NCBI GenBank assembly: GCA_951804945.1
Contig: OX638150.1
Span: 3,720,001 to 3,783,825, forward strand
From: Podarcis cretensis
Taxonomy: Eukaryota
DNA length: 63,825 nucleotides
Reading direction: 5' to 3'
Shown here piece after piece: positions 1-63,825 of this stretch. A program made the translations under genes and the position numbers. Positions within the stretch are counted from its first letter, which is position 1; every line of letters starts with the position of its first letter. The notes under the pieces were generated by a model, which made no database searches, was not told where the DNA came from, and was given only the letters and a program-made list of their open reading frames with translations.

Positions 1-848
1 TACACGAGGATGCTACCAGTTTCTGTATGTTTGTGGTCAGGCTGATATGTGAAGTGAATTCAGTGTTACATGGTCATTAAATGGTGGACAAAAGCCCATT
101 GTTAACTGAAAGGCAGAATGGGTAGGTTTGGGACACATTAGAGCAGGGATGAGGAACCAGCTAGATATTGTTAGACTACAATTTTCATTATCCCTGACAA
201 TTGGCCATGCTGGCTGGGACTGATAGGAGTTGGAGTCCAACACTGTATGAAAGGGGCACAGGATACCCATCCCAGCACTAGAGCACCATAATGCTGGTTT
301 ACCTGTCCTCCATTGTCAACTGTGGGGTTGAAGTCAGTGTTCAGTCCAAAGTTTGAGTTTGAAGTTCTCATGCATTGACTTGACAGATTTTGTATCTTGG
401 TGACTTGGGGGCGGGGGCGGGGAGGGCGGATCACACTAGATGCTCTCTGTGGTTTGTTTCTGTGTTCCAGTTAACTAATAGGCAGATTTACCAACCAATG
501 TACACACAATACATAGTCTGGCTTTAAACCTTCCACTTTGTTTTTATTTGGTGGTGCTTCCACACCAAAATTTAGCATGTAAATAAAAGAAAATGGATTG
601 GATTATTATTCAGGGTAAATGGTCTTTTACAATTTGATTCGCGCCTTGACTCTTGGCTCCTGCTTTGCTCTAATTAATACCTCACATTTTAATCTGACAC
701 TTTCCTGAAGTGTTGTGAATATGGATGAGCCCTGTACCATGGTCAGAGTCAGCTTGCTTTTTAAGTGGCTAGCTTTGAAATGATTCTTAATGACATGTCT
801 TGAAGAACTAACCCCCCTTTCTTTTTCCATTTGTTTGCCTCTATATAG

Positions 849-971
849 CACCGAAGACATGTAGCCCCACAAAGTTTGCATGTAAAGATCAGATCACTTG
901 CATATCCATGGGCTGGAGATGTGATGGAGAGAAGGATTGTCCAGATGGTTCTGATGAATCGCCAGATATAT
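849..971 (+). CDS. LRP1: LRP1 coding exon (human exon 2 equivalent), LDL-receptor class A repeat 1
   Basis: Pyrimidine tract + tag|CA acceptor and T|gtatgt donor; 123 nt. Translates [40 protein letters not shown], matching recalled LRP1 [40 protein letters not shown]. Not in the ORF track; read by hand. Confidence 0.96.
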
Positions 972-2841
972 GTATGTATATTTCCTTAATTTTTCTCTTG
1001 TAATTATTTATATCTTGTATTGGTGATAAAAGGCCACTTTCCCCATTTCATTTTCTCCCTGCGTGCCATGACTCATCACATCCTTCTTACAGCCTTGAAA
1101 ATGTTAACGCTAGCCTCTAAAGATGGAGGCAACGACAACATCCAGTTTTGGAATAGATAGACCATTTAGTATTCCTGCTACCACGTAGCCTCTGCGTGAG
1201 TGCAACTTGCAACGTCTTATCTCGGGCATTTCTGAATATGTTAACAAAGGTTAGCTCACACTCACATTTGACTTTTCCACTCCCCTTAAACTTGGCTCCC
1301 ACCTCAGAGAGGATTTCTGGGACCTATATGACACATCCACCTACATAACCCTGCATGTGGAAAGTCAGTATGTCAGGTAGAAAGGTTACCATTCTCATGA
1401 GCCTGCTAGCTTTTCAAGTGCAATAGGTTTTGACATAAGAGAGCACTGAAGCATGCAATCCTTCATTTCCCTTCTGAAGTGGCATACTCCCATTTGATGT
1501 TTCCCCCCTGAAAGCTTGGTGTTCTTCCTTTTTTTGTTGAGACATGAGTGTGAGAACAAAGGCCTTTCTGGCAGTTTAGCATACCATGTTCCAGGTTATA
1601 AGTTTATACTGCAATAAATGCAGTTGCTGCACACTGGTTATTCAGCTAGTATTTCTGTGCAGCAGCAATTAATTTTCGGTTTATCAAAAATTGAATGGCA
1701 GAGTTCTTGCCACTATTTCTGCTTAGCCTGTGATACTATCTCTGATCTGTCTCTCACCTGGCTGTCTGCTGAAAGAAGCTGCCTTATAACAGATCACATT
1801 ATTTGACCCTCCAAAAGTATTTTTGTCTACACTGGCAATTGGTACAGTAAGGTCTCAGGCAGAGAGTCTTTGTCTTCTTAACTGGAGCTGCCAGGGATTG
1901 AACCTGGGACTCAAAGCGTTCATGCACTTTGCCACTGAGCTGTTGCCACTCCCCAGTAACAGCCATTATCCTGAGAAGTGTCACTAGTGTTACAAAAACA
2001 CTTTGGGCTTCCACTAAAATTCCTTCAATGTTTTGCTCGAGGAAGAACCCTAACACTTCCATTGAATTTTAGGTGAAATTTCTGTGGCAACAAGAACAGG
2101 TTGATGGGCCCCAGAGCCAGGCCCTTTTCAGTGGTGCCCCCCCATCAGAATTCCCTTCCTAGGGAACTCTGCCAAATGCCCTCTTTAGTTTTCTTTGGAC
2201 AGAGCTTGAATAGGGTTTGTCTTGCTTTATTAGAGCCTTTTGTGACTACGGTAATTTTATGTTGGTGAGTGTGTTGGAACTGGCATGTTTTAAAATACTT
2301 TGTGCATTGTGACTTCTTGTGGTATTTATGCTTATTTTTTGTAAGAAATCCTGTGTGCTCTTTGTCCTAAAAGATATGATGCTAATATCTAAAACAATCA
2401 AACAAATAAAATAATTATGTGTGCATTGCAACATAGCTAGAGGTATTGCTTTTGATACAAGTTTCTTTCTTTCTTTCTTTTTCATTTCATTTCATTTCAT
2501 TTCTATACCACTTTATATTTTTAAGAAAAATCTCAAAGTGGTTTATAGAATATTAAAACATCAATATAAACTCAATAAAAAAGCAACATAATTAACAGAA
2601 AACTAAAATATTGTATTAAAGATTTCAGAATAAAACATTACAAAGGAGGTCAACTACAGAATAGATATTTAACACAAAGTTAATGTGCAGGCCGGCTGAG
2701 CTGTTGCTGTTCAGTTCTGCCAGCGTACAAATAAAGAGCTGCTCTGGAGAAATTGCTGTGTCGTCTGCTGTGTTCGCCCACAACTTAACAGTTAACAAAA
2801 TACTTAAACATTTCAAATAAATACATTGCTAAGTGAATGTT

Positions 2842-3022
2842 GGGGAAGGGCCGTAGCTCAGTGGTCGAGCACCTGCTTTTCGTGCAGAAGGCCCAATTCC
2901 TGGTGTCTCCAGGTGGAGCTGAGAGAGATTCCTGCCTTAAACCCTGGAGAGCCGCTGCTAGTCAGTGTAGACAGTCCTGACCCATATGGACCCAGTGGTC
3001 TGACTTGGGTAAGGCAACTTCC
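2842..3022 (+). mobile_element. tRNA-derived SINE (tRNA-Ala/Cys-like head)
   Basis: GGGAAGGGCCGTAGCTCAGTGGTCGAGCAC A-box head. The body matches a second copy at ~14820-15010, with head remnants at ~1880-1950, ~9760-9860, ~22360-22450 and ~54295-54370. Confidence 0.75.
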
Positions 3023-5330
3023 GTAACAGGAAGTGGAGTGGACTAGATGTTGGTTTGAGCATTCAGGAAAGGGACCGGTTAGGTAAGCCAAACTTGGCAC
3101 ATGCTCGTAGCTTCATGGCCTTTTTTGTGCATTGCAAAAAAACCATGGGTGAGTTTTCTAACTGACAAAATATATATGAATGCAACATTGGTGGTGAGCC
3201 CTCCGTTTGTTTGGACAAGACATGAATGTATAGTTCACACAAACAACTTTAGTTTTTAAACCCTATATGAATAAACAATCACTGCTGAAACCTGCTTTGT
3301 TTATGCAAAACTAACCGTAAACCACTCTTACGAGAAAAACCATTTGCCACGCAAGCCTTCCCATATCTGCGGAAAGTACAGCAGGAAATTCTGAGAGTTA
3401 TTTGGGCAGCAGCAATGCAGACCAGCAGGACCAATGTGGAAATTGGACTGGTTTTCTTCTAAGCAAGCATTTTGTTCCCTTTTAAAAATTAAAATGGAGG
3501 GGTGTTGCACAGTATTTAACCAAAATCACATTTGGTTAATGTTATCATTAATCAGATATGACAGAAAAGGTTTGTTACAAAGCTGAATAGATTGCATCAG
3601 ATAATGTACTTTCTGTTGCTAATGAATTAAAGTGAAGGCAAAGCTGACTGTTGAAATGGATGGCAGTTGTGATTAGTCACCAATTCCACACCTACACTTA
3701 CCCAGTTTTCAGAAAGCCTAGATAGTTAGCAACAGTCATTTTGCTTTTAGATTTCTCTACTGTCTGTCATCTTTTATCCCAGTATTATTTGATTTTACAT
3801 GGAAAATGACAGAAATGTTTTTTGTGCTGAGCTCCTTGTAAAAAACAAAACAAAACACCCACCCACCCTAAGTTGCAGCCCCCCACGCATTTACTCCTGA
3901 AGGGTACTAGTGCATTCAGCAGGGTGGCCCCAAGATCAGAAAGAAGGCTATAAATTTTTGGCATGGTTACTTGACACTGAGAAATATGAAGTGTAATAGA
4001 AACAATAAAAGAAGAAGATTCAAGTTGATGCTAGAGCACTGAAATTCAGGATCTGTCTGCTATTGTAGTGGCTGGAAAGGAGTTTTTCCCAGGCCAGATT
4101 GACTAGTGAGTCTGCAGTGGGGGGGGGGGGGAAGCCTTCCCTTCAAGTGGGTGACTTCATTTGTTGTTTGGGGATGTGCACAAATTAATAGCTTTTAAGA
4201 GACTTGAAGGCAATATGGTAGACATGTCATGGCATAAACATTCCATTTTGTATGTCTCAGCACTGTCTCTAGATATTTTTTAATGGGGTGCTGGAAAAGC
4301 TGGATGAAACTCAAAGGAGGAGGGCTAGACTGTTGGAATGGTTTCACACACAGTTTGCTTCTACTGTTAAGAGTACTCACATGAATTTTCTGGAAAATTC
4401 TGAATTGGAAAATTTTTCTGTGCAAATTGGTAATCTGCATAGGGTAAGATGCCTCAGAAAGTTTTCAGTTTGCATTGAAGAATGATCTGATTTAGCATAT
4501 TTACTGTACATACATTTAGTAAACAACCCTAAAAACATGAAATATTTTTCTTGCAATCAGAAGACTGCCCTGGAGGGGCACGGCACAACACAAAGTTAGA
4601 GAGTACAGTCGCTGCTGCCCCCGCCCCCAACAAGACAATCTCAAGCTTACCATGATAAGTCAACTCTGACCTGCTCTACCTGATTGCAGAGATGCAACTT
4701 TTAAAGGCACAAGAATCCTGTTTCCTTCAATGTCAACCCTAAGCCAAATATTAGAGTTATGAGTTTGAGCCCTGCATTGCGGAAAAGATGCCTGCATTGC
4801 AGGGAGTTGGACTAGATGACCCCTGGGGTCCCTTCCAACTCTACAGTTCTGTGATTCTATGATCTTGTACCCACTTAAGTGGGGCAAACCTCACTAAACA
4901 CAATAGACTTGCTTCTGTGTAGACATGTATACCATTGTACTGCAAGTTAATTATACAGTAAATTCTTAATGGTTTCCTGGGTTTCCATATTAATTGTGTA
5001 GTGGAATTCACAGAAAAAAAATTCTACGGAGTACCAGATCACAACTGAGCCCACCACAGGAAAGATCACAGCTTTGACTTCACTCATTGGCTAAATACAC
5101 TGACAGCAGTTGGCAGACTGGTTCGTTTAACAGAAATCACTTAGAAGGATCCCTCTACATTTTGTTTCCTAACTTTCTAAGTGGGCTAGATACTTTTAAA
5201 AATTAAAATGGAAGCTCAGAGCCTCGGCCCCCTGCCAAGGGGCATCATTGAAGTTCTCCATGGGTGCCATGTCGCCTGTGGGTGCTATGTTGGCCATTCC
5301 TGAAGGATTCATTGCCGATGTAGACCTTGG

Positions 5331-5505
5331 TAGGGTTGCCATATCTTGAAGAGCAAAAACGAGTCAAAAGAAAAAAAACAAGTTAAAAAATAAATCCTCC
5401 CAAACCCTGAAAATTTACTTTAAAATGTAAAAATCTTCCCGGATGGGCATGTTGGCTCCCCAAAAGAGGATGTGTCTGGGATTTCCCAGACATATGGCAA
5501 CCCTA
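5331..5505. mobile_element. hAT (Blackjack-like) non-autonomous MITE
   Basis: 14-bp TIR TAGGGTTGCCATAT ... ATATGGCAACCCTA; flanking direct repeat ACCTTGG at 5324-5330 and 5506-5512. Confidence 0.8.
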
Positions 5506-6462
5506 ACCTTGGGCTTCCTGGTGCCTTCCAGCTGAACATAGTAAGCTAGGAGGTACTGAGAACTCAATTTGCCAAATTTCCCAGATGTAATCTGAGCATG
5601 TTTGAAAGAAACTGGCAGTGTTTAGGTCTTAGAAATGAGGGCTGTGCTACGACTGCAAGGGTTGTACATCAGCTGTCCTGCCTCAGTCCCTTTTTGGGAA
5701 ATGAGAGGGGACTAGTGTCACAAGGATAGTCTGGCAGTAGGAGGAGCTAATCCCACCTGAGGCAATTTACATGCTGGGCCTGAAATTTGGGGAAATTCAG
5801 GCCCAGTTCCCATTTCTCAGAATATGCGGATCTGTTAGTGAACTCCCTTTTTCACAAAGTGCCTGTCTGTGAATGTTGAAGCATCATCTGTCATATAGCC
5901 AACTTCTTCCTGAATCATTAAATAAGTTTGTAGGCTATGGCAAAGTTTGTAGGCTAGGTATTTGTGACCTAGATACAAATCCTACCTTGGCCATGCAAGT
6001 AGCTTTAACGTTGAAAACACGTATGATTTTCTTCTTGTTTGTACAATAGAGCAAACTTTTTTCTTTTTCTTTTTTGCAGGCTTAGTTAAGTAAGAATGTA
6101 TTCAGCCTTTGTGATTCCGGGAACATTAAAATGAATTAAAACCACATTCCCTCTCCACATTCATTCAATTTTTTATTATTCCTACATAACCACCTCCTCG
6201 TTCTTCTTCTGTTTGGTGGTTGTGTGGTGAATTCACTGGAAATTAATACTTTTTGGAGAGGCTGGCTGCAGTATCTGATCTTATAAATATTGGGCTGTAC
6301 CCATCTAGGTTCTACTTAGAGTACACCCATTGAAATTAACAGATGCCAGTTGTATATTAATTTCAGTGGATTTCCTTTGAGCATGACTAACTTTGAAGAC
6401 AACCCATTCTCACCACTGGGTTGAGATGCTTATAATTGTAACATTAGGAGATTTTTAGCATG

Positions 6463-8461
6463 GGAGACTTCCGGGTTAGCGGCTCCGGCAATGGCGGAGC
6501 TCCTCCGATCGGGAGGAACTTGCTTCGTGGAAAGCAGGGTCTGCACCGCCACGGCGAAGGCGGAGACCCTTGGAAATCACAGGCGGAAGAGCCTGTGAAC
6601 TTGGGATTCGGCTGGCACCTTTTGCGCCCCCCTACTCGCGGGGAGACCCGGTATCGGGAATCCAGAGCGACGTGGGGTGAGTGGCGCGGTGCTTTGAATT
6701 GACCGCTTCTTTCACGGAGTGAAGCCGCATTGCTGCTGCCGGAGAGCGCTGACTTTTTCCTGTGGACAATTGGATTTTAAACAACAACCCGTGAGTAACG
6801 GAAAATTGGATTTCTAAATACTTTAATTTGGCATCGAACGGGGAAGGCTCAAAACAGGAAGTCCGCCTCCCCTTTTTGTAAACAGACTGAAACAAAGTAT
6901 TTGTAAGCTAAGGTTTTGGAAAGCTTCATGTAAAGGATCAAACTTCCATTGATTGAAACTATAAAACCCCCCTTGGAAGCAGGGGAAGGGGGGGGAATTT
7001 TGACCAAGCGTGCCTGCAGGAGAGAGTGGAAAATTAAATTAAATTACCACGTCTCTGAACCTGGAAACGGGCTGCAAAAGAAGAGAGAGAGAGAAAAAAG
7101 TCCATTGACAGTGAACAGTACATATTTGACAGCTAGCTACAAGAGAAAGATACGGTTTCTATTGTCCGCTTCTGCGTTTTAAAAGAAGAAAAAGTAACTG
7201 AAAATTGATACTATTTTTCACCTTTGGAACTGTGTTGGAAAGGACTGAGTTCTTGAAACTGTTACAAGAGTGGAGTGGAGACATCCAGCTGTAAGATAAG
7301 GACTGTGAGAAACCAGAATTTGACCTTGAACATCCCAAGAATGTCTGTTAGGGAAGATTTAGTGTCTGCATTGTATAAAACAAACTATTTGCTGGAAAAG
7401 CTTCATAAACAGATAGATGCTATGGCTACTAATGTTGTCACCTTGGGATCAAAAGTGGGTATCAACACAGAAGTTGTCAAGGATCCAGCACAGGAATTTA
7501 TTATGACTGAACAAATTGTTGAGAAGGAGAAGGAGAAAGTTGCTGTGGCTGAGCCCAGAGTAATACAGGGGGGAGCCTTGACCTTGCAGATGCAAATTGA
7601 GGATTACAAATTGAGGCCCTTTATGACTGAAACTATAAAAAGCCAGATTTTGAAGATTGGAGCCTGGCCTGGTCTGGAAAAGGAAAGTTGGAGAGATTCC
7701 CCAATGCAGGGATCAATTGACTTTTGGGATATGGAGTCGGGAGGAGATTGGAGCTTGTGGGACATTTGGATTTGGAGGATTTTTGAAACAAGATTTGGAA
7801 CGCTTTATGGATCCTAGCTTTAACTATGGAAATCTGGCTGCCCTGTTAAGAAGGAATAAAGGCATTGTTGGGAAGGAGCTCCCCTGAGATCTGCTTTTTA
7901 TCACTAAAGATTATGAAGAAGATCGGCAGAAGGGACGTGAAGGAGAGTTAAGAGCCTCGGATATAAGATCTCCAGGTTGATGGACTTTTTGGAGTTGACA
8001 GAAGGGACGCCAGAGACCGAGACCAGGGAGAGGAGATGGTGGAAGAAGATTGGGAATTTAAAGTTTATATTTGGAAATTTTGTAAAATTTAATGAGGGAG
8101 AGAAAAATTGTGGAATGAAATTTTTATGACCCTAGTGGAAATGTTTTAAGAGTTTAAGTTCAAATAGATATATTAATTTTGAGGATAAAAAGAGGGAAAG
8201 GATTTGCTGAAATATTTAACTGAATTAGAATACAAAAAAGGGAGGTGGGAGGAGGTCAAGGAAATAAGCATATGAAAGATATATTATGTGAAGGTTTGAT
8301 ATGTTTCTTGCTGTTGTTTTTCCTTTTTTCTTAATCTTTTTTTTTTTACTTGTATGGTATTTTTTAAAATGTGATACATTGTTTCATTTTTTGTTTAATT
8401 TGGTGTTTCTTTGTTTTATTTGTAACCTTCAAAACCTCAATAAATATTATTTTTTTAAAAA
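6463..8461 (+). mobile_element. ~2-kb non-autonomous L1-clade retroposon (5' UTR, ORF1-like remnant, ORF2 C-terminal remnant, 3' UTR, poly-A)
   Basis: CpG-rich 5' end (GACTTCCGGG...ATGGCGG); AATAAA and A-rich tail at ~8440-8461; ~29-bp imperfect TSD (6434-6462 vs 8462-8491); ORF 7341-7817; L1 ORF2 C-terminus-like peptide remnants at ~7860-8075. Confidence 0.8.
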
Positions 8462-9999
8462 AATTGTATCATTAGGAGATTTCAAAGCATGAGATGAAAC
8501 GGGGCCAGAAGATGGCAAGTAGTGACATTCATGCATAATATTACAATTCCTGGTTTTGCATTTCATCAATAATAAATAAAACTATATTAAGAGATGTTTG
8601 CCTGGTCACTGTTAATAATGTCACTATTATGTTAGACATTTCCCCTCCATGTTTGTTGTGAGCCTTTCCTCACCAAACTAGGCCCCCTAGAGCAAAATAT
8701 ACACCAGGAGGCTTAGTTTGGTCAGAAAAGAGTCTACACTTCCAGAGTTAATGCTAAATACATTACTTCTAATAAATAAGCCACCATAGCCTGTAGAGAT
8801 CTTTTCAGCTCTCCTCCCCCACTATATGTCCAAACCAGGCACCATGGTTTGTTTCACTCTCAACAAACCATGATCTGTATCCAAGGTGTATTCTTGGCTT
8901 ACTGATTTGTAGTTTGTTGGAGAGAAACAAATTATTATCCCTACTTCTGATGTTTCTGTTTTAACTACCTGTGCTTTTATCTCCTGTTTTTATCTTGTGA
9001 ACCACCATGAGATCTTTTGGTGAAAGGCAGTATGCAAATGTCATTAATCAATCAATTAATTAATTAAATAGAATGATGGAATGCTGAGTTGGGGGTGGGG
9101 GTTGGTTTGCTCTGAACGTTAGTTGGAGGAGAAAAAAATTTCAGCTAGGTGTGTTCACAATAAAGTGTTAAGTATGGTTTACCATCATGTGGGAAGTGAG
9201 CCAGTATCTCAAAAAGCCACCTATGCTGATAGTTTTGGATTTAAGCCAATTAATTTACTATACTGAGTTCTATGGGTATACAGTGGTGTACAAATCAATC
9301 AACACATAATCTGTGGACCAGTAATCTTAGGCTGGATTCCAGTTAAGTTTTTCTGGTGCAAACCAGGGAGACGGTGTGCTCTGTGAGTGCCCAGAATCTA
9401 TTCCATTATGATTGCAGAGTTAGCACTTTTCTTTGGGCGGCCCAGTGATTCATTTCCTGACAGCAGAGCCTTTGCTTTGGTTTCTGTGTGCAGATTTGTT
9501 CTAGAAGAATGAATGAGAAAAGCCTGATGGATCAGTCTCTGCAGTTGTTTCCTCATGTGCGAAGCCCCCTCACCCTTACCTTACCCCCTTTTTGAAGGAG
9601 ACAAGAGCAAACGCCCTAGATGCTATTTACAAGTATAACGCAACAGCTGTGAGGAAGCCGTCAAGGAGAAACCATCTAGGACTGAATATTGTGGCAGTAT
9701 GTTTGATAAGGAGTCAGTCAGTTTCTCTCATTCTTGTCTATTCTCCAGTATCCTGGGTAGACATTTTCCCCAGGCCTGCTACTTGAAAACCTTAAAAGGA
9801 GATGCTAGGGATTGAAACCAGAAACTTCCATATGCAGAAATATACATCACTGAACCATGATTCACTCTGAAAACATTCAACAAAGCTATGTTTCTCCCCA
9901 AAGCCCATATGCTACCTTATCCAGCTTTCCCCAAATTTAGCTCCCCAGATTTATTTAATTCTTTAATGGTACTGCATGATTGCAACAAAACCTCTAAGC

Positions 10000-10460
10000 A
10001 AGTTACAGTCATTTTTAAAATTATAAATAAAAACAGTTAAAAGCAATTAATTATAAACATTTTTAAAAAGAACTTGAAAGAAGCAATAAACTCAAAAGAG
10101 ATGATAACACACCTGTGTCTGGATAGGCTTTCCTGAACAAAAATGTTGTAAGCAGGTGCTGAAAAGGATTCAGTGAAAATGCCTGCATCCTGAGGTCAAT
10201 AGGCAGGGAGTTCCAAAGTGTTGGAACAAGTATTGTGGGGCTTCTGTTCTGCGGAATGGACACTGTTACAGAGTGGTCAAGCAGGCACATACAGGACAAG
10301 GTGATCCCTCAAGTAAAATGGTCTCAAGCTTTTTAGGGCTTTATATACAGCAAATGGGTAACCAGTGCAGATCTTTGAACAGAGGTGTTATATGTAGACA
10401 CGGTCTTGCTCTGCTCAGCATCTTGGGCTGCAGCATTCTGCACTAACTGCAGTTGCTGGA
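10000..10460 (-). mobile_element. L2 LINE 3' fragment (old)
   Basis: Minus-strand peptide PTLWNSLPIDLR...FQHLLTTFLFRKAY, typical of the L2 ORF2 C-terminus, with an AT-rich tail. Boundaries approximate. Confidence 0.65.
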
Positions 10461-10574
10461 TCATTTAATGTTGTTGTTATTTATTCATTGTAGATGTTGT
10501 TGGGTTGTGTTTGTATGTGTGTGATTGCAGATGTTGGATTGCAACTCTCATTATTCCTGTCTATTGGCCACACA

Positions 10575-11060
10575 CCTGGGGATGATCATGGGGCTGGAAC
10601 AACTCCTCTGTGAGGAATGTTCACAACATCTGGGGCTTTTTAGCTTAGAAAAACTGTGAGGAAGAGGAGAGATACAGTGGAAGAGCATAAAGTATGCATG
10701 CTGTGAGTCAGGGAGGAGGCTGTCTTGCATCATACTGGAACCAGTGTCATCTAATGAAGCTGATTGTTCGATTAATGTCTTACTTCACACAGCACGTAGT
10801 TACTCTATGAAATCCCATACAGGCTATAACGAGGGCTGCCAAATTGGGCAGCTTTGAAGAGAGAGTAGAGAAATTCATGTAGGATCAGGCTATCAGAGGC
10901 TACACATTACCTCCAAGGTCAGAGTCAGCTGGGGAGCAGTGATTGAGGTCATAGCCAGCTTATGGGCTTTCCATAGGTGCATCTGGTTGGCCACTGGGAG
11001 AAACCAAAGGATGTTGGACTAGGTGGGCCTCAGATCTAGTCAGGCTCTTGTTATGTTCTT
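10575..11060 (+). mobile_element. CR1 LINE 3' fragment (old)
   Basis: GGGCTGGAACAACTCCTCTGTGAGGAA...TTTAGCTTAGAAAA CR1 C-terminal motif and a TTATGTTCTTA tail. Boundaries approximate. Confidence 0.65.
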
Positions 11061-11861
11061 AGTTGTGCTTAGAGGCAAGTATCCCAGAATAAATGACTGC
11101 AAAGCCTTTTCTCATAAATTGCTCTAGAGCAATTGATTTCAGATTACGATAAGAGAGGAGATTCTTCCGGGATGTTTGCCAGTTCTCTGTAAACAATATT
11201 TCAGAGAGGGTGATCATTGTGAGAGAAGGCCAGGCCCCAGTTATTTGTGGTTTTGAGGAATGAGAGGCTTATTGTAGCAAGGCATTGGCAAATTGCGACT
11301 GATCTCCATTTCCCTCTAAAATTTGGAGTGGGAGCTAGTGTGGATATGGCACTTTCAGAGATTTTCCTGCTGTGGAATATCACAACATCTGCTTCTGGGA
11401 TTTGGTGGGGAGGAATGCCTTTTGCAATTTCTAATAATAAAACTAGCAGTGTAATCTTTGGTGAGTTCCCACTTTAAGTATTACATGTGAAGTGCTTTGA
11501 AATATTGGCTAACATCCTGCATGTATGGCCTTGGAAACGGTCTACTTCATTTGATAAATGCAGCTCCTGGTAAAAAACAAGAACATGGCCTGTAAGGCCT
11601 CTTTGATAGGTCTTTCATCATCTTTTCTTCCCCACCTGGAGTATGATATTGCCCTCAAAACTGTGAAACAGAGGTTATGGGATATTGCCTTTAGTGATTT
11701 ATGATCTCGCTCACATGTGACCTGTGGCCCATCTGTGCCATGAATCCAATAACAGCAGGGTTTTTTGTTATCTCCCTACTTTAAGAATTTGACCGTATTT
11801 ACCAAGATTCTTGGGGAGAAGCCATGACTGTTAAAGTGGTACACAAATGCTTTAAGTGGAA

Positions 11862-12000
11862 TGCTTTCGAACTGCTAGGTTGGCAGGAGCTGGGACCAAG
11901 CAACGGGTGCTCACCCCATCGCAAGGATTTGAACCGCCAACCTTCTGATCGGCAGGCCCAAGAGGCTCAGTGGTTTAGACCACAGCGCCACCCATGTCCC
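11862..12000 (-). mobile_element. Sauria SINE, 5' portion only
   Basis: Reverse complement reads GGGACATGGGTGGCGCTGTGG...GCAGTTCGAAAGCA, homologous to the copies at 32019 and 48328. Confidence 0.85.
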
Positions 12001-13126
12001 TAGACAGGTTAGACAGCATCTAATCAATCCTAAACAACCTGGAATTGCTGACTCTTTTCTTGTCAGGGTTCTCCTTGAGGATAAGATTGATACTATTAAA
12101 CTGGCTGTAACAAAATTCCTCTCGGAGGCAGTAAAAATCAGAAATCAGTATGTACAGGCTAAAGCTGCTCTTTTGGCCAGCAAGGTCAATCTTACATCTT
12201 AACAACTGTTGATATATACTATTGTTGTACTGTGTATTGTGGGTTTATAGACCACAATAAAGCTTTGTGTGTGTATTACATCACTCCCGTGAGTAGACCA
12301 CCAAGCTGAGTTACTACTAGGGTGAGATAGCTGCACTAATATTCACATTGTTTTGCAAAATGAAAGCTTCTGCAAAACTGGAATTCCGTAGGAGTTTATG
12401 CCCTGTGGACATGCAAAGTGCTATAGAACATGCAGGCTGTCTGGGTCAAGGAAGGGAGAATATGGCTCTGTTCCCTCTCCACCTTAATTTTGATAGGCCA
12501 GAACCCCCCCCCCCCATTTTCATACTTATAGTGATTTTTCTTAAGTGCCCAGGGTATATTTACAACAACCCTTGATGCAGGCCAGTTCATTTGCTTGGCC
12601 ACTGTACTTCTATACCTTTAAGGTCAAAACTGCACCTTCATTACCATCACACCAATCTTGATTCTTAACACATTGTATTTTAGTTACCATCATTTCTCCC
12701 ACCACTGCTTTATAGATCTAGGGTGCTCTACATTCAGTTCCTGAAGCCCAGGCAGATTATTGCATTTTCCAAAGCATTAATATGATTCTGAAAATATGTA
12801 TTATTAAAACAGGTAACAGAGAAATTTGAAATTCCACACTCCATCCCTGTCTTTATTTGAATTGATGCACTTATAAATCCTTATTGCAAGCTTTCAAGTT
12901 TATTGATAGTCCTAATCCTTAAACATAAAAGCAGCCTAGCAAAATGGTATCCTCATTCCTTCCTAAGATGTCATGCTGCTACCGCAGGTTAGCTGGTTCC
13001 TTACATCTGTTTTTTTCCCCTCTGAGAGCTTGAGGTAACCATTTTGTGAGTTTATACGCAGCATAGGCATTTGCTGTAGCTCAGCAGAGATTGATTACAT
13101 GTGCAATGATTCCAATGTAATAATCA

Positions 13127-13337
13127 AATAAATTAAAAAATTGTCCAGTAGCACCTTAGAGACATAGTTGATGTTTGTTCTGGGTATAAGCTTTCGTGTG
13201 CATGCACACTTCTTCAGATAACAGAAAGCTTATACCCAGAACAAACTTAGTTGGTCTCCAAGGTGCTACTGGGACAATTTTTCAATTAATTAATTAATTA
13301 ATTTTGACTGTGCCAGACCAACACAGCTACCTACCTG
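13127..13337. mobile_element. Penelope-like element remnant: inverted pseudo-LTR ends with hammerhead motif
   Basis: Arms at ~13135-13195 and ~13224-13282 are inverted copies; 13-bp TSD AATGTAATAATCA at 13114-13126 and 13338-13350; CCAACACAGCTACCTACCTGAA end resembles squamate Penelope termini. Confidence 0.85.
13184..13220 (-). ncRNA. Minimal type I hammerhead ribozyme motif (Penelope-type)
   Basis: Minus strand reads UAU-CUGAAGA-A-GUGUG(CAUG)CACAC-GAAAGCU-U-AUAC: CUGANGA and GAAA core boxes, 5-bp helix II, palindromic AGCU helix III, 3-bp helix I. Confidence 0.7.
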
Positions 13338-16043
13338 AATGTAATAATCATCACAGAATTTCTTGTCTACTACACATTACCCTATTAGACCCTGTTGGAC
13401 ACATTTGCCTAAGTTATTAGAGAGCTGGATTCAAAACCTATTTAGATCAACTGGATGGACTGGGGTAACCATGGTTCCCTCAGATGTTATTGGACTACAA
13501 CTCTCAACATTGCTGACCATTGGCCATGCTGGCGAGGGCTGATGGGAGGGAGTTGAAGTCCAACACCATTGCCCTGACTTAAGGTGCCTTGATAAGTAAC
13601 AATAACCTGAAAGAACATAGTTGTCTTTTAAAATAACAAGAATAATAACTGAATGCACATTCATCAGCCAGCATAGATTTTGGCCAGATTAATTTATTAC
13701 ATAAAAACCAAAGCAAAAAGACAAAGGCCAGAATAGCTTCCAACTGGAGCCTATTTTTTGAATACTGTGAATACAGTTCAATGCATTGTTTTGAACTTGA
13801 ATGTAAGTTGACTTTAAAAAATCAGGATAAAATATGTATGTTGTAGTTGTGCAATGATTTTTTTGTTATTTATGTTATAAAGTGTGATTTAAAAACAAAG
13901 ATGCAAAGAATTGACAGGTGTAGGGAACATGAAATGTAATTTAATTTGATAAATTGGTCTCTGAGTAAGTTGGTTTGTAGTGCTTTTCACCCACTTGCAA
14001 ATATGGTTGGCACTTCCAAAACATCTGCCATATAGCTTCCTTTACAAGTTTTAAGCCTATGTAAGAGAGCATTTGCAAAAAAGGCAGTAGAGTAAACTAA
14101 ATTCCTCCTGTAATCATCAACAGAACTGTTGTCTCTTGTACTGGGACTTCTCGAGATTGGCTGAGGACTCCTGCAAAAGAAAGTCCTTGAACCCCAGATT
14201 TCGTAGTGCTGTTTTCTCCCTTTGCCTGGAAGATAAGGAAGCCTTGAGGTTGGTGCCATAGTGGCGTGAGAAGGGGCCAGCTAACAGCCCCCAGAGACAG
14301 AGACCTTCTGCAGTCCCATGCTTGTGCTGACAGGCGGGATTTGGCTCAGGCAGTATTTGGAGATACTGTAAAGGGAACGGGAGGTGGGGTTTGTGCGGTT
14401 GCCACTGTTAATACCCCTGTATGTTAGGCTTAGGGAAGTAATGCTGGCAAATATTTGCATGCGAACACCAGGGAATCCCAATTGTACTCCGTGTTCTGGA
14501 GCCCATGGACTTCAGAAGGAAAAAAAAAATGTATTTAAATCAGGCATTAATACTTAATTGAGTTGGGTCCTGCAGACAGGTCTGGGACAATCCTGATAGT
14601 CATGAAGCCACAGTTTTTCCTGTGACATTTCTGGTCATGACTAAACTGGTGTAAGATCCCATACGAGCATAACCACTGTTGAGATGGACAGAAAAGGATG
14701 GGAAAAGACATGTAAGCAATGTACAAATAAATGAATTTCAGTGAAATGGTATTCCATTTTTGCCATTCTCTCTCTGTCCCCACCCTGCCCCAAAGTGCTT
14801 GCTTGGAATGAATTTAATGGTAGGCCGCAACTTAGAGGTACAGCGTCTGCCTTCTGTGCAGAAGGCCCCAGATTCAATTCTTGGCAACTCCCACTAGTAC
14901 TGGATATGCCCCCTGCCTGAAACTCTGGAGAGCTGCTGCCAGTCAGTGTGGGCAAAGCTGACCTAGATGAACCAATAGTCTGAGCCTGGATAAAGCAGCT
15001 TTCTATGTTTTGGCAAGAGGGGCGTTAGACTGGTGAGGGAACTTCTCTGTTTGGTCTAGCTGATCACTGAGGAGATATGAGTGTTCACTCTTTGGTGGCA
15101 GGCTGCTGTAGGAAGATACGGAGGCTTGTTTGATTGTTCATAAGCATGCATGGTAAGCAGCTCAGAAGGGGAACTGGATAAGGCCACAAGAGGCATTGGG
15201 GCCAACTCATTTGTTCTGAGCCGCAGTTGCCTATGAGAAGGAGCCAGTGTGTTTTGCAAAAGAGAAGACCAGCATGCTGTTGCAGTTCTGTGCCTTTCCC
15301 CAATTTGAGGTTATCTACACTGGAGGTTGCTGGAGCACCAGAATGGTTAGGTACCCTGTAGAGTCGGCAATTAATTTTAAGCAGGGGTCATACATGGAAT
15401 TGAAGTGTCAGTCACATGAGCTCTGTTCAATAAATTGTTCATTGGTTTAACTGAAACAAAGGCTTTGGCGGAGTGCTTTTTTCATAGTTCAGCTTGGTTT
15501 CTCACCCCAGGACACAGATGGCTCTTTAACCCTGTTTTTCAAGGGGGAAGAGCTCTTGTGGCTCTGCAGCCATCACAGTTGCTTCCTGGGCTTGTGGAAA
15601 GTGTGAGGGGCTCAGGTGTATAAGGAAGGAATTCTGAGGTTTAGAAATGGACAGCCTGCCCCAAGCTCCGGCTCTCCAGGTGGCCATTGCGTCAGGGTTA
15701 ATGCTAGTGCAGGTGTCACAGTTTTATGTCCACCCAGTAGCAAAGGGCAAAGGACACGATACATCTGCAGAAATGAGAGATCGCACAGCAACACCAACAG
15801 TGTTAGGTTGGGACTTTTTAGTTTGTGAGGAAAATGAAGTGAGCATTGGTGGCAGGGAATAATATTTTTTTCCTCCTCCTCTTTCAAGATTCCTGCATTG
15901 CAGGGGCTTGGACTAGATGACCCTCATGGTCCCTTCCAGCTCTACAATTTTATGATTCTAAGTACTAGAACTCAGGCTTACCCAGTGAGGCTGACAGGTG
16001 GCATAGTCAGGACAGACGAAAGTGCTTACTGTTGTTCGTAGTT

Positions 16044-16555
16044 TAAATCCTGCTTGCAAGTTCAGGTAATCTGAAAAAGGCTTCCATTTTTCCATAAAAC
16101 AATCGTCATTAGGTTTTCTTATTTTGGCTGTTAACTTTGCTAATTCCGCATAGTCCAACACTTTACTTATCCATTCTGCTTTGGTGGGAACTTCTTCTTT
16201 CTTCCATTCTTGTACATAGAGAATCCTAGCTGTTGTTACATACATAAACAGTTTAATCATCTGTTTTGGAACTGTTGTCCCTATAATCCCTAAGAGAAAA
16301 GTTCCAGGGTTGGGTTTTTTTTTTTGTATATTCACTTTAAATGTCTTTTTTATCTCATCATATATCATTTCCCAAAGTACCCTCGCTTTGTTACAAGTCC
16401 ACCACATATGAAAAAAGATCAACCTACTTGTTCACACTTCCAGCAATTATTAGGAACAACCTTACACATTTTAGACAATTTGTTAGGTGTTAGATACCAT
16501 ATATACATCATTTTCATATAGTTTTCTTCTAAGGCACAGCAAGCAGTAAATTTCC
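16044..16555 (-). mobile_element. L1-clade LINE ORF2 C-terminal fragment
   Basis: CWKC...FFHMWWTC zinc-knuckle region followed by LLGIIG...EWKKEEVPTKAEW...EKWKPFSDYL (ORF 15958..16422). Confidence 0.8.
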
Positions 16556-16689
16556 CATGATAGCAAGAAAACAGTCCCCTGATCTGATTGGGGTCCCATG
16601 TAGCTGGTTTACCCTCAAAATTAAAGTGGTCAGTTCAAGCACATCTTAAACTGGTGCCCTCCAGATGTTGTTGGCCTACAACTCCCATC

Positions 16690-17492
16690 TTTCTTCTTTT
16701 TCTTTTTTGGCGATCACTCGTAGCCGAGTAAGGTTGTCTTCCATGAACACGGTCTTAACCGTGAGTCTGTAACTGACTGTGGAGGCCAACTCTGGAGCCA
16801 CACATACTTTAACAGTGGGGACATAGGTTTCCAGACAGGAGTTGATCATGATGAGGGTTTGCCAAACGTGTCTTCTTCTTAGCTCGTTTCTCCTTTTCGC
16901 CCTGAGTTTGTGCTTCTTCAAAGTCCATTACACCTTTGGAGTGCTCACAAGCCAGTGTTTTCCAGTTATCAGTGCTTATACATTTTTTAAGATTTGCATT
17001 GAGAGCGTCTTTAAACCTCTTTCATTGTATGCCGGTATTTCACTTTCCATTCTTAAGTTGGGAATAGAGTAGTTGTTTTGGAAGACGAAGGCATCTGAAC
17101 AACATGACCAGTCCAACCAAGTTGATGTTGAAGAATCATTGCTTTGACACTGGTGAGCTTTGCTTCTTCCAGTACACTGACAATTGTTCACCTGTCTTCC
17201 CAAGTGATGTGTGCAAAAATTATTTGAGACACTGTTGATGGAATATTTCAAGGAGTTGGAGATGGTGTTTATAAATGGTCTATGTTTCATAAGCGTGCAG
17301 TAAAGTTGGTAGTACAATAGCTTTATTAATGAGCATTTTGGTTTCCCGGCGAACATCCCAGTCCTCAAACACTCTGTGCTTCAATCGGGAGAAAGCTGCA
17401 TGCACAGAGCTCAGGCGATGCTGGATTTCAGCATCAGCATCAGCCCTTGTGCAAAGAGAACTGCCCAGGTAGGAAAGGTGATTGACATTTTC
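16690..17492 (-). mobile_element. RTE-clade LINE 3' fragment inserted into a hAT MITE
   Basis: Peptide ENVNHLSYLGS...EIQHRL...KMLINKAIVLPTLLHAYET (RTE ORF); GAA-rich tail; 11-bp TSD CAACTCCCATC at 16679-16689 and 17493-17503. Confidence 0.85.
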
Positions 17493-18936
17493 CAACTCCC
17501 ATCATCTGTTGCCATTGGCCACACTGGCATCTGGATAGCACCGGGTTGGGGAGGCTGCAATAAACCATCACATGGAGTTAATGGCTCTGACCTAAGTGTC
17601 ACTTAATGGAAATGTTTTGTGATATCAAATCTATAACCACCGCAGGCAAACTGTTGTAAACAGAATGGAGTCTTCTGGTTCTTCTTGCCCCTTGAATTTC
17701 ATAGCTGGTTAGAGTCTCCCAGCTCTTGGTCCAGGCATTCTTATCTTCTCAGTTGTGACTTTCCCAGTTTTATTTGTCTTTGGGTTCCAGCCAAATCAAT
17801 TAAAGGACATATATTTATGGGCAAAACAACAGCTACTTTTAAAGTGGTTTTCTAAGGTTAAAAATTCCTGTCTAATGCAGCCTTTTGGAGTGTACCACAA
17901 GCTAGTCACAAAAAAATAAAATAAGCTTGTTTATTAGCTTCTTCAAGAAATAAAGTGGCTTGTTAACGATGCTTGCCCCAGTTGTGATTAAGTGGTTGAT
18001 CAATGGGTCTTTTTCTGTGTGGTGGACCACTTTGACTGATAGGCTGGGTCACTCCATGACCCCCCTCCCATGGACTGTAAATGATCCTCCTTAATTAACC
18101 CTCTATTTGAAGCTGCTGAAGGGAACTGACTTTTTTTGAAAACAAGTCTTGAGGTTGGTAGTGCAGTGGTGGTGAGGAGCATGTAAGAGCCCTGCTGGAT
18201 TGTACCAAAGGCCCATCTAGTCGTGTGTTCTGTCTTCACAATGGCCAACCAGATATGTAAGGGAAATGCACAAGCTGATATGAGTACATGTGAATTCAAA
18301 TCCATTTTGTAATGTAGAGACTGAGATGAATAAAATGCACAATTTAACCAAGCATGACAAGAGCAGAATCAGGAACAGAACATAGCTAGTTGATATTTGT
18401 CTAAGAACCTCACAGTGGGATTCTTGGCCTTTGCAAGTATTGGAATGTAGGTCTCTTGTAGCCCAACACTGTATGCACTGAGATACAGCATTTTTGTGTG
18501 TGTTTTATTTTAAGAGCCATTGTGGTGTAGCATTGCACTAGAATATGGGACACCAGGGTTCCAATCCCCACCTAACCATGAAGCTGCCTGGGTGACATTG
18601 AGCCAGTCACTGTGAGAATAAGATGATAGAATCATAGAACTGTAGTGTTGGAAGATACCCTGAGGGTCATCTACTCCAGCCTTCTGCAGTCCAGATGTGG
18701 AAAGGGAGAGCTAGGTATACAATGTTGAACTACTTGGAGGAAAACTATGCATGCTCCTACCCCTTATGCAAACAGATACAGAGTCATGAGTATCTGGTGG
18801 GGTTTTTTGCATGCCTGAGTGTGTACCACCTCACATTTAAGAGGCTTTGTTTCTGGCTCCTCGTATTCCTATTAATTCTGGTCCTTGGTGTATGCTTATC
18901 TTCTCCTATAACAGTTACGATTTTTCCCATTTCCAG

Positions 18937-19074
18937 GTCCACAGAGCAAAGTGTCCCGATGCCATCCTAATGAACACAGCTGCCTGGGCACTGACCTTTG
19001 CATCCACATGTCCAAGCTATGCAATGGCAAACGCGACTGTGTGGATGGTTCAGATGAAGGGCCCCATTGCCAAG
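18937..19074 (+). CDS. LRP1: LRP1 coding exon (exon 3 equivalent), LDLa repeat 2
   Basis: ttccag|GT acceptor, G|gtaagc donor; 138 nt; (C)[45 protein letters not shown]. Phase 1-1, in frame with the previous exon. Confidence 0.96.
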
Positions 19075-20186
19075 GTAAGCTGTTTCCCTGTCTCACCTGA
19101 TGCTGTGCAGAAGCTGTTACTGGTGGAGGAGCCCTGGGTGCAGCGAAGGCCAGTGTCATCCAGGGTATAGTCTGAAGGTACACTTAGCCACAGTTTAGTA
19201 GATTTGGACTTGGGTGGATGGGAGCCCCATGAATGTTGCCTTGGTTTCCTTGATAGAAAAGAAGTTAGAGATGAATGCAGGCGCTGCTGGGAGCAAAGGG
19301 TGTGTGTGGATTCTACTGACTGGAGTGCTGACTGCTGAACAGCTGAATTGCCATGTTACAGCAAAAGGACTGTTGCAATCTAGATTGTGTTAATAAGGGA
19401 ATGATGAGTAAGAGTTGTGGTTGTTAGCGGAATAGCAAGTAATTACAGAAGCATAATGAACAGGAACTAGATATATTGACAGATGCACTCTAAGGAAAGG
19501 TGGGTATAGATTTTAATCAGAACACTAAGCTTAATTTTTGGAATTAATGTTAGTGAGGCCATAGGTCTACGAGTTGCAAAGCAGTATAGTGTTAATTTCT
19601 CATATTAGTGCCTTACATCTAGCCTACATTTCCTTTATTTTAGTCATTATCAAATAGAAATGTGGTAAATGATTAACAGCCTACAGCAATTAGTTTTCAA
19701 GCTGCAGACTGGAACCTCACATTATCTGGTTATTTTATTTTTTTAATGCACTGACCACTGCTTCTTCTGTGCAAAATAGCATTGTGAGGGAGCAATCTTT
19801 AGCGGATAAACATCAGAACAGGCACCTTTGTCCTGTCTTCCATTACGGCCCCTTGCGAATTCCCCCTCCTCACTGCCTCAGAATTTCAGACTCTTGTTTG
19901 CAATGGAAATATGGGTCTGGAACCTTAGCTGAGAAGAAAGAGGCTGGGATGGAGATGGGATGGAGCAAAACACTTGACCAAGAGAACAGTATCTCCTCTC
20001 CCTGCCTGCTGCTTTTCCACTTCAAACTGCATCTTTCTGACATCACTTTGACAAGGAGAAACATCAACTGGGGTTTAAAATACTTGAGTTGGCCAGATAA
20101 ATGACTGCTTGGATCCAATTTCCAACTTCACTTACTGGCTTTGTGGTGACTGCATCTGTTTTTTGTGTGCAAAGGGACATACAGTA

Positions 20187-20294
20187 TTAGTTCATAGAGT
20201 CGTAGAGTTGGAAGGAACTGTGAGGTTCATCTACTCCAACCCCCTGCAATCCAGGAATATGCAGCTGTCCCATACAGGGATTAAACCTGCAACC
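20187..20294 (-). mobile_element. 5'-truncated tRNA-Ile-type SINE with CR1 tail
   Basis: Reverse complement matches the 3' two-thirds of the SINE at 37853-37993. Confidence 0.7.
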
Positions 20295-20399
20295 TAGTTG
20301 ATCCATTAGTGTCTGAAAGAGCAACCTGGGTGGTTCGGGAGATGAGATTTTCAGAAAGATGCATAGTAGGGTGGACGTCAGAGCTATGATAATTATTTG

Positions 20400-20745
20400 A
20401 ATACTAGGAAATAAAGCTGATTCCAGATGGTCACTTCTAATTTCTTGATTACATCTTACGCTTTGCGCCAATACTGCTAAAACTAATATAAACAACAAGG
20501 TTGACAACAGGCAGCCTTGTCTCGTTCCTTTAATTATTTTACAATTCTCAGTCAGGACATTATTTACTATCAAATTAGCTGACAAATTGTCCTGACTCCT
20601 TTTATAGAAGTGTTTCTGCAGTTCATATATTCCAAAACTTTAAACATAAAATTCCAGGAGATGTTGTCAAATGCTTTCTCTGTATCTAAAAACATTAAAG
20701 CCACTTGTTTTTCATTTCTCACTTGTAAATCTTCTATTATATCAT
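20400..20745 (-). mobile_element. L1-clade LINE reverse-transcriptase fragment
   Basis: Peptides ALMFLDTEKAFDNISWNF and KGTRQGCLLSTLLFILVL (RT motifs), frameshifted. Confidence 0.85.
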
Positions 20746-20967
20746 TATTATATAAAACCCAATAAAAAAGCAAAAAACAAAATCATGATCCATCTTTAAT
20801 CAGGATGAATTGGAAACAGAAATGTGTTAACCTAATCAGGTGACATTGCAGTAGCTGTGCTGAGTCATAACAGGTTTTGAATGAGAGCCAGTAACTTTTG
20901 AGAGGTGCCACCTCCCAAACCGAGCCTGCCCAACTGAGCAGAGAAATTGCTGGGAGGCTGGTGCGTA

Positions 20968-20969
<2 letters not shown>

Positions 20970-21001
<32 letters not shown>

Positions 21002-21012
21002 TGTGTGTGTGT
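20970..21012. repeat. (GT)n microsatellite
   Basis: Read directly; one interruption. Confidence 0.95.
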
Positions 21013-23719
21013 GGGGGGACTTTAGGCCCCCATTGTTTATCAGCAGAGTCATTTACTCTGAAAGGCTTACCAGTTCCGTGACTAAGTGGCAGATCTGATT
21101 CTTCCCTTGCAGTTTTTCTCTGCGGTCCTGACTGACTGGGAGGAAATATCTCTAATGTTAGTGTGTGAGTTTCAGTTTCACTTACAGATTTTCACTACTG
21201 AAGAACAGGTGTTTGGATTTGGAGCTCTGTGTGTGTGCTTGCACGCTGACACTCTGCTAGAGTGCAGCAATAGTGGGGAATGTAGAAGGAATGCTTAAAA
21301 AGAGCGTTTTCATCTATCCTTAGGGCTGTGGAGATATACTTGAAAGTCCCTTGGCAGTGCCTTGAAATCTTCAGAGAGCTTGCTGAATAAGATTTCCAGT
21401 GCCTGGGGGTGGGCAGGGCACCACTGCACAAGTAAAGTAAGTTAGAGAAAACAAGAGATTGTGCAGATCTGCCAAAAGCAAGGCTGGGAATTGATATGAG
21501 CCTATCCTTGTGCCACGGAGAAACATATCTGGACTAGCCAGCCAAGGATTGCAGGTGGTCAGGTTATTTTTCCTGTTGGGGTTAAGAAGTGTGCTTTTTG
21601 TGACTGTTCAGATATTGATTGATTGATGGTATTTCCATGCCCCTTTTCATTCAAATGAATCTCAAAGCTGTTTACAAACAATAAGGAACAATAACATAAA
21701 AAAGAGCACCACAAATACAGCACAGATCATATAAAATAAGGAAAAAATCATCACTGAAACAGTTGCAATCTATAAAACTATTAACAAAACAGCAACAAAA
21801 AGTAAGCTAAACATCACAATTATAGCGAAAGTCATATATATTATTAACAAATCAATGTAGTGTTAAAAATCTATAAAACAATAGCAACAACATTAACAAA
21901 ATAGCAACTAAAAAAAAGCTAATCACTGTTAAGTTCATGCACTCAAACTGAGCTGAGAAAATGCTGGGAGACTGATGTTTTCTGTCTTGGGCCCATTGAG
22001 CATCAAAGATGCACATAGCCAGGCTCAATGTTCACATTCAGACTAGACTAGGTTGCAACCAGATCATTACATGTTCTTCAAACAGGATGTAACTGAGAGC
22101 AGCTGAGCTTTTCTGGAAAAGCAAACTGTCTCTGTCCTCACAAGTAGTGACTTTAAAGCTTTAGATGGGGAGTTGAAGCTGCCTCTTATAGGTCTGAATG
22201 TCACCTAGCTAGCTAATCCCAGGAACAGAGGAAGTTGTGCTTCCCACTGTCACAATCTAGGTAAGAGAATCCCATAGTAGAGTTCTAAAAGGGTTTTAAG
22301 AAGTGTCCTGGTAGATCCCACGCTTTGCATGTGGGATCTCAAGGATGGCTCTCAAGGGTGTTTTACCAACCCCACCTGGAGATGCTGGGGATTCAACCTG
22401 GGACCTTCTACATGCATAGTAGATGCTCTACTACCAAGTTATGGCCCATCCCTCCATGAAGTAGGCCCAGAATGTGCTTCTGATAGAGGTGGAGCCCAGA
22501 GGTGGGGCCCAGTTATCTGTGGGCCAGACACAGCTGTTCCGTGCAAGCAATGCAAACCAAGGAAGTAACAGGTAAATTAATACCCTACAGTGCAGATGTG
22601 CCCTGAAAAATCACACCAGAAGTCTTACAATAAAGTTTAGAAATTCCAGGTGTTGACTGTCATTGTTTAGCCCTTCTAAACGCTGCACTTTCATAAACAG
22701 CCTTTTTCATAGTTGCTTTTCTGTTTTAAGCATGCTCAGCAAGTCAGTGTACTGAGACAAACTATGATGCCTGACGGGTTTTTTTGCTGGGGGTGTGTGA
22801 GGTGGAGATGTTAAATATTGCTTAGATGAATTAGACATGCATACTGTAATGTAATTGATTAACAAATCTTGGTTCTTAAAACCCTTAACAGCTTGTCGCT
22901 CCCTGAAACTAACCATGGCATGCTCAGGATGTGTGAGTTGTTGTAATATAACCAATTGGTAATGGGCAAGCTTGAGGAGAACATTTATGGTACTGTAAAT
23001 AAGCCATATTCAAGAGTGCAGAAATGTGGAAGCTCTGGAAAGTAGTGCTCTGAAAAGGCAGCCTTTCTATATCTAATTAGGCCAAATGGAAGTTCACCTC
23101 AGCTCTGCAAGACTGGGTTCTTGTTCAGCTGAATTGGTACCTGGAGAGCCACTTTGAGTGATTATGTCTCAACAAGGTGAGGTATGAGCAAGCAGTTTGC
23201 CTGCTCACACAGCCTCTTTACTTCCCCCTTTCACATGACAGTTTAAACTAGGAGGTCTCTAATTAACCATAGTTTACAAGTTTTGTCCAAACTGGGAAAC
23301 CATGGTTACCAGCTTTGGAACATGTTGAGGTATGATTTATCTGAACAAACCTGGCTATCTGTTTAGAGGTCTTGGCAGGTTGAAGTCCTAGTCTGTTAAG
23401 TGAAGCTGCAACTTAAGAAAACCCCAGCACCCCTCTTCGTTCACAGTTCATGGGATGGGCAAGGCTGTGTCTATACAGAATTTCATTTTTTAAAAAAAGT
23501 AGAGCAAACTTGTAGTTCTTATGAATGTGAAGCTTTTCGTGGAAGTGTGTAGGTAGTGCCTGCTGAAATCTCAGAAGTCAGCATAACTTAACAAAATCAG
23601 AATAAATTATGCAAAATGTAAGACAAAGTAATTTATGCAGAACAAGATACATTATGCAAATCTAGGTTGCTAAATATATAGTTCCTTGTCATGGAATTTG
23701 AATTGCCAAGATGCACAAT

Positions 23720-23789
23720 TAATAATAACAATAACAATAACAATAACAATAACAATAACAATAATAATAATAATAATAATAATAATAAT
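23720..23789. repeat. Compound (AATAAC)n/(AAT)n microsatellite
   Basis: Read directly. Confidence 0.95.
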
Positions 23790-24597
23790 TGTGGAATACG
23801 TGCAGGCTTGCTGGAAACTACCTTGCAAAAATGAAAATCCTCATGTGCTCCGATAAGAAATAGGGCCCTCTTTTAAAAGATGGGTCAGCTTCTTGAATTC
23901 ACTTGTTATTTACAAATGAAGGAAGCTGTTTAATTTTTAAGGAGTGCCAGAAGACCTATGTAGTATCTCTCTCACTGAGCTCTGCAGAGCTGCAGGATGT
24001 GGATTCTTTAAGGGTTGGGCCTCTTAAGGCTGCATAGAGTTGTGGGCTACCTATTACATGAAATAGTGGGCTTTCTGTGGTATTCCTGGGAGGTGCAGTG
24101 TTTTTAAATAAGGGACGCTTGTTTAAAACCAGGAATGTCTAGCAGACAAGCACCCTTCTTTGCTTGCACCGCAGCCTCTATTTTTGGAAGCATTACTTCT
24201 TCTCTACAGCATTTCAGGCAATGGAATTGTAAAGCAGTGATAACACTTTTGTGGCTGTCAACAGAAACCTGCCAGAGCCTCTCGCCCCAGGGCAGATCTG
24301 TTAAAAGAAAGATGTTTATGCCTGGTCTGTTACATTATCCTAGAGTTGCCTGATGCTGGGTGTCTTCCCCATTCTTTTAAAGCATATGAGGCTTTATAGT
24401 GTGTACTGCAAGAGTCTGGGCTTGCTCTGACCCCTTGGTCTGAGGCCTATTGCTTTGAGGTCTGTACCTCTCTAAATTAAAATTGGGGTTAGCTGCTGGA
24501 GGAAACCAAGGCTGCTGTCATGTCCGCTTCAGGATTTTGTTTTGATTGTTCCTAGATTCATACTGCCAACCACTGCATTAGACATTCATTTCCTTCC

Positions 24598-24599
<2 letters not shown>

Positions 24600-24630
<31 letters not shown>
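24600..24630. repeat. (TA)n microsatellite
   Basis: Read directly. Confidence 0.95.
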
Positions 24631-24633
<3 letters not shown>

Positions 24634-24649
24634 CTTAAAACACCCAGAA

Positions 24650-25010
24650 TGCCCCGTTCAGATAGGAGCACAGCTTTGCCACCAGTTGAAGCTGATGGAA
24701 AGCGCTCTGTACAACCAAGGCCCCATGAGCCTCAAATGATAGTAATGGATCCAGAAGTACCCAAAGCTGTGTACTGTACCTGCTTTCTTTAGAGCAAATG
24801 TAACCCCATCCAGAGCAGGCCACATCCCATACATTCTGTCTAGGCAACTGCCCACTAACAGGGCCTCAGTCTTGTCTGGATTAAGCTTCAGTTTCTTGGC
24901 TCTCAACCGGTCCATTACTGACACAAGGCATTGGTCTAGCACATCTGCTGCCACACCTAAAAGAGAAGTGGAACTGTGTGTCAACAGCACATCGCTGACA
25001 ATGTACTCCA
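24650..25010 (-). mobile_element. L2 LINE RT-region fragment
   Basis: Peptide VLDQCLVSVMDRLRAKKLKLNPDKTEALLV (L2 LKLNPDKTE motif). Confidence 0.8.
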
Positions 25011-27257
25011 AAACTCCAGATGTCTGAATGTAACGCTAAACTGAGATCCAGTAAAAATGAACCTCAGCTGTGCCAAAGCCCTCCTCATAACTGTGCAGAA
25101 GGAGGAGAGGAGCAAAGGGAGCATGCAAGCCCTGCATTATTATATCATTATAGAGTTGGAAGGGTCCTGCAATGCAAGAACCACAATGTCTACCCCCTAA
25201 CCCCTACCCCCAAATCCAATTTGAAACCAGACCAGGCCCTGCTTAGCTTTGCAAGTGTGCTAGCAGTTTTATTGCTGCACCACTAGAAGGGCTATAGGCA
25301 AATGTAGTCATATGGGGTGGTAGCCAATGTACTCATTCCATTTCTGCAAGGATTTATGTTTGTGCAACTCTCTCCCCCCCCCCCCCCGTATCTCCACTAG
25401 GGGAACATCCTTTGATCTAGGTTTACAGTGCTCAAAATTGCGATGTCGAGAGAGAAGTTGTTGTCCAAATGGGCTGCCTGAAGAGGTTAGCTACAGCCCA
25501 GGCAACAGTTTTATCATGTGGCAGTCTCTTTATTTGATTTATTTATTCGTTTCAGGATTTATGGAATGCATTTGTAGAAAGTGGTGTTATTAAAAAGCAG
25601 GATAAAACTATTTTAAATAAATACATTTCTGCTAACAGATTGTCAAAATGTTGTACAAACCAGAGGGTTTGTCTGAGGCAGCCTGGTAACAGAAATAACT
25701 ACTGCCTTTTGGAGAGGTTGAGGTATTTTAAGGAGCTTAGTTTTACAGTCCCCTTAGCTGTTTGGCTTCAACTTTAACACAGAAGGGTAAAGAGCTATTG
25801 TTCCTTCAGCATAGTGGTACAAACGGCTCCAAAGCCTATTTCTGAATCCTGTTTCTTAAACATGAATACAGGGTTTAATAAGCTGCATGGTCATAACAAC
25901 TTGTTTACAGGTTTTATTGGATTTGTCGAGGGGAGGAGGAAAATGATGCTTGGAAGGATATTAATTTCAGATTCTTATGTCTACAGTAAATGTGACAGAA
26001 TTATGTTAACACAATTGCAGTAGGTGATGTTGGGCTCAGGCCTGATGTTTGTAGTTTGTATTTCATCCCTTGTGATTTTAGAAAGAAACTACTGCCCATA
26101 GTTTGATCTCTTCCACTCAGATTGACAATCTTTTCCCTCAAAAACCCTTCAGAATTAGAATATAACATCTTTGTTTCTCTCCACTCACCACTGCCAGTAC
26201 ATCCCAGTGTATATTGTTATTGCATTTTATTATGTGAGATACATGAGGGGGGGAGAGAGAGATTGATTGATTTGTCTAGGTCCTAGGTCATCTGCTGATC
26301 TTCACTGCTAAGGTAGGGATTTGAACTGGGCTCTTGTATCCCCAAAATGAGGCCTGCAAAGCCTCACGTTGATTGTGCTAGCAACTCTACTACTGCTAAG
26401 CATCTGTGAGAGATGAACTGTAAAGGAAGCACTTCAGTCAGGGTTATGTGCCAAGTAAGAATTTTATGAGATAAAGTGTTATTTGCATCAGTATGCTTAA
26501 TGCATGCTGATTACAAGGCATTTGGCATTAGCAGTCTAGGATTTATGAGCAGGGATGAGTAATTTGTGTATTCTTTGCTGCTGCTTTTCAGTAAAGTTCA
26601 AAACATCATTGAGAGGAAAATTAAAGCAAGGAGCAGGGAGGAGTGCATAGCCTGCTCTGGAAATGTGTGCTCATATGGACATTAGCGAAAAGGAGGGCTG
26701 GCACTATGCATTTTTCAAAATGCCTCTCCCCCCTGCAGAGGGGACTCTTTCTTTTACAGAAAGCAGAAGAGAGATCTCTGATATACTCTTGTGTGACTTG
26801 GTTGTAGAAACATGAAAAGCTTTGTAGTGGAAGAATGGGGAATGTACCTAAAGATGGTATGAATGATGCAGAGGCAAAGTATTCACTTCACAATAACTGT
26901 AGCAGGAGTGCCTGTGTGAACAATGCCCTCAGACCTATTAACATGTCCATAAATGAAGGCCAAGAAAATTACTGCTGCAAATTATGCAAGCTTGAACCTC
27001 TTCCAGCAGGAATATGGGAAGCAAAGGAGGAGTGGCTTCTCTCAACCACTTACCAGCTCTTCTCAACCAGTGTTCTAACAACAGCTGTCATTTAGAGAAG
27101 GGTGTGTGTGTGTGTGTTAAGCAAAGGAATTTGTGATGAGCCAAATCAACGGTATTCCTTGGTGTGTGTCTTTTCAACAAGGGTTAGACTCCTGGACCCT
27201 GTCAGCATTTTCTGGGTACTCTCCCTGCCCAACAAGGGAAAGGAGATATTGACTCTC

Positions 27258-27332
27258 CTCTCCCTCCCTCCCTCCCTCCTCCCTCCCTCCCTCCCTCCCT
27301 CCCTCTCCTCCTCCTCCTCCTCCTCCTCCTCC
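27258..27332. repeat. (CCCT)n/(CCT)n polypyrimidine tract
   Basis: Read directly. Confidence 0.9.
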
Positions 27333-27455
27333 TTCTTCTATTTTACCCCCTTGATTCAGGTGACCTGACTCTTCCTAAGCTATAGACAAAGCCTGGCACC
27401 ATGAGTGTATTTACCACAGTTGTTCTGCTCCTCCCTAGAAAATCCAGTGTTTGTT

Positions 27456-27628
27456 CATAGAATAATAAAATCATAGAATTGTAGAACTGTAGAGTTGGAA
27501 GGTACCCCAAAGGTCAACAAGTCCAACCCTCTGCAATGCAGCAATCTTAACTAAACCTTCTGTGACAAATAACCATATAATCTCCACTTAAAAACCTCCA
27601 CTGAAGGAGAGCCCACCACCTCCTGAAG
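27456..27628 (-). mobile_element. CR1 LINE 3' end
   Basis: CATAGAAT...GTAGAGTTGGAAGG is the reverse complement of the CR1 (ATTCTATG)n tail. Confidence 0.8.
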
Positions 27629-27920
27629 GGACACATGGATGGCCAGTAGTACATGTGAAAAAGATCTAAGGTCTTCATAGACCACAAACTTAACATGTGT
27701 CAACAGTGTGATACAGCAGCCAAAAAAAGCTAATGCTATTCTAGGCTGCATCATCAGAAGTATAGTGTCCCGATCAAAGGAAGTACCGTATTTTTCGCTC
27801 TATAACACGCACCTGACCATAACACGCACATCGTTTTTAGAGGAGGAAAACAAGGGAAAAAACATTCTGAATGAAACAGTGGATGTATCATTTTTGGGCT
27901 TCATGCTGTGGCCACAGACA

Positions 27921-28619
27921 TGTGATCTGATGGTGAATTTGGGGTGACCCAATGCAAAAATCCTGAGAATTCCTGTGGATCCATGCTTTGTAACCACGTT
28001 TTTGCACCATTGCAGCCCCAGGCAACAGTGGGTGCGTGATTTTTTTGGTGCAGGCTGTAGCCATGGACATGCTATGTGATTTGATGGTGAATTTGGGGTG
28101 ACCCAATGCAAAGATCCTGAGAATCCCTGTGGATCCATGCTTTGTAACCACATTTTTGCACCATTGCAGCCCCAGGCAACAGTGGGTGCGTGATTTTTTT
28201 GGTGCAGGCTGTAGCCATGGACATGCTATGTGATCTGATGGTGAATTTGGGGTGACCCAGTGCAAAGATCCTGAGAATCCCTGTGGATCCATGCTTTGTA
28301 ACCACATTTTTGCACCATTGCAGCCCCAGGCAACAGTGGGTGCGTGATTTTTTTGGTGCAGGCTGTAGCCATGGTCATGCTATGTGATCTGATGGTGAAT
28401 TTGGGGTGACCCAATGCAAAGATCCTGAGGATCCATGTGGATCCATGCTTTTTAACCACGTTTTTGCACCATTGCAGCCCCAGGCAACAGTGGGTGCGTG
28501 ATTTTGGGGGGGGCAGGCTGTAGCCATGGACATGCTATGTGATCTGATGGTGAATTTGGGGTGACCCAATGCAAAGAACCTGAGGATCCATGTGGATCTA
28601 TGCTTTGTAACCACATTTT
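27921..28619. repeat. 154-bp minisatellite, about 4.5 copies
   Basis: Near-identical units start at 27921, 28075, 28229, 28383 and 28538. Confidence 0.95.
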
Positions 28620-28736
28620 AAGTGGGGAGCGAAGGAAAAACAAATAAGGGACATGAGAGGGGTGTGCAGAGAAGCAGCTGGCTAAGAATGCAGGAGAGGG
28701 ATTTAACGGGAGGGAGGAAAGAAAGGCAAAAGTTTC

Positions 28737-28891
28737 NNNNNNNNNNNNNNNNNNNNNNNNNNNNNNNNNNNNNNNNNNNNNNNNNNNNNNNNNNNNNNNN
28801 NNNNNNNNNNNNNNNNNNNNNNNNNNNNNNNNNNNNNNNNNNNNNNNNNNNNNNNNNNNNNNNNNNNNNNNNNNNNNNNNNNNNNNNNNNN
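28737..28891. other. Assembly gap (155 N)
   Basis: Run of N. Confidence 1.
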
Positions 28892-29782
28892 CCCCCTCTC
28901 TCTCCCTCTCCCCCAGCAGCACCCGAGCACAGAGAGGAATTCCCCTCTGCTTGCCTGGAGGGGAGGGGCTTCCCCTGCTCTTTGTTCCGTTTCAGCAAAC
29001 ACAGCAACGAAACAGAGGATGGTGAGCAGTAAGACCCTGAGGCAGAATGCAGGAAAGCAGCCGCTTCCTCTTTTCAGTTTTCCCTTCTCCGTGAAGTGCC
29101 GCGATTTGATTTTTGCCTGATTTTTCGGCTCCAGGGACCACACATTCACTCTATAACACGCACAGACATTTCCCCTTCCTTTTTAGGAGAAAAAATCTGC
29201 GTGTTATAGAGGGAAAATACGGTAATAGTCTTGCTCTATTCTTCCATAGTCAGACCATACCTGGAGCACTATGTCCAGTTCTGGGCACCACAATTTAAGG
29301 ATATTGACATGCTGGAACGTGTACCGAAGAGGACCACCAAGATGCTCAAGGGTGTGGAAACCAAGGTTTTATGAGGAACAGTTGAGGGAGTTGGGTATGT
29401 TTAGCCTGGATAAGAGGAGATTGAGAGGAGATATGATAGCCATCTTCAAATATCTGTCACATGGAAGATGGAGCAAGCTTGTTTTCTCCTTCTCAGGAGA
29501 AAACAAACCAATGGCTTTAAGTTACAAGAAAGGAGATTCCAACTAAACATCATGATGAACTTTCTGACAGTAAGAGCTGTTCAACACTGGAATAGACTCC
29601 CTCAGTAGATTGTGGACTCCCTCAGTAGAGTGTTTTGTAGCAGGGATGCCTCCCTTGGAGGTTTGTAAGCAGAGGTTAGATGGTCATCTGTCATGAATGC
29701 TCTAGTAGAGATTCCTGTGTTGCAGCCAGTTGGACTTGTTGACCCTCAGGATACCTTCCAACTCGAAAATTCTATGATTCAG

Positions 29783-29958
29783 TCTTCCTTTTATGCTCGA
29801 TGTCATGGATCTCTTCACAAATGTACACATGCTTTACGTACAGTACTAGTCCTCCTCCCTTCTTGTTTGGTCTGTTTCTTTTGAATAGGATATACTTCTC
29901 AGTTTCTACATTGCAGTCATGAGTCTCATCCCACCAAGTTTTAAGTAACACCAATTAG
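29783..29958 (-). mobile_element. CR1 endonuclease fragment
   Basis: Peptide TWWDETHDCNV...LFKRNRPNKKGGGLVLYVK, homologous to the CR1 endonuclease at ~42100-42250. Confidence 0.8.
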
Positions 29959-30223
29959 GTGCCATGAACTGGTTGGTAGTCCATGAGGCATGAAGCAGGA
30001 GGAGCAAAGGCAGACATGCCAGCACAGTCTCAGATTGCTTGGGAAAGACTCAGAGATGAGGAGACTTAGGCAGCTGTGGGAAGGTAGGGACCTTCAGTCT
30101 CTGCAACTACCTCACTGGGCAAGACCTACTGAAGAAGAGTTGCTGTGCTCATTAGGCCTGGTACTCTTGTGCAGATCCTGTTTTTTTAAGAATGAGTTAA
30201 TTACTCTGCATAATTTACTGCTG

Positions 30224-30401
30224 AGGGCACAAGGAGAAGGGGATGACAGAGGACAAGATGGTTGGATAGTGTTCTTGAAGCTACCAGCATGAGTTTGACT
30301 AAACTGCGGGAGGCAGTGGAAGACAAAAGTGCCTGGCGTGCTCTGGTCCATGGGGTCACAAAGAGTCGGACACAACTAAACGACTAAACAACAACAACAA
30401 C
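30224..30401 (+). mobile_element. Bov-B (RTE) LINE 3' end, 5'-truncated
   Basis: GCCTGGCGTGCTCTGGTCCATGGGGTCACAAAGAGTCGGACACAACT + (CAA)n tail; 12-bp TSD AATTTACTGCTG at 30212-30223 and 30402-30413. Confidence 0.9.
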
Positions 30402-32018
30402 AATTTACTGCTGGCTTGCTCCTGACTTTAGGTCATATTTGCCATCCCGTATTAAGAGCTCAAATTTGTATTGCTTTTCCCCATATTCTGTGCATTAGTA
30501 TAGAGACAATGGAAACCACAAGTTATTCCCTTCAGCTGCTTTCTTCTTGCAATTTCCTGCCCTTTAGCAGGAAGTACCACATCAGTTTCCTATGCATCAA
30601 TGAAACTATTATGCCTAGTACCAGATGTTCTCCTGCCGTTTATAATATTGTCTCTATCCCCCTCAGGATTTAGTTTAAAGTTCTGCTGATCAGGTTTACG
30701 AGACTTTTAGCAAACACATTATTGTCAATTGCTGTGTGGTGCAACCCGTCTCTTGACAGAAGTCCTTCCTCAAGGAAGTGAAGACAATTGTCCAAGAAGC
30801 CAAACCTTTTCTGATGACACACCTGTGTAATTTACTTCTGTTATTTCCATCTCTCTTCCTGTGCCATGACCTTCATCAGAAAGGAGTAATGAAAAAGCCG
30901 AAGGTTCTCCAGCTTCCTACCCTGAGTCTCATAGTCCCTTGCTAGGTTCTCAGTAACATGGGAAACCGACAAGCCAAGCATTTGGTGGCGGGGGGGGGGG
31001 GGTAGGTGTGGTGGCATCCCCTCACATTTTCATATATACAGTTGTCCTTGCTAATAGGCAAATAGTTTGGTTAGATGCCTAGACGTATGAAAGAGAAACT
31101 AGCTAAAGCTCCATTCTCTGACCAAAGAGAGCCCTAATGCCAGTCAAATTGGCATAATCCTGCCTTTCTTCTACCAGTTCTCCAGTTTCCTAGGTTGCCA
31201 CAGTTCCTGCTTCTCCTTTATTCCTCCACTCATGGCAGTGTTCAGGCAAAGTCAGCTGCATCTTTTTTTGTTTGTTTGTCTAAGTGTCAGTTCTGGGAAG
31301 CTAAACTGGAACAGAACAGTGTAGTTTTCAACCTCCTTTATCCCAGGAAACCGCTTCCTCTTACTGCACATAAACATGCTGTTGTTTTCCAGATGGATTC
31401 GTTGTCACAGTGAATGCGGTCACCTCATTTCTGAAGGGCAGCCATATTGGCAAAGGCCTACCTTTGCACTCATTCCTATGACCCGAGCGTGAGGCTGGAG
31501 GCTGCCAGAGATTGTGAAATGATGTCCCTCTTGTTTGGTGTTGAATAAAGCTTTTGGGCTCAGGGAAAGGGAAAGATATGGGATGTTCCAAGGGGTCAGC
31601 CACAGTTTATTCACCAGTAGAAAGCTTGAGGAATTTTGTGATCTCAAAGCAGCAGTGGATTTTTGTGGATTTAGATTGTAAGGAGTGTGGTGTGGAATTT
31701 CCTCAAAATCTCTAGGGATCTTCTTGGGACAGGAGTTTCAGCGCCTGGGCCTGTGTTTTCTGAGGGCTTGTTATTCCATGTCTCCCAGCTTTGCTTATTC
31801 ATGCCAGGGAGTGGGTAGGGGGGAACCCATCCTTTTGTCTCGTCATTTGTACAATGTAAATCTTAAGCCCATGCTTGGTGCTGAGTTTGAACTAGAAGTA
31901 AAATCTAAAATATATATATCAAGTAACCCCCCCCCCCACTACTCTTGCTAGGCCTTGTCACAGGTGGGCTCTGCTGCTTTTCTTGAACTCTGTTTAGTCA
32001 CACATACAGGTGTGGTCT

Positions 32019-32331
32019 GGGACGCGGGTGGCGCTGTGGGTAAAACCTCAGTGCCTAGGGCTTGCTGATTGCATGGTCGGCGGTTCGAATCCCCGCGGCA
32101 GGGTGAGCTCCCGTCGTTCGGCCCCAGCTCCTGCCCACCTAGCAGTTCGAAAGCACGTCAAAGTGCAAGTAGATAAATAGGTACCACTTTATAGTGGGAA
32201 GGTAAACGGCGTTTCCGTGTGCTGCGCTGGTGCTGGCTCGCCAGAGCAGCTTTGTCACACTGGCCACGTGACCCGGAAGTGTCTGCGGACAGCGCTGGCC
32301 CGTACGGGCAGGGGTACCTTACCTTTACCTT
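32019..32331 (+). mobile_element. Sauria SINE with 54-bp internal deletion
   Basis: GGGACGCGGGTGGCGCTGTGGG head, GGTTCGAATCC B box, (ACCTTT)n tail; 13-bp TSD TACAGGTGTGGTC at 32005-32017 and 32332-32344. Confidence 0.92.
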
Positions 32332-32850
32332 TACAGGTGTGGTCATGCAGAACCTCATTTGGGAAACCTCTCAAGCTATATTAGAGTGGGCACCCCACCT
32401 CCATTCCCCATATGCACACAGAAAGGGGCATGGCCCTCACCTTTTGACCTCTCCTTTTCATTTCTAAGGTAGGTCTGGGGAACCTGTGACACACCAGAGG
32501 TGTTGTTGCACTCCAACTTCCATCAGTCCTAGCCAGTATGACCAGTAGTAAGGAATGGTGGAAGTTGTAGTCTAGGCTCACCTGGAGGGCCACCCCATCT
32601 CTGTTCTTAAAGGAACTGTTCTCTGTCTAGAGAGTACTTCCTCCATGGTAATTACTACACAAACTCTCTCTTTAATTTCATCTCCATTCTCTTTTTTTCT
32701 CCTCTGCTGTTAACATCCACTTTCTTTCTGTGTGTGTTCTCTGCTCTCAGTTGCCCCTTGAGAGTGGTTCTCCCAAGCTTTTGAGGCCTAAGACTCAGCT
32801 GGCAGGCTTTTTCCATGGATGCCTGCCCTATGGCAGCAAGCTCCACAAAA

Positions 32851-33412
32851 TGATAGTTACAAATTAATAGTAAATAAACAGTTCAAAGCTGGAGTTATCT
32901 CTTTATTAGTGAAACACGATGTTTACAGACTTGGCTAAGTTTCAGGTCTAATGGGCATAGCAGCTCATGCTCTGCAGGTCTTACTCGGTGAACCCAGTTG
33001 CCGAGACTAAAAGTCGCTGCCTTCTCACAGTCGATGATATCACCTCTTCTCCAGGGCTTCTTCCAAGCAATAGGAGACTGTTGCTGCTCTGCCTGTTTCA
33101 GCCCTCTCCTGGTTCTGGGAGATGGAGGGAGGGGAGCTTGTCACAGCTGGAGGGGGAGGCACCTGTGACTCTTCAGCAGCCTGACTCCTTTCTGCCTCTT
33201 GGCCTCCCTCCTCTTCAGCTTCTGCCTCATGATTCTGGATTTCTCTCTGCCACAGATTCTCCTTCAGCTTCCGACACCACCGTTTCTCAGTTTCCCCCCT
33301 CTTCTCCCTGTGACCACTCATCATTGTCCCACCACCACTCCCCAGGCTCTGAGCCTTCTTCCCCTGGTGGTTCCCCAACTGGTTCCTCCCGCCATCCAGC
33401 CAGTCCATTACT
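32851..33412 (-). mobile_element. Probable solo LTR (Gypsy-like)
   Basis: Minus strand begins GTAATGGACTGGCTGG, has a purine-rich body, AATAAA ~55 nt before a terminal ...TATCA. No clean TSD. A related degenerate piece may lie at ~29960-30200 (+). Confidence 0.55.
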
Positions 33413-35692
33413 CTGTGTGTGAGAGACAGACAGACAGACAGAGAATCTCACAGCGTGGATAGTTGCTATCCCTGTTAAGCTTTTAATAGGCCCCCATGGA
33501 ATGATTGAGCCTTATGGTTAAGGTCAGTCTTGTGGGAGAAGGCTCTTTGGGTGGCTGAGGAAGTCCAGCATCAGATCTTGAGAAAGCACTGAAATTAAAG
33601 TCACATCCATCTTTGAATCTACTGATTGCTGAGTCTCTGGCTCCCCTTGAGCCATCATTTGGAGAAGGGGGTTCTTATATGGAGACCCATGCTATACTTG
33701 TAGATCCCTAGTGGGGGGTGGGGGGGACATGACCACCACTCACTCTCCAGGCTGCTAGCCCAGTTGGCCTTCCCTACAGTGGGATTGCTGTTTCCTCAGC
33801 GTTGAAGGTGAAAAAAGACTTGGGTTGAAATACCCAGCATTTTCAGATTCTCCAAGCCTGAAAAGAAAGACAGAGAAAAAGAAAGAAAAGCAATAGGTTA
33901 GGAAAAGGCCACACTGGTACTAGAAGGTGCTCTACCTCAGTTAGTTTTGAAGGACTTTGTCTCCATGGGTTTGGTACAAATGACCAGAGGGGCTCAGCCG
34001 CAGCTGCTGACACGTGTGTTGGAGGAGCTCCTTTTGGCCATTTCCTTGGCTAGGTGTGCTTTAGTTTACCATGCTCTATATTGTCTGTTGTGGTCTGTTT
34101 GGCATTGTCATGTCATTAGTATCATTCAATAAACAGTTTTAAGTGCTGCTGCAACCGTGGATGGGGTAGTACTCAGACTCCAGGGACAGCCAGTTTGTCT
34201 CATGGTCCATGGTGTTCTCCAGGATATGTCGAGAGGCCAAGAGCAGATTTTATTGCACAAACTAGCCTTCACAGGAAAGTCAGGTTCTGTTACATGGGTA
34301 GCCAACATGGTGGCCTTCAGCTGTTTAGAACTACGATTCCCATCAGCCCCAGACAGCATGGCCAGTGGTCAGGGGTAATGGGAATTATGAGCGGCAACAT
34401 CTGGAAGGCACTATGTTGGCTTCTGTGATAACACAAGGGCTTCACAATAATATGACACATATGCTCAGCACATCTTTAAAACAACAACAACAGCGAGAGA
34501 GATGCAACAGCCGAGAGAGATATTGTGCAGAATATCTCCAACTCCCTTACGATTTTTGAAAACACTTCTCTTTCTCCTTACAAGTTCACGCAATCAGCAA
34601 GCATTTTACCATACTTAGATTAGAATTTGGCAGGGTTGCCTGGGCCCAGATAGAGTTGCCCCAGGAACTAGATTGGGGTTTTATTCAAAAGTAATTTGAG
34701 ATATAGCATCTGGACAGCTGTTCAGAGGAAAAGGAAGAATCCCCCTGGGCTACTGTAGGGGCTGAAGCCGCTTTGGGTTCTGACAAGGGTCCAAAACATT
34801 CCACACAGCAAGGACTGCCAGTTACTAGGCAGAATTGTATTTTTTCAGGAGATGGAAAGCATATATTCCCTACTACTGAGTGAGTAGAAGCATAAATATC
34901 CGTAACTACTCATAATAATTATAGTACATGGACTGATGTGTCATATTTACAATGCTTGACCTCAAGTCAGGTATTTTCCCACATAGTTTAATCTTTTACA
35001 CAGAAAAATTGACACAGGGTGTTTGATAATATGGTAATCGATTAATCCTTAAGAGAATTTAAGCGTAGACATTTGTATTAAATTTCTGTTTCATTGTAAA
35101 ACTGGGTTGTTATTTTTTAAGAGACAATGGTGTTGTTTTTAAGTCCAATTTAAATGTGAAAATAATTCAAATTTTCATCTTTAAATACTTTAAAATAATT
35201 GGCATTTATCCTCCTTGCTCACCACTGTAGCTTCTGACATTATCATCTAATTGTCCAATCCAACATATCTATATAATCACTATGGATGTAAGATCTGGTG
35301 CCATTCCATGCAGAATAACAGGGGAAAAAAACCAAGCAAAGCAACTTAAACCCAAAGTGAGCACCACTCTCTGTAGCACCACTCCCTGGTATTAATGACT
35401 CTTTGAGGAGCAGAATCCTTCCCACCCTCCACAAAGCATCCTCAGAATGTAAAAACAGAGGTATAAATGACAACCTGATGAGTCATTCAAAGACCAAAGA
35501 TCAAAGCCAGCAACATGTCTGCACGCTTATGACTCCTTGCAAAGAAGAGTTGCTTTTATTAATAGAAAGTCACATCATAGAGTGCTTGATATGTACAATG
35601 TGCAAATCTGGGCAAGTTCTTTACAAGCACACAGTAGAGTTATCAGGAGCATATCATTGTCTTAATACAAAACTGATCCATGCTTTCCTGTA

Positions 35693-35989
35693 CAGTGGTG
35701 CCCCACAAGACGAATGCCTCGCAAGATGAAAAACCCGCTAGACGAAAGGGTTTTCTGTTTTGGAGGTGCTTCGCAAAACGAAAATGTCTTGCGAGTTTTT
35801 CCGACTTTTTCCCCCTCCCCCCCTTTTTCTAAGCCGCTAAGCCGCTTATCCGCTTATCCGCTAAAAGCCGCTAAGCCGCTAATAGTGCTAAGCCGCTAAG
35901 CCGCTAATGGGCTTGCTTCGCAAGACGAAAAAACCGCTAGACGAAGAGACTCGTGGAACGGATTCTTTTCGTCTTGCGAGGCACCACTG
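35693..35989. mobile_element. Tigger/pogo-like MITE
   Basis: TIRs CAGTGGTGCCCCACAAGACGAA / TTCGTCTTGCGAGGCACCACTG; TA TSD; internal (CCGCTAAG)-type repeats. Confidence 0.9.
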
Positions 35990-36179
35990 TATAAGAAGAT
36001 CGCAAGACTAACCTTTGTCTTTGTGATAAGGAGATGGAGGGAGAGAAAGGCAATATTGGCAGACTTCAGGGTTCTGCGGAAGAAACCATGAGGATGCAAT
36101 AAATCTATGAAGGGTAAAAGGAGCTTGGTTTATACTAACAGTTAAGGCATATAGCCTACCTTTGCTATCCATGTTGTCC

Positions 36180-36290
36180 TACACCCTATAGTTGTGCATC
36201 TCTTATTCCTGCCCAAGTGCAGAACCTGACATTTGTCCCTAATAAAATTCATTTTGTTAGTTTGGCCCAGTTTCCAATCCGTTAAGATTT
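36180..36290 (-). mobile_element. Short internal CR1 fragment
   Basis: Matches ~59380-59480 of the larger CR1 (CCTGCCCAAGTGCAGAACC...CATTTGTCCCT). Confidence 0.7.
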
Positions 36291-37315
36291 TGCCTGAAGC
36301 TGCGACTGTGCCTTGCAGCCTCTTGCTCTTATGTAACCAATCAGAACCAAGAGGAGGGGTTTATACCTTGGAAAACCAGGAATTGGGTGGAGCAGAATGC
36401 CTGCCAGTCTTTGTAACTTGTCCAGAACAGACCAGTTAGTGGGCATGAGTAACTTAGGCCCACTGACTTTAACAGGTCCACTCTGAGCAGAGCTTAGATA
36501 TGACCAAAGAGCCTCAGAGCACCTTAAAACAATTTATTATGGCAGCAGCTTTGGCTGGATTACTATTTGCTTCACTGGCAGTCTTATTTGTACACACCTG
36601 CCAAATCAGGGAAAATGTTGGGTGACAGAGGCTGTGAACCATGGGAGAAAAGGCCACTGTAAACAACCTCTGCCCACAAAGAGCATCCAATTGAAGGCAG
36701 ACTGAGGAAACTAATGGATGGGGAAGAGAGGAAATGATGCACTGCTGCAAAGAGGGGGTGGGGGGGTGAGCATTTTGTGTCCTCCTGTTCCTCCGCTGCC
36801 ACTCACCAGACATCTGACCCAGCCATGAAGTCGCCCTGCTGCAGCCCTCTCTCCCTCATGTCTCCCATCCACAGGCTAGTGACCATGCTGGGTGCTTGCG
36901 CTGGGGGAACAGGGAGGCCCCCCCATCCCCACTCAGCCGCCCCACCGCCTCCTCTTCCTCTTCCTCCTAGTGATCCCCTCAGGTCACGGCCTAGCTTCCC
37001 CTGCCCCTGCCCTCTCTCCCTAGTTGTTTCCTCCAGTGCCACGGGCATCCCTGTTGCCTCCTACTAGAGCGGTCAGAGTGAGGAGGAACAAGGGGCTCCT
37101 CGGCGGCCTGTGAGGAGGGAGGCCTCAGCGGCACCCACAGTGGCCTCTGCTCATGGGGACGAGCAGTGGCTCGGCCGTGTCAGGGTTGGGTGGGTGTGGG
37201 AAGAGGAGGAGGGTCATTGGTTTGGGAGTTTGTTCGTGTTGGTGCTTAGCTTCAGGAGTTGTTTTTTGAGGGCTCCAAATTTGAGAATATGTGGCAATGA
37301 GATGATGGTAGTAAG

Positions 37316-37387
37316 CAGTGCCTTTTTTCTAGAAAAATAGTTGCTGGTACCGTGTACCGGCACGTACTGCCAGGAAAAAAACCACTG
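37316..37387. mobile_element. Tiny hAT-like MITE
   Basis: Termini CAGTGCCTTTTTTC / GAAAAAAACCACTG; related end at ~63423-63458; no clear TSD. Confidence 0.55.
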
Positions 37388-37852
37388 CCCACCCAGAAGC
37401 ATGCAAAGCCGTCAGTGAATTACCTTGGCAACTGCAACCGGCTGCACTTTGGGATCCTCCTCTTGGAGCGGCAACATGGTGGATCCCCAAGGGATGCTGC
37501 TTATTGGTATGAAACAAAAATGCATAACTATTCCATGCAAAGGGAGGGGATCAGAATGTGTCCTGGCAATAGCCTGGTTGGTGCCCTGATGTCCATAGGC
37601 AATGTCTGCAAAAAGTTGTCTGAACTCTGTATGCTTAGCAAAGAAACTTTCCTTAAGGCTGTTTGCTCAGAGCTTATTAAAAAAAAACCTAAAAAACCCC
37701 CTCTGCCATTGCCAGTGAGGATAAGACAAAATAATTCTCCTCAATGCCCTGGGTTTAATCAATGTTGTTTATGAAGTATAATTCCATTAGTGTCAAATGA
37801 ATGGTGGGTTGGGTCCTCCATTGTGCTGGCTGGATTCCAGAATGCTGCAGAT

Positions 37853-37993
37853 GGGTGCAGTTCAGTTGGTTAGAGCGTGGTGCTGATAACACCAAGGTTG
37901 CTGGTTCGATCCCCATATGGGACAACTGCATATTCCTGCATTGCTGGGAGTTGGACTAGATGACCCTCAGGGTCCCTTCCAACTCTACAATTC
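37853..37993 (+). mobile_element. tRNA-Ile-derived SINE with CR1 3' tail
   Basis: TCAGTTGGTTAGAGCGTGGTGCTGATAACACCAAGGTTGCTGGTTCGATCCCC head followed by CCTGCATTGC...GGACTAGATGACCCTCAGGGTCCCTTCCAACTCTAC. Confidence 0.85.
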
Positions 37994-39052
37994 AGCTCCA
38001 CATGAATGGGGCCAAAGGGGATTTGCTGTTCTTTAGGATGTATGAAATGCTAGACTTGGAGCAAGCCCATTGCAATTAATGAATGTGATTAACTTAGGCT
38101 CATTAATTTCAACAAGGGTACTCTGAATAGGTCTGGTGGTGGATACAACCTTTGTTTATTTTGTGCATTGGAGTTTTTTGTTTTAAAAACACGCAGTAGC
38201 ACTAAAATTGATTTGGGGGCAGAGCTTACAAAGTCCTCCCCCCATTGTATCCTTGCAATTAAAGCAAATGGGCTAAAGTTAACTGAAAGTAAATTTAAGA
38301 TGAGCATTAGGAGAAACATACTAATCATGGTAAGAGCAGTTTGGCAATGGAGCCCTCAAGCATCCTTGGGAATGGTGTAACTCTGGAGGATTAGAGACTA
38401 CACCTCCTGCCCTCTCTCCTTCTACTTTGTTATTTTATGCTTAAAAAAAGCATGTGATGTCCATGAATCATTTTGTCTTCCTTAATTTTTCTGCTGTGGT
38501 TGTGACTTCTAGAACTTCAACACACCCACCTACCCCTTTTTAAAACTGAAAGTTGAGATCATAACAGTTTTACAGCATTATTTTTTAAAACAGGATAGGT
38601 TTATGAGACAACTTGAAAACCTTGCATCTTATGTCACATTGCTTTGGCAGTGTGTCTTCAATTACTATGACATCATAACTGAACATTTTCTTCTTTATGG
38701 AATCTCTGTCTATGCATGCACAGGTGCCAGTTATGTAATGGCTATTGGAAATTTAATCTAAAAGTAAATAAATAAAAATCATGCTAAACTGAGAGCATTT
38801 GTTTGGCATTAGTAGAAACAAGACGTTTGAAAGGAATGCAGCAGTCTGTTTCCTGCTAGTGGCCCAACAAGGACCAGCAGGGGTTGGCCACAGTGAGAAC
38901 AGGATGTTGGGCTAGATGGGCCATTGGCCTGATCCAGTACACTCTCGTTACATTCTTATGTTCTTGAAAAAAAATACTTATGTAATTAATTAGTTGCTTT
39001 CCATAATAAGTCTCAAAGCTGCTTTCAAAAATAAAATATCAGAGTACAGTTT

Positions 39053-39365
39053 AGGTAAAGGTAAAGGACCCCTGGATTGTTAAGTCCAGTTGAATTCAAC
39101 TATGAGGTGTGGTGCTCATCTCGCTTCAGGCCAAGGGAGCTGGCGTTTGTCCACAGACAGCTTTCCGGGTCATGTGACCAGCATGACTAAACAATTTCTG
39201 GTGCAACACTGTGACGGAAGCCAGAGTGCACGGAAACATTGTTTACCTTTCCGCTGAAGTGGTATCTATTTATTTACTTGCACTGGTGTGCTTTTGAACT
39301 GCTAGGTTGGCAGAAGCTGGGGCAGAGCAATGGGACAGTTAAGTCCAGTCGAATTTGACTATGGG
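39053..39365 (-). mobile_element. Older Sauria SINE, 5'-truncated, inserted in an L2 3' end
   Basis: AGGTAAAGGTAAAGG tail and body homologous to the other Sauria SINEs; lacks the tRNA head. Confidence 0.8.
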
Positions 39366-39379
39366 CACAATATAACAAT

Positions 39380-39830
39380 TGTACACAGTACAGTACAAAA
39401 AATCCAACACACAAAATATTTCAAACCAGATCAAGCAGTAAAGGTGACCAGACATTACCCTCTCTTCTCAGCTGAAGATAAACTTGACCCAAGAAAAGTA
39501 TCATCAACTGTTGCAGATATGAATAGTCTAGTGTCTGGAAGAAGAGAAATGCCTTTGCCTGGCACTGAAAATATGTCAATGTTGGCATTGGGCACGTCTC
39601 CCTGGGGAGAGCATTCCATAAATTGGGAGCCATTACTGAAAAAAAACCTGTTCTTTTGTCTCTAGCCTCGGGTCTGCTGCACTGAGAAGGGCTTATGATG
39701 ATGTTATCATGGTGCAGGCAGGCTCATAGGGGAAATGTCATTCTGTAAGGTATTGGGGTACCAAGCTATGTAAAGCTTTATAGGATAAAACCAGTGCTTT
39801 GAACTGGGCCCAGAAGTGAATTGGCTTAAC
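39380..39830 (-). mobile_element. L2 LINE 3' fragment
   Basis: Peptide MAPNLWNALPRE...FQCQAKAFLF. Confidence 0.7.
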
Positions 39831-41074
39831 ATAACACTCAATATATGAAATAAAATACAAAGTAAAACAGTAGTACATCATGTTCAGTAGTGCAACTAAA
39901 CTTGGACAGATCCCACTGGGGGTGCTATTTCCATGTTTCCTGGCGTAAGATTTTCAGGAATATCCTAGCTATCCTGCTGTATTCTGGGGGCAATCTTGGC
40001 TTGTACCTACTGGAGGAATAAATAGTATTCACACTGCTGGAGAAACTTTCTCTTGATTGAATATTGAAACTTGAATTGTCATGGTTTATTGGAGAAATGT
40101 AGGGAAGCCTCCATTATGGAGGGCTCATCATTGGCCTCAGTTTATTTTCTCTTTGTATTGGGGAAAATCCGGGGCAGATGGAAATTTTATTAGCATTTAT
40201 TGCAGGCATTAATAATAGTTAAACTGTGAAAGCCAGGCGTATCGGGAAACCTTGATGGAAGTGCTGTCTCCTTCCAAGTATCCCCTGGCTGGTGTTCTTT
40301 GTGACCTTGGTGTTTAAGAGATGAATCTCATTTTGGGAACATCATGAAACCACTCCAGGGTTCAGTGGGATACCATATTAAGGGCTTTTCAAAACCTTTA
40401 TGTTCTTTTATGTGCTCTTTTTTTTTTAAAAAAAAAAAGGTCACTGAAGGTTTTGATATCCAGGAGGATGGAATTATGGAAATTACATGATTCTGCAAGA
40501 AAATATGTAGCCATCTGATTCCTCAATATGTGTGGGTAGTTGCAACACTGGATAGAGTGGCTTGCAATAGCATAGTATTGCAGTGCCCCCTGAGAGACAC
40601 AGAGAGCAAATCTATCATCCATTGCTGAGTGTCAGCTGCTTTGCTGACATGGGCTAAAAGAGTAACAAAAGCAGGTGGAAGAGTAAAATAAGAGAGAAAA
40701 CCCAAAGACTCAATTCATGTGACATTTTCACCTATGCACAAGCAGCCTTTGTGCTTGCCTGGCAAAATATATAACCTAACATTGGTTGTTCTTAGCAGCC
40801 ATCATACTGCCAGCATGATTATTCAACATAAAATTCTGATAAATGATACAAAGAATCAAAATAGGCATCACCAGAATGCTTACAAACTAATGGATTTGAC
40901 AAAAATGGGAACAAAGGATAACATAGGGAAGAGGAAACCAAACATGCAAATGTATTGGCCAAGTATAATGGCTTTTTGAGTGGCTGCTGATAGATATATT
41001 GTGGGTGGAAGGAACCCAGTTGGTCCCAGCCACACTGATCCAAAGGACCCTAGCAGACTCATCCTTCTTTTAAG

Positions 41075-41240
41075 CATAGAATTGTAGAGTTGGAAGGAAT
41101 CCCGGGGGTCATCTAGTCCACCCCCTGCAATGCAGTAATCTCAAACTGGATCATCCATGACAGGTGGCCATCCAACTTCTGCTTTAAAATCTCCAAGAAA
41201 GGAGAGTCCACCACCTCTCGTGGGAGTCTGTTTCACTATC
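41075..41240 (-). mobile_element. CR1 3' end fragment
   Basis: CATAGAATTGTAGAGTTGGAAGG...GGAGAGTCCACCACCTC, the same family as 27456-27628. Confidence 0.8.
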
Positions 41241-41884
41241 ACAGCTTCCAGATAGACTAGCCACTCATGAACCTTGGGAAGTAGGAGCCAAATGGCATTT
41301 GCCAGCGCAAAGCTGATGAAGTTGGGATCTCCCTGTCTCTCCTTTTCCTTTTAGACAGTTGCCAGATGAAAAAGGCCACTGGTGGAGGCTACATCCACTC
41401 TTGCCTGGTTGTACAGGTTGCATTATTAATTACATTATTAATTACCACTGCAGATCTTGAGTTCATTTAGGGCTGCTTGCATATAGAAGAAACTGTCATG
41501 TGCAAACTTGCCCTAAGGCTCTTTTCATAATGAATTCCATTTTGAAATCACTGCAAACCAATTCATTGTAAATAAATGCATGGGGCTCTTCTTGTAACCA
41601 GCTTTGAAATGCTGAACTCTGAAGTGGCAGCGGTGGCACCCAGGATGGAAAGAAAGGGGGAGCGGGTGGGAGGGAGGGAGAAGAGAGAGACAAAGAACCA
41701 TTTGTAGGTCGAAGTGCACTCTAGTAGCACATAATTATTGTCCGTTTTGGCCACAAAAGCTACAGTGCTGACCCCTTTGTGCAATAATTGGAGCCACAGA
41801 AGCTTATCTTATTGCTGGCTTATTTGAGTAGCTAGCATTCCCAGGAAAAGGGAACTTTTCATCCCCCCTCCCCCCTCAGTGCTC

Positions 41885-43680
41885 CTGAAGGTAGGAGTCT
41901 ATCAATTGATGAAGATGATCATCCAAATGTCAAAGACCAAATGGAGCAAACAGCACGCAGACCTAGTGGTGGGAGGAAAAAATCCTTAAATAAGAGATAC
42001 GGGGGAATGATTAATGGACTTCAATGTCTGTACACTAATGTGCAAAGCATGGGAAATAAACAAGATGAGCTTGAGCTCTTGGTACAGCAAACTAAATATG
42101 ACATAATAGGCATCACTGAAACCTGGTGGGATAAGTCCCACGATTGGAATGTAATAATGGAGAGATACAATCTATTTCAGAGAAACAGACCAGAAAGGAG
42201 GAGGAGTGGCGTTATATGTCAGGGATGTGTATACCTGTGAAGAGATCCAAGATTTAGAACCTCAAAGCCAAAGTGAGAGCATCTGGGTCAAAATTAAGGG
42301 AGAGAAGAATAACAGTGACCTCATTGTGGGAGTTTACTATAGATCCCCAAGCCAAACGGAGGACATAGATGATGCCTTCCTGGAACAGATGGCCAAGCAT
42401 GCAAAAGGAAGGGAGATAGTAGTAATGGGGGACTTCAATTACCCGGATATTTGTTGGATGTCAAACTCAGCCAAGAGCATAAGGTCAAACAGATTCCTCA
42501 CTGGCCTTGCAGACAACTTCATTGTCCAGAAAGTGGGAGAAGCAACAAGAGGAACAGCCATTTTAGATCTGGTCCTAACCAATGTTGATGACCTGGTTAG
42601 TGGGGTAGAAGTGGAAGGATCATTAGGCGCGAGTGATCATGCTCTTCTGAAGTTTCTATACAGCGGAAAGGAGCAGCCAAGCATACTAGGACTCAATTTC
42701 TTGACTTTAAGAAAGCCGACTTCATAAAACTTAGGGAAGTGCTGGGTGAGATCCCATGGACAGTAATACTAAAAGGAAAGGGAGTTCATGATGGCTGGGA
42801 GTTTGTTAAGAGGGAGATAGTAAAAGCACAACTTCAGGCAATACCAATAAGACGGAAACATGGAAGGTGCCTAAAGAAGCCAGAACTTTTAACTGAGTTA
42901 AGATTAAAAAAGGATGTGTACAAAAAATGGAAAAGGGGGGAAACCACCAAAGAGGAATTCAAACAAATAGCCAGCATGTGTAGACACAAAGTCAGAAAAG
43001 CTAAAGCACAGAATGAACTCAGGCTTGCTAGAGAGGTTAAAAGCAACAAAAAAGGCTTTTATGGGTATGTTCGTAGCAAAAGGAAGAACAAAGAAACAGT
43101 GGGGTCACTCAGAGGAGAAGATGGTGAAATGCAAACAGGGGACACAGAAAGGGCTGAACTCCTCAATGCCTTCTTTGCCTCAGTCTTCTCCGATAAAGAA
43201 AACAATGCCCGACCTGAAGAATTTGGAACAAATGATTCAGCAGAGGAAACACAGCCCAGAATAACTAAGGAGATAGTATGAGAATACTTGGCTAGTTTAG
43301 ATGTATTCAAGTCTCCAGGGCCAGATGAACTGCATCCAAGAGTATTAAAAGAACTGGCAGATGTGATCTCAGAACCACTGGTAGTCATCTTTGAGAATTC
43401 CTGGAGAACAGACGAAGTCCCGGCAGACTGGAGGAGGGCAAATGTTGTCCCTATTTTCAAAAAGGGGAAAAGAGAGGACCCAAATAATTACCGCCCAATC
43501 AGTCTGACATCAATACCAGGAAAGATTCTGGAACAGATCATTAAGCAAACAGTCTGTGAGCACCTAGAAAGGAATACTGTGATCACCAATAGTCAGCATG
43601 GATTTCTGAAAAATAAGTCATGTCAGACTAACCTGATCTCGTTTTTTGACAGAATTACAAGCCTGGTAGATGAAGGGAAC
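41885..43680 (+). mobile_element. Young CR1 LINE internal fragment (ORF2 endonuclease + N-terminal RT), no 3' end
   Basis: LQCLYTNVQSMGNKQDELE, GITETWWD, VMGDFNYPDICW, LGASDH (APE endonuclease); KSPGPDELHPRVLKEL, NYRPISLTS, QHGFLKNKSCQTNLISFFD (RT); a few frameshifts/stops; homology stops at VDEGN. Confidence 0.95.
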
Positions 43681-43959
43681 ACATCTTTTGAAATTATTGG
43701 GAGTCAGGTACCCCAGAGAGACTTTGACTGTAAATGAGAAATTCGGTAAAATATTGACATCTAGTTTTGATTGGGAAAAATCTGGAGTGATGGGAAATAG
43801 TGGGGGTAACAGTATTCCCTTGTGTTATGTTGAGTACTGAAGCCAATGTCACCTATCTGTGACAGCTCCAGTGGACTGATGATTTGACTTGGATAATTAT
43901 GGTGCCTGCCAGTTACTTGTGAGCCTGTTTCAGGACTGGCCCAAGACTTGTTGCCACAT

Positions 43960-44379
43960 TCGCCTCTCCTGGTATGCCCCGTGGAGGACCTTGAGGTCCA
44001 CAAATGACAACATTTTGGAGGTCCCGAGCCTCAAGAAGGTTAGATTGGTTTCAGCTAGGGCCAGGGCCTTTTCAGTACTGGCCCCGACTTGGTAGAATGC
44101 TCTGTCACAAGAGACTAGGGCCCTTCGGGACTTGACATCTTTCTGCAGGGCTTGCAAGACGGAGCTGTTCTGCCTGGCCTTTGGTTTGGACTCAGTCTGA
44201 CCCTTCTGTTTCCCTTCCCTTGTGGTTTTGATCTACTTTTAAAATGAGGCTGCATTTTAAATTGCATTTTAACCTGTATTTTAAATTGCCTCCCCCTCCC
44301 CTTATGTTTTTACTGTAATTTTACTGGTGTTAGCCGCCCTGAGCCTGGCTCTGGCCGGGGAGGGTGGGGTATAAATAAA

Positions 44380-44430
<51 letters not shown>
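43960..44430 (+). mobile_element. L2 LINE 3' end with (ATT)n tail
   Basis: Peptide RLSWYAPWRTLRS...RARAFSVLAPTW; GTTAGCCGCCCTGAGCC...GTATAAATAAA terminal motif; long ATT microsatellite tail. Confidence 0.88.
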
Positions 44431-45039
44431 CGAAATGAGTGGTGTGCCTCAGAAACTATTGCAGTGTTGCAGAGGATCCTGGGGTGGTAACTGTGGATGA
44501 TGTGAACTTGCAGACAATACAAGATTCATACCCCAGCATCCTCTCAGATCTTCTTGAATTTTTCACTCCAGATTCTGGTGCTTATTTAAAAATATAAATA
44601 AAAATTGACTTTATTAGAGATGGAGATGGGCAGGTATGACATATATTAAGGATTTTGCCCAGAATAAGCTTGACCATTAGTTGCTCTCCTACCACGTCTT
44701 TGAAATGGAACTGTTGAGTTGCATTGCTGCAAACCTTTTGAATATGAGAGGGACTGGATTCATTTGGAGCATAGCATTTTGCATTTCTTAAGAGGTTCCT
44801 AAATATCAAACTAATTTGAAGAAGCAAGACTCACTCTTTGCTGTACACCTGCCTGACTTAGGAGGGAACCTTAGGTTAAAACTGATGCACATGTAACAAA
44901 ACCCAATAGGAAGATTTCTACATGAGCCTTGTAGCTTCTTGCACAACTATTTGTGCCATGCGTGAATATTAATGCAGAAGAAATATCCAGTGAATTTGTT
45001 CACTACTCTAGGTTTTATATGTCCCTGAAATCTCCAATC

Positions 45040-45167
45040 CAGGGGTAGGAAACCTGTGGCCCTCCAGGTGTTTGTTGGACTCACTCCCATCAGTCCCATC
45101 TGATGGCCAGGGAAAATGGGAGTTGTAGTGCAGCAACATCAAGTGAGCCACAGGTTCCCCCAACCTG
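45040..45167. mobile_element. ~130-bp hAT-like MITE of a high-copy family (other copies at ~140-275, ~13455-13580, ~32468-32595, ~34298-34425, ~49543-49681, ~61900-62030)
   Basis: Termini CAGGGGTAGGAAACCTGTGGC / GCCACAGGTTCCCCCAACCTG; ACTCCCA/TGGGAGT inner arms; imperfect 8-bp TSD CTCCAATC/TTCAAATC. Confidence 0.75.
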
Positions 45168-45232
45168 TTCAAATCTAAATCACCTTCCCAGCAGCCAACT
45201 GATGCCATTCCCCCCCCCCCTTGTTTCTTTAG

Positions 45233-45352
45233 AGTTCTACAAAAACTGCACAGAGATGGGATGCAAGCACCATTGTGCCCGGACTCTGAATGGCCCAGAG
45301 TGCTATTGCAACAGTACCTTCCAGCTGGCAGAAGATGGGAAAAGCTGCAAAG
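45233..45352 (+). CDS. LRP1: LRP1 coding exon (exon 4 equivalent), EGF-like repeat 1
   Basis: tttag|AG acceptor, G|gtaggt donor; 120 nt; (E)[39 protein letters not shown], six-Cys EGF spacing. Confidence 0.95.
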
Positions 45353-46262
45353 GTAGGTGGCGGCCGTAATACGGAACAGGAGAGAGTGCAGAAGACAGGC
45401 ATCTGACAGCAGCTTCTAAGGAGGAAAAACATATGTTTGGTCTATATCTATTGTATTTTCTCTGATAGACAGTGTTGCTTCTCCCTGTTCTTCTCTTCCC
45501 CTCCCTCCCTCCCTCCCTCTCCCCCATCTCCTTTCCCCTCCTCCAATCATTTTTATTTTCAGTAGGAATTCATGGTAGACTAATTTGTGTTGTGGCTTTT
45601 AAAATGATTGTGTCTGGACTTTTTGCCTTCACACGAAGCAGAAGAAATGTCAAGCTTGAGAGATACCATGAAATAATGAGCTAGTGCTGTTAGCTGTCAG
45701 TTCGGAGTCCTGGAGTCTAGATCCAGATTTTCCATAGCAATTAGATGGCTCTCAGTACATAACTTACGCTGTCAGGCTTTTAATTGTGATGAACAAGAGC
45801 GTTATATTGGTGTCACTTTCAGTATGTCAGCTATATGTCACTTTCACTTTGTGAACATTTTTTGGGGGGCAGAGGTAGAAACAGGTATGAGATAGGTATG
45901 CATCTAATAATTCAAGAGTGATACAGGCACAGCACTTACAAGCTGGGTGTTAAGAAATGTTTCATTTTTGGGGCTTGCAAGTTATGGCAAAATCAGTTAT
46001 TCGGTATATGATCTTTTCACATGGAAATGCAAACTCCTTTTCTCATGGGGAGCTTTCATTCATTTCAGAGTGGCCTGTACAGGACAGTGTCCCCAGTGTA
46101 TTGTGCCCTTGGAGGAAGTGAGCATGTACTTTTTTATCTCAATGTTTTGGTTTTTTAAATCCTTGTCTTTCAACTCCATTCATGCACTTCCACAGCAGCA
46201 TTTTACTGAGATATATTAGATATCTAACAGGTTAGTGATTAGTTTCTCATTCTTCTTCACAG

Positions 46263-46391
46263 ATATTGATGAGTGCACTAATTACGGCACTTGTAGCCAA
46301 ACCTGCACCAACCACCATGGTTCCTATGTTTGCAGCTGTGTTGAAGGATATCTGCTCCAGCCCGATCACAAATCCTGCAAAGCTAAGAATG
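46263..46391 (+). CDS. LRP1: LRP1 coding exon (exon 5 equivalent), calcium-binding EGF repeat 2
   Basis: cacag|AT acceptor, G|gtaagc donor; 129 nt; (D)[42 protein letters not shown]. Confidence 0.96.
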
Positions 46392-47021
46392 GTAAGCAAA
46401 TCAGTCATTTTCCCTCAGCCTTGTGGTTTTCTGTCTTGTGGGCAAGCAGTGGTGGCCTGGTTTGCACTCTACAAAGCACTTTTACTGTGCTCACCATATT
46501 TTCTGATTAGTGGAGCACAGTTTGGAAGACCTCACAAATGTTTTGGGATGCCAGTCATCTCATGTTGGCTCTCATAAAGGATGTTGCCAGCTTGATTCCT
46601 TGGGGACCCACAGAGTGTAATTTAGGGCCAGAAATGCTCTTTACCCCCACATTTTGCACACAATCTACATACAAAGTCACAGTGCAAGTGCACATCTACA
46701 GTTATTTGCTTTTTGTGCAGGGCAATGCAAACAACTCACTTGAGTGTGAATGCTTTTTCACTTGGTGCTGGGCAGTATGATAGCGGGACAAACTGCCCCA
46801 TCACACAGCCTGTCTCTCCTCCCCTTTTTACATGTTTCTTTGACATATTACAGATGAGGAATTGACACATTTTGTGCATTCTCATACTTTGTTACCTGGG
46901 GGTGCCCCTTGGCTAGTGCATTTGCTGGACCTCATCCTAAAATGAGTAGGTCCTTTAAGAAAGATGTGCAGCTGGGTGCCTAATCCTTGTTTCATCTTTG
47001 GCAACTCTGTTTCTTCGACAG

Positions 47022-47285
47022 AACCAGTAGATCGACCTCCAATCCTACTCATTGCCAACTCTCAGAACATTATGGCTACTTTCCTGAATGGTGGGTCTGT
47101 CCCTAACATCACTCCCACCAGCACCAAGCAGACCACAGCCATGGATTTCAACTACAGAGAAGACACAGTCTGCTGGGTCCATGTTGGTGACAGCTCTTCC
47201 CAAACTATCCTGAAATGTGCTAAGATCCCCAATCTCAAGGGATTTGTTGAGGAGTGGACCATCAACATCTCTCTCAGCTTGCACC
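47022..47285 (+). CDS. LRP1: LRP1 coding exon (exon 6 equivalent), start of first YWTD beta-propeller
   Basis: gacag|AA acceptor, C|gtaagt donor; 264 nt; (E)[87 protein letters not shown], recognisably LRP1 rather than LRP1B. Confidence 0.97.
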
Positions 47286-48327
47286 GTAAGTTGCTGCTTG
47301 CTGTATAGAAGTTCTCATGAACAGGCTCCTCCTCTCATGGAAACACACATTCCTTTAGATTAATATACCAATTTACTTTTGCATACAAAAATGTTGTGTG
47401 GTTGATTCCCACCCTCACACCCTTCCGGCTTGTTGCTGTTTTTAAGATGGTAAAAATGTAACTATTCAGTTGGCAAAAATTTGTAGAAAATGGAGCTTTT
47501 AACTAAGAAGACAACCATTTATTTTATCATCATTAATCTTGAGTGAAACAAGCGAAAATTTGGGATGCATTGGAGGGTGGGGCAGCATGTTGTCTTTGGT
47601 AGATGTTGTCCCTTGAGGTGAAGCTATTACGCTTTAATATACAGATGGAAAACCGCTGAATGGGGAAGCTGAACAATTGGCTTAGTCACAAAGGGAGACA
47701 ATGGCTGAATAAGGATTCCCGCCCCCCCCCCCCAGTCTCTTGAGACCAGCACTGCTCGCTAGACCATCTTGCCTCTTGTCTGCCACTTGCTCATGACTGT
47801 CTTCTGCCTCTTCCTTCATGGCAAGTTGCACAGTTGAAATAATCTAAACACTGAAATGGAGAAGTGGAATTTCAAAGATTCCATACAATTTGGAATTTAT
47901 TTTACAGCAAACTTTATGGTAAAAGTTAGGTTAGTGCCAAGTTAACACCGCCTCCTTTGGTAGTCACCTTCCAGGCAATTTATGGATTAAGTGATGTGAT
48001 GTTCCTTCTTGGCAGCATCTTTCTATTGCATTTATCTGTCAAACAAAGCATCTGCACAAGTACAGTCTTATCCGCTTACGTTTTCTGTCTCCTTTGCTTT
48101 AGACTCAGACCTAGTTAGGGGAAACTGGGTTTAAGTCAGTCTCTAAAGCGAGGCTTCAGCTGTTGCCACTTCTCCCTTTTATATTTCTTAGGCAGAATGC
48201 ACACCTGAGGCTCTCCCGATGTCGTAGGGCTAAGCAGTGAGACAATGCGGTTAGAACCAGCTTATCCCAGAATAATTTGTGCCAGATCCATTATGTTTTA
48301 CAAATTGCAGTTTAGTGAAGAGAAATA

Positions 48328-48706
48328 AAAAGGTAAAGGTAAAGGTACCCCTGCCCGTACGGGCCAGTCTTGACAGACTCTGGGGTTGTGCGCCCATCTC
48401 ACTTAAGAGGCCAGGGGCCAGCGCTGTCCGGAGACACTTCCGGGTCACGTGGCCAGCGTGACATCGCTGCTCTGGCCAGAGCCAGAGCCAGAGCCAGAGC
48501 CGCACACGGAAACGCCGTTTACCTTCCCGCTGGTAAGCAGTCCCTATTTATCTACTTGCACCCGGAGGTGCTTTCGAACTGCTAGGTTGGCAGGCGCTGG
48601 GACCGAGCAGCGGGAGCGCACCCCGCCGCAGGGATTCGAACCGCCGACCTTTCGATCGGCAAGCCCTAGGCGCTGAGGCTTTAACCCACAGCGCCACCTG
48701 CGTCCC
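48328..48706 (-). mobile_element. Full-length young Sauria SINE
   Basis: Complete head to (ACCTTT)n tail, CpG-rich; perfect 15-bp TSD TAGTGAAGAGAAATA at 48313-48327 and 48707-48721. Confidence 0.95.
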
Positions 48707-49087
48707 TAGTGAAGAGAAATACTTTATTATTAAATGGAAGAAAGCAAAAACATGCTCAGCAAATTTACTCATTGTGGAGGTGGATCTGCTGTTCCGGATC
48801 AGGACCACAGTGGGTTCCCTATCTGCAGTCCTGATCTGGATCTCCTGCTGTGGCTATATGCCCTGCAAAGAAGGCTTCTACTCATGCTAAAGGCTGTTTC
48901 CCTCCTGCATTAAATTGTAAATGCAGGGGAAGAACAGGACTAATTGGGATCATAGTGGAGCAGAGGATCGAATTCCTTCCTCTTCATTATATGCTATTCC
49001 CTTGTAGCTTCTACTTAGTGAATGAAAACAAGTTTAATGCCACTTTTGGTTTATTTCTTTGTATTCTTGTTTATAGGCCACCTTTTA

Positions 49088-49441
49088 CAGTGGTGCCCCG
49101 CAAGACGAACGCCTCGCAAGATGGAAAACCCGCTAGACGAAAGGGTTTTCTGTTTTGGAGGCGCTTCGCAAAACGAATTTCCCTATGGGCTTGTTTCGCA
49201 AGACGAAAATGTCTTGCGAGTTCCTGCGGGTTTTTTCCCCTCCCCCCCCTTTTCCTAAGCCGCTAAGCCGCTTATCAGCTGATCCGCTGATAAGCCGCTT
49301 AACAGCTGATCGCTAAAAGCCGCTAAACCGCTAATAGCGCTAATCCGCTAAGCTGTCAACGGGCTTGCTTCGCAAGACGAGAAAACCGCTATACGAAGAG
49401 CCTCACGGAACAGATTAATTTCGTCTTGCGAGGCACCACTG
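49088..49441. mobile_element. Tigger/pogo-like MITE (same family as 35693-35989)
   Basis: CAGTGGTGCCCCGCAAGACGAA / TTCGTCTTGCGAGGCACCACTG TIRs; TA TSD. Confidence 0.9.
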
Positions 49442-51739
49442 TAGTTCGTAGTCCTTACAATGCAGCTTACATCAGAGTAAGTAGCAATGTAGAAAGGGAT
49501 CTGGGAAAATACCTTTCATACACACTCGCTGATCTAAATCTGGACTGGGGAACCTCTGGGCCCCCAGACAGCTCTCTAGTCTAACTCCTGCCATCCCTGA
49601 CCCTTGGCCATGCTGGATGAAGCGGATGAGAGAGGAGAGGTCCAGCAGCATCTGGAGGGCCACAGATTTCCCCATCCCTGGTAGAAAAGAGCCAAGCAGG
49701 CTCCTCCTAAGCAGTGGGTTCCGTGCACAGAGAAGGGCTTGGTGCACCTTCACTCTATGGGAGGTCTGAAGAAGTGTTTGGGCCCTCTTCAGTTTTTCTT
49801 GTTTCTGATTTTAATACATTCACCCTGCTCTCTTATTCAGATGAAGGGTCAGGGTTGTTTGCAAAAGAAGAAGAAATCCAGCACACAATTTTTAAACCAC
49901 AAATTAATACAAATAGGGTTAAAAGTGTCAGTCATTAAAAGGTTTTCAGCATCATGATGTATCACCAGCCAAACATCATGGTTTGGCAATAAACCACGAT
50001 GTTGAAACAAGCTGTATTGTACCCAGCCAGTGAGGCATGGGGTGAAACTGCCTCAGTTCTCATCACAGGAGCTGAGGTGCTAAGGCCAATGCAGCTGGCC
50101 TTAGCCTGCCACCCATCTGCAGGGCAGAAAGGCTTCTTCCCCCAATGGAGCAAGTCCCGAGGTCCCTGCCGCTGGCATGCAAGCAGCAGGCAGGGACCTC
50201 GGGGCTCCTTGGCAAGGCTCCCTCCGCCTTTGCGGGCACAGGGGGTTCACCTGCTTGGCCCCCCCATGGGTGTGGGGGCACACACCCATGACCCTCGACA
50301 GAGGAGTCTGAGGGAGTCCCAGCCCCATCTCTGGCTTGTGCAAGCTGGAGGCGAGGGGGGTGGTCCTTTAAACATCTCCGTTAAGCGGTGCACAGCCACA
50401 CACCCCTCAATGGAGAGCTGTGATGGTGCCCGCACTTCCTCAGCTGAGCAGCTACGAACTGGAGATGACCCACATCTCTGGCATATGTGGGACAGAAAAA
50501 TGCTAATTCTTAATAGTCATTATCTACTAGGTAGGAACATGGTCGTTTGGCACACAAGCCCCAAATGAGAACAAAAGAAAAGGATAGCTATTTAACTGGT
50601 ATAGCTTCCCATTGGAACTGGAATTTTCACAGCTTTTGCAAATGTTCCTCACCAGAAGAGGAAGGGTATCTTCTGAATCCTCCCATTATGGTTTTCCCTG
50701 TATCAAACAAAGTAATTAACACCCTCTCAGCCATCCTTTCCTAATGTGTCTCAGCACCCTTGTGCAGAAGGTCAGAGCTGTTGGATGGATGGGATAGCAG
50801 GAGGCAGCAAATTTTAAAAATAAATATTCAAAAACAATTCCAGAAGCCCTTGTTTTCTAATTTTCTTGGTTGCTAACTGGGAGGCTGGCATGTGAAATTC
50901 TGCACTTGCCTTTGAAAGAGGCAAGTCGTTCTCAGTGGTTCTTACGTTGTGGGGTAGACTCCTCTTGAGAGGCCTGAATAGGATGGGGTTGCAATGGTCC
51001 ATGGAGGGATAGGATCCAGTCCAGATCTTGGTGGTTTGGCTGCCCCATAGACAGAGGAACCTCAGTGATCCACACCGGATTTGTAGGAGTGACTAACTTT
51101 GTGGCTCAGTCACTTGAAAGTGATTTGTGGAGCAGGTGGCTCCGAAAGAGCTGCTTTTTATGCTGTTTCTTTGTGCATGCTTTTGGGTGGAAGCCTGAGC
51201 TACTTTGTGCTATCCTTTGTTTAAAGCTCAGTGCAGGCCGTGTTTAACACTGTTCCTGTAGGTAGCTCTTAGGAACCCAGGCTCCATTGTGTACTGCATG
51301 CTCTCTGTGTCTCTCTGTCTCTGTCTGTCTGTCTGTCTATCTCTGCCCTCCCCCTTTTGCTTTTTCTCCAGAAAGCTGCATAATGTCAGGACAAGTATAA
51401 GCCACATGTTGAAATCTAAGATTCCTCAAGTAACTTGTGTGCATTATTGTTGTTTTTTGCTTCTTCTTATTATTTATTTTAGTACTGTACAATTGTTGGC
51501 CAAATAGTCTCTATTTCTCAGTCTGAAGGTAGTGATTTAGAAAATACTTTTTTATATATATCTAAGCCATCTGGGAGGAAGGATGAGTCATAACAGAGCA
51601 AGCAGCACAGGCATGGCTGGATTCTCTGTAGAGTTCTTCTTCTTTAAGGACGTGCTGCTGGTTGTCTGAGGCTTGGTTTTTTCCATGGCAGGCAAGGATA
51701 GTGATGTCATAAAGGGAGACCTTGAGACATAGGCAGTGG

Positions 51740-52640
51740 CATTTATTTATTTAGCTGCTTAACTACAGTGGTCTCTTAAGCAGTTTACAATGCAAGAAGT
51801 AAAACGTCAGTTCAAACTATAAAATCAAACTTCAGTTAAAATTCCTGCTGCAATGATAAAACAAATTCTTCAGTAGGCACCTGAAGTTCAGTAGGCCTAT
51901 CTGACCTCAACTAGAAAGGTGTTCCATAAAATTGGACTCAAAATACTGAACACACAACTCCTGGTGGTCATGAGCCCTGCATTTGAGCTATGGGGGATCA
52001 CTAACAGTGACTCCCCTGAAGATCTCAGTGATCTGGCAGGGGTATAAGGGATTAGGTGGTCCTTGAAGTTTCCTGGACCCAAATTGTTAAAAGCCTTGTA
52101 AATTAATTCAAGAACCTTGATCCTGGCTTGGTAGCATATGGGCAGTCAGTGCAAACTTTTGAACATTGGAGTTATGAGCTGGCAATAGTCTGTTTCTATC
52201 AGCAGTCTAGCCGAAGCATTTGACACCAACTAGAGTCTTCTGATGAGGCCCAAGGGTAGCCCCACATATAAAGCATGTTGTAATAATTGAATCTTGAGAT
52301 TCCCAATCCATGAATCACCATGGCCAGGCTATCGGCTGTAGTTACTGTAACAACTGCAGCTGGTAAAAGGCACTCCAAGCCACTGAGGCCATTGAGCTTC
52401 AAGTGACAAAGGTGGATCGAGGGAGTGCAGCCCTATCCAGAACAGGGAACTGGTGAATATGCCAGACACGGGAACCCACCCACCCCCAGTTCCTTGGTCT
52501 TCCCAGGGCTTACATTCAGTTTAATGGCCGTCATCCAGTAGAGCTGTGTGTCCTCAGCACATTGATGAGACTTTGTCCACAAACTGTTAATGGCTTCATA
52601 CAGATGTTAAACAGCATTGGGGCAATATAGCTTGTGGTAC
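51740..52640 (-). mobile_element. L2 LINE 3' region, degraded
   Basis: Peptides GPGNFKDHLIPYTPARSLRSSGE...LWNT and VIHGLGISRFNYYNMLY. Boundaries approximate. Confidence 0.75.
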
Positions 52641-52967
52641 ACCACAGTTGAAAAATCATGTAGCTGAAGCAGAGTCTTCCAGTGCTGCTCTCTGGACATG
52701 ACCCTGTTTGATCAGATATACTAGATTCAGGGGCAGCACATCCTGATTCCCCACTGGAGGCAAAATGGGAACGGGCCACCCCCACTGTACCTGTGTTGTG
52801 TGATGGTGTCCATGAAGCACGAGCAGCAGTGGCACCAACTTCCATCAAGATCTTTCAAGATCTCACGAAGATCTTTGTGAGTTCTTGTGAGATTTGGGTG
52901 AGATCTCACTGGAAACCACTGCCGCTGCAAGGTATGGGGGCATTGCTGAACCACCCCCTATTACAAA

Positions 52968-53110
52968 GGCTAGCTCAAGTCAGTAGCACATGAGACTCTT
53001 AATCTCAGGATTGTGGGTTTGAGCCCCGGTTGGGCAAAAGATTGCTACATTGCAGGGGGTTGGACTACTGTATGATCCCCGTGCTCCCTTCTAACTCTAT
53101 GATCTATGAT
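52968..53110 (+). mobile_element. tRNA-Lys(CTT)-derived SINE with CR1 3' tail
   Basis: GGCTAGCTCA...CATGAGACTCTTAATCTCAGG...GTGGGTTTGAGCCCC head followed by CATTGCAGGGGGTTGGACTA...CCCTTCTAACTCTATGAT; truncated relative at ~4750-4862. Confidence 0.82.
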
Positions 53111-56009
53111 CCCTGGCTTACCTTTCAGCAGACAATGTGCCCTCAGGTAAATTTTATCTCTAGCTGGGTGCTGATAATGGAAGTAGCTGGCTGTGGGGTG
53201 CATTCCTGTGAGTATCTGGAGAGGGAGCGACTGCAGTGGGGTAAGATACAGACAAGTAGAGAATTCTGCACCCTTCACACATGAACCGTTTTTGCTTTTT
53301 AACACTCACTTTAGGCATAATTGGAGGCAGCCTCTCATTATAAAAAGTGGCTCTGCTCTGCTGCCATCACAGCCTTGAACATTCCCAGTGGCTCTTAATA
53401 CACCATGTATCATTTTAGGAATAGGTAGCAATATTTGAGGCCTGCTTGTCTTGCTTTTCAGTTCAGGCTTTTGTTTCCACCACTCTCTCTCTCCAAGAGG
53501 CTGCCTCCCTCCCTCCTTTCATTCTTATGCCAGACAAAAATAGTCTGAATCCTTTGAACCTGGAAATGGGCATGGAAGCAGCTTCCTTCCTTCCAATGCT
53601 TTCCCTTTGATCTGAGGCAGTCAGTCCACTGCAGTGATGGGAAAGACTATCACTTGGTGATGCTGTATAAGTTGCAGATGACCTTGGACAAATATAAATG
53701 TGTCCTTGAGGTGATTAATAACCTTCTGTGCATGGCATTGGTGGGACATCTGCTGCATTATTCAATCTAATTCTGCTGCCTTGAAAATGTTGAAAGGGTG
53801 GGGTAGGCATTTAAAGGAAGATCTAGAGGCATAAATTCCTAGTGAAGAAATGGTTGGAGCATGTTGATTTGCATTAGGGATTGAATGTGCCCTTTTCACT
53901 GTCTATAAGAATGTAATAAGATCCCTCTTGGATGAGACCAATGGCCCATCTAGTGCAGCATCCTGTTCTCACAATGGCCAACCAGTTGCCTCTGTAGGAA
54001 GCCTGCGCGCAGGACATGAGCACAGGGCAGCAACAACGCTGCCTGGTTTCTCACTATTCTGTATTATGGGCAGGCAATATTGTAGGATCAGTTTGGGTGG
54101 TGGAGTTGCTGTCACTGTCTACCCAGTTGAGTGCAAGTCTACCCTAGGGAAAAGGTACCTGCCCAGGTCACCATTTACGCTGGAGAGCACCAAAGCAGAA
54201 ACATAGAAAGTTTCCTGTGCATGAGTATGTGAGAACAAGAGCTGCTGGAATGTTTAACTTCCTGTTCTGGCTGAACAGTTAAGCAACATTGGGGAAGGGA
54301 TGTTGCTCCGTGCTAGAGCACAAGTTTTGCATGAAGATTGTCCCAATTTCATTCCCGGGCATCTCCAAGTAGAGTTGTCTGAACTCCTAAAGAGGATGTA
54401 GCACACAGTTGAAATATCTAACTTGTTTCCATGGTATTTGGTGGCGACTGTCAGCTTGGATTACTTTAAAAGGAGATTGGACATCTTCACAGTGGGCAAG
54501 GCTATCAATCGCTATTAGTCTTTATGGCTCTCTAGTACTTCCACGATTAAAGCTCATATGGCTCTGTGTACCAGTTGCTAGGGAAGAAGAGTGAGACATC
54601 TTCTTTGAAGGTTTCTGGTTGGCTACTGTGGGAAACAGGATGATGAAATATATAAGCCCCTGGTTTGGTATGGCAGGGTTCTCCTTATGTTCTGGCATTG
54701 GTTTTGACCATGACTGCAAGATGTTTTTGTTGTGATGTGAAATGCAGAGCTGCACTTCAGAGGAACATGGATGTGCCTCAGACACGTGAGAAAGTGACTG
54801 TGCAGGCAGGTGTGGCCTTAATGTGAGATGTTTTACTAGTACACAGTGACTCAGCCACACTGAAACACTACACCTTCCTCTTTTGACTGCCATGAGCCAC
54901 TTTTGTCCTGACTGGATGCAGAGGAAGTCCCTAGCCATGCTTTCGGACTGCCAGGCCTCGGGGGAATAGTTGAGGGTGCCAGAGCGTTCCCCCGTCTCAC
55001 CCACGGTGAGCCTAGAAAGGGTCTGCATCATTAGCTCTCCTAGTTCCTCTGGTCTGAGCACTAGCAGGACTTGGAAGAGCCAGACTATAGTGCTCGGTTT
55101 TCTGGGACAGTGATCCTCCCACTTCTCTTTTTCAAGGCAGAAAAATTTGGAAACCCTGCTCCCTGACCAGGAGGTTGCAGTCTCCAAGAGTGATCCCACT
55201 TCCGAAATAAATCATTGGAGGCCCCAGCATGACACCAGTGCCTCTATTATGGACACAGGCCATGTGGATGACAACCATTTCTTCTTGGCTGTGCCAGATC
55301 AGCTTGGCAAGCCATGATGCTTTTATACTGGCTTTGCAGATGCTGTAGTCATGTGTTTTCAGCCAGTGCAGTTGTGTGCATGTTAAGGATCTCAGTGCCA
55401 TTTACTTTATTCCTTGGGAAACCAATTAGCCTGCAGGGGTGGTATCTCTACCACGCAACTTTGGAGGCAGTGAGGATTACAGTGCAAAAGAATTCAGGTG
55501 CTACAGTAGCAATCACAGTTACATCAGCTCTTCAGTTTCAATTTGTATTATCTACTTTTTAAAAAATCCCATGGACAATCTGTTTGCTTCCAAGGTGATG
55601 AGTTGGCCCATTTATGACAACACCTGTATATAGCTGGATGCCTGCTCCTCTTGTTGCCATCAAAGCAGCTAGCCAGAAATAGCTCTCCATACTGTAAGAT
55701 TGCAGTGACTCGGTCTGCTGCATATTTTCGAATGCCATTTCCCTTAAGGAAATTACCCCCCCCCCCCAAGGAATTGGCATGTGGACAACTTCACTCACAT
55801 TCTCAACTGACTACCAGATTCACCCCATTTTACTAGAGTTTCTTAACATTGCACATTTTTCTACAGGCCTCAGACCAGTCAAGCACCTGTGTCTTTACTT
55901 TTCACATTCCTTGGGTTGTTCCAAAGCAGAAGCTCTGTGACGATGAACTAAGCTATAGGCAATAATGGGCATTCAGAATGCTATTATGGAACTGCAGCAA
56001 ACATTTCAC

Positions 56010-56200
56010 TTATTTATTACATCCATTTTCCACCTTTCCTCCAAGGAGCTCAGGGTGGCATCCAGTGATACCTTCCTACTTTATTCTCACAGCAACCAAG
56101 TAAGCGTAGGTTAGGCTTAGAGTGTATGGCTGGCCGAAGATTGCCCAGTGAACTTAGTGGCTGAATGGGAATTGGAACCTGGGCCCCTCTTAGCAGCTGC
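56010..56200 (-). mobile_element. MIR/Squam3-like SINE (old); plus-strand relative at ~18511-18615
   Basis: TTATTCTCACAGCAACC...GTAGGTTAGGCT...CCCAGTGAACTT...GGAATTGGAACCTGGG core-SINE-like motifs. Confidence 0.6.
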
Positions 56201-56705
56201 ACCACCCGGGCTGACTTCATATCCAGAACTCTGATTCATAGAGCATAGGTGAGAAGAGTAGGGATTTTTCAAAGGTCATCATGTAGGTCAGTGATGGAGT
56301 CAAGAATTGTACCCAGGTCTATTGTCTTCTAGTCATGCAGTTGGGGAGCAACACTGTGTATGGATGTTGAGGAATTTATGCATTTGGGAAGTTAATTCCA
56401 AGGTTGCTTTGAGACGCCAAGCTCTTTTTTAATAGTACCTGGGGAATTGCAGCCTTTTAATTATGGTTGAAGGGAATTGGAATTTTGTAAATAACACCAT
56501 CGCCACCTCCGACTTCCTTCCCCCATTCAAGTCATAACAAGAGATGTGCTCAGCATCAAGTGGCCTACTAATCAGAAACTGCAAAGCTGACTAAAAGGCC
56601 CTGTGCGGCTTGGAATGTGCTGTGCCTTTCCAGGAACCGCAGGGACCTAAAAGCACATCTGTAACATTGCCATTGGATGGAAATAATCCTGATTATTTCC
56701 AGGAG

Positions 56706-57013
56706 GACTCATCCACACGTTTGCTTGACCCATATTTTGATTGTATTGTGTACTGATTAATTTCTCCAGGTCTGAAAGCTTTTCTTGTTGTTCTGTTGCT
56801 GTGCCTTGCAAAAATCCGATCTTACTTGCTGAATCGGATCTTATCAGATGTGCAGAAAATCTGTAGATAGATTTTGCTTAACTGAGCTTTAATTCAGTGA
56901 GTATGATCGGATTTTCTCAAGGCACAGCCGCAGAACAATGATAAAAGCTATTGGACCTGGGGCAAGTACACAATACAAGCAAAATATGGGTCAAGTGAAA
57001 GTGTGGATGAGCT
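56706..57013. mobile_element. Palindromic MITE (PIF/Harbinger-like), ~305-bp fold-back
   Basis: ~125-bp arms CTCATCCACAC...CTTGACCCATATTTTG...AAAATCCGATCTTACT are imperfect reverse complements of AGTATGATCGGATTTT...CAAAATATGGGTCAAG...GTGTGGATGAG. Confidence 0.8.
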
Positions 57014-58919
57014 TGTAGTGTCTGAATGGTGACTTCTCTTGGCTATGTGAGGTCTTTTGATGCTGCATCCACTATGTGGAAAAGAAACATAGGCTTCCAC
57101 AGTGACAGTTTTCAATGATTGCTGTCATTAGCTTGACATGTCTCCCCACCCCCTTAAACAGAAAGAAAGTGAGAGTGAGAAGAAGTTACTACAGAGTTTG
57201 CAAAGAAACCGTATCTCTGTTGAACCGTTTGTGTACCAACCTGATGCTTGGTTACTGAGTTTTAGGTTTTCTTTTTAAATAAAAATGGAAGAAAGATCCA
57301 ACTGCAGTCCATATGTACTTTGTTTCCAGTCTTGCTTTATTTCTGCTTGTTTTCCTTCAAGATTTGGAAGTGGTCTCTTGCTTTTTCTCCTGGTTTAATT
57401 GTCATCCCACATAAAAGAGCATTTTGCTGAATCCAAGCTATTACACTTACCGTCAAAACAACAAACATTTCTCTCCCTAGTCCCTTTCCACTTAAAAATG
57501 AAAGTAGGAAAGAAATCTTGGGTAGAAGAAGAACGCCTCTTCACATTTAGGGATGGAAAGAGAGTAGTCCTTTCTTTACCTGAAAAATTTCTTCTTTCCC
57601 ATGATCTATGCAGATGGTTTGCTTATCTTTGGCTGAAATTGGTCTGGGCCAGATTGCTGATAATGGAGAAGGTCTTTTCCCATGCAGGAAAAGCAACAAC
57701 ACCCAAGCAGGTTCTGAACTGAGCGGATGTTTCAAATCACCCATAATGGGCTCCTAGTTGTAATTATGGGCCCATCATTACAGGGTTGGGACTCAAAACC
57801 CTGTGGAGTGGAGTGCAATTTCGGAAGCAACCAGTTTCGTGGCTATGATTCCTTTCTTGTTACAAAATCAGCAGGCTCTCGTTAGCTTCAGTGGGTGCAG
57901 CCTAGATGTTCAGCTAAATGTTCATCTTGGAGGCTTCAATTTCCCAAGAGGCCAAAAAATCCTTGACTACCAGACATTTTAAAAATACTGGTTGCTTTTA
58001 CAAAACCTTTTTTCCATCAGCAAAGTCCAGTTTTCTCACTTTAACAGGTAAATTTAGCTTGCAAAACCCCCACAAAAGAACAGGTCAGAATCAATTGTAC
58101 AATAACATGTAGCATATGAGACACGACGGTAAATTAAAGTGGTATGTAGAGAGGCTGTGAAGGACTTTGAGTTATAGACATTTCATGCCAGGTTATATAA
58201 AAAAGGGGAATGAAAACTACCAGTATATGGTGTCAGAATCTTTGTTCTTGTAAGCTCTTGAAGGACTTTTCTGCAGTGACAAGCTATGTGTGTAAGCAAG
58301 AAAATAGTTTGCAACCTTCTAGTTCCTCAAGTCTCTACAATGCAGCACTCTTCTGTTGACTGAATCCAAGTAATGCCTCTGAATCATAGGAGCCTTAGAG
58401 CATGGCACAAGCTCATACATAGCCTCTATCAAAAGCAGGACACTTATTCACATTTAGTAAGGCCAAGAGGCACACAAGGCGGCTTGCCCAGTATCATAGT
58501 ACAAGTCTGTGGCAGAAGCTTGGTGCCAGCCTTTCCTTGAGCCTCTGGCTTTGTTGTAAGTCACCCTTACTCTTTTTCCTCATGCCCCTTCCTTGCTCCT
58601 TGTTCTTTACCAGGGACTTGAAATGACAAGCATTGAGACTCACTAAACACAATTCACTGACAAACAAGCAGTGGCATTTATATTTGAAGGTGAGAAGGAA
58701 CAAAGTAAGTCTGAGCTGATGGCTGCCCAAAGATCCTCCAAAGGGCAGATCCACACATCCAAAATAGAACTTGACTTAACAGCCATTTCCCTCTCCTTGG
58801 GAAATCCTGGGAACTGTAGCTCATGAATCAGGGGAAGAGTTGTCAGCAGCCCACCCAAATCTACATTCCCTGGGATTCTTTGAGAAAAGCCAGGGCAGTT
58901 GAACTGATATAAATCTAAT

Positions 58920-59775
58920 TCAAAACTTGAATCCATTGGTTTGAGTCCTACCTTCTAGAGCGAGAGAAAACATGTTTGCTTCATCTACCATGTGACAGCC
59001 CTTCAGATATTTGAAGACGGTTTTCATATCTCCTCTCAGTCTCCTCTTTTCCAACTCCCTCAACCATTCCTCGTAAGGCTTGGCTTCTAGACCCTTGATC
59101 ATCTTAGTCGTTGTCCTCTGCACCCGTTCTAACCTGTTGATATGCTCCTTAAATTGTGGCGCTCTGAATTGGACACAGTATTCCAGGTGTGATCTGACCA
59201 AGGCAAAATAGAGTGGTACTATTACTTCCCTTGATCTGGATACTATACTTTAGTTGATGCAGACTACAATAGCATTAGCTCTTTTTTTGCTGCTGCATCA
59301 CACTGTTGACTCATGTGAAGCTTGACCCCTAGATCCTTTAAACATGTACTGCTAGTAAGCCAGGTGTCCGCCATCTTATATTTGTGCACCTGGTTCTTCC
59401 TGCCTAAGTGCAGAGCCTTGCATTTGTCCCTATTAAAATTAATTTTGTTAGCTTGGACACAATTATCCAATCTGTTAAGGTCATTTTGAATTCTGAATCT
59501 GTCTTCTATGGCATTAGCTACCCCTCCCAGTTTGGTGTCATGAGCAGATTTGATGAGCATCCCCTCAATTCTTTCATCCAATTTATTTATAAAGATGTTG
59601 AACAACAAAGGGGCCCAGGACAGAACAATGTGGCACCCCACTTGTCACTTTTTTCCAGGATGATGAGGAACCATTAATGAGTTCTCTTTGGGTTCAGTCA
59701 GTAAAGCAGTTACAAATCCACCTAATAGTTACCTTGTTCAACCCACATTTTACCAGCTTCCTCACGAGAATATTT
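58920..59775 (-). mobile_element. CR1 LINE RT C-terminal fragment
   Basis: Peptides PLLFNIFINKLDE...AHDTKLGG...FNRDKCKALHLG and VRSHLEYCVQF...LERVQR...RRLRGDM. Confidence 0.92.
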
Positions 59776-62700
59776 GTGACCCACTTCTTTCTTTGTTTTT
59801 GATCTGATCATGAAGGCCTGTGAAACTAGCATGCTGCACTCAGTGTGCCCAGAAACCTGTGACCTACTTTCAGACTTTTGTGTGCACCCCCCCATTTGTC
59901 TCAGCTCATCATCAATTTCGGAAATTATTGACCTAAAGGTGCCTAGTTCGCAAGGCTGGGTATCCGTGGCAGGACACAATCACTGGATTTGTTCCTCCAT
60001 TGAGCATTTTAGAAGGACTGCTAGCCTTTGTAATCTTGATCTAAACCTCCTCTTTATGAATGCATTTTCTGCAGCCTTGTGGCCCATTGACAATGCCTGT
60101 GTTCATTTGCAACTGGGTTCCCTTCTGACTCTGATCCTCCAAACAATTTCAGAAGGAAATCGGCTTTCAGGTTCTTAGACCTCTAAATACTCATAGCTTA
60201 GCAGGAGGCAGGCTTCTCAGACTTTTAATAATTTAATGCCTTTCTCTGTGCAGCTTGCGTTCCTTACACACATCATGTGCCTGCCTCTTAATGCTGTGCT
60301 TTGTATGAACAGTGTGTTTTCAACAATCTCAGCAAGGGGTGGCAACTGGGTGCCAATAGGTTAGTATTAAGACAGCTCCCAGTGGCACAGTATGTAAAAA
60401 TGGAAGTGTTGCTATGCTGGCTTTAGATACATAGGCCACTCAGCCCAGGATCTTCCATATGTGCTGGATACCAGCTGGGGTACATCAGAGGAAAACAGTT
60501 GAGAAGCCTAATCTACCCTTCCCTTCCTTCCTGGCCAAAATAGAACTTCCTTCATTGGGTATCTTGCAGTGAAAGAAGACTGTGTGTCATCCTTCTGACA
60601 ACACAGAAATGAAGAACCAGGGGCCCCGCCAGATGTTGTTGGACATGTCTTTAAAAAAGACGTGAGGATTTAGTTTAGTTTGTTTTTTCTTTATATCTAG
60701 AATATTTAGCAGGGTTCAAATGGTATCTTTCAGAGAAAATATTTCAAGACTATTGCTCCTACAGTGAGCAGGAAGCCAAAATAAATCACCCAGATGCTAC
60801 TAAAAAATACAACATACTGAAAATAATGACACAAAGCTAGTTTTAAACCATACCAATTCATCAAGGCACATGTTGTGAAGCCCTTGAAGCAACATGATGA
60901 ATCTCTTCCACGGTTTGGGACTGATGCAGATGCTGCCTTTACATGGCCCCTGAAAAGGAATGGAATTTATTTCTTCATTTATTTAAAGCTCAAATCTGCC
61001 CTATCCTGAAAGCCAAGAGCAGGAAACATGTAAAGCAAACTTACTAAACACCGGTAAGCACAAGGCACAATGTGATTGTCACCCAGCAACTGCCTTGGCT
61101 CATCGGACTGCTGCCTAACAACCAACCTTTAATAGCAGATGGGTTTTAAAAGTAATTTAGAGATGCGATCTGCTGGAATAAAATATATGCCCTCTTCCAA
61201 AAATCTGCTGTCCCTTCTTCACTTTTATTGGCTGGATGTGGGTGTTGGTTGGGGTGGAGTTGTTCTAGACTGTCCAAATATTTACCTTGAAGAGACTCTC
61301 TTGATGGGTTTCACTCCATGTTCTGAGTTTAACTTGATCACTATCATCATGGTTAAGAAGAAATGGCTTTATATGAAACATATGGTTTGGATGTTTTGCT
61401 TGAGCAATCTGGATTGTTTTACTAAGCTGTTTCATAGTGAACACCGCACATGGGAAAGTTCACATGTCAGAGAGAAGGCTATTATGCTGGCTTTCTTGGC
61501 ACATCGGTTTTCCATGTGCAGGAGAAAAGTTTTGATGGGTGGCGGGGAGACACGACTTTTTAAAATGAGTGACTTCTGTGCATACTCAGATGGTACTCCA
61601 ACATGTAAGAAGACCACAATATACGCCCCCATCCCCCTGCTCACATTTGAACTGGTTCTGTGCTGTTGCTCTGTGATGTGTTGCTTGTTACAGACTATGT
61701 TCCCAGCAGTGTGCATTGGAATGTTGTCTGCTATTGCATCTAAGAGCATTTCCCCAGGTTTCTGGAAAATGTCAAGTGAGACTGCTCCCTCTCTGCCTTT
61801 CTCCTGCTTCCTTGCTTTTCTTTTGTGACATTTGGGGGGGGAAGGGGGGTCATCCAAAGTAGCATGGAGGAGCAAAATAGTGGGACTCTTGGCCAGGTGA
61901 GACTTTCTCAACCTGGTGCCCCTCCAGATGTTGGACTCCAGATCCCATCAGCCCCAGCCTCTGTGACCAGTAGTCAGCGATGGTGAGAATTGGGTTTCGG
62001 AAGCATCTGGAGTGCACCAAGTTGGGGAATAAACGTCTAGATTGTGTTTCCAAAATCTAAAAATTGAGCAATCTGACCACACTAAAATGTCTTCCTAATC
62101 TGTGAGGCAGGCAACAACTTTCCAAACAAATATGTCCCAAAGGCTCAAATTCACCCACAGCCTAACAACAAATCTCAAAATTTTTCTAATGTCAATGAGC
62201 AGAAAGCTCTCTTGGATTTAGGACACACTGTGGAGAGAGAGGAAGAGAGAGAATATCAAGCAAAATTTCCCCCTTTGCATTGAAAACTGTTCCCTCTCCC
62301 CCTCTGTCCCCAGGCTGCCTAACTCTTTCAGCAAGAAAGAGGCAATGATTTGAACTAACTTGGCAAGAAAATGGAGCACTTGGTAATTTCATCTGCCGTG
62401 TATTCTGTTTTAACCCATTTTATTCCTTGGAACAAGAGAAGTCTGAATGATTTCACCCCTCTCAGGGCTGTTTTTTAAGAGAGACCTAGGAGTATGGAAT
62501 GGGGATGGGGAGAGAGAATGATATATGCGTAGGCTCAACCTCTGCTCCTCTGGATCCATATTGGTTTACCTGTTATTACCTTTTCCCAGGGAATTCAGAG
62601 ACTTGCAGGATTCTAAAAGAATGTGAGGTGAGGAATCTCAGATGGCCATAGAATGCTGAGTATGGTGGCATGGGATGGGGTGGGAATCTTTGAGAAAAGG

Positions 62701-63056
62701 GCATGAAAGGGTGAAGAGAAACTCTGAGCAGGAACATTTCACACTGCAACTTTTTGCTGCAGGTCCCACTTGTTATTACTATTACAAAGATGTCTGCCTA
62801 TTCCTAGAACCTGCTGGCGGCAAAATTAATAGCTGTCTGGGTCATATCTGAACGACTTGTTCTTCCCTGTATTCCTCTTTCTGTCTACAGCCCACACTGT
62901 GTACTTCAGGGTAAAACATAGCAGCCAAAGAGAAAGTCCCTAGATTGATTGCTTCCAGCAGCCAAATGATTAGGGGTAATTTGAGCAACAAGGCTGCACT
63001 CTCCTCTGCATCTTCCTGATAGGAAAGCTAGAGGCCCATCTTTCTTGAATAAAATA

Positions 63057-63282
63057 CAGTGGTACCTCAGGTTACATACGCTTCAGGTTACAGACTCCGC
63101 TAACCCAGAAATGGTGCTTCAGGTTAAGAACTTTGCTTCAGGATGAGAACAGAAATCGGGCTCCGGCGGCACGGCAGCAGCAGGAGGCCCCATTAGCTAA
63201 AGTGGTGCTTCAGGTTAAGAACAGTTTCAGGTTAAGTACGGACCTCCAGAACAAATTCAGTACTTAACCTGAGGTACCACTG
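63057..63282. mobile_element. Tigger/pogo-like MITE, second family
   Basis: Perfect 18-bp TIR CAGTGGTACCTCAGGTTA / TAACCTGAGGTACCACTG; TA TSD; internal CTTCAGGTTA repeats. Confidence 0.92.
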
Positions 63283-63825
63283 TACTAGGGAGCATGATTG
63301 GAGATGGTTTTTTCCTGTGCTCCCCCGCCCCCCCCCCCCCCCGGGAACTCAATGGTATGCAGTAACAGCATCTCTCTTTTGTTGTTAAAAAGTGTGGCAC
63401 TTACTGTAACAACTTAATGGTGAGTACCAGCACCTCTTTTTCTAGAAAAAAAGCACTGTTTTTGTCACATTCTGGTCATGTAGCAGGTAGATCACATCGA
63501 ATAACACTGACGCTGTCATCATCAAGTTTATTTATATGCCACTTTTCCATATTATGCTCAAAGTGGCTCACAAGAGCAATATCACTGATATGTAAGCCAT
63601 CAACACATTTCATGTAGTATTTAAAAGCCAAAGCTGACAAAAACATTAAGATTGCGCTAAACATATGAAAAACACATTAGGCTAAGTCACATGCGTGCAG
63701 TCCTGTGTTGCACACAAAATGCAGATAGCTACAGAAACCTGCATATAAACCCTTTCCAGTATGGCACAAATCTTAACACATGTGTCTGCTTGCCCATTTG
63801 ACACCACTTGCCTACGTTGCTTGAG

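Follow-up and report, generated by a model that had tools for sequence, protein, structure and literature searches.

The insert and its host intron

The window (the whole 63,825-nt stretch of Podarcis cretensis DNA that was analyzed) carries a short two-armed insert in an intron flanked by exons that encode LDL-receptor class A repeats, the downstream one being followed by two EGF-like exons. We take the host gene to be LRP1 and the intron to be intron 2, from the exon order, exon 1 being located beyond the window; the PDB matches of the host exons fail to separate LRP1 from its paralogues. The features are as follows.

849 to 971 (approximate), plus strand: upstream host exon, LDL-receptor class A repeat, LRP1-like (structure-database matches)
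13114 to 13126, plus strand: left TSD, 13 bp (repeat match; TSDs of the family are mostly 12 to 14 bp, in 42 of 71 loci)
13127 to 13220, minus strand: tail-less arm, or run-off arm, pseudo-LTR from +5 to the U-rich tract near +100 (arm mapping)
13184 to 13220, minus strand: minimal type I hammerhead, predicted to be sequestered (motif match to features in PMC4209133)
13221 to 13223, no strand: head-to-head junction fill, 3 nt (one other genome match at ≤1 mismatch, in L281, with the tail on the opposite arm)
13224 to 13303, plus strand: tail-bearing arm, pseudo-LTR from +30 through the U-rich tract (arm mapping; the arm with its tail maps to 30 to 145)
13304 to 13337, plus strand: tail of the Penelope-like element (PLE), ~35 nt between two inferred RT start sites (as defined in PMC11167929 and PMC8557442)
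13338 to 13350, plus strand: right TSD, 13 bp (repeat match)
18960 to 19074 (start approximate), plus strand: downstream host exon, LDL-receptor class A repeat (structure-database matches)

As claimed in the initial annotation, the insert (13127 to 13337) measures 211 bp and stands between identical 13-mers, which match at 100% in the repeat analysis of the window. It is non-coding and consists only of two inverted pseudo-LTR (pLTR) arms, a description to which we add that the arms are unequal, with the tail on the right arm only, and that they are joined by the 3-nt fill. A perfect inverted 23-nt pair was found at 13173 to 13195 and 13224 to 13246, and the arms overall are 77% identical across 168 nt. 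With +1 set at the A of the TCAGT motif, found in longer copies shortly before the hammerhead, the left arm extends from the U-rich tract to +5 and the right arm starts at +30. The plus-strand arm indeed restarts inside the ribozyme core, beginning at 13224 (GAAAGC). The element is of a known kind, and the window insert is a head-to-head stub of it, with two arms and no coding sequence.

The minus strand reads CUGAAGA-A-GUGUG CAUG CACAC-GAAA-GC-UU-AUAC, a minimal type I hammerhead with a complete core, as had been proposed. The core runs from C3 at 13217, helix II (13209 to 13196) is a 14-nt perfect palindrome, GAAA occupies 13195 to 13192, and the predicted cleavage site lies at 13188/13187. 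As in the minimal hammerheads of metazoan PLEs (PMC4209133), we observed the conserved core boxes, an extra base after position 9 (between 9 and 10.1), the G10.1-C11.1 pair, a palindromic 15.2-16.2 and a short helix I. However, helix I of the window copy has 3 bp instead of the 4 to 5 bp of that class, and pairing with the opposite arm is predicted to lock the core; the weak helix I had been foreseen, and the family has 4 bp. Two raw matches to the core occur in the window, and only this one has a real helix II, the other having 3 loose pairs. Genome-wide, the 38-nt motif with a 4-bp helix I was found in 272 exact copies, with 0 in the reversed control. The Rfam scan gave no hammerhead model match; its 24 rows, none at gathering score, held miRNA-like or hairpin matches far below it, which we read as generic hairpins.

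Both strands of the stub are predicted to fold as long hairpins (−89.5 and −97.5 kcal/mol), with the core paired to the opposite arm in a 23-bp helix on either strand. A hammerhead-compatible fold of the stub carries a predicted penalty of 19.4 kcal/mol, with no core base more than 2.3% unpaired, so that the accessible core of an active dimer fold is lacking in the prediction. Under this model, the ribozyme is likely a passenger, and the window copy would neither cut nor move.

Contigs of four runs labeled as four organisms enter the insert from both flanks, and two of these contigs differ at 17 and 19 sites over the right flank of ~690 bp. No empty-site joint was present among the 15 matches listed (37 more were not shown). 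Because the contigs reach the insert from both flanks and the matches listed hold no empty site, the insertion is older than the split of the four organisms. The window stub is an old intronic copy that is shared between organisms and is likely inert.

The parent element and its copies in the genome

In longer copies, the upstream sequence includes a TATA-like box at −30 and, beyond it, a GIY-YIG frame. A protein search with that frame gave 2,290 candidates, of which 150 were scored, and many near-identical copies were found. An intact copy, L141, has an open frame of 925 aa with RVT_1 at residues 453 to 601 (E = 2.4e-11) and GIY-YIG at residues 823 to 869 (E = 3.4e-5), both matches exceeding the Pfam cut-offs. 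This order, RT and then a C-terminal GIY-YIG endonuclease, is that of EN+ PLEs, as are the inverted 5'-truncated pLTR, the one-sided tail and the variable TSD. L141 is built of an inverted pLTR with tail, a pLTR, the ORF and a tail-less pLTR; the pLTR is identical in kind to that of the stub, which bears out the PLE origin assigned in the initial annotation. Its RT-EN linker contains C-x4-C-xx-C upstream of the GIY-YIG region, fitting the CX2-5CxxC motif that marks Neptune/Nematis-type PLEs (PMC8557442). Judged by these sequence features, the parent is an EN+ PLE, probably of the Neptune type. The clade name follows from the linker motif, a mark of both Neptune and Nematis, and from Neptune being the vertebrate group that carries such a linker.

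An older subfamily, which includes the window copy, gave 3,640 exact matches of its 24-nt core, and a young subfamily gave 8,939 exact matches of its 33-nt core, both figures counting arms, not loci. A family sample drawn by likeness to the query is biased to the window junction, and counts were instead taken from position-ordered samples. These comprised 83 old loci (from the first 100 matches listed, with 3 overlaps dropped and 1 place left out) and 69 young loci (from the first 100 matches listed, with 9 overlaps dropped). Head-to-head pairs were found at 36 of the 69 young and 47 of the 83 old loci. Stubs, defined by both arms starting at or below −12, made up 25 and 36 of these loci, respectively, or about 4 in 10 sampled loci, and they sit in a continuous size series that reaches full length. 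Loci L319/L320 and L020/L022/L023 have common flanks and are segmental duplicates.

The junction pattern of the window type has 958 exact matches genome-wide, and the 71 loci found among the first 100 listed were used for junction analysis. They display 53 distinct fills, with untemplated bases at 37 loci, blunt joins at 19 and microhomology at 15. The TSD measures 8 to 16 bp at 56 of the 71 loci (12 to 14 bp at 42), and exactly one tail is present at 63, with none called at 6 and two at 2. When 11 distinctive junctions were searched genome-wide, 9 were unique and 2 were present exactly twice. One junction with a 2-nt microhomology occurs 44 times; the 30 copies examined include young, intermediate and old variants, and this recurrence is convergence. 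The arms within a locus agree at the subfamily-diagnostic site in 170 of 175 cases, and 2 more share a third base. Since the junctions differ across loci and are mostly unique, each stub arose anew. The first of two readings offered initially, an extreme 5'-inverted truncation, is the one that holds, with stubs that recur and junctions that differ from copy to copy.

The other reading, a tiny, non-autonomous and non-coding ribozyme family that spreads as a unit, did not survive the junction counts (53 distinct among 71 loci; 9 of 11 unique), and we regard it as highly improbable. It could appeal to the very many similar copies of ~200 to 240 bp, to the two junctions present twice and to the one further match of the window junction in 1.5 Gb. 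The count requested for this junction showed it not to be unique, its further copy being L281, but neither did it reveal a family. A spreading unit is also at odds with the size series continuous to full length, with most stubs being without a promoter, and with the twin loci described below, which carry swapped tails and of which L219 holds in both arms a variant lacking in L217. Likewise, the common internal junction of a SINE-like or MITE-like family is not seen among these loci. MITEs have symmetric terminal repeats with a TSD of fixed length; here, the tail is asymmetric and the TSD varies between 8 and 16 bp. Non-LTR retrozymes (bioRxiv 10.64898/2026.07.22.740005) resemble the stub in being non-coding and pLTR derived and in having a type I hammerhead, but they are head-to-tail tandems with a complete ribozyme in each unit, whereas the stub is head to head, with one core and a TSD.

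Ends of the arms and the template RNA

The cut site of the ribozyme is at +37/+38. Young arms end at +1 to +8, below a TATA/Inr-like site, in 39 of 112 cases and in the bin of the cut site, +36 to +40, in 1 of 112, and a ribozyme-cleaved RNA was rejected as the template for the young subfamily on this count. For old arms, the corresponding figures at BLAST resolution are 29 and 12 of 132, the +36 to +40 ends being scattered when inspected by eye and partly due to later insertions; they give a cleaved template no clear support in the old subfamily. Among the 71 junction loci, 25 have a long arm that terminates at +2, 9 at +3, 26 at +4 and 11 at +5, and none of the 71 passes upstream of +2, though the search pattern permitted it. 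A second stop at −12 to −9, seen in 9 young arms, was partly an artefact of a variant relative to the reference L141 and was not used.

The first untemplated base after +4 is C at 17 of 18 loci. Across the genome, +4 is followed by C in 1,680 matches, by T in 599 and by G in 288, with the templated A outside the count. Among the first 30 matches with C, 28 stop at +4, and several of them are solo arms; as these are joined straight to the flank, their extra C cannot stem from a partner arm. Partner arms beginning with C can supply some of the extra Cs. Where an arm ends at +2, the next base is A rather than C (10 of 10 cases), so that a second start or slippage at +2 is required. The window copy ends at +5, without the extra C. 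In insertions made by L1, copying of the cap leaves an additional G at the 5' junction (PMC11702581), and by analogy, the extra C after +4 is likely a copy of the RNA cap. The template would then likely be a sense RNA that carries a cap and begins with G+4; the ends at +2 would reflect slippage or a second start. The thousands of ends at +4 with an extra C also suggest that the template was not antisense and, with almost none at the cut site, they provide in-genome backing for an uncleaved template.

The +4 boundary might instead mark a splice acceptor, or a stop imposed by the structure of helix I, rather than a transcription start. The bases just upstream do resemble a pyrimidine tract followed by AG, helix I begins with +4, and in Drosophila virilis the 5' end of helix I is where the intron stops (PMC4209133). 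Nevertheless, +4 is not preceded by AG, a spliced RNA would extend into one shared upstream exon while the fills are diverse, a stall does not account for the excess of C over T and G, and the TATA-like box lies 30 nt upstream. We consider this explanation improbable and retain transcription start as the reading of +4.

The tail-less arm is the run-off arm at 52 of the 63 one-tailed loci (P = 1.7e-7), to which the window insert conforms; the opposite polarity was found at 11 of the 63 and also in several long inverted copies of the young sample. This polarity bears on the earlier suggestion that the orientation of the insert spares the host pre-mRNA from cleavage. The observation stands, as the core is complete on the minus strand and broken on the plus strand, but the selection invoked for it is unneeded, since on either strand the prediction has the core base-paired to the opposite arm. 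Selection for orientation is equally unneeded because the arm with the whole core follows the tail, that is, the insertion mechanism. A hammerhead active in the host transcript, with selection keeping intact cores antisense to genes, would agree with the intact minus-strand core and with the avoidance of introns by tandem retrozymes (bioRxiv 10.64898/2026.07.22.740005). It is extremely unlikely given the pairing predicted on both strands and the polarity that follows the tail; moreover, minimal hammerheads showed no cleavage as monomers (PMC4209133), and that of the anole Poseidon cuts only in the presence of the PLE protein (PMC11167929).

Joining of the arms and mirror twins

Overall, the insert in the window is a two-armed stub of a Neptune-type PLE, probably left by one landing in which both target ends primed RT on a capped, uncleaved RNA likely starting just before the hammerhead. 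The pLTR promoter, with its TATA-like box at −30, would give an RNA starting at G+4 or G+2, and the protein would nick both target strands. The cDNAs would begin at two internal sites, at about +100 (without tail) and about +140 (with tail), and the 5'-proximal pLTR copy would offer only 100 to 140 nt to copy, yielding a stub. The tail-less cDNA would usually run off the 5' end of the RNA, where a C would be added opposite the cap. The 3' end of this cDNA would be joined to the second cDNA bluntly, through microhomology or with a short fill. The joining may take place inside the hammerhead hairpins, either by a jump onto the second cDNA or by snap-back followed by annealing, both of which demand two primed strands. 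The precedent in vitro is a Poseidon protein, not a Neptune-type one: with the protein of the Anolis carolinensis Poseidon, PAc, each of the two target strands is nicked and extended, cDNA synthesis begins at two internal positions between which the tail lies, and the template is uncleaved RNA with the hammerhead near its 5' part (PMC11167929). In contrast to PAc, the parent described here has the CX2-5CxxC linker, and its start codon, an ATG downstream of the tail, is outside helix II.

Alternatively, the second arm could result from self-copying, a single cDNA or antisense RNA snapping back in the hammerhead hairpins. Consistent with this are the perfectly palindromic centers of L208 and L273, the private variants common to both arms and the usual polarity, which agrees with fold-back of a tail-less cDNA; for a rotifer Penelope, an antisense template with self-priming has also been proposed (PMC3846280). 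However, a tail-less cDNA cannot give a tail, so that a second primed strand is still required, while fold-back of a tailed cDNA would give the opposite polarity, found at 11 of 63 loci. The extra C at +4, in turn, indicates the 5' end of a sense RNA. We therefore consider self-copying unlikely and keep to priming from both target ends.

LINE-1 twin priming (PMC11702581) is similar in that both target ends are primed, with TSDs, microhomology joins and a cap-derived base, and ends from distant sites are able to join. The arms of L1 barely overlap and start at the poly(A), whereas here both arms copy a stretch of ~70 nt from internal sites. The inverted, one-tailed architecture is already known: the insertion scheme for EN+ Penelope includes an inverted 5'-truncated pLTR, a one-sided tail of 30 to 40 bp and a TSD (Fig. 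2 of PMC8557442), and Pen2a of Adineta (PMC3846280) has head-to-head arms, a one-ended tail, a variable TSD, TATA/Inr-like pLTR motifs and palindromes at the junction. Compared with Pen2a, the arms here are cut to ~95 to 115 bp, without an ORF, and their inner ends fall on one base with an extra C, features absent from the description in the text available for PMC3846280 and PMC8557442. Hammerhead pairs on opposite strands, 100 to 700 bp apart, are already known from Schistosoma (PMC4209133). The main text of PMC11167929, as available, has no 'palindrom', 'truncated' or passage on inverted insertions. In the literature searched, which excludes most subscription journals, we found no description of the stub, cap footprint, cut-site counts or twins; the supplements of PMC11167929 and PMC4209133 may bear on the mapping of ends. 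A single insert is of little weight, but the family is a natural data set on PLE integration, bearing on how inverted, one-tailed insertions are made, which RNA strand is used and whether a ribozyme cut is needed, all of them questions raised in the PLE literature.

Two pairs of loci each share a non-templated junction of their own that has no further copy genome-wide, namely L217/L219, which are 44.5 kb apart, and L242/L255, which are 867 kb apart. In both pairs, the flanks differ, each locus has its own TSD and the tails are on opposite arms. The variant common to both arms of L219 is missing in L217, which counts against a parent-daughter copy. An all-against-all comparison among 179 head-to-head loci gave only these two pairs plus the microhomology repeats, the twins having come from a sample confined to the initial 8 Mb of a single contig, which favors close pairs. 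The twins may have arisen by gene conversion from a neighboring copy, in which case half of them should retain polarity; both pairs are swapped (n = 2).

A model with one target site leaves the mirror twins unaccounted for. As a tentative possibility, PLE complexes could act on two targets at once, the tail-less cDNAs priming each other, so that one junction lands twice with the tails swapped (L217/L219, L242/L255 and possibly window/L281). If true, the stubs and the cap footprint would together be a genome-wide record of the PLE template (capped, sense and uncleaved) and of the joining step. Tail polarity and the mirror twins also yield direct predictions for the existing in vitro system. As for L281, which lies on another contig, it has the window junction with a swapped tail and other subfamily variants; a junction start like that of the window and L281 is also present in another locus listed, and their resemblance may be due to chance.

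An intact element and its ribozyme

Among the Penelope-like element (PLE) loci sampled in genome G000, a putative parent of the head-to-head stubs was found to be intact, and its arms are 99.6 to 100% alike.

L141:1244-4726 (G000:C2:71,847,000-71,853,500), full-length, intact PLE of the Neptune type, whose open frame spans 925 aa

Many identical copies of the PLE endonuclease were also found, which point to very recent activity. The cleavage triplet of the ribozyme is CUC in the young subfamily and CUU in the old one, to which the window copy belongs. Both subfamilies nevertheless retain the palindrome AGCU and a palindromic helix II of 14 nt, a pattern consistent with the ribozyme being under constraint in active copies.

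Mirror twins and duplicated loci

Two pairs of loci on contig C1 were recognized as mirror twins.

L217 (G000:C1:1,697,5xx) and L219 (C1:1,742,0xx), mirror-twin pair 1
L242 (C1:4,513,9xx) and L255 (C1:5,381,2xx), mirror-twin pair 2

Each pair has a single non-templated junction, which occurs exactly twice, at sites close together; the members have separate target site duplications (TSDs), and their tails are swapped. L020, L022 and L023 are segmental duplicates of one another, flanks included, and so are L319 and L320; L020 lies on the small contig C45, being 99.6% alike to the copies on C2.

Related structures and local features

Kilobase-sized head-to-head insertions were observed at L142 and L144, with arms 99.8 to 99.9% alike and one tail apiece; their anatomy is that of the head-to-head stubs, at large scale. 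At L392 (G000:C1:3,598,176), a stop at pLTR position +4 with an extra C is followed by the start of the ORF in reverse complement, as though the cDNA had switched onto another RNA downstream of the tail.

Within the left arm of the window insert, a local change at 13164-13172 resembles a short inversion for which the sequence of the opposite arm was the template, rather than point mutations. A second hairpin-forming fragment of a high-copy repeat, unrelated to the insert, lies 130 bp downstream (13483-13570).
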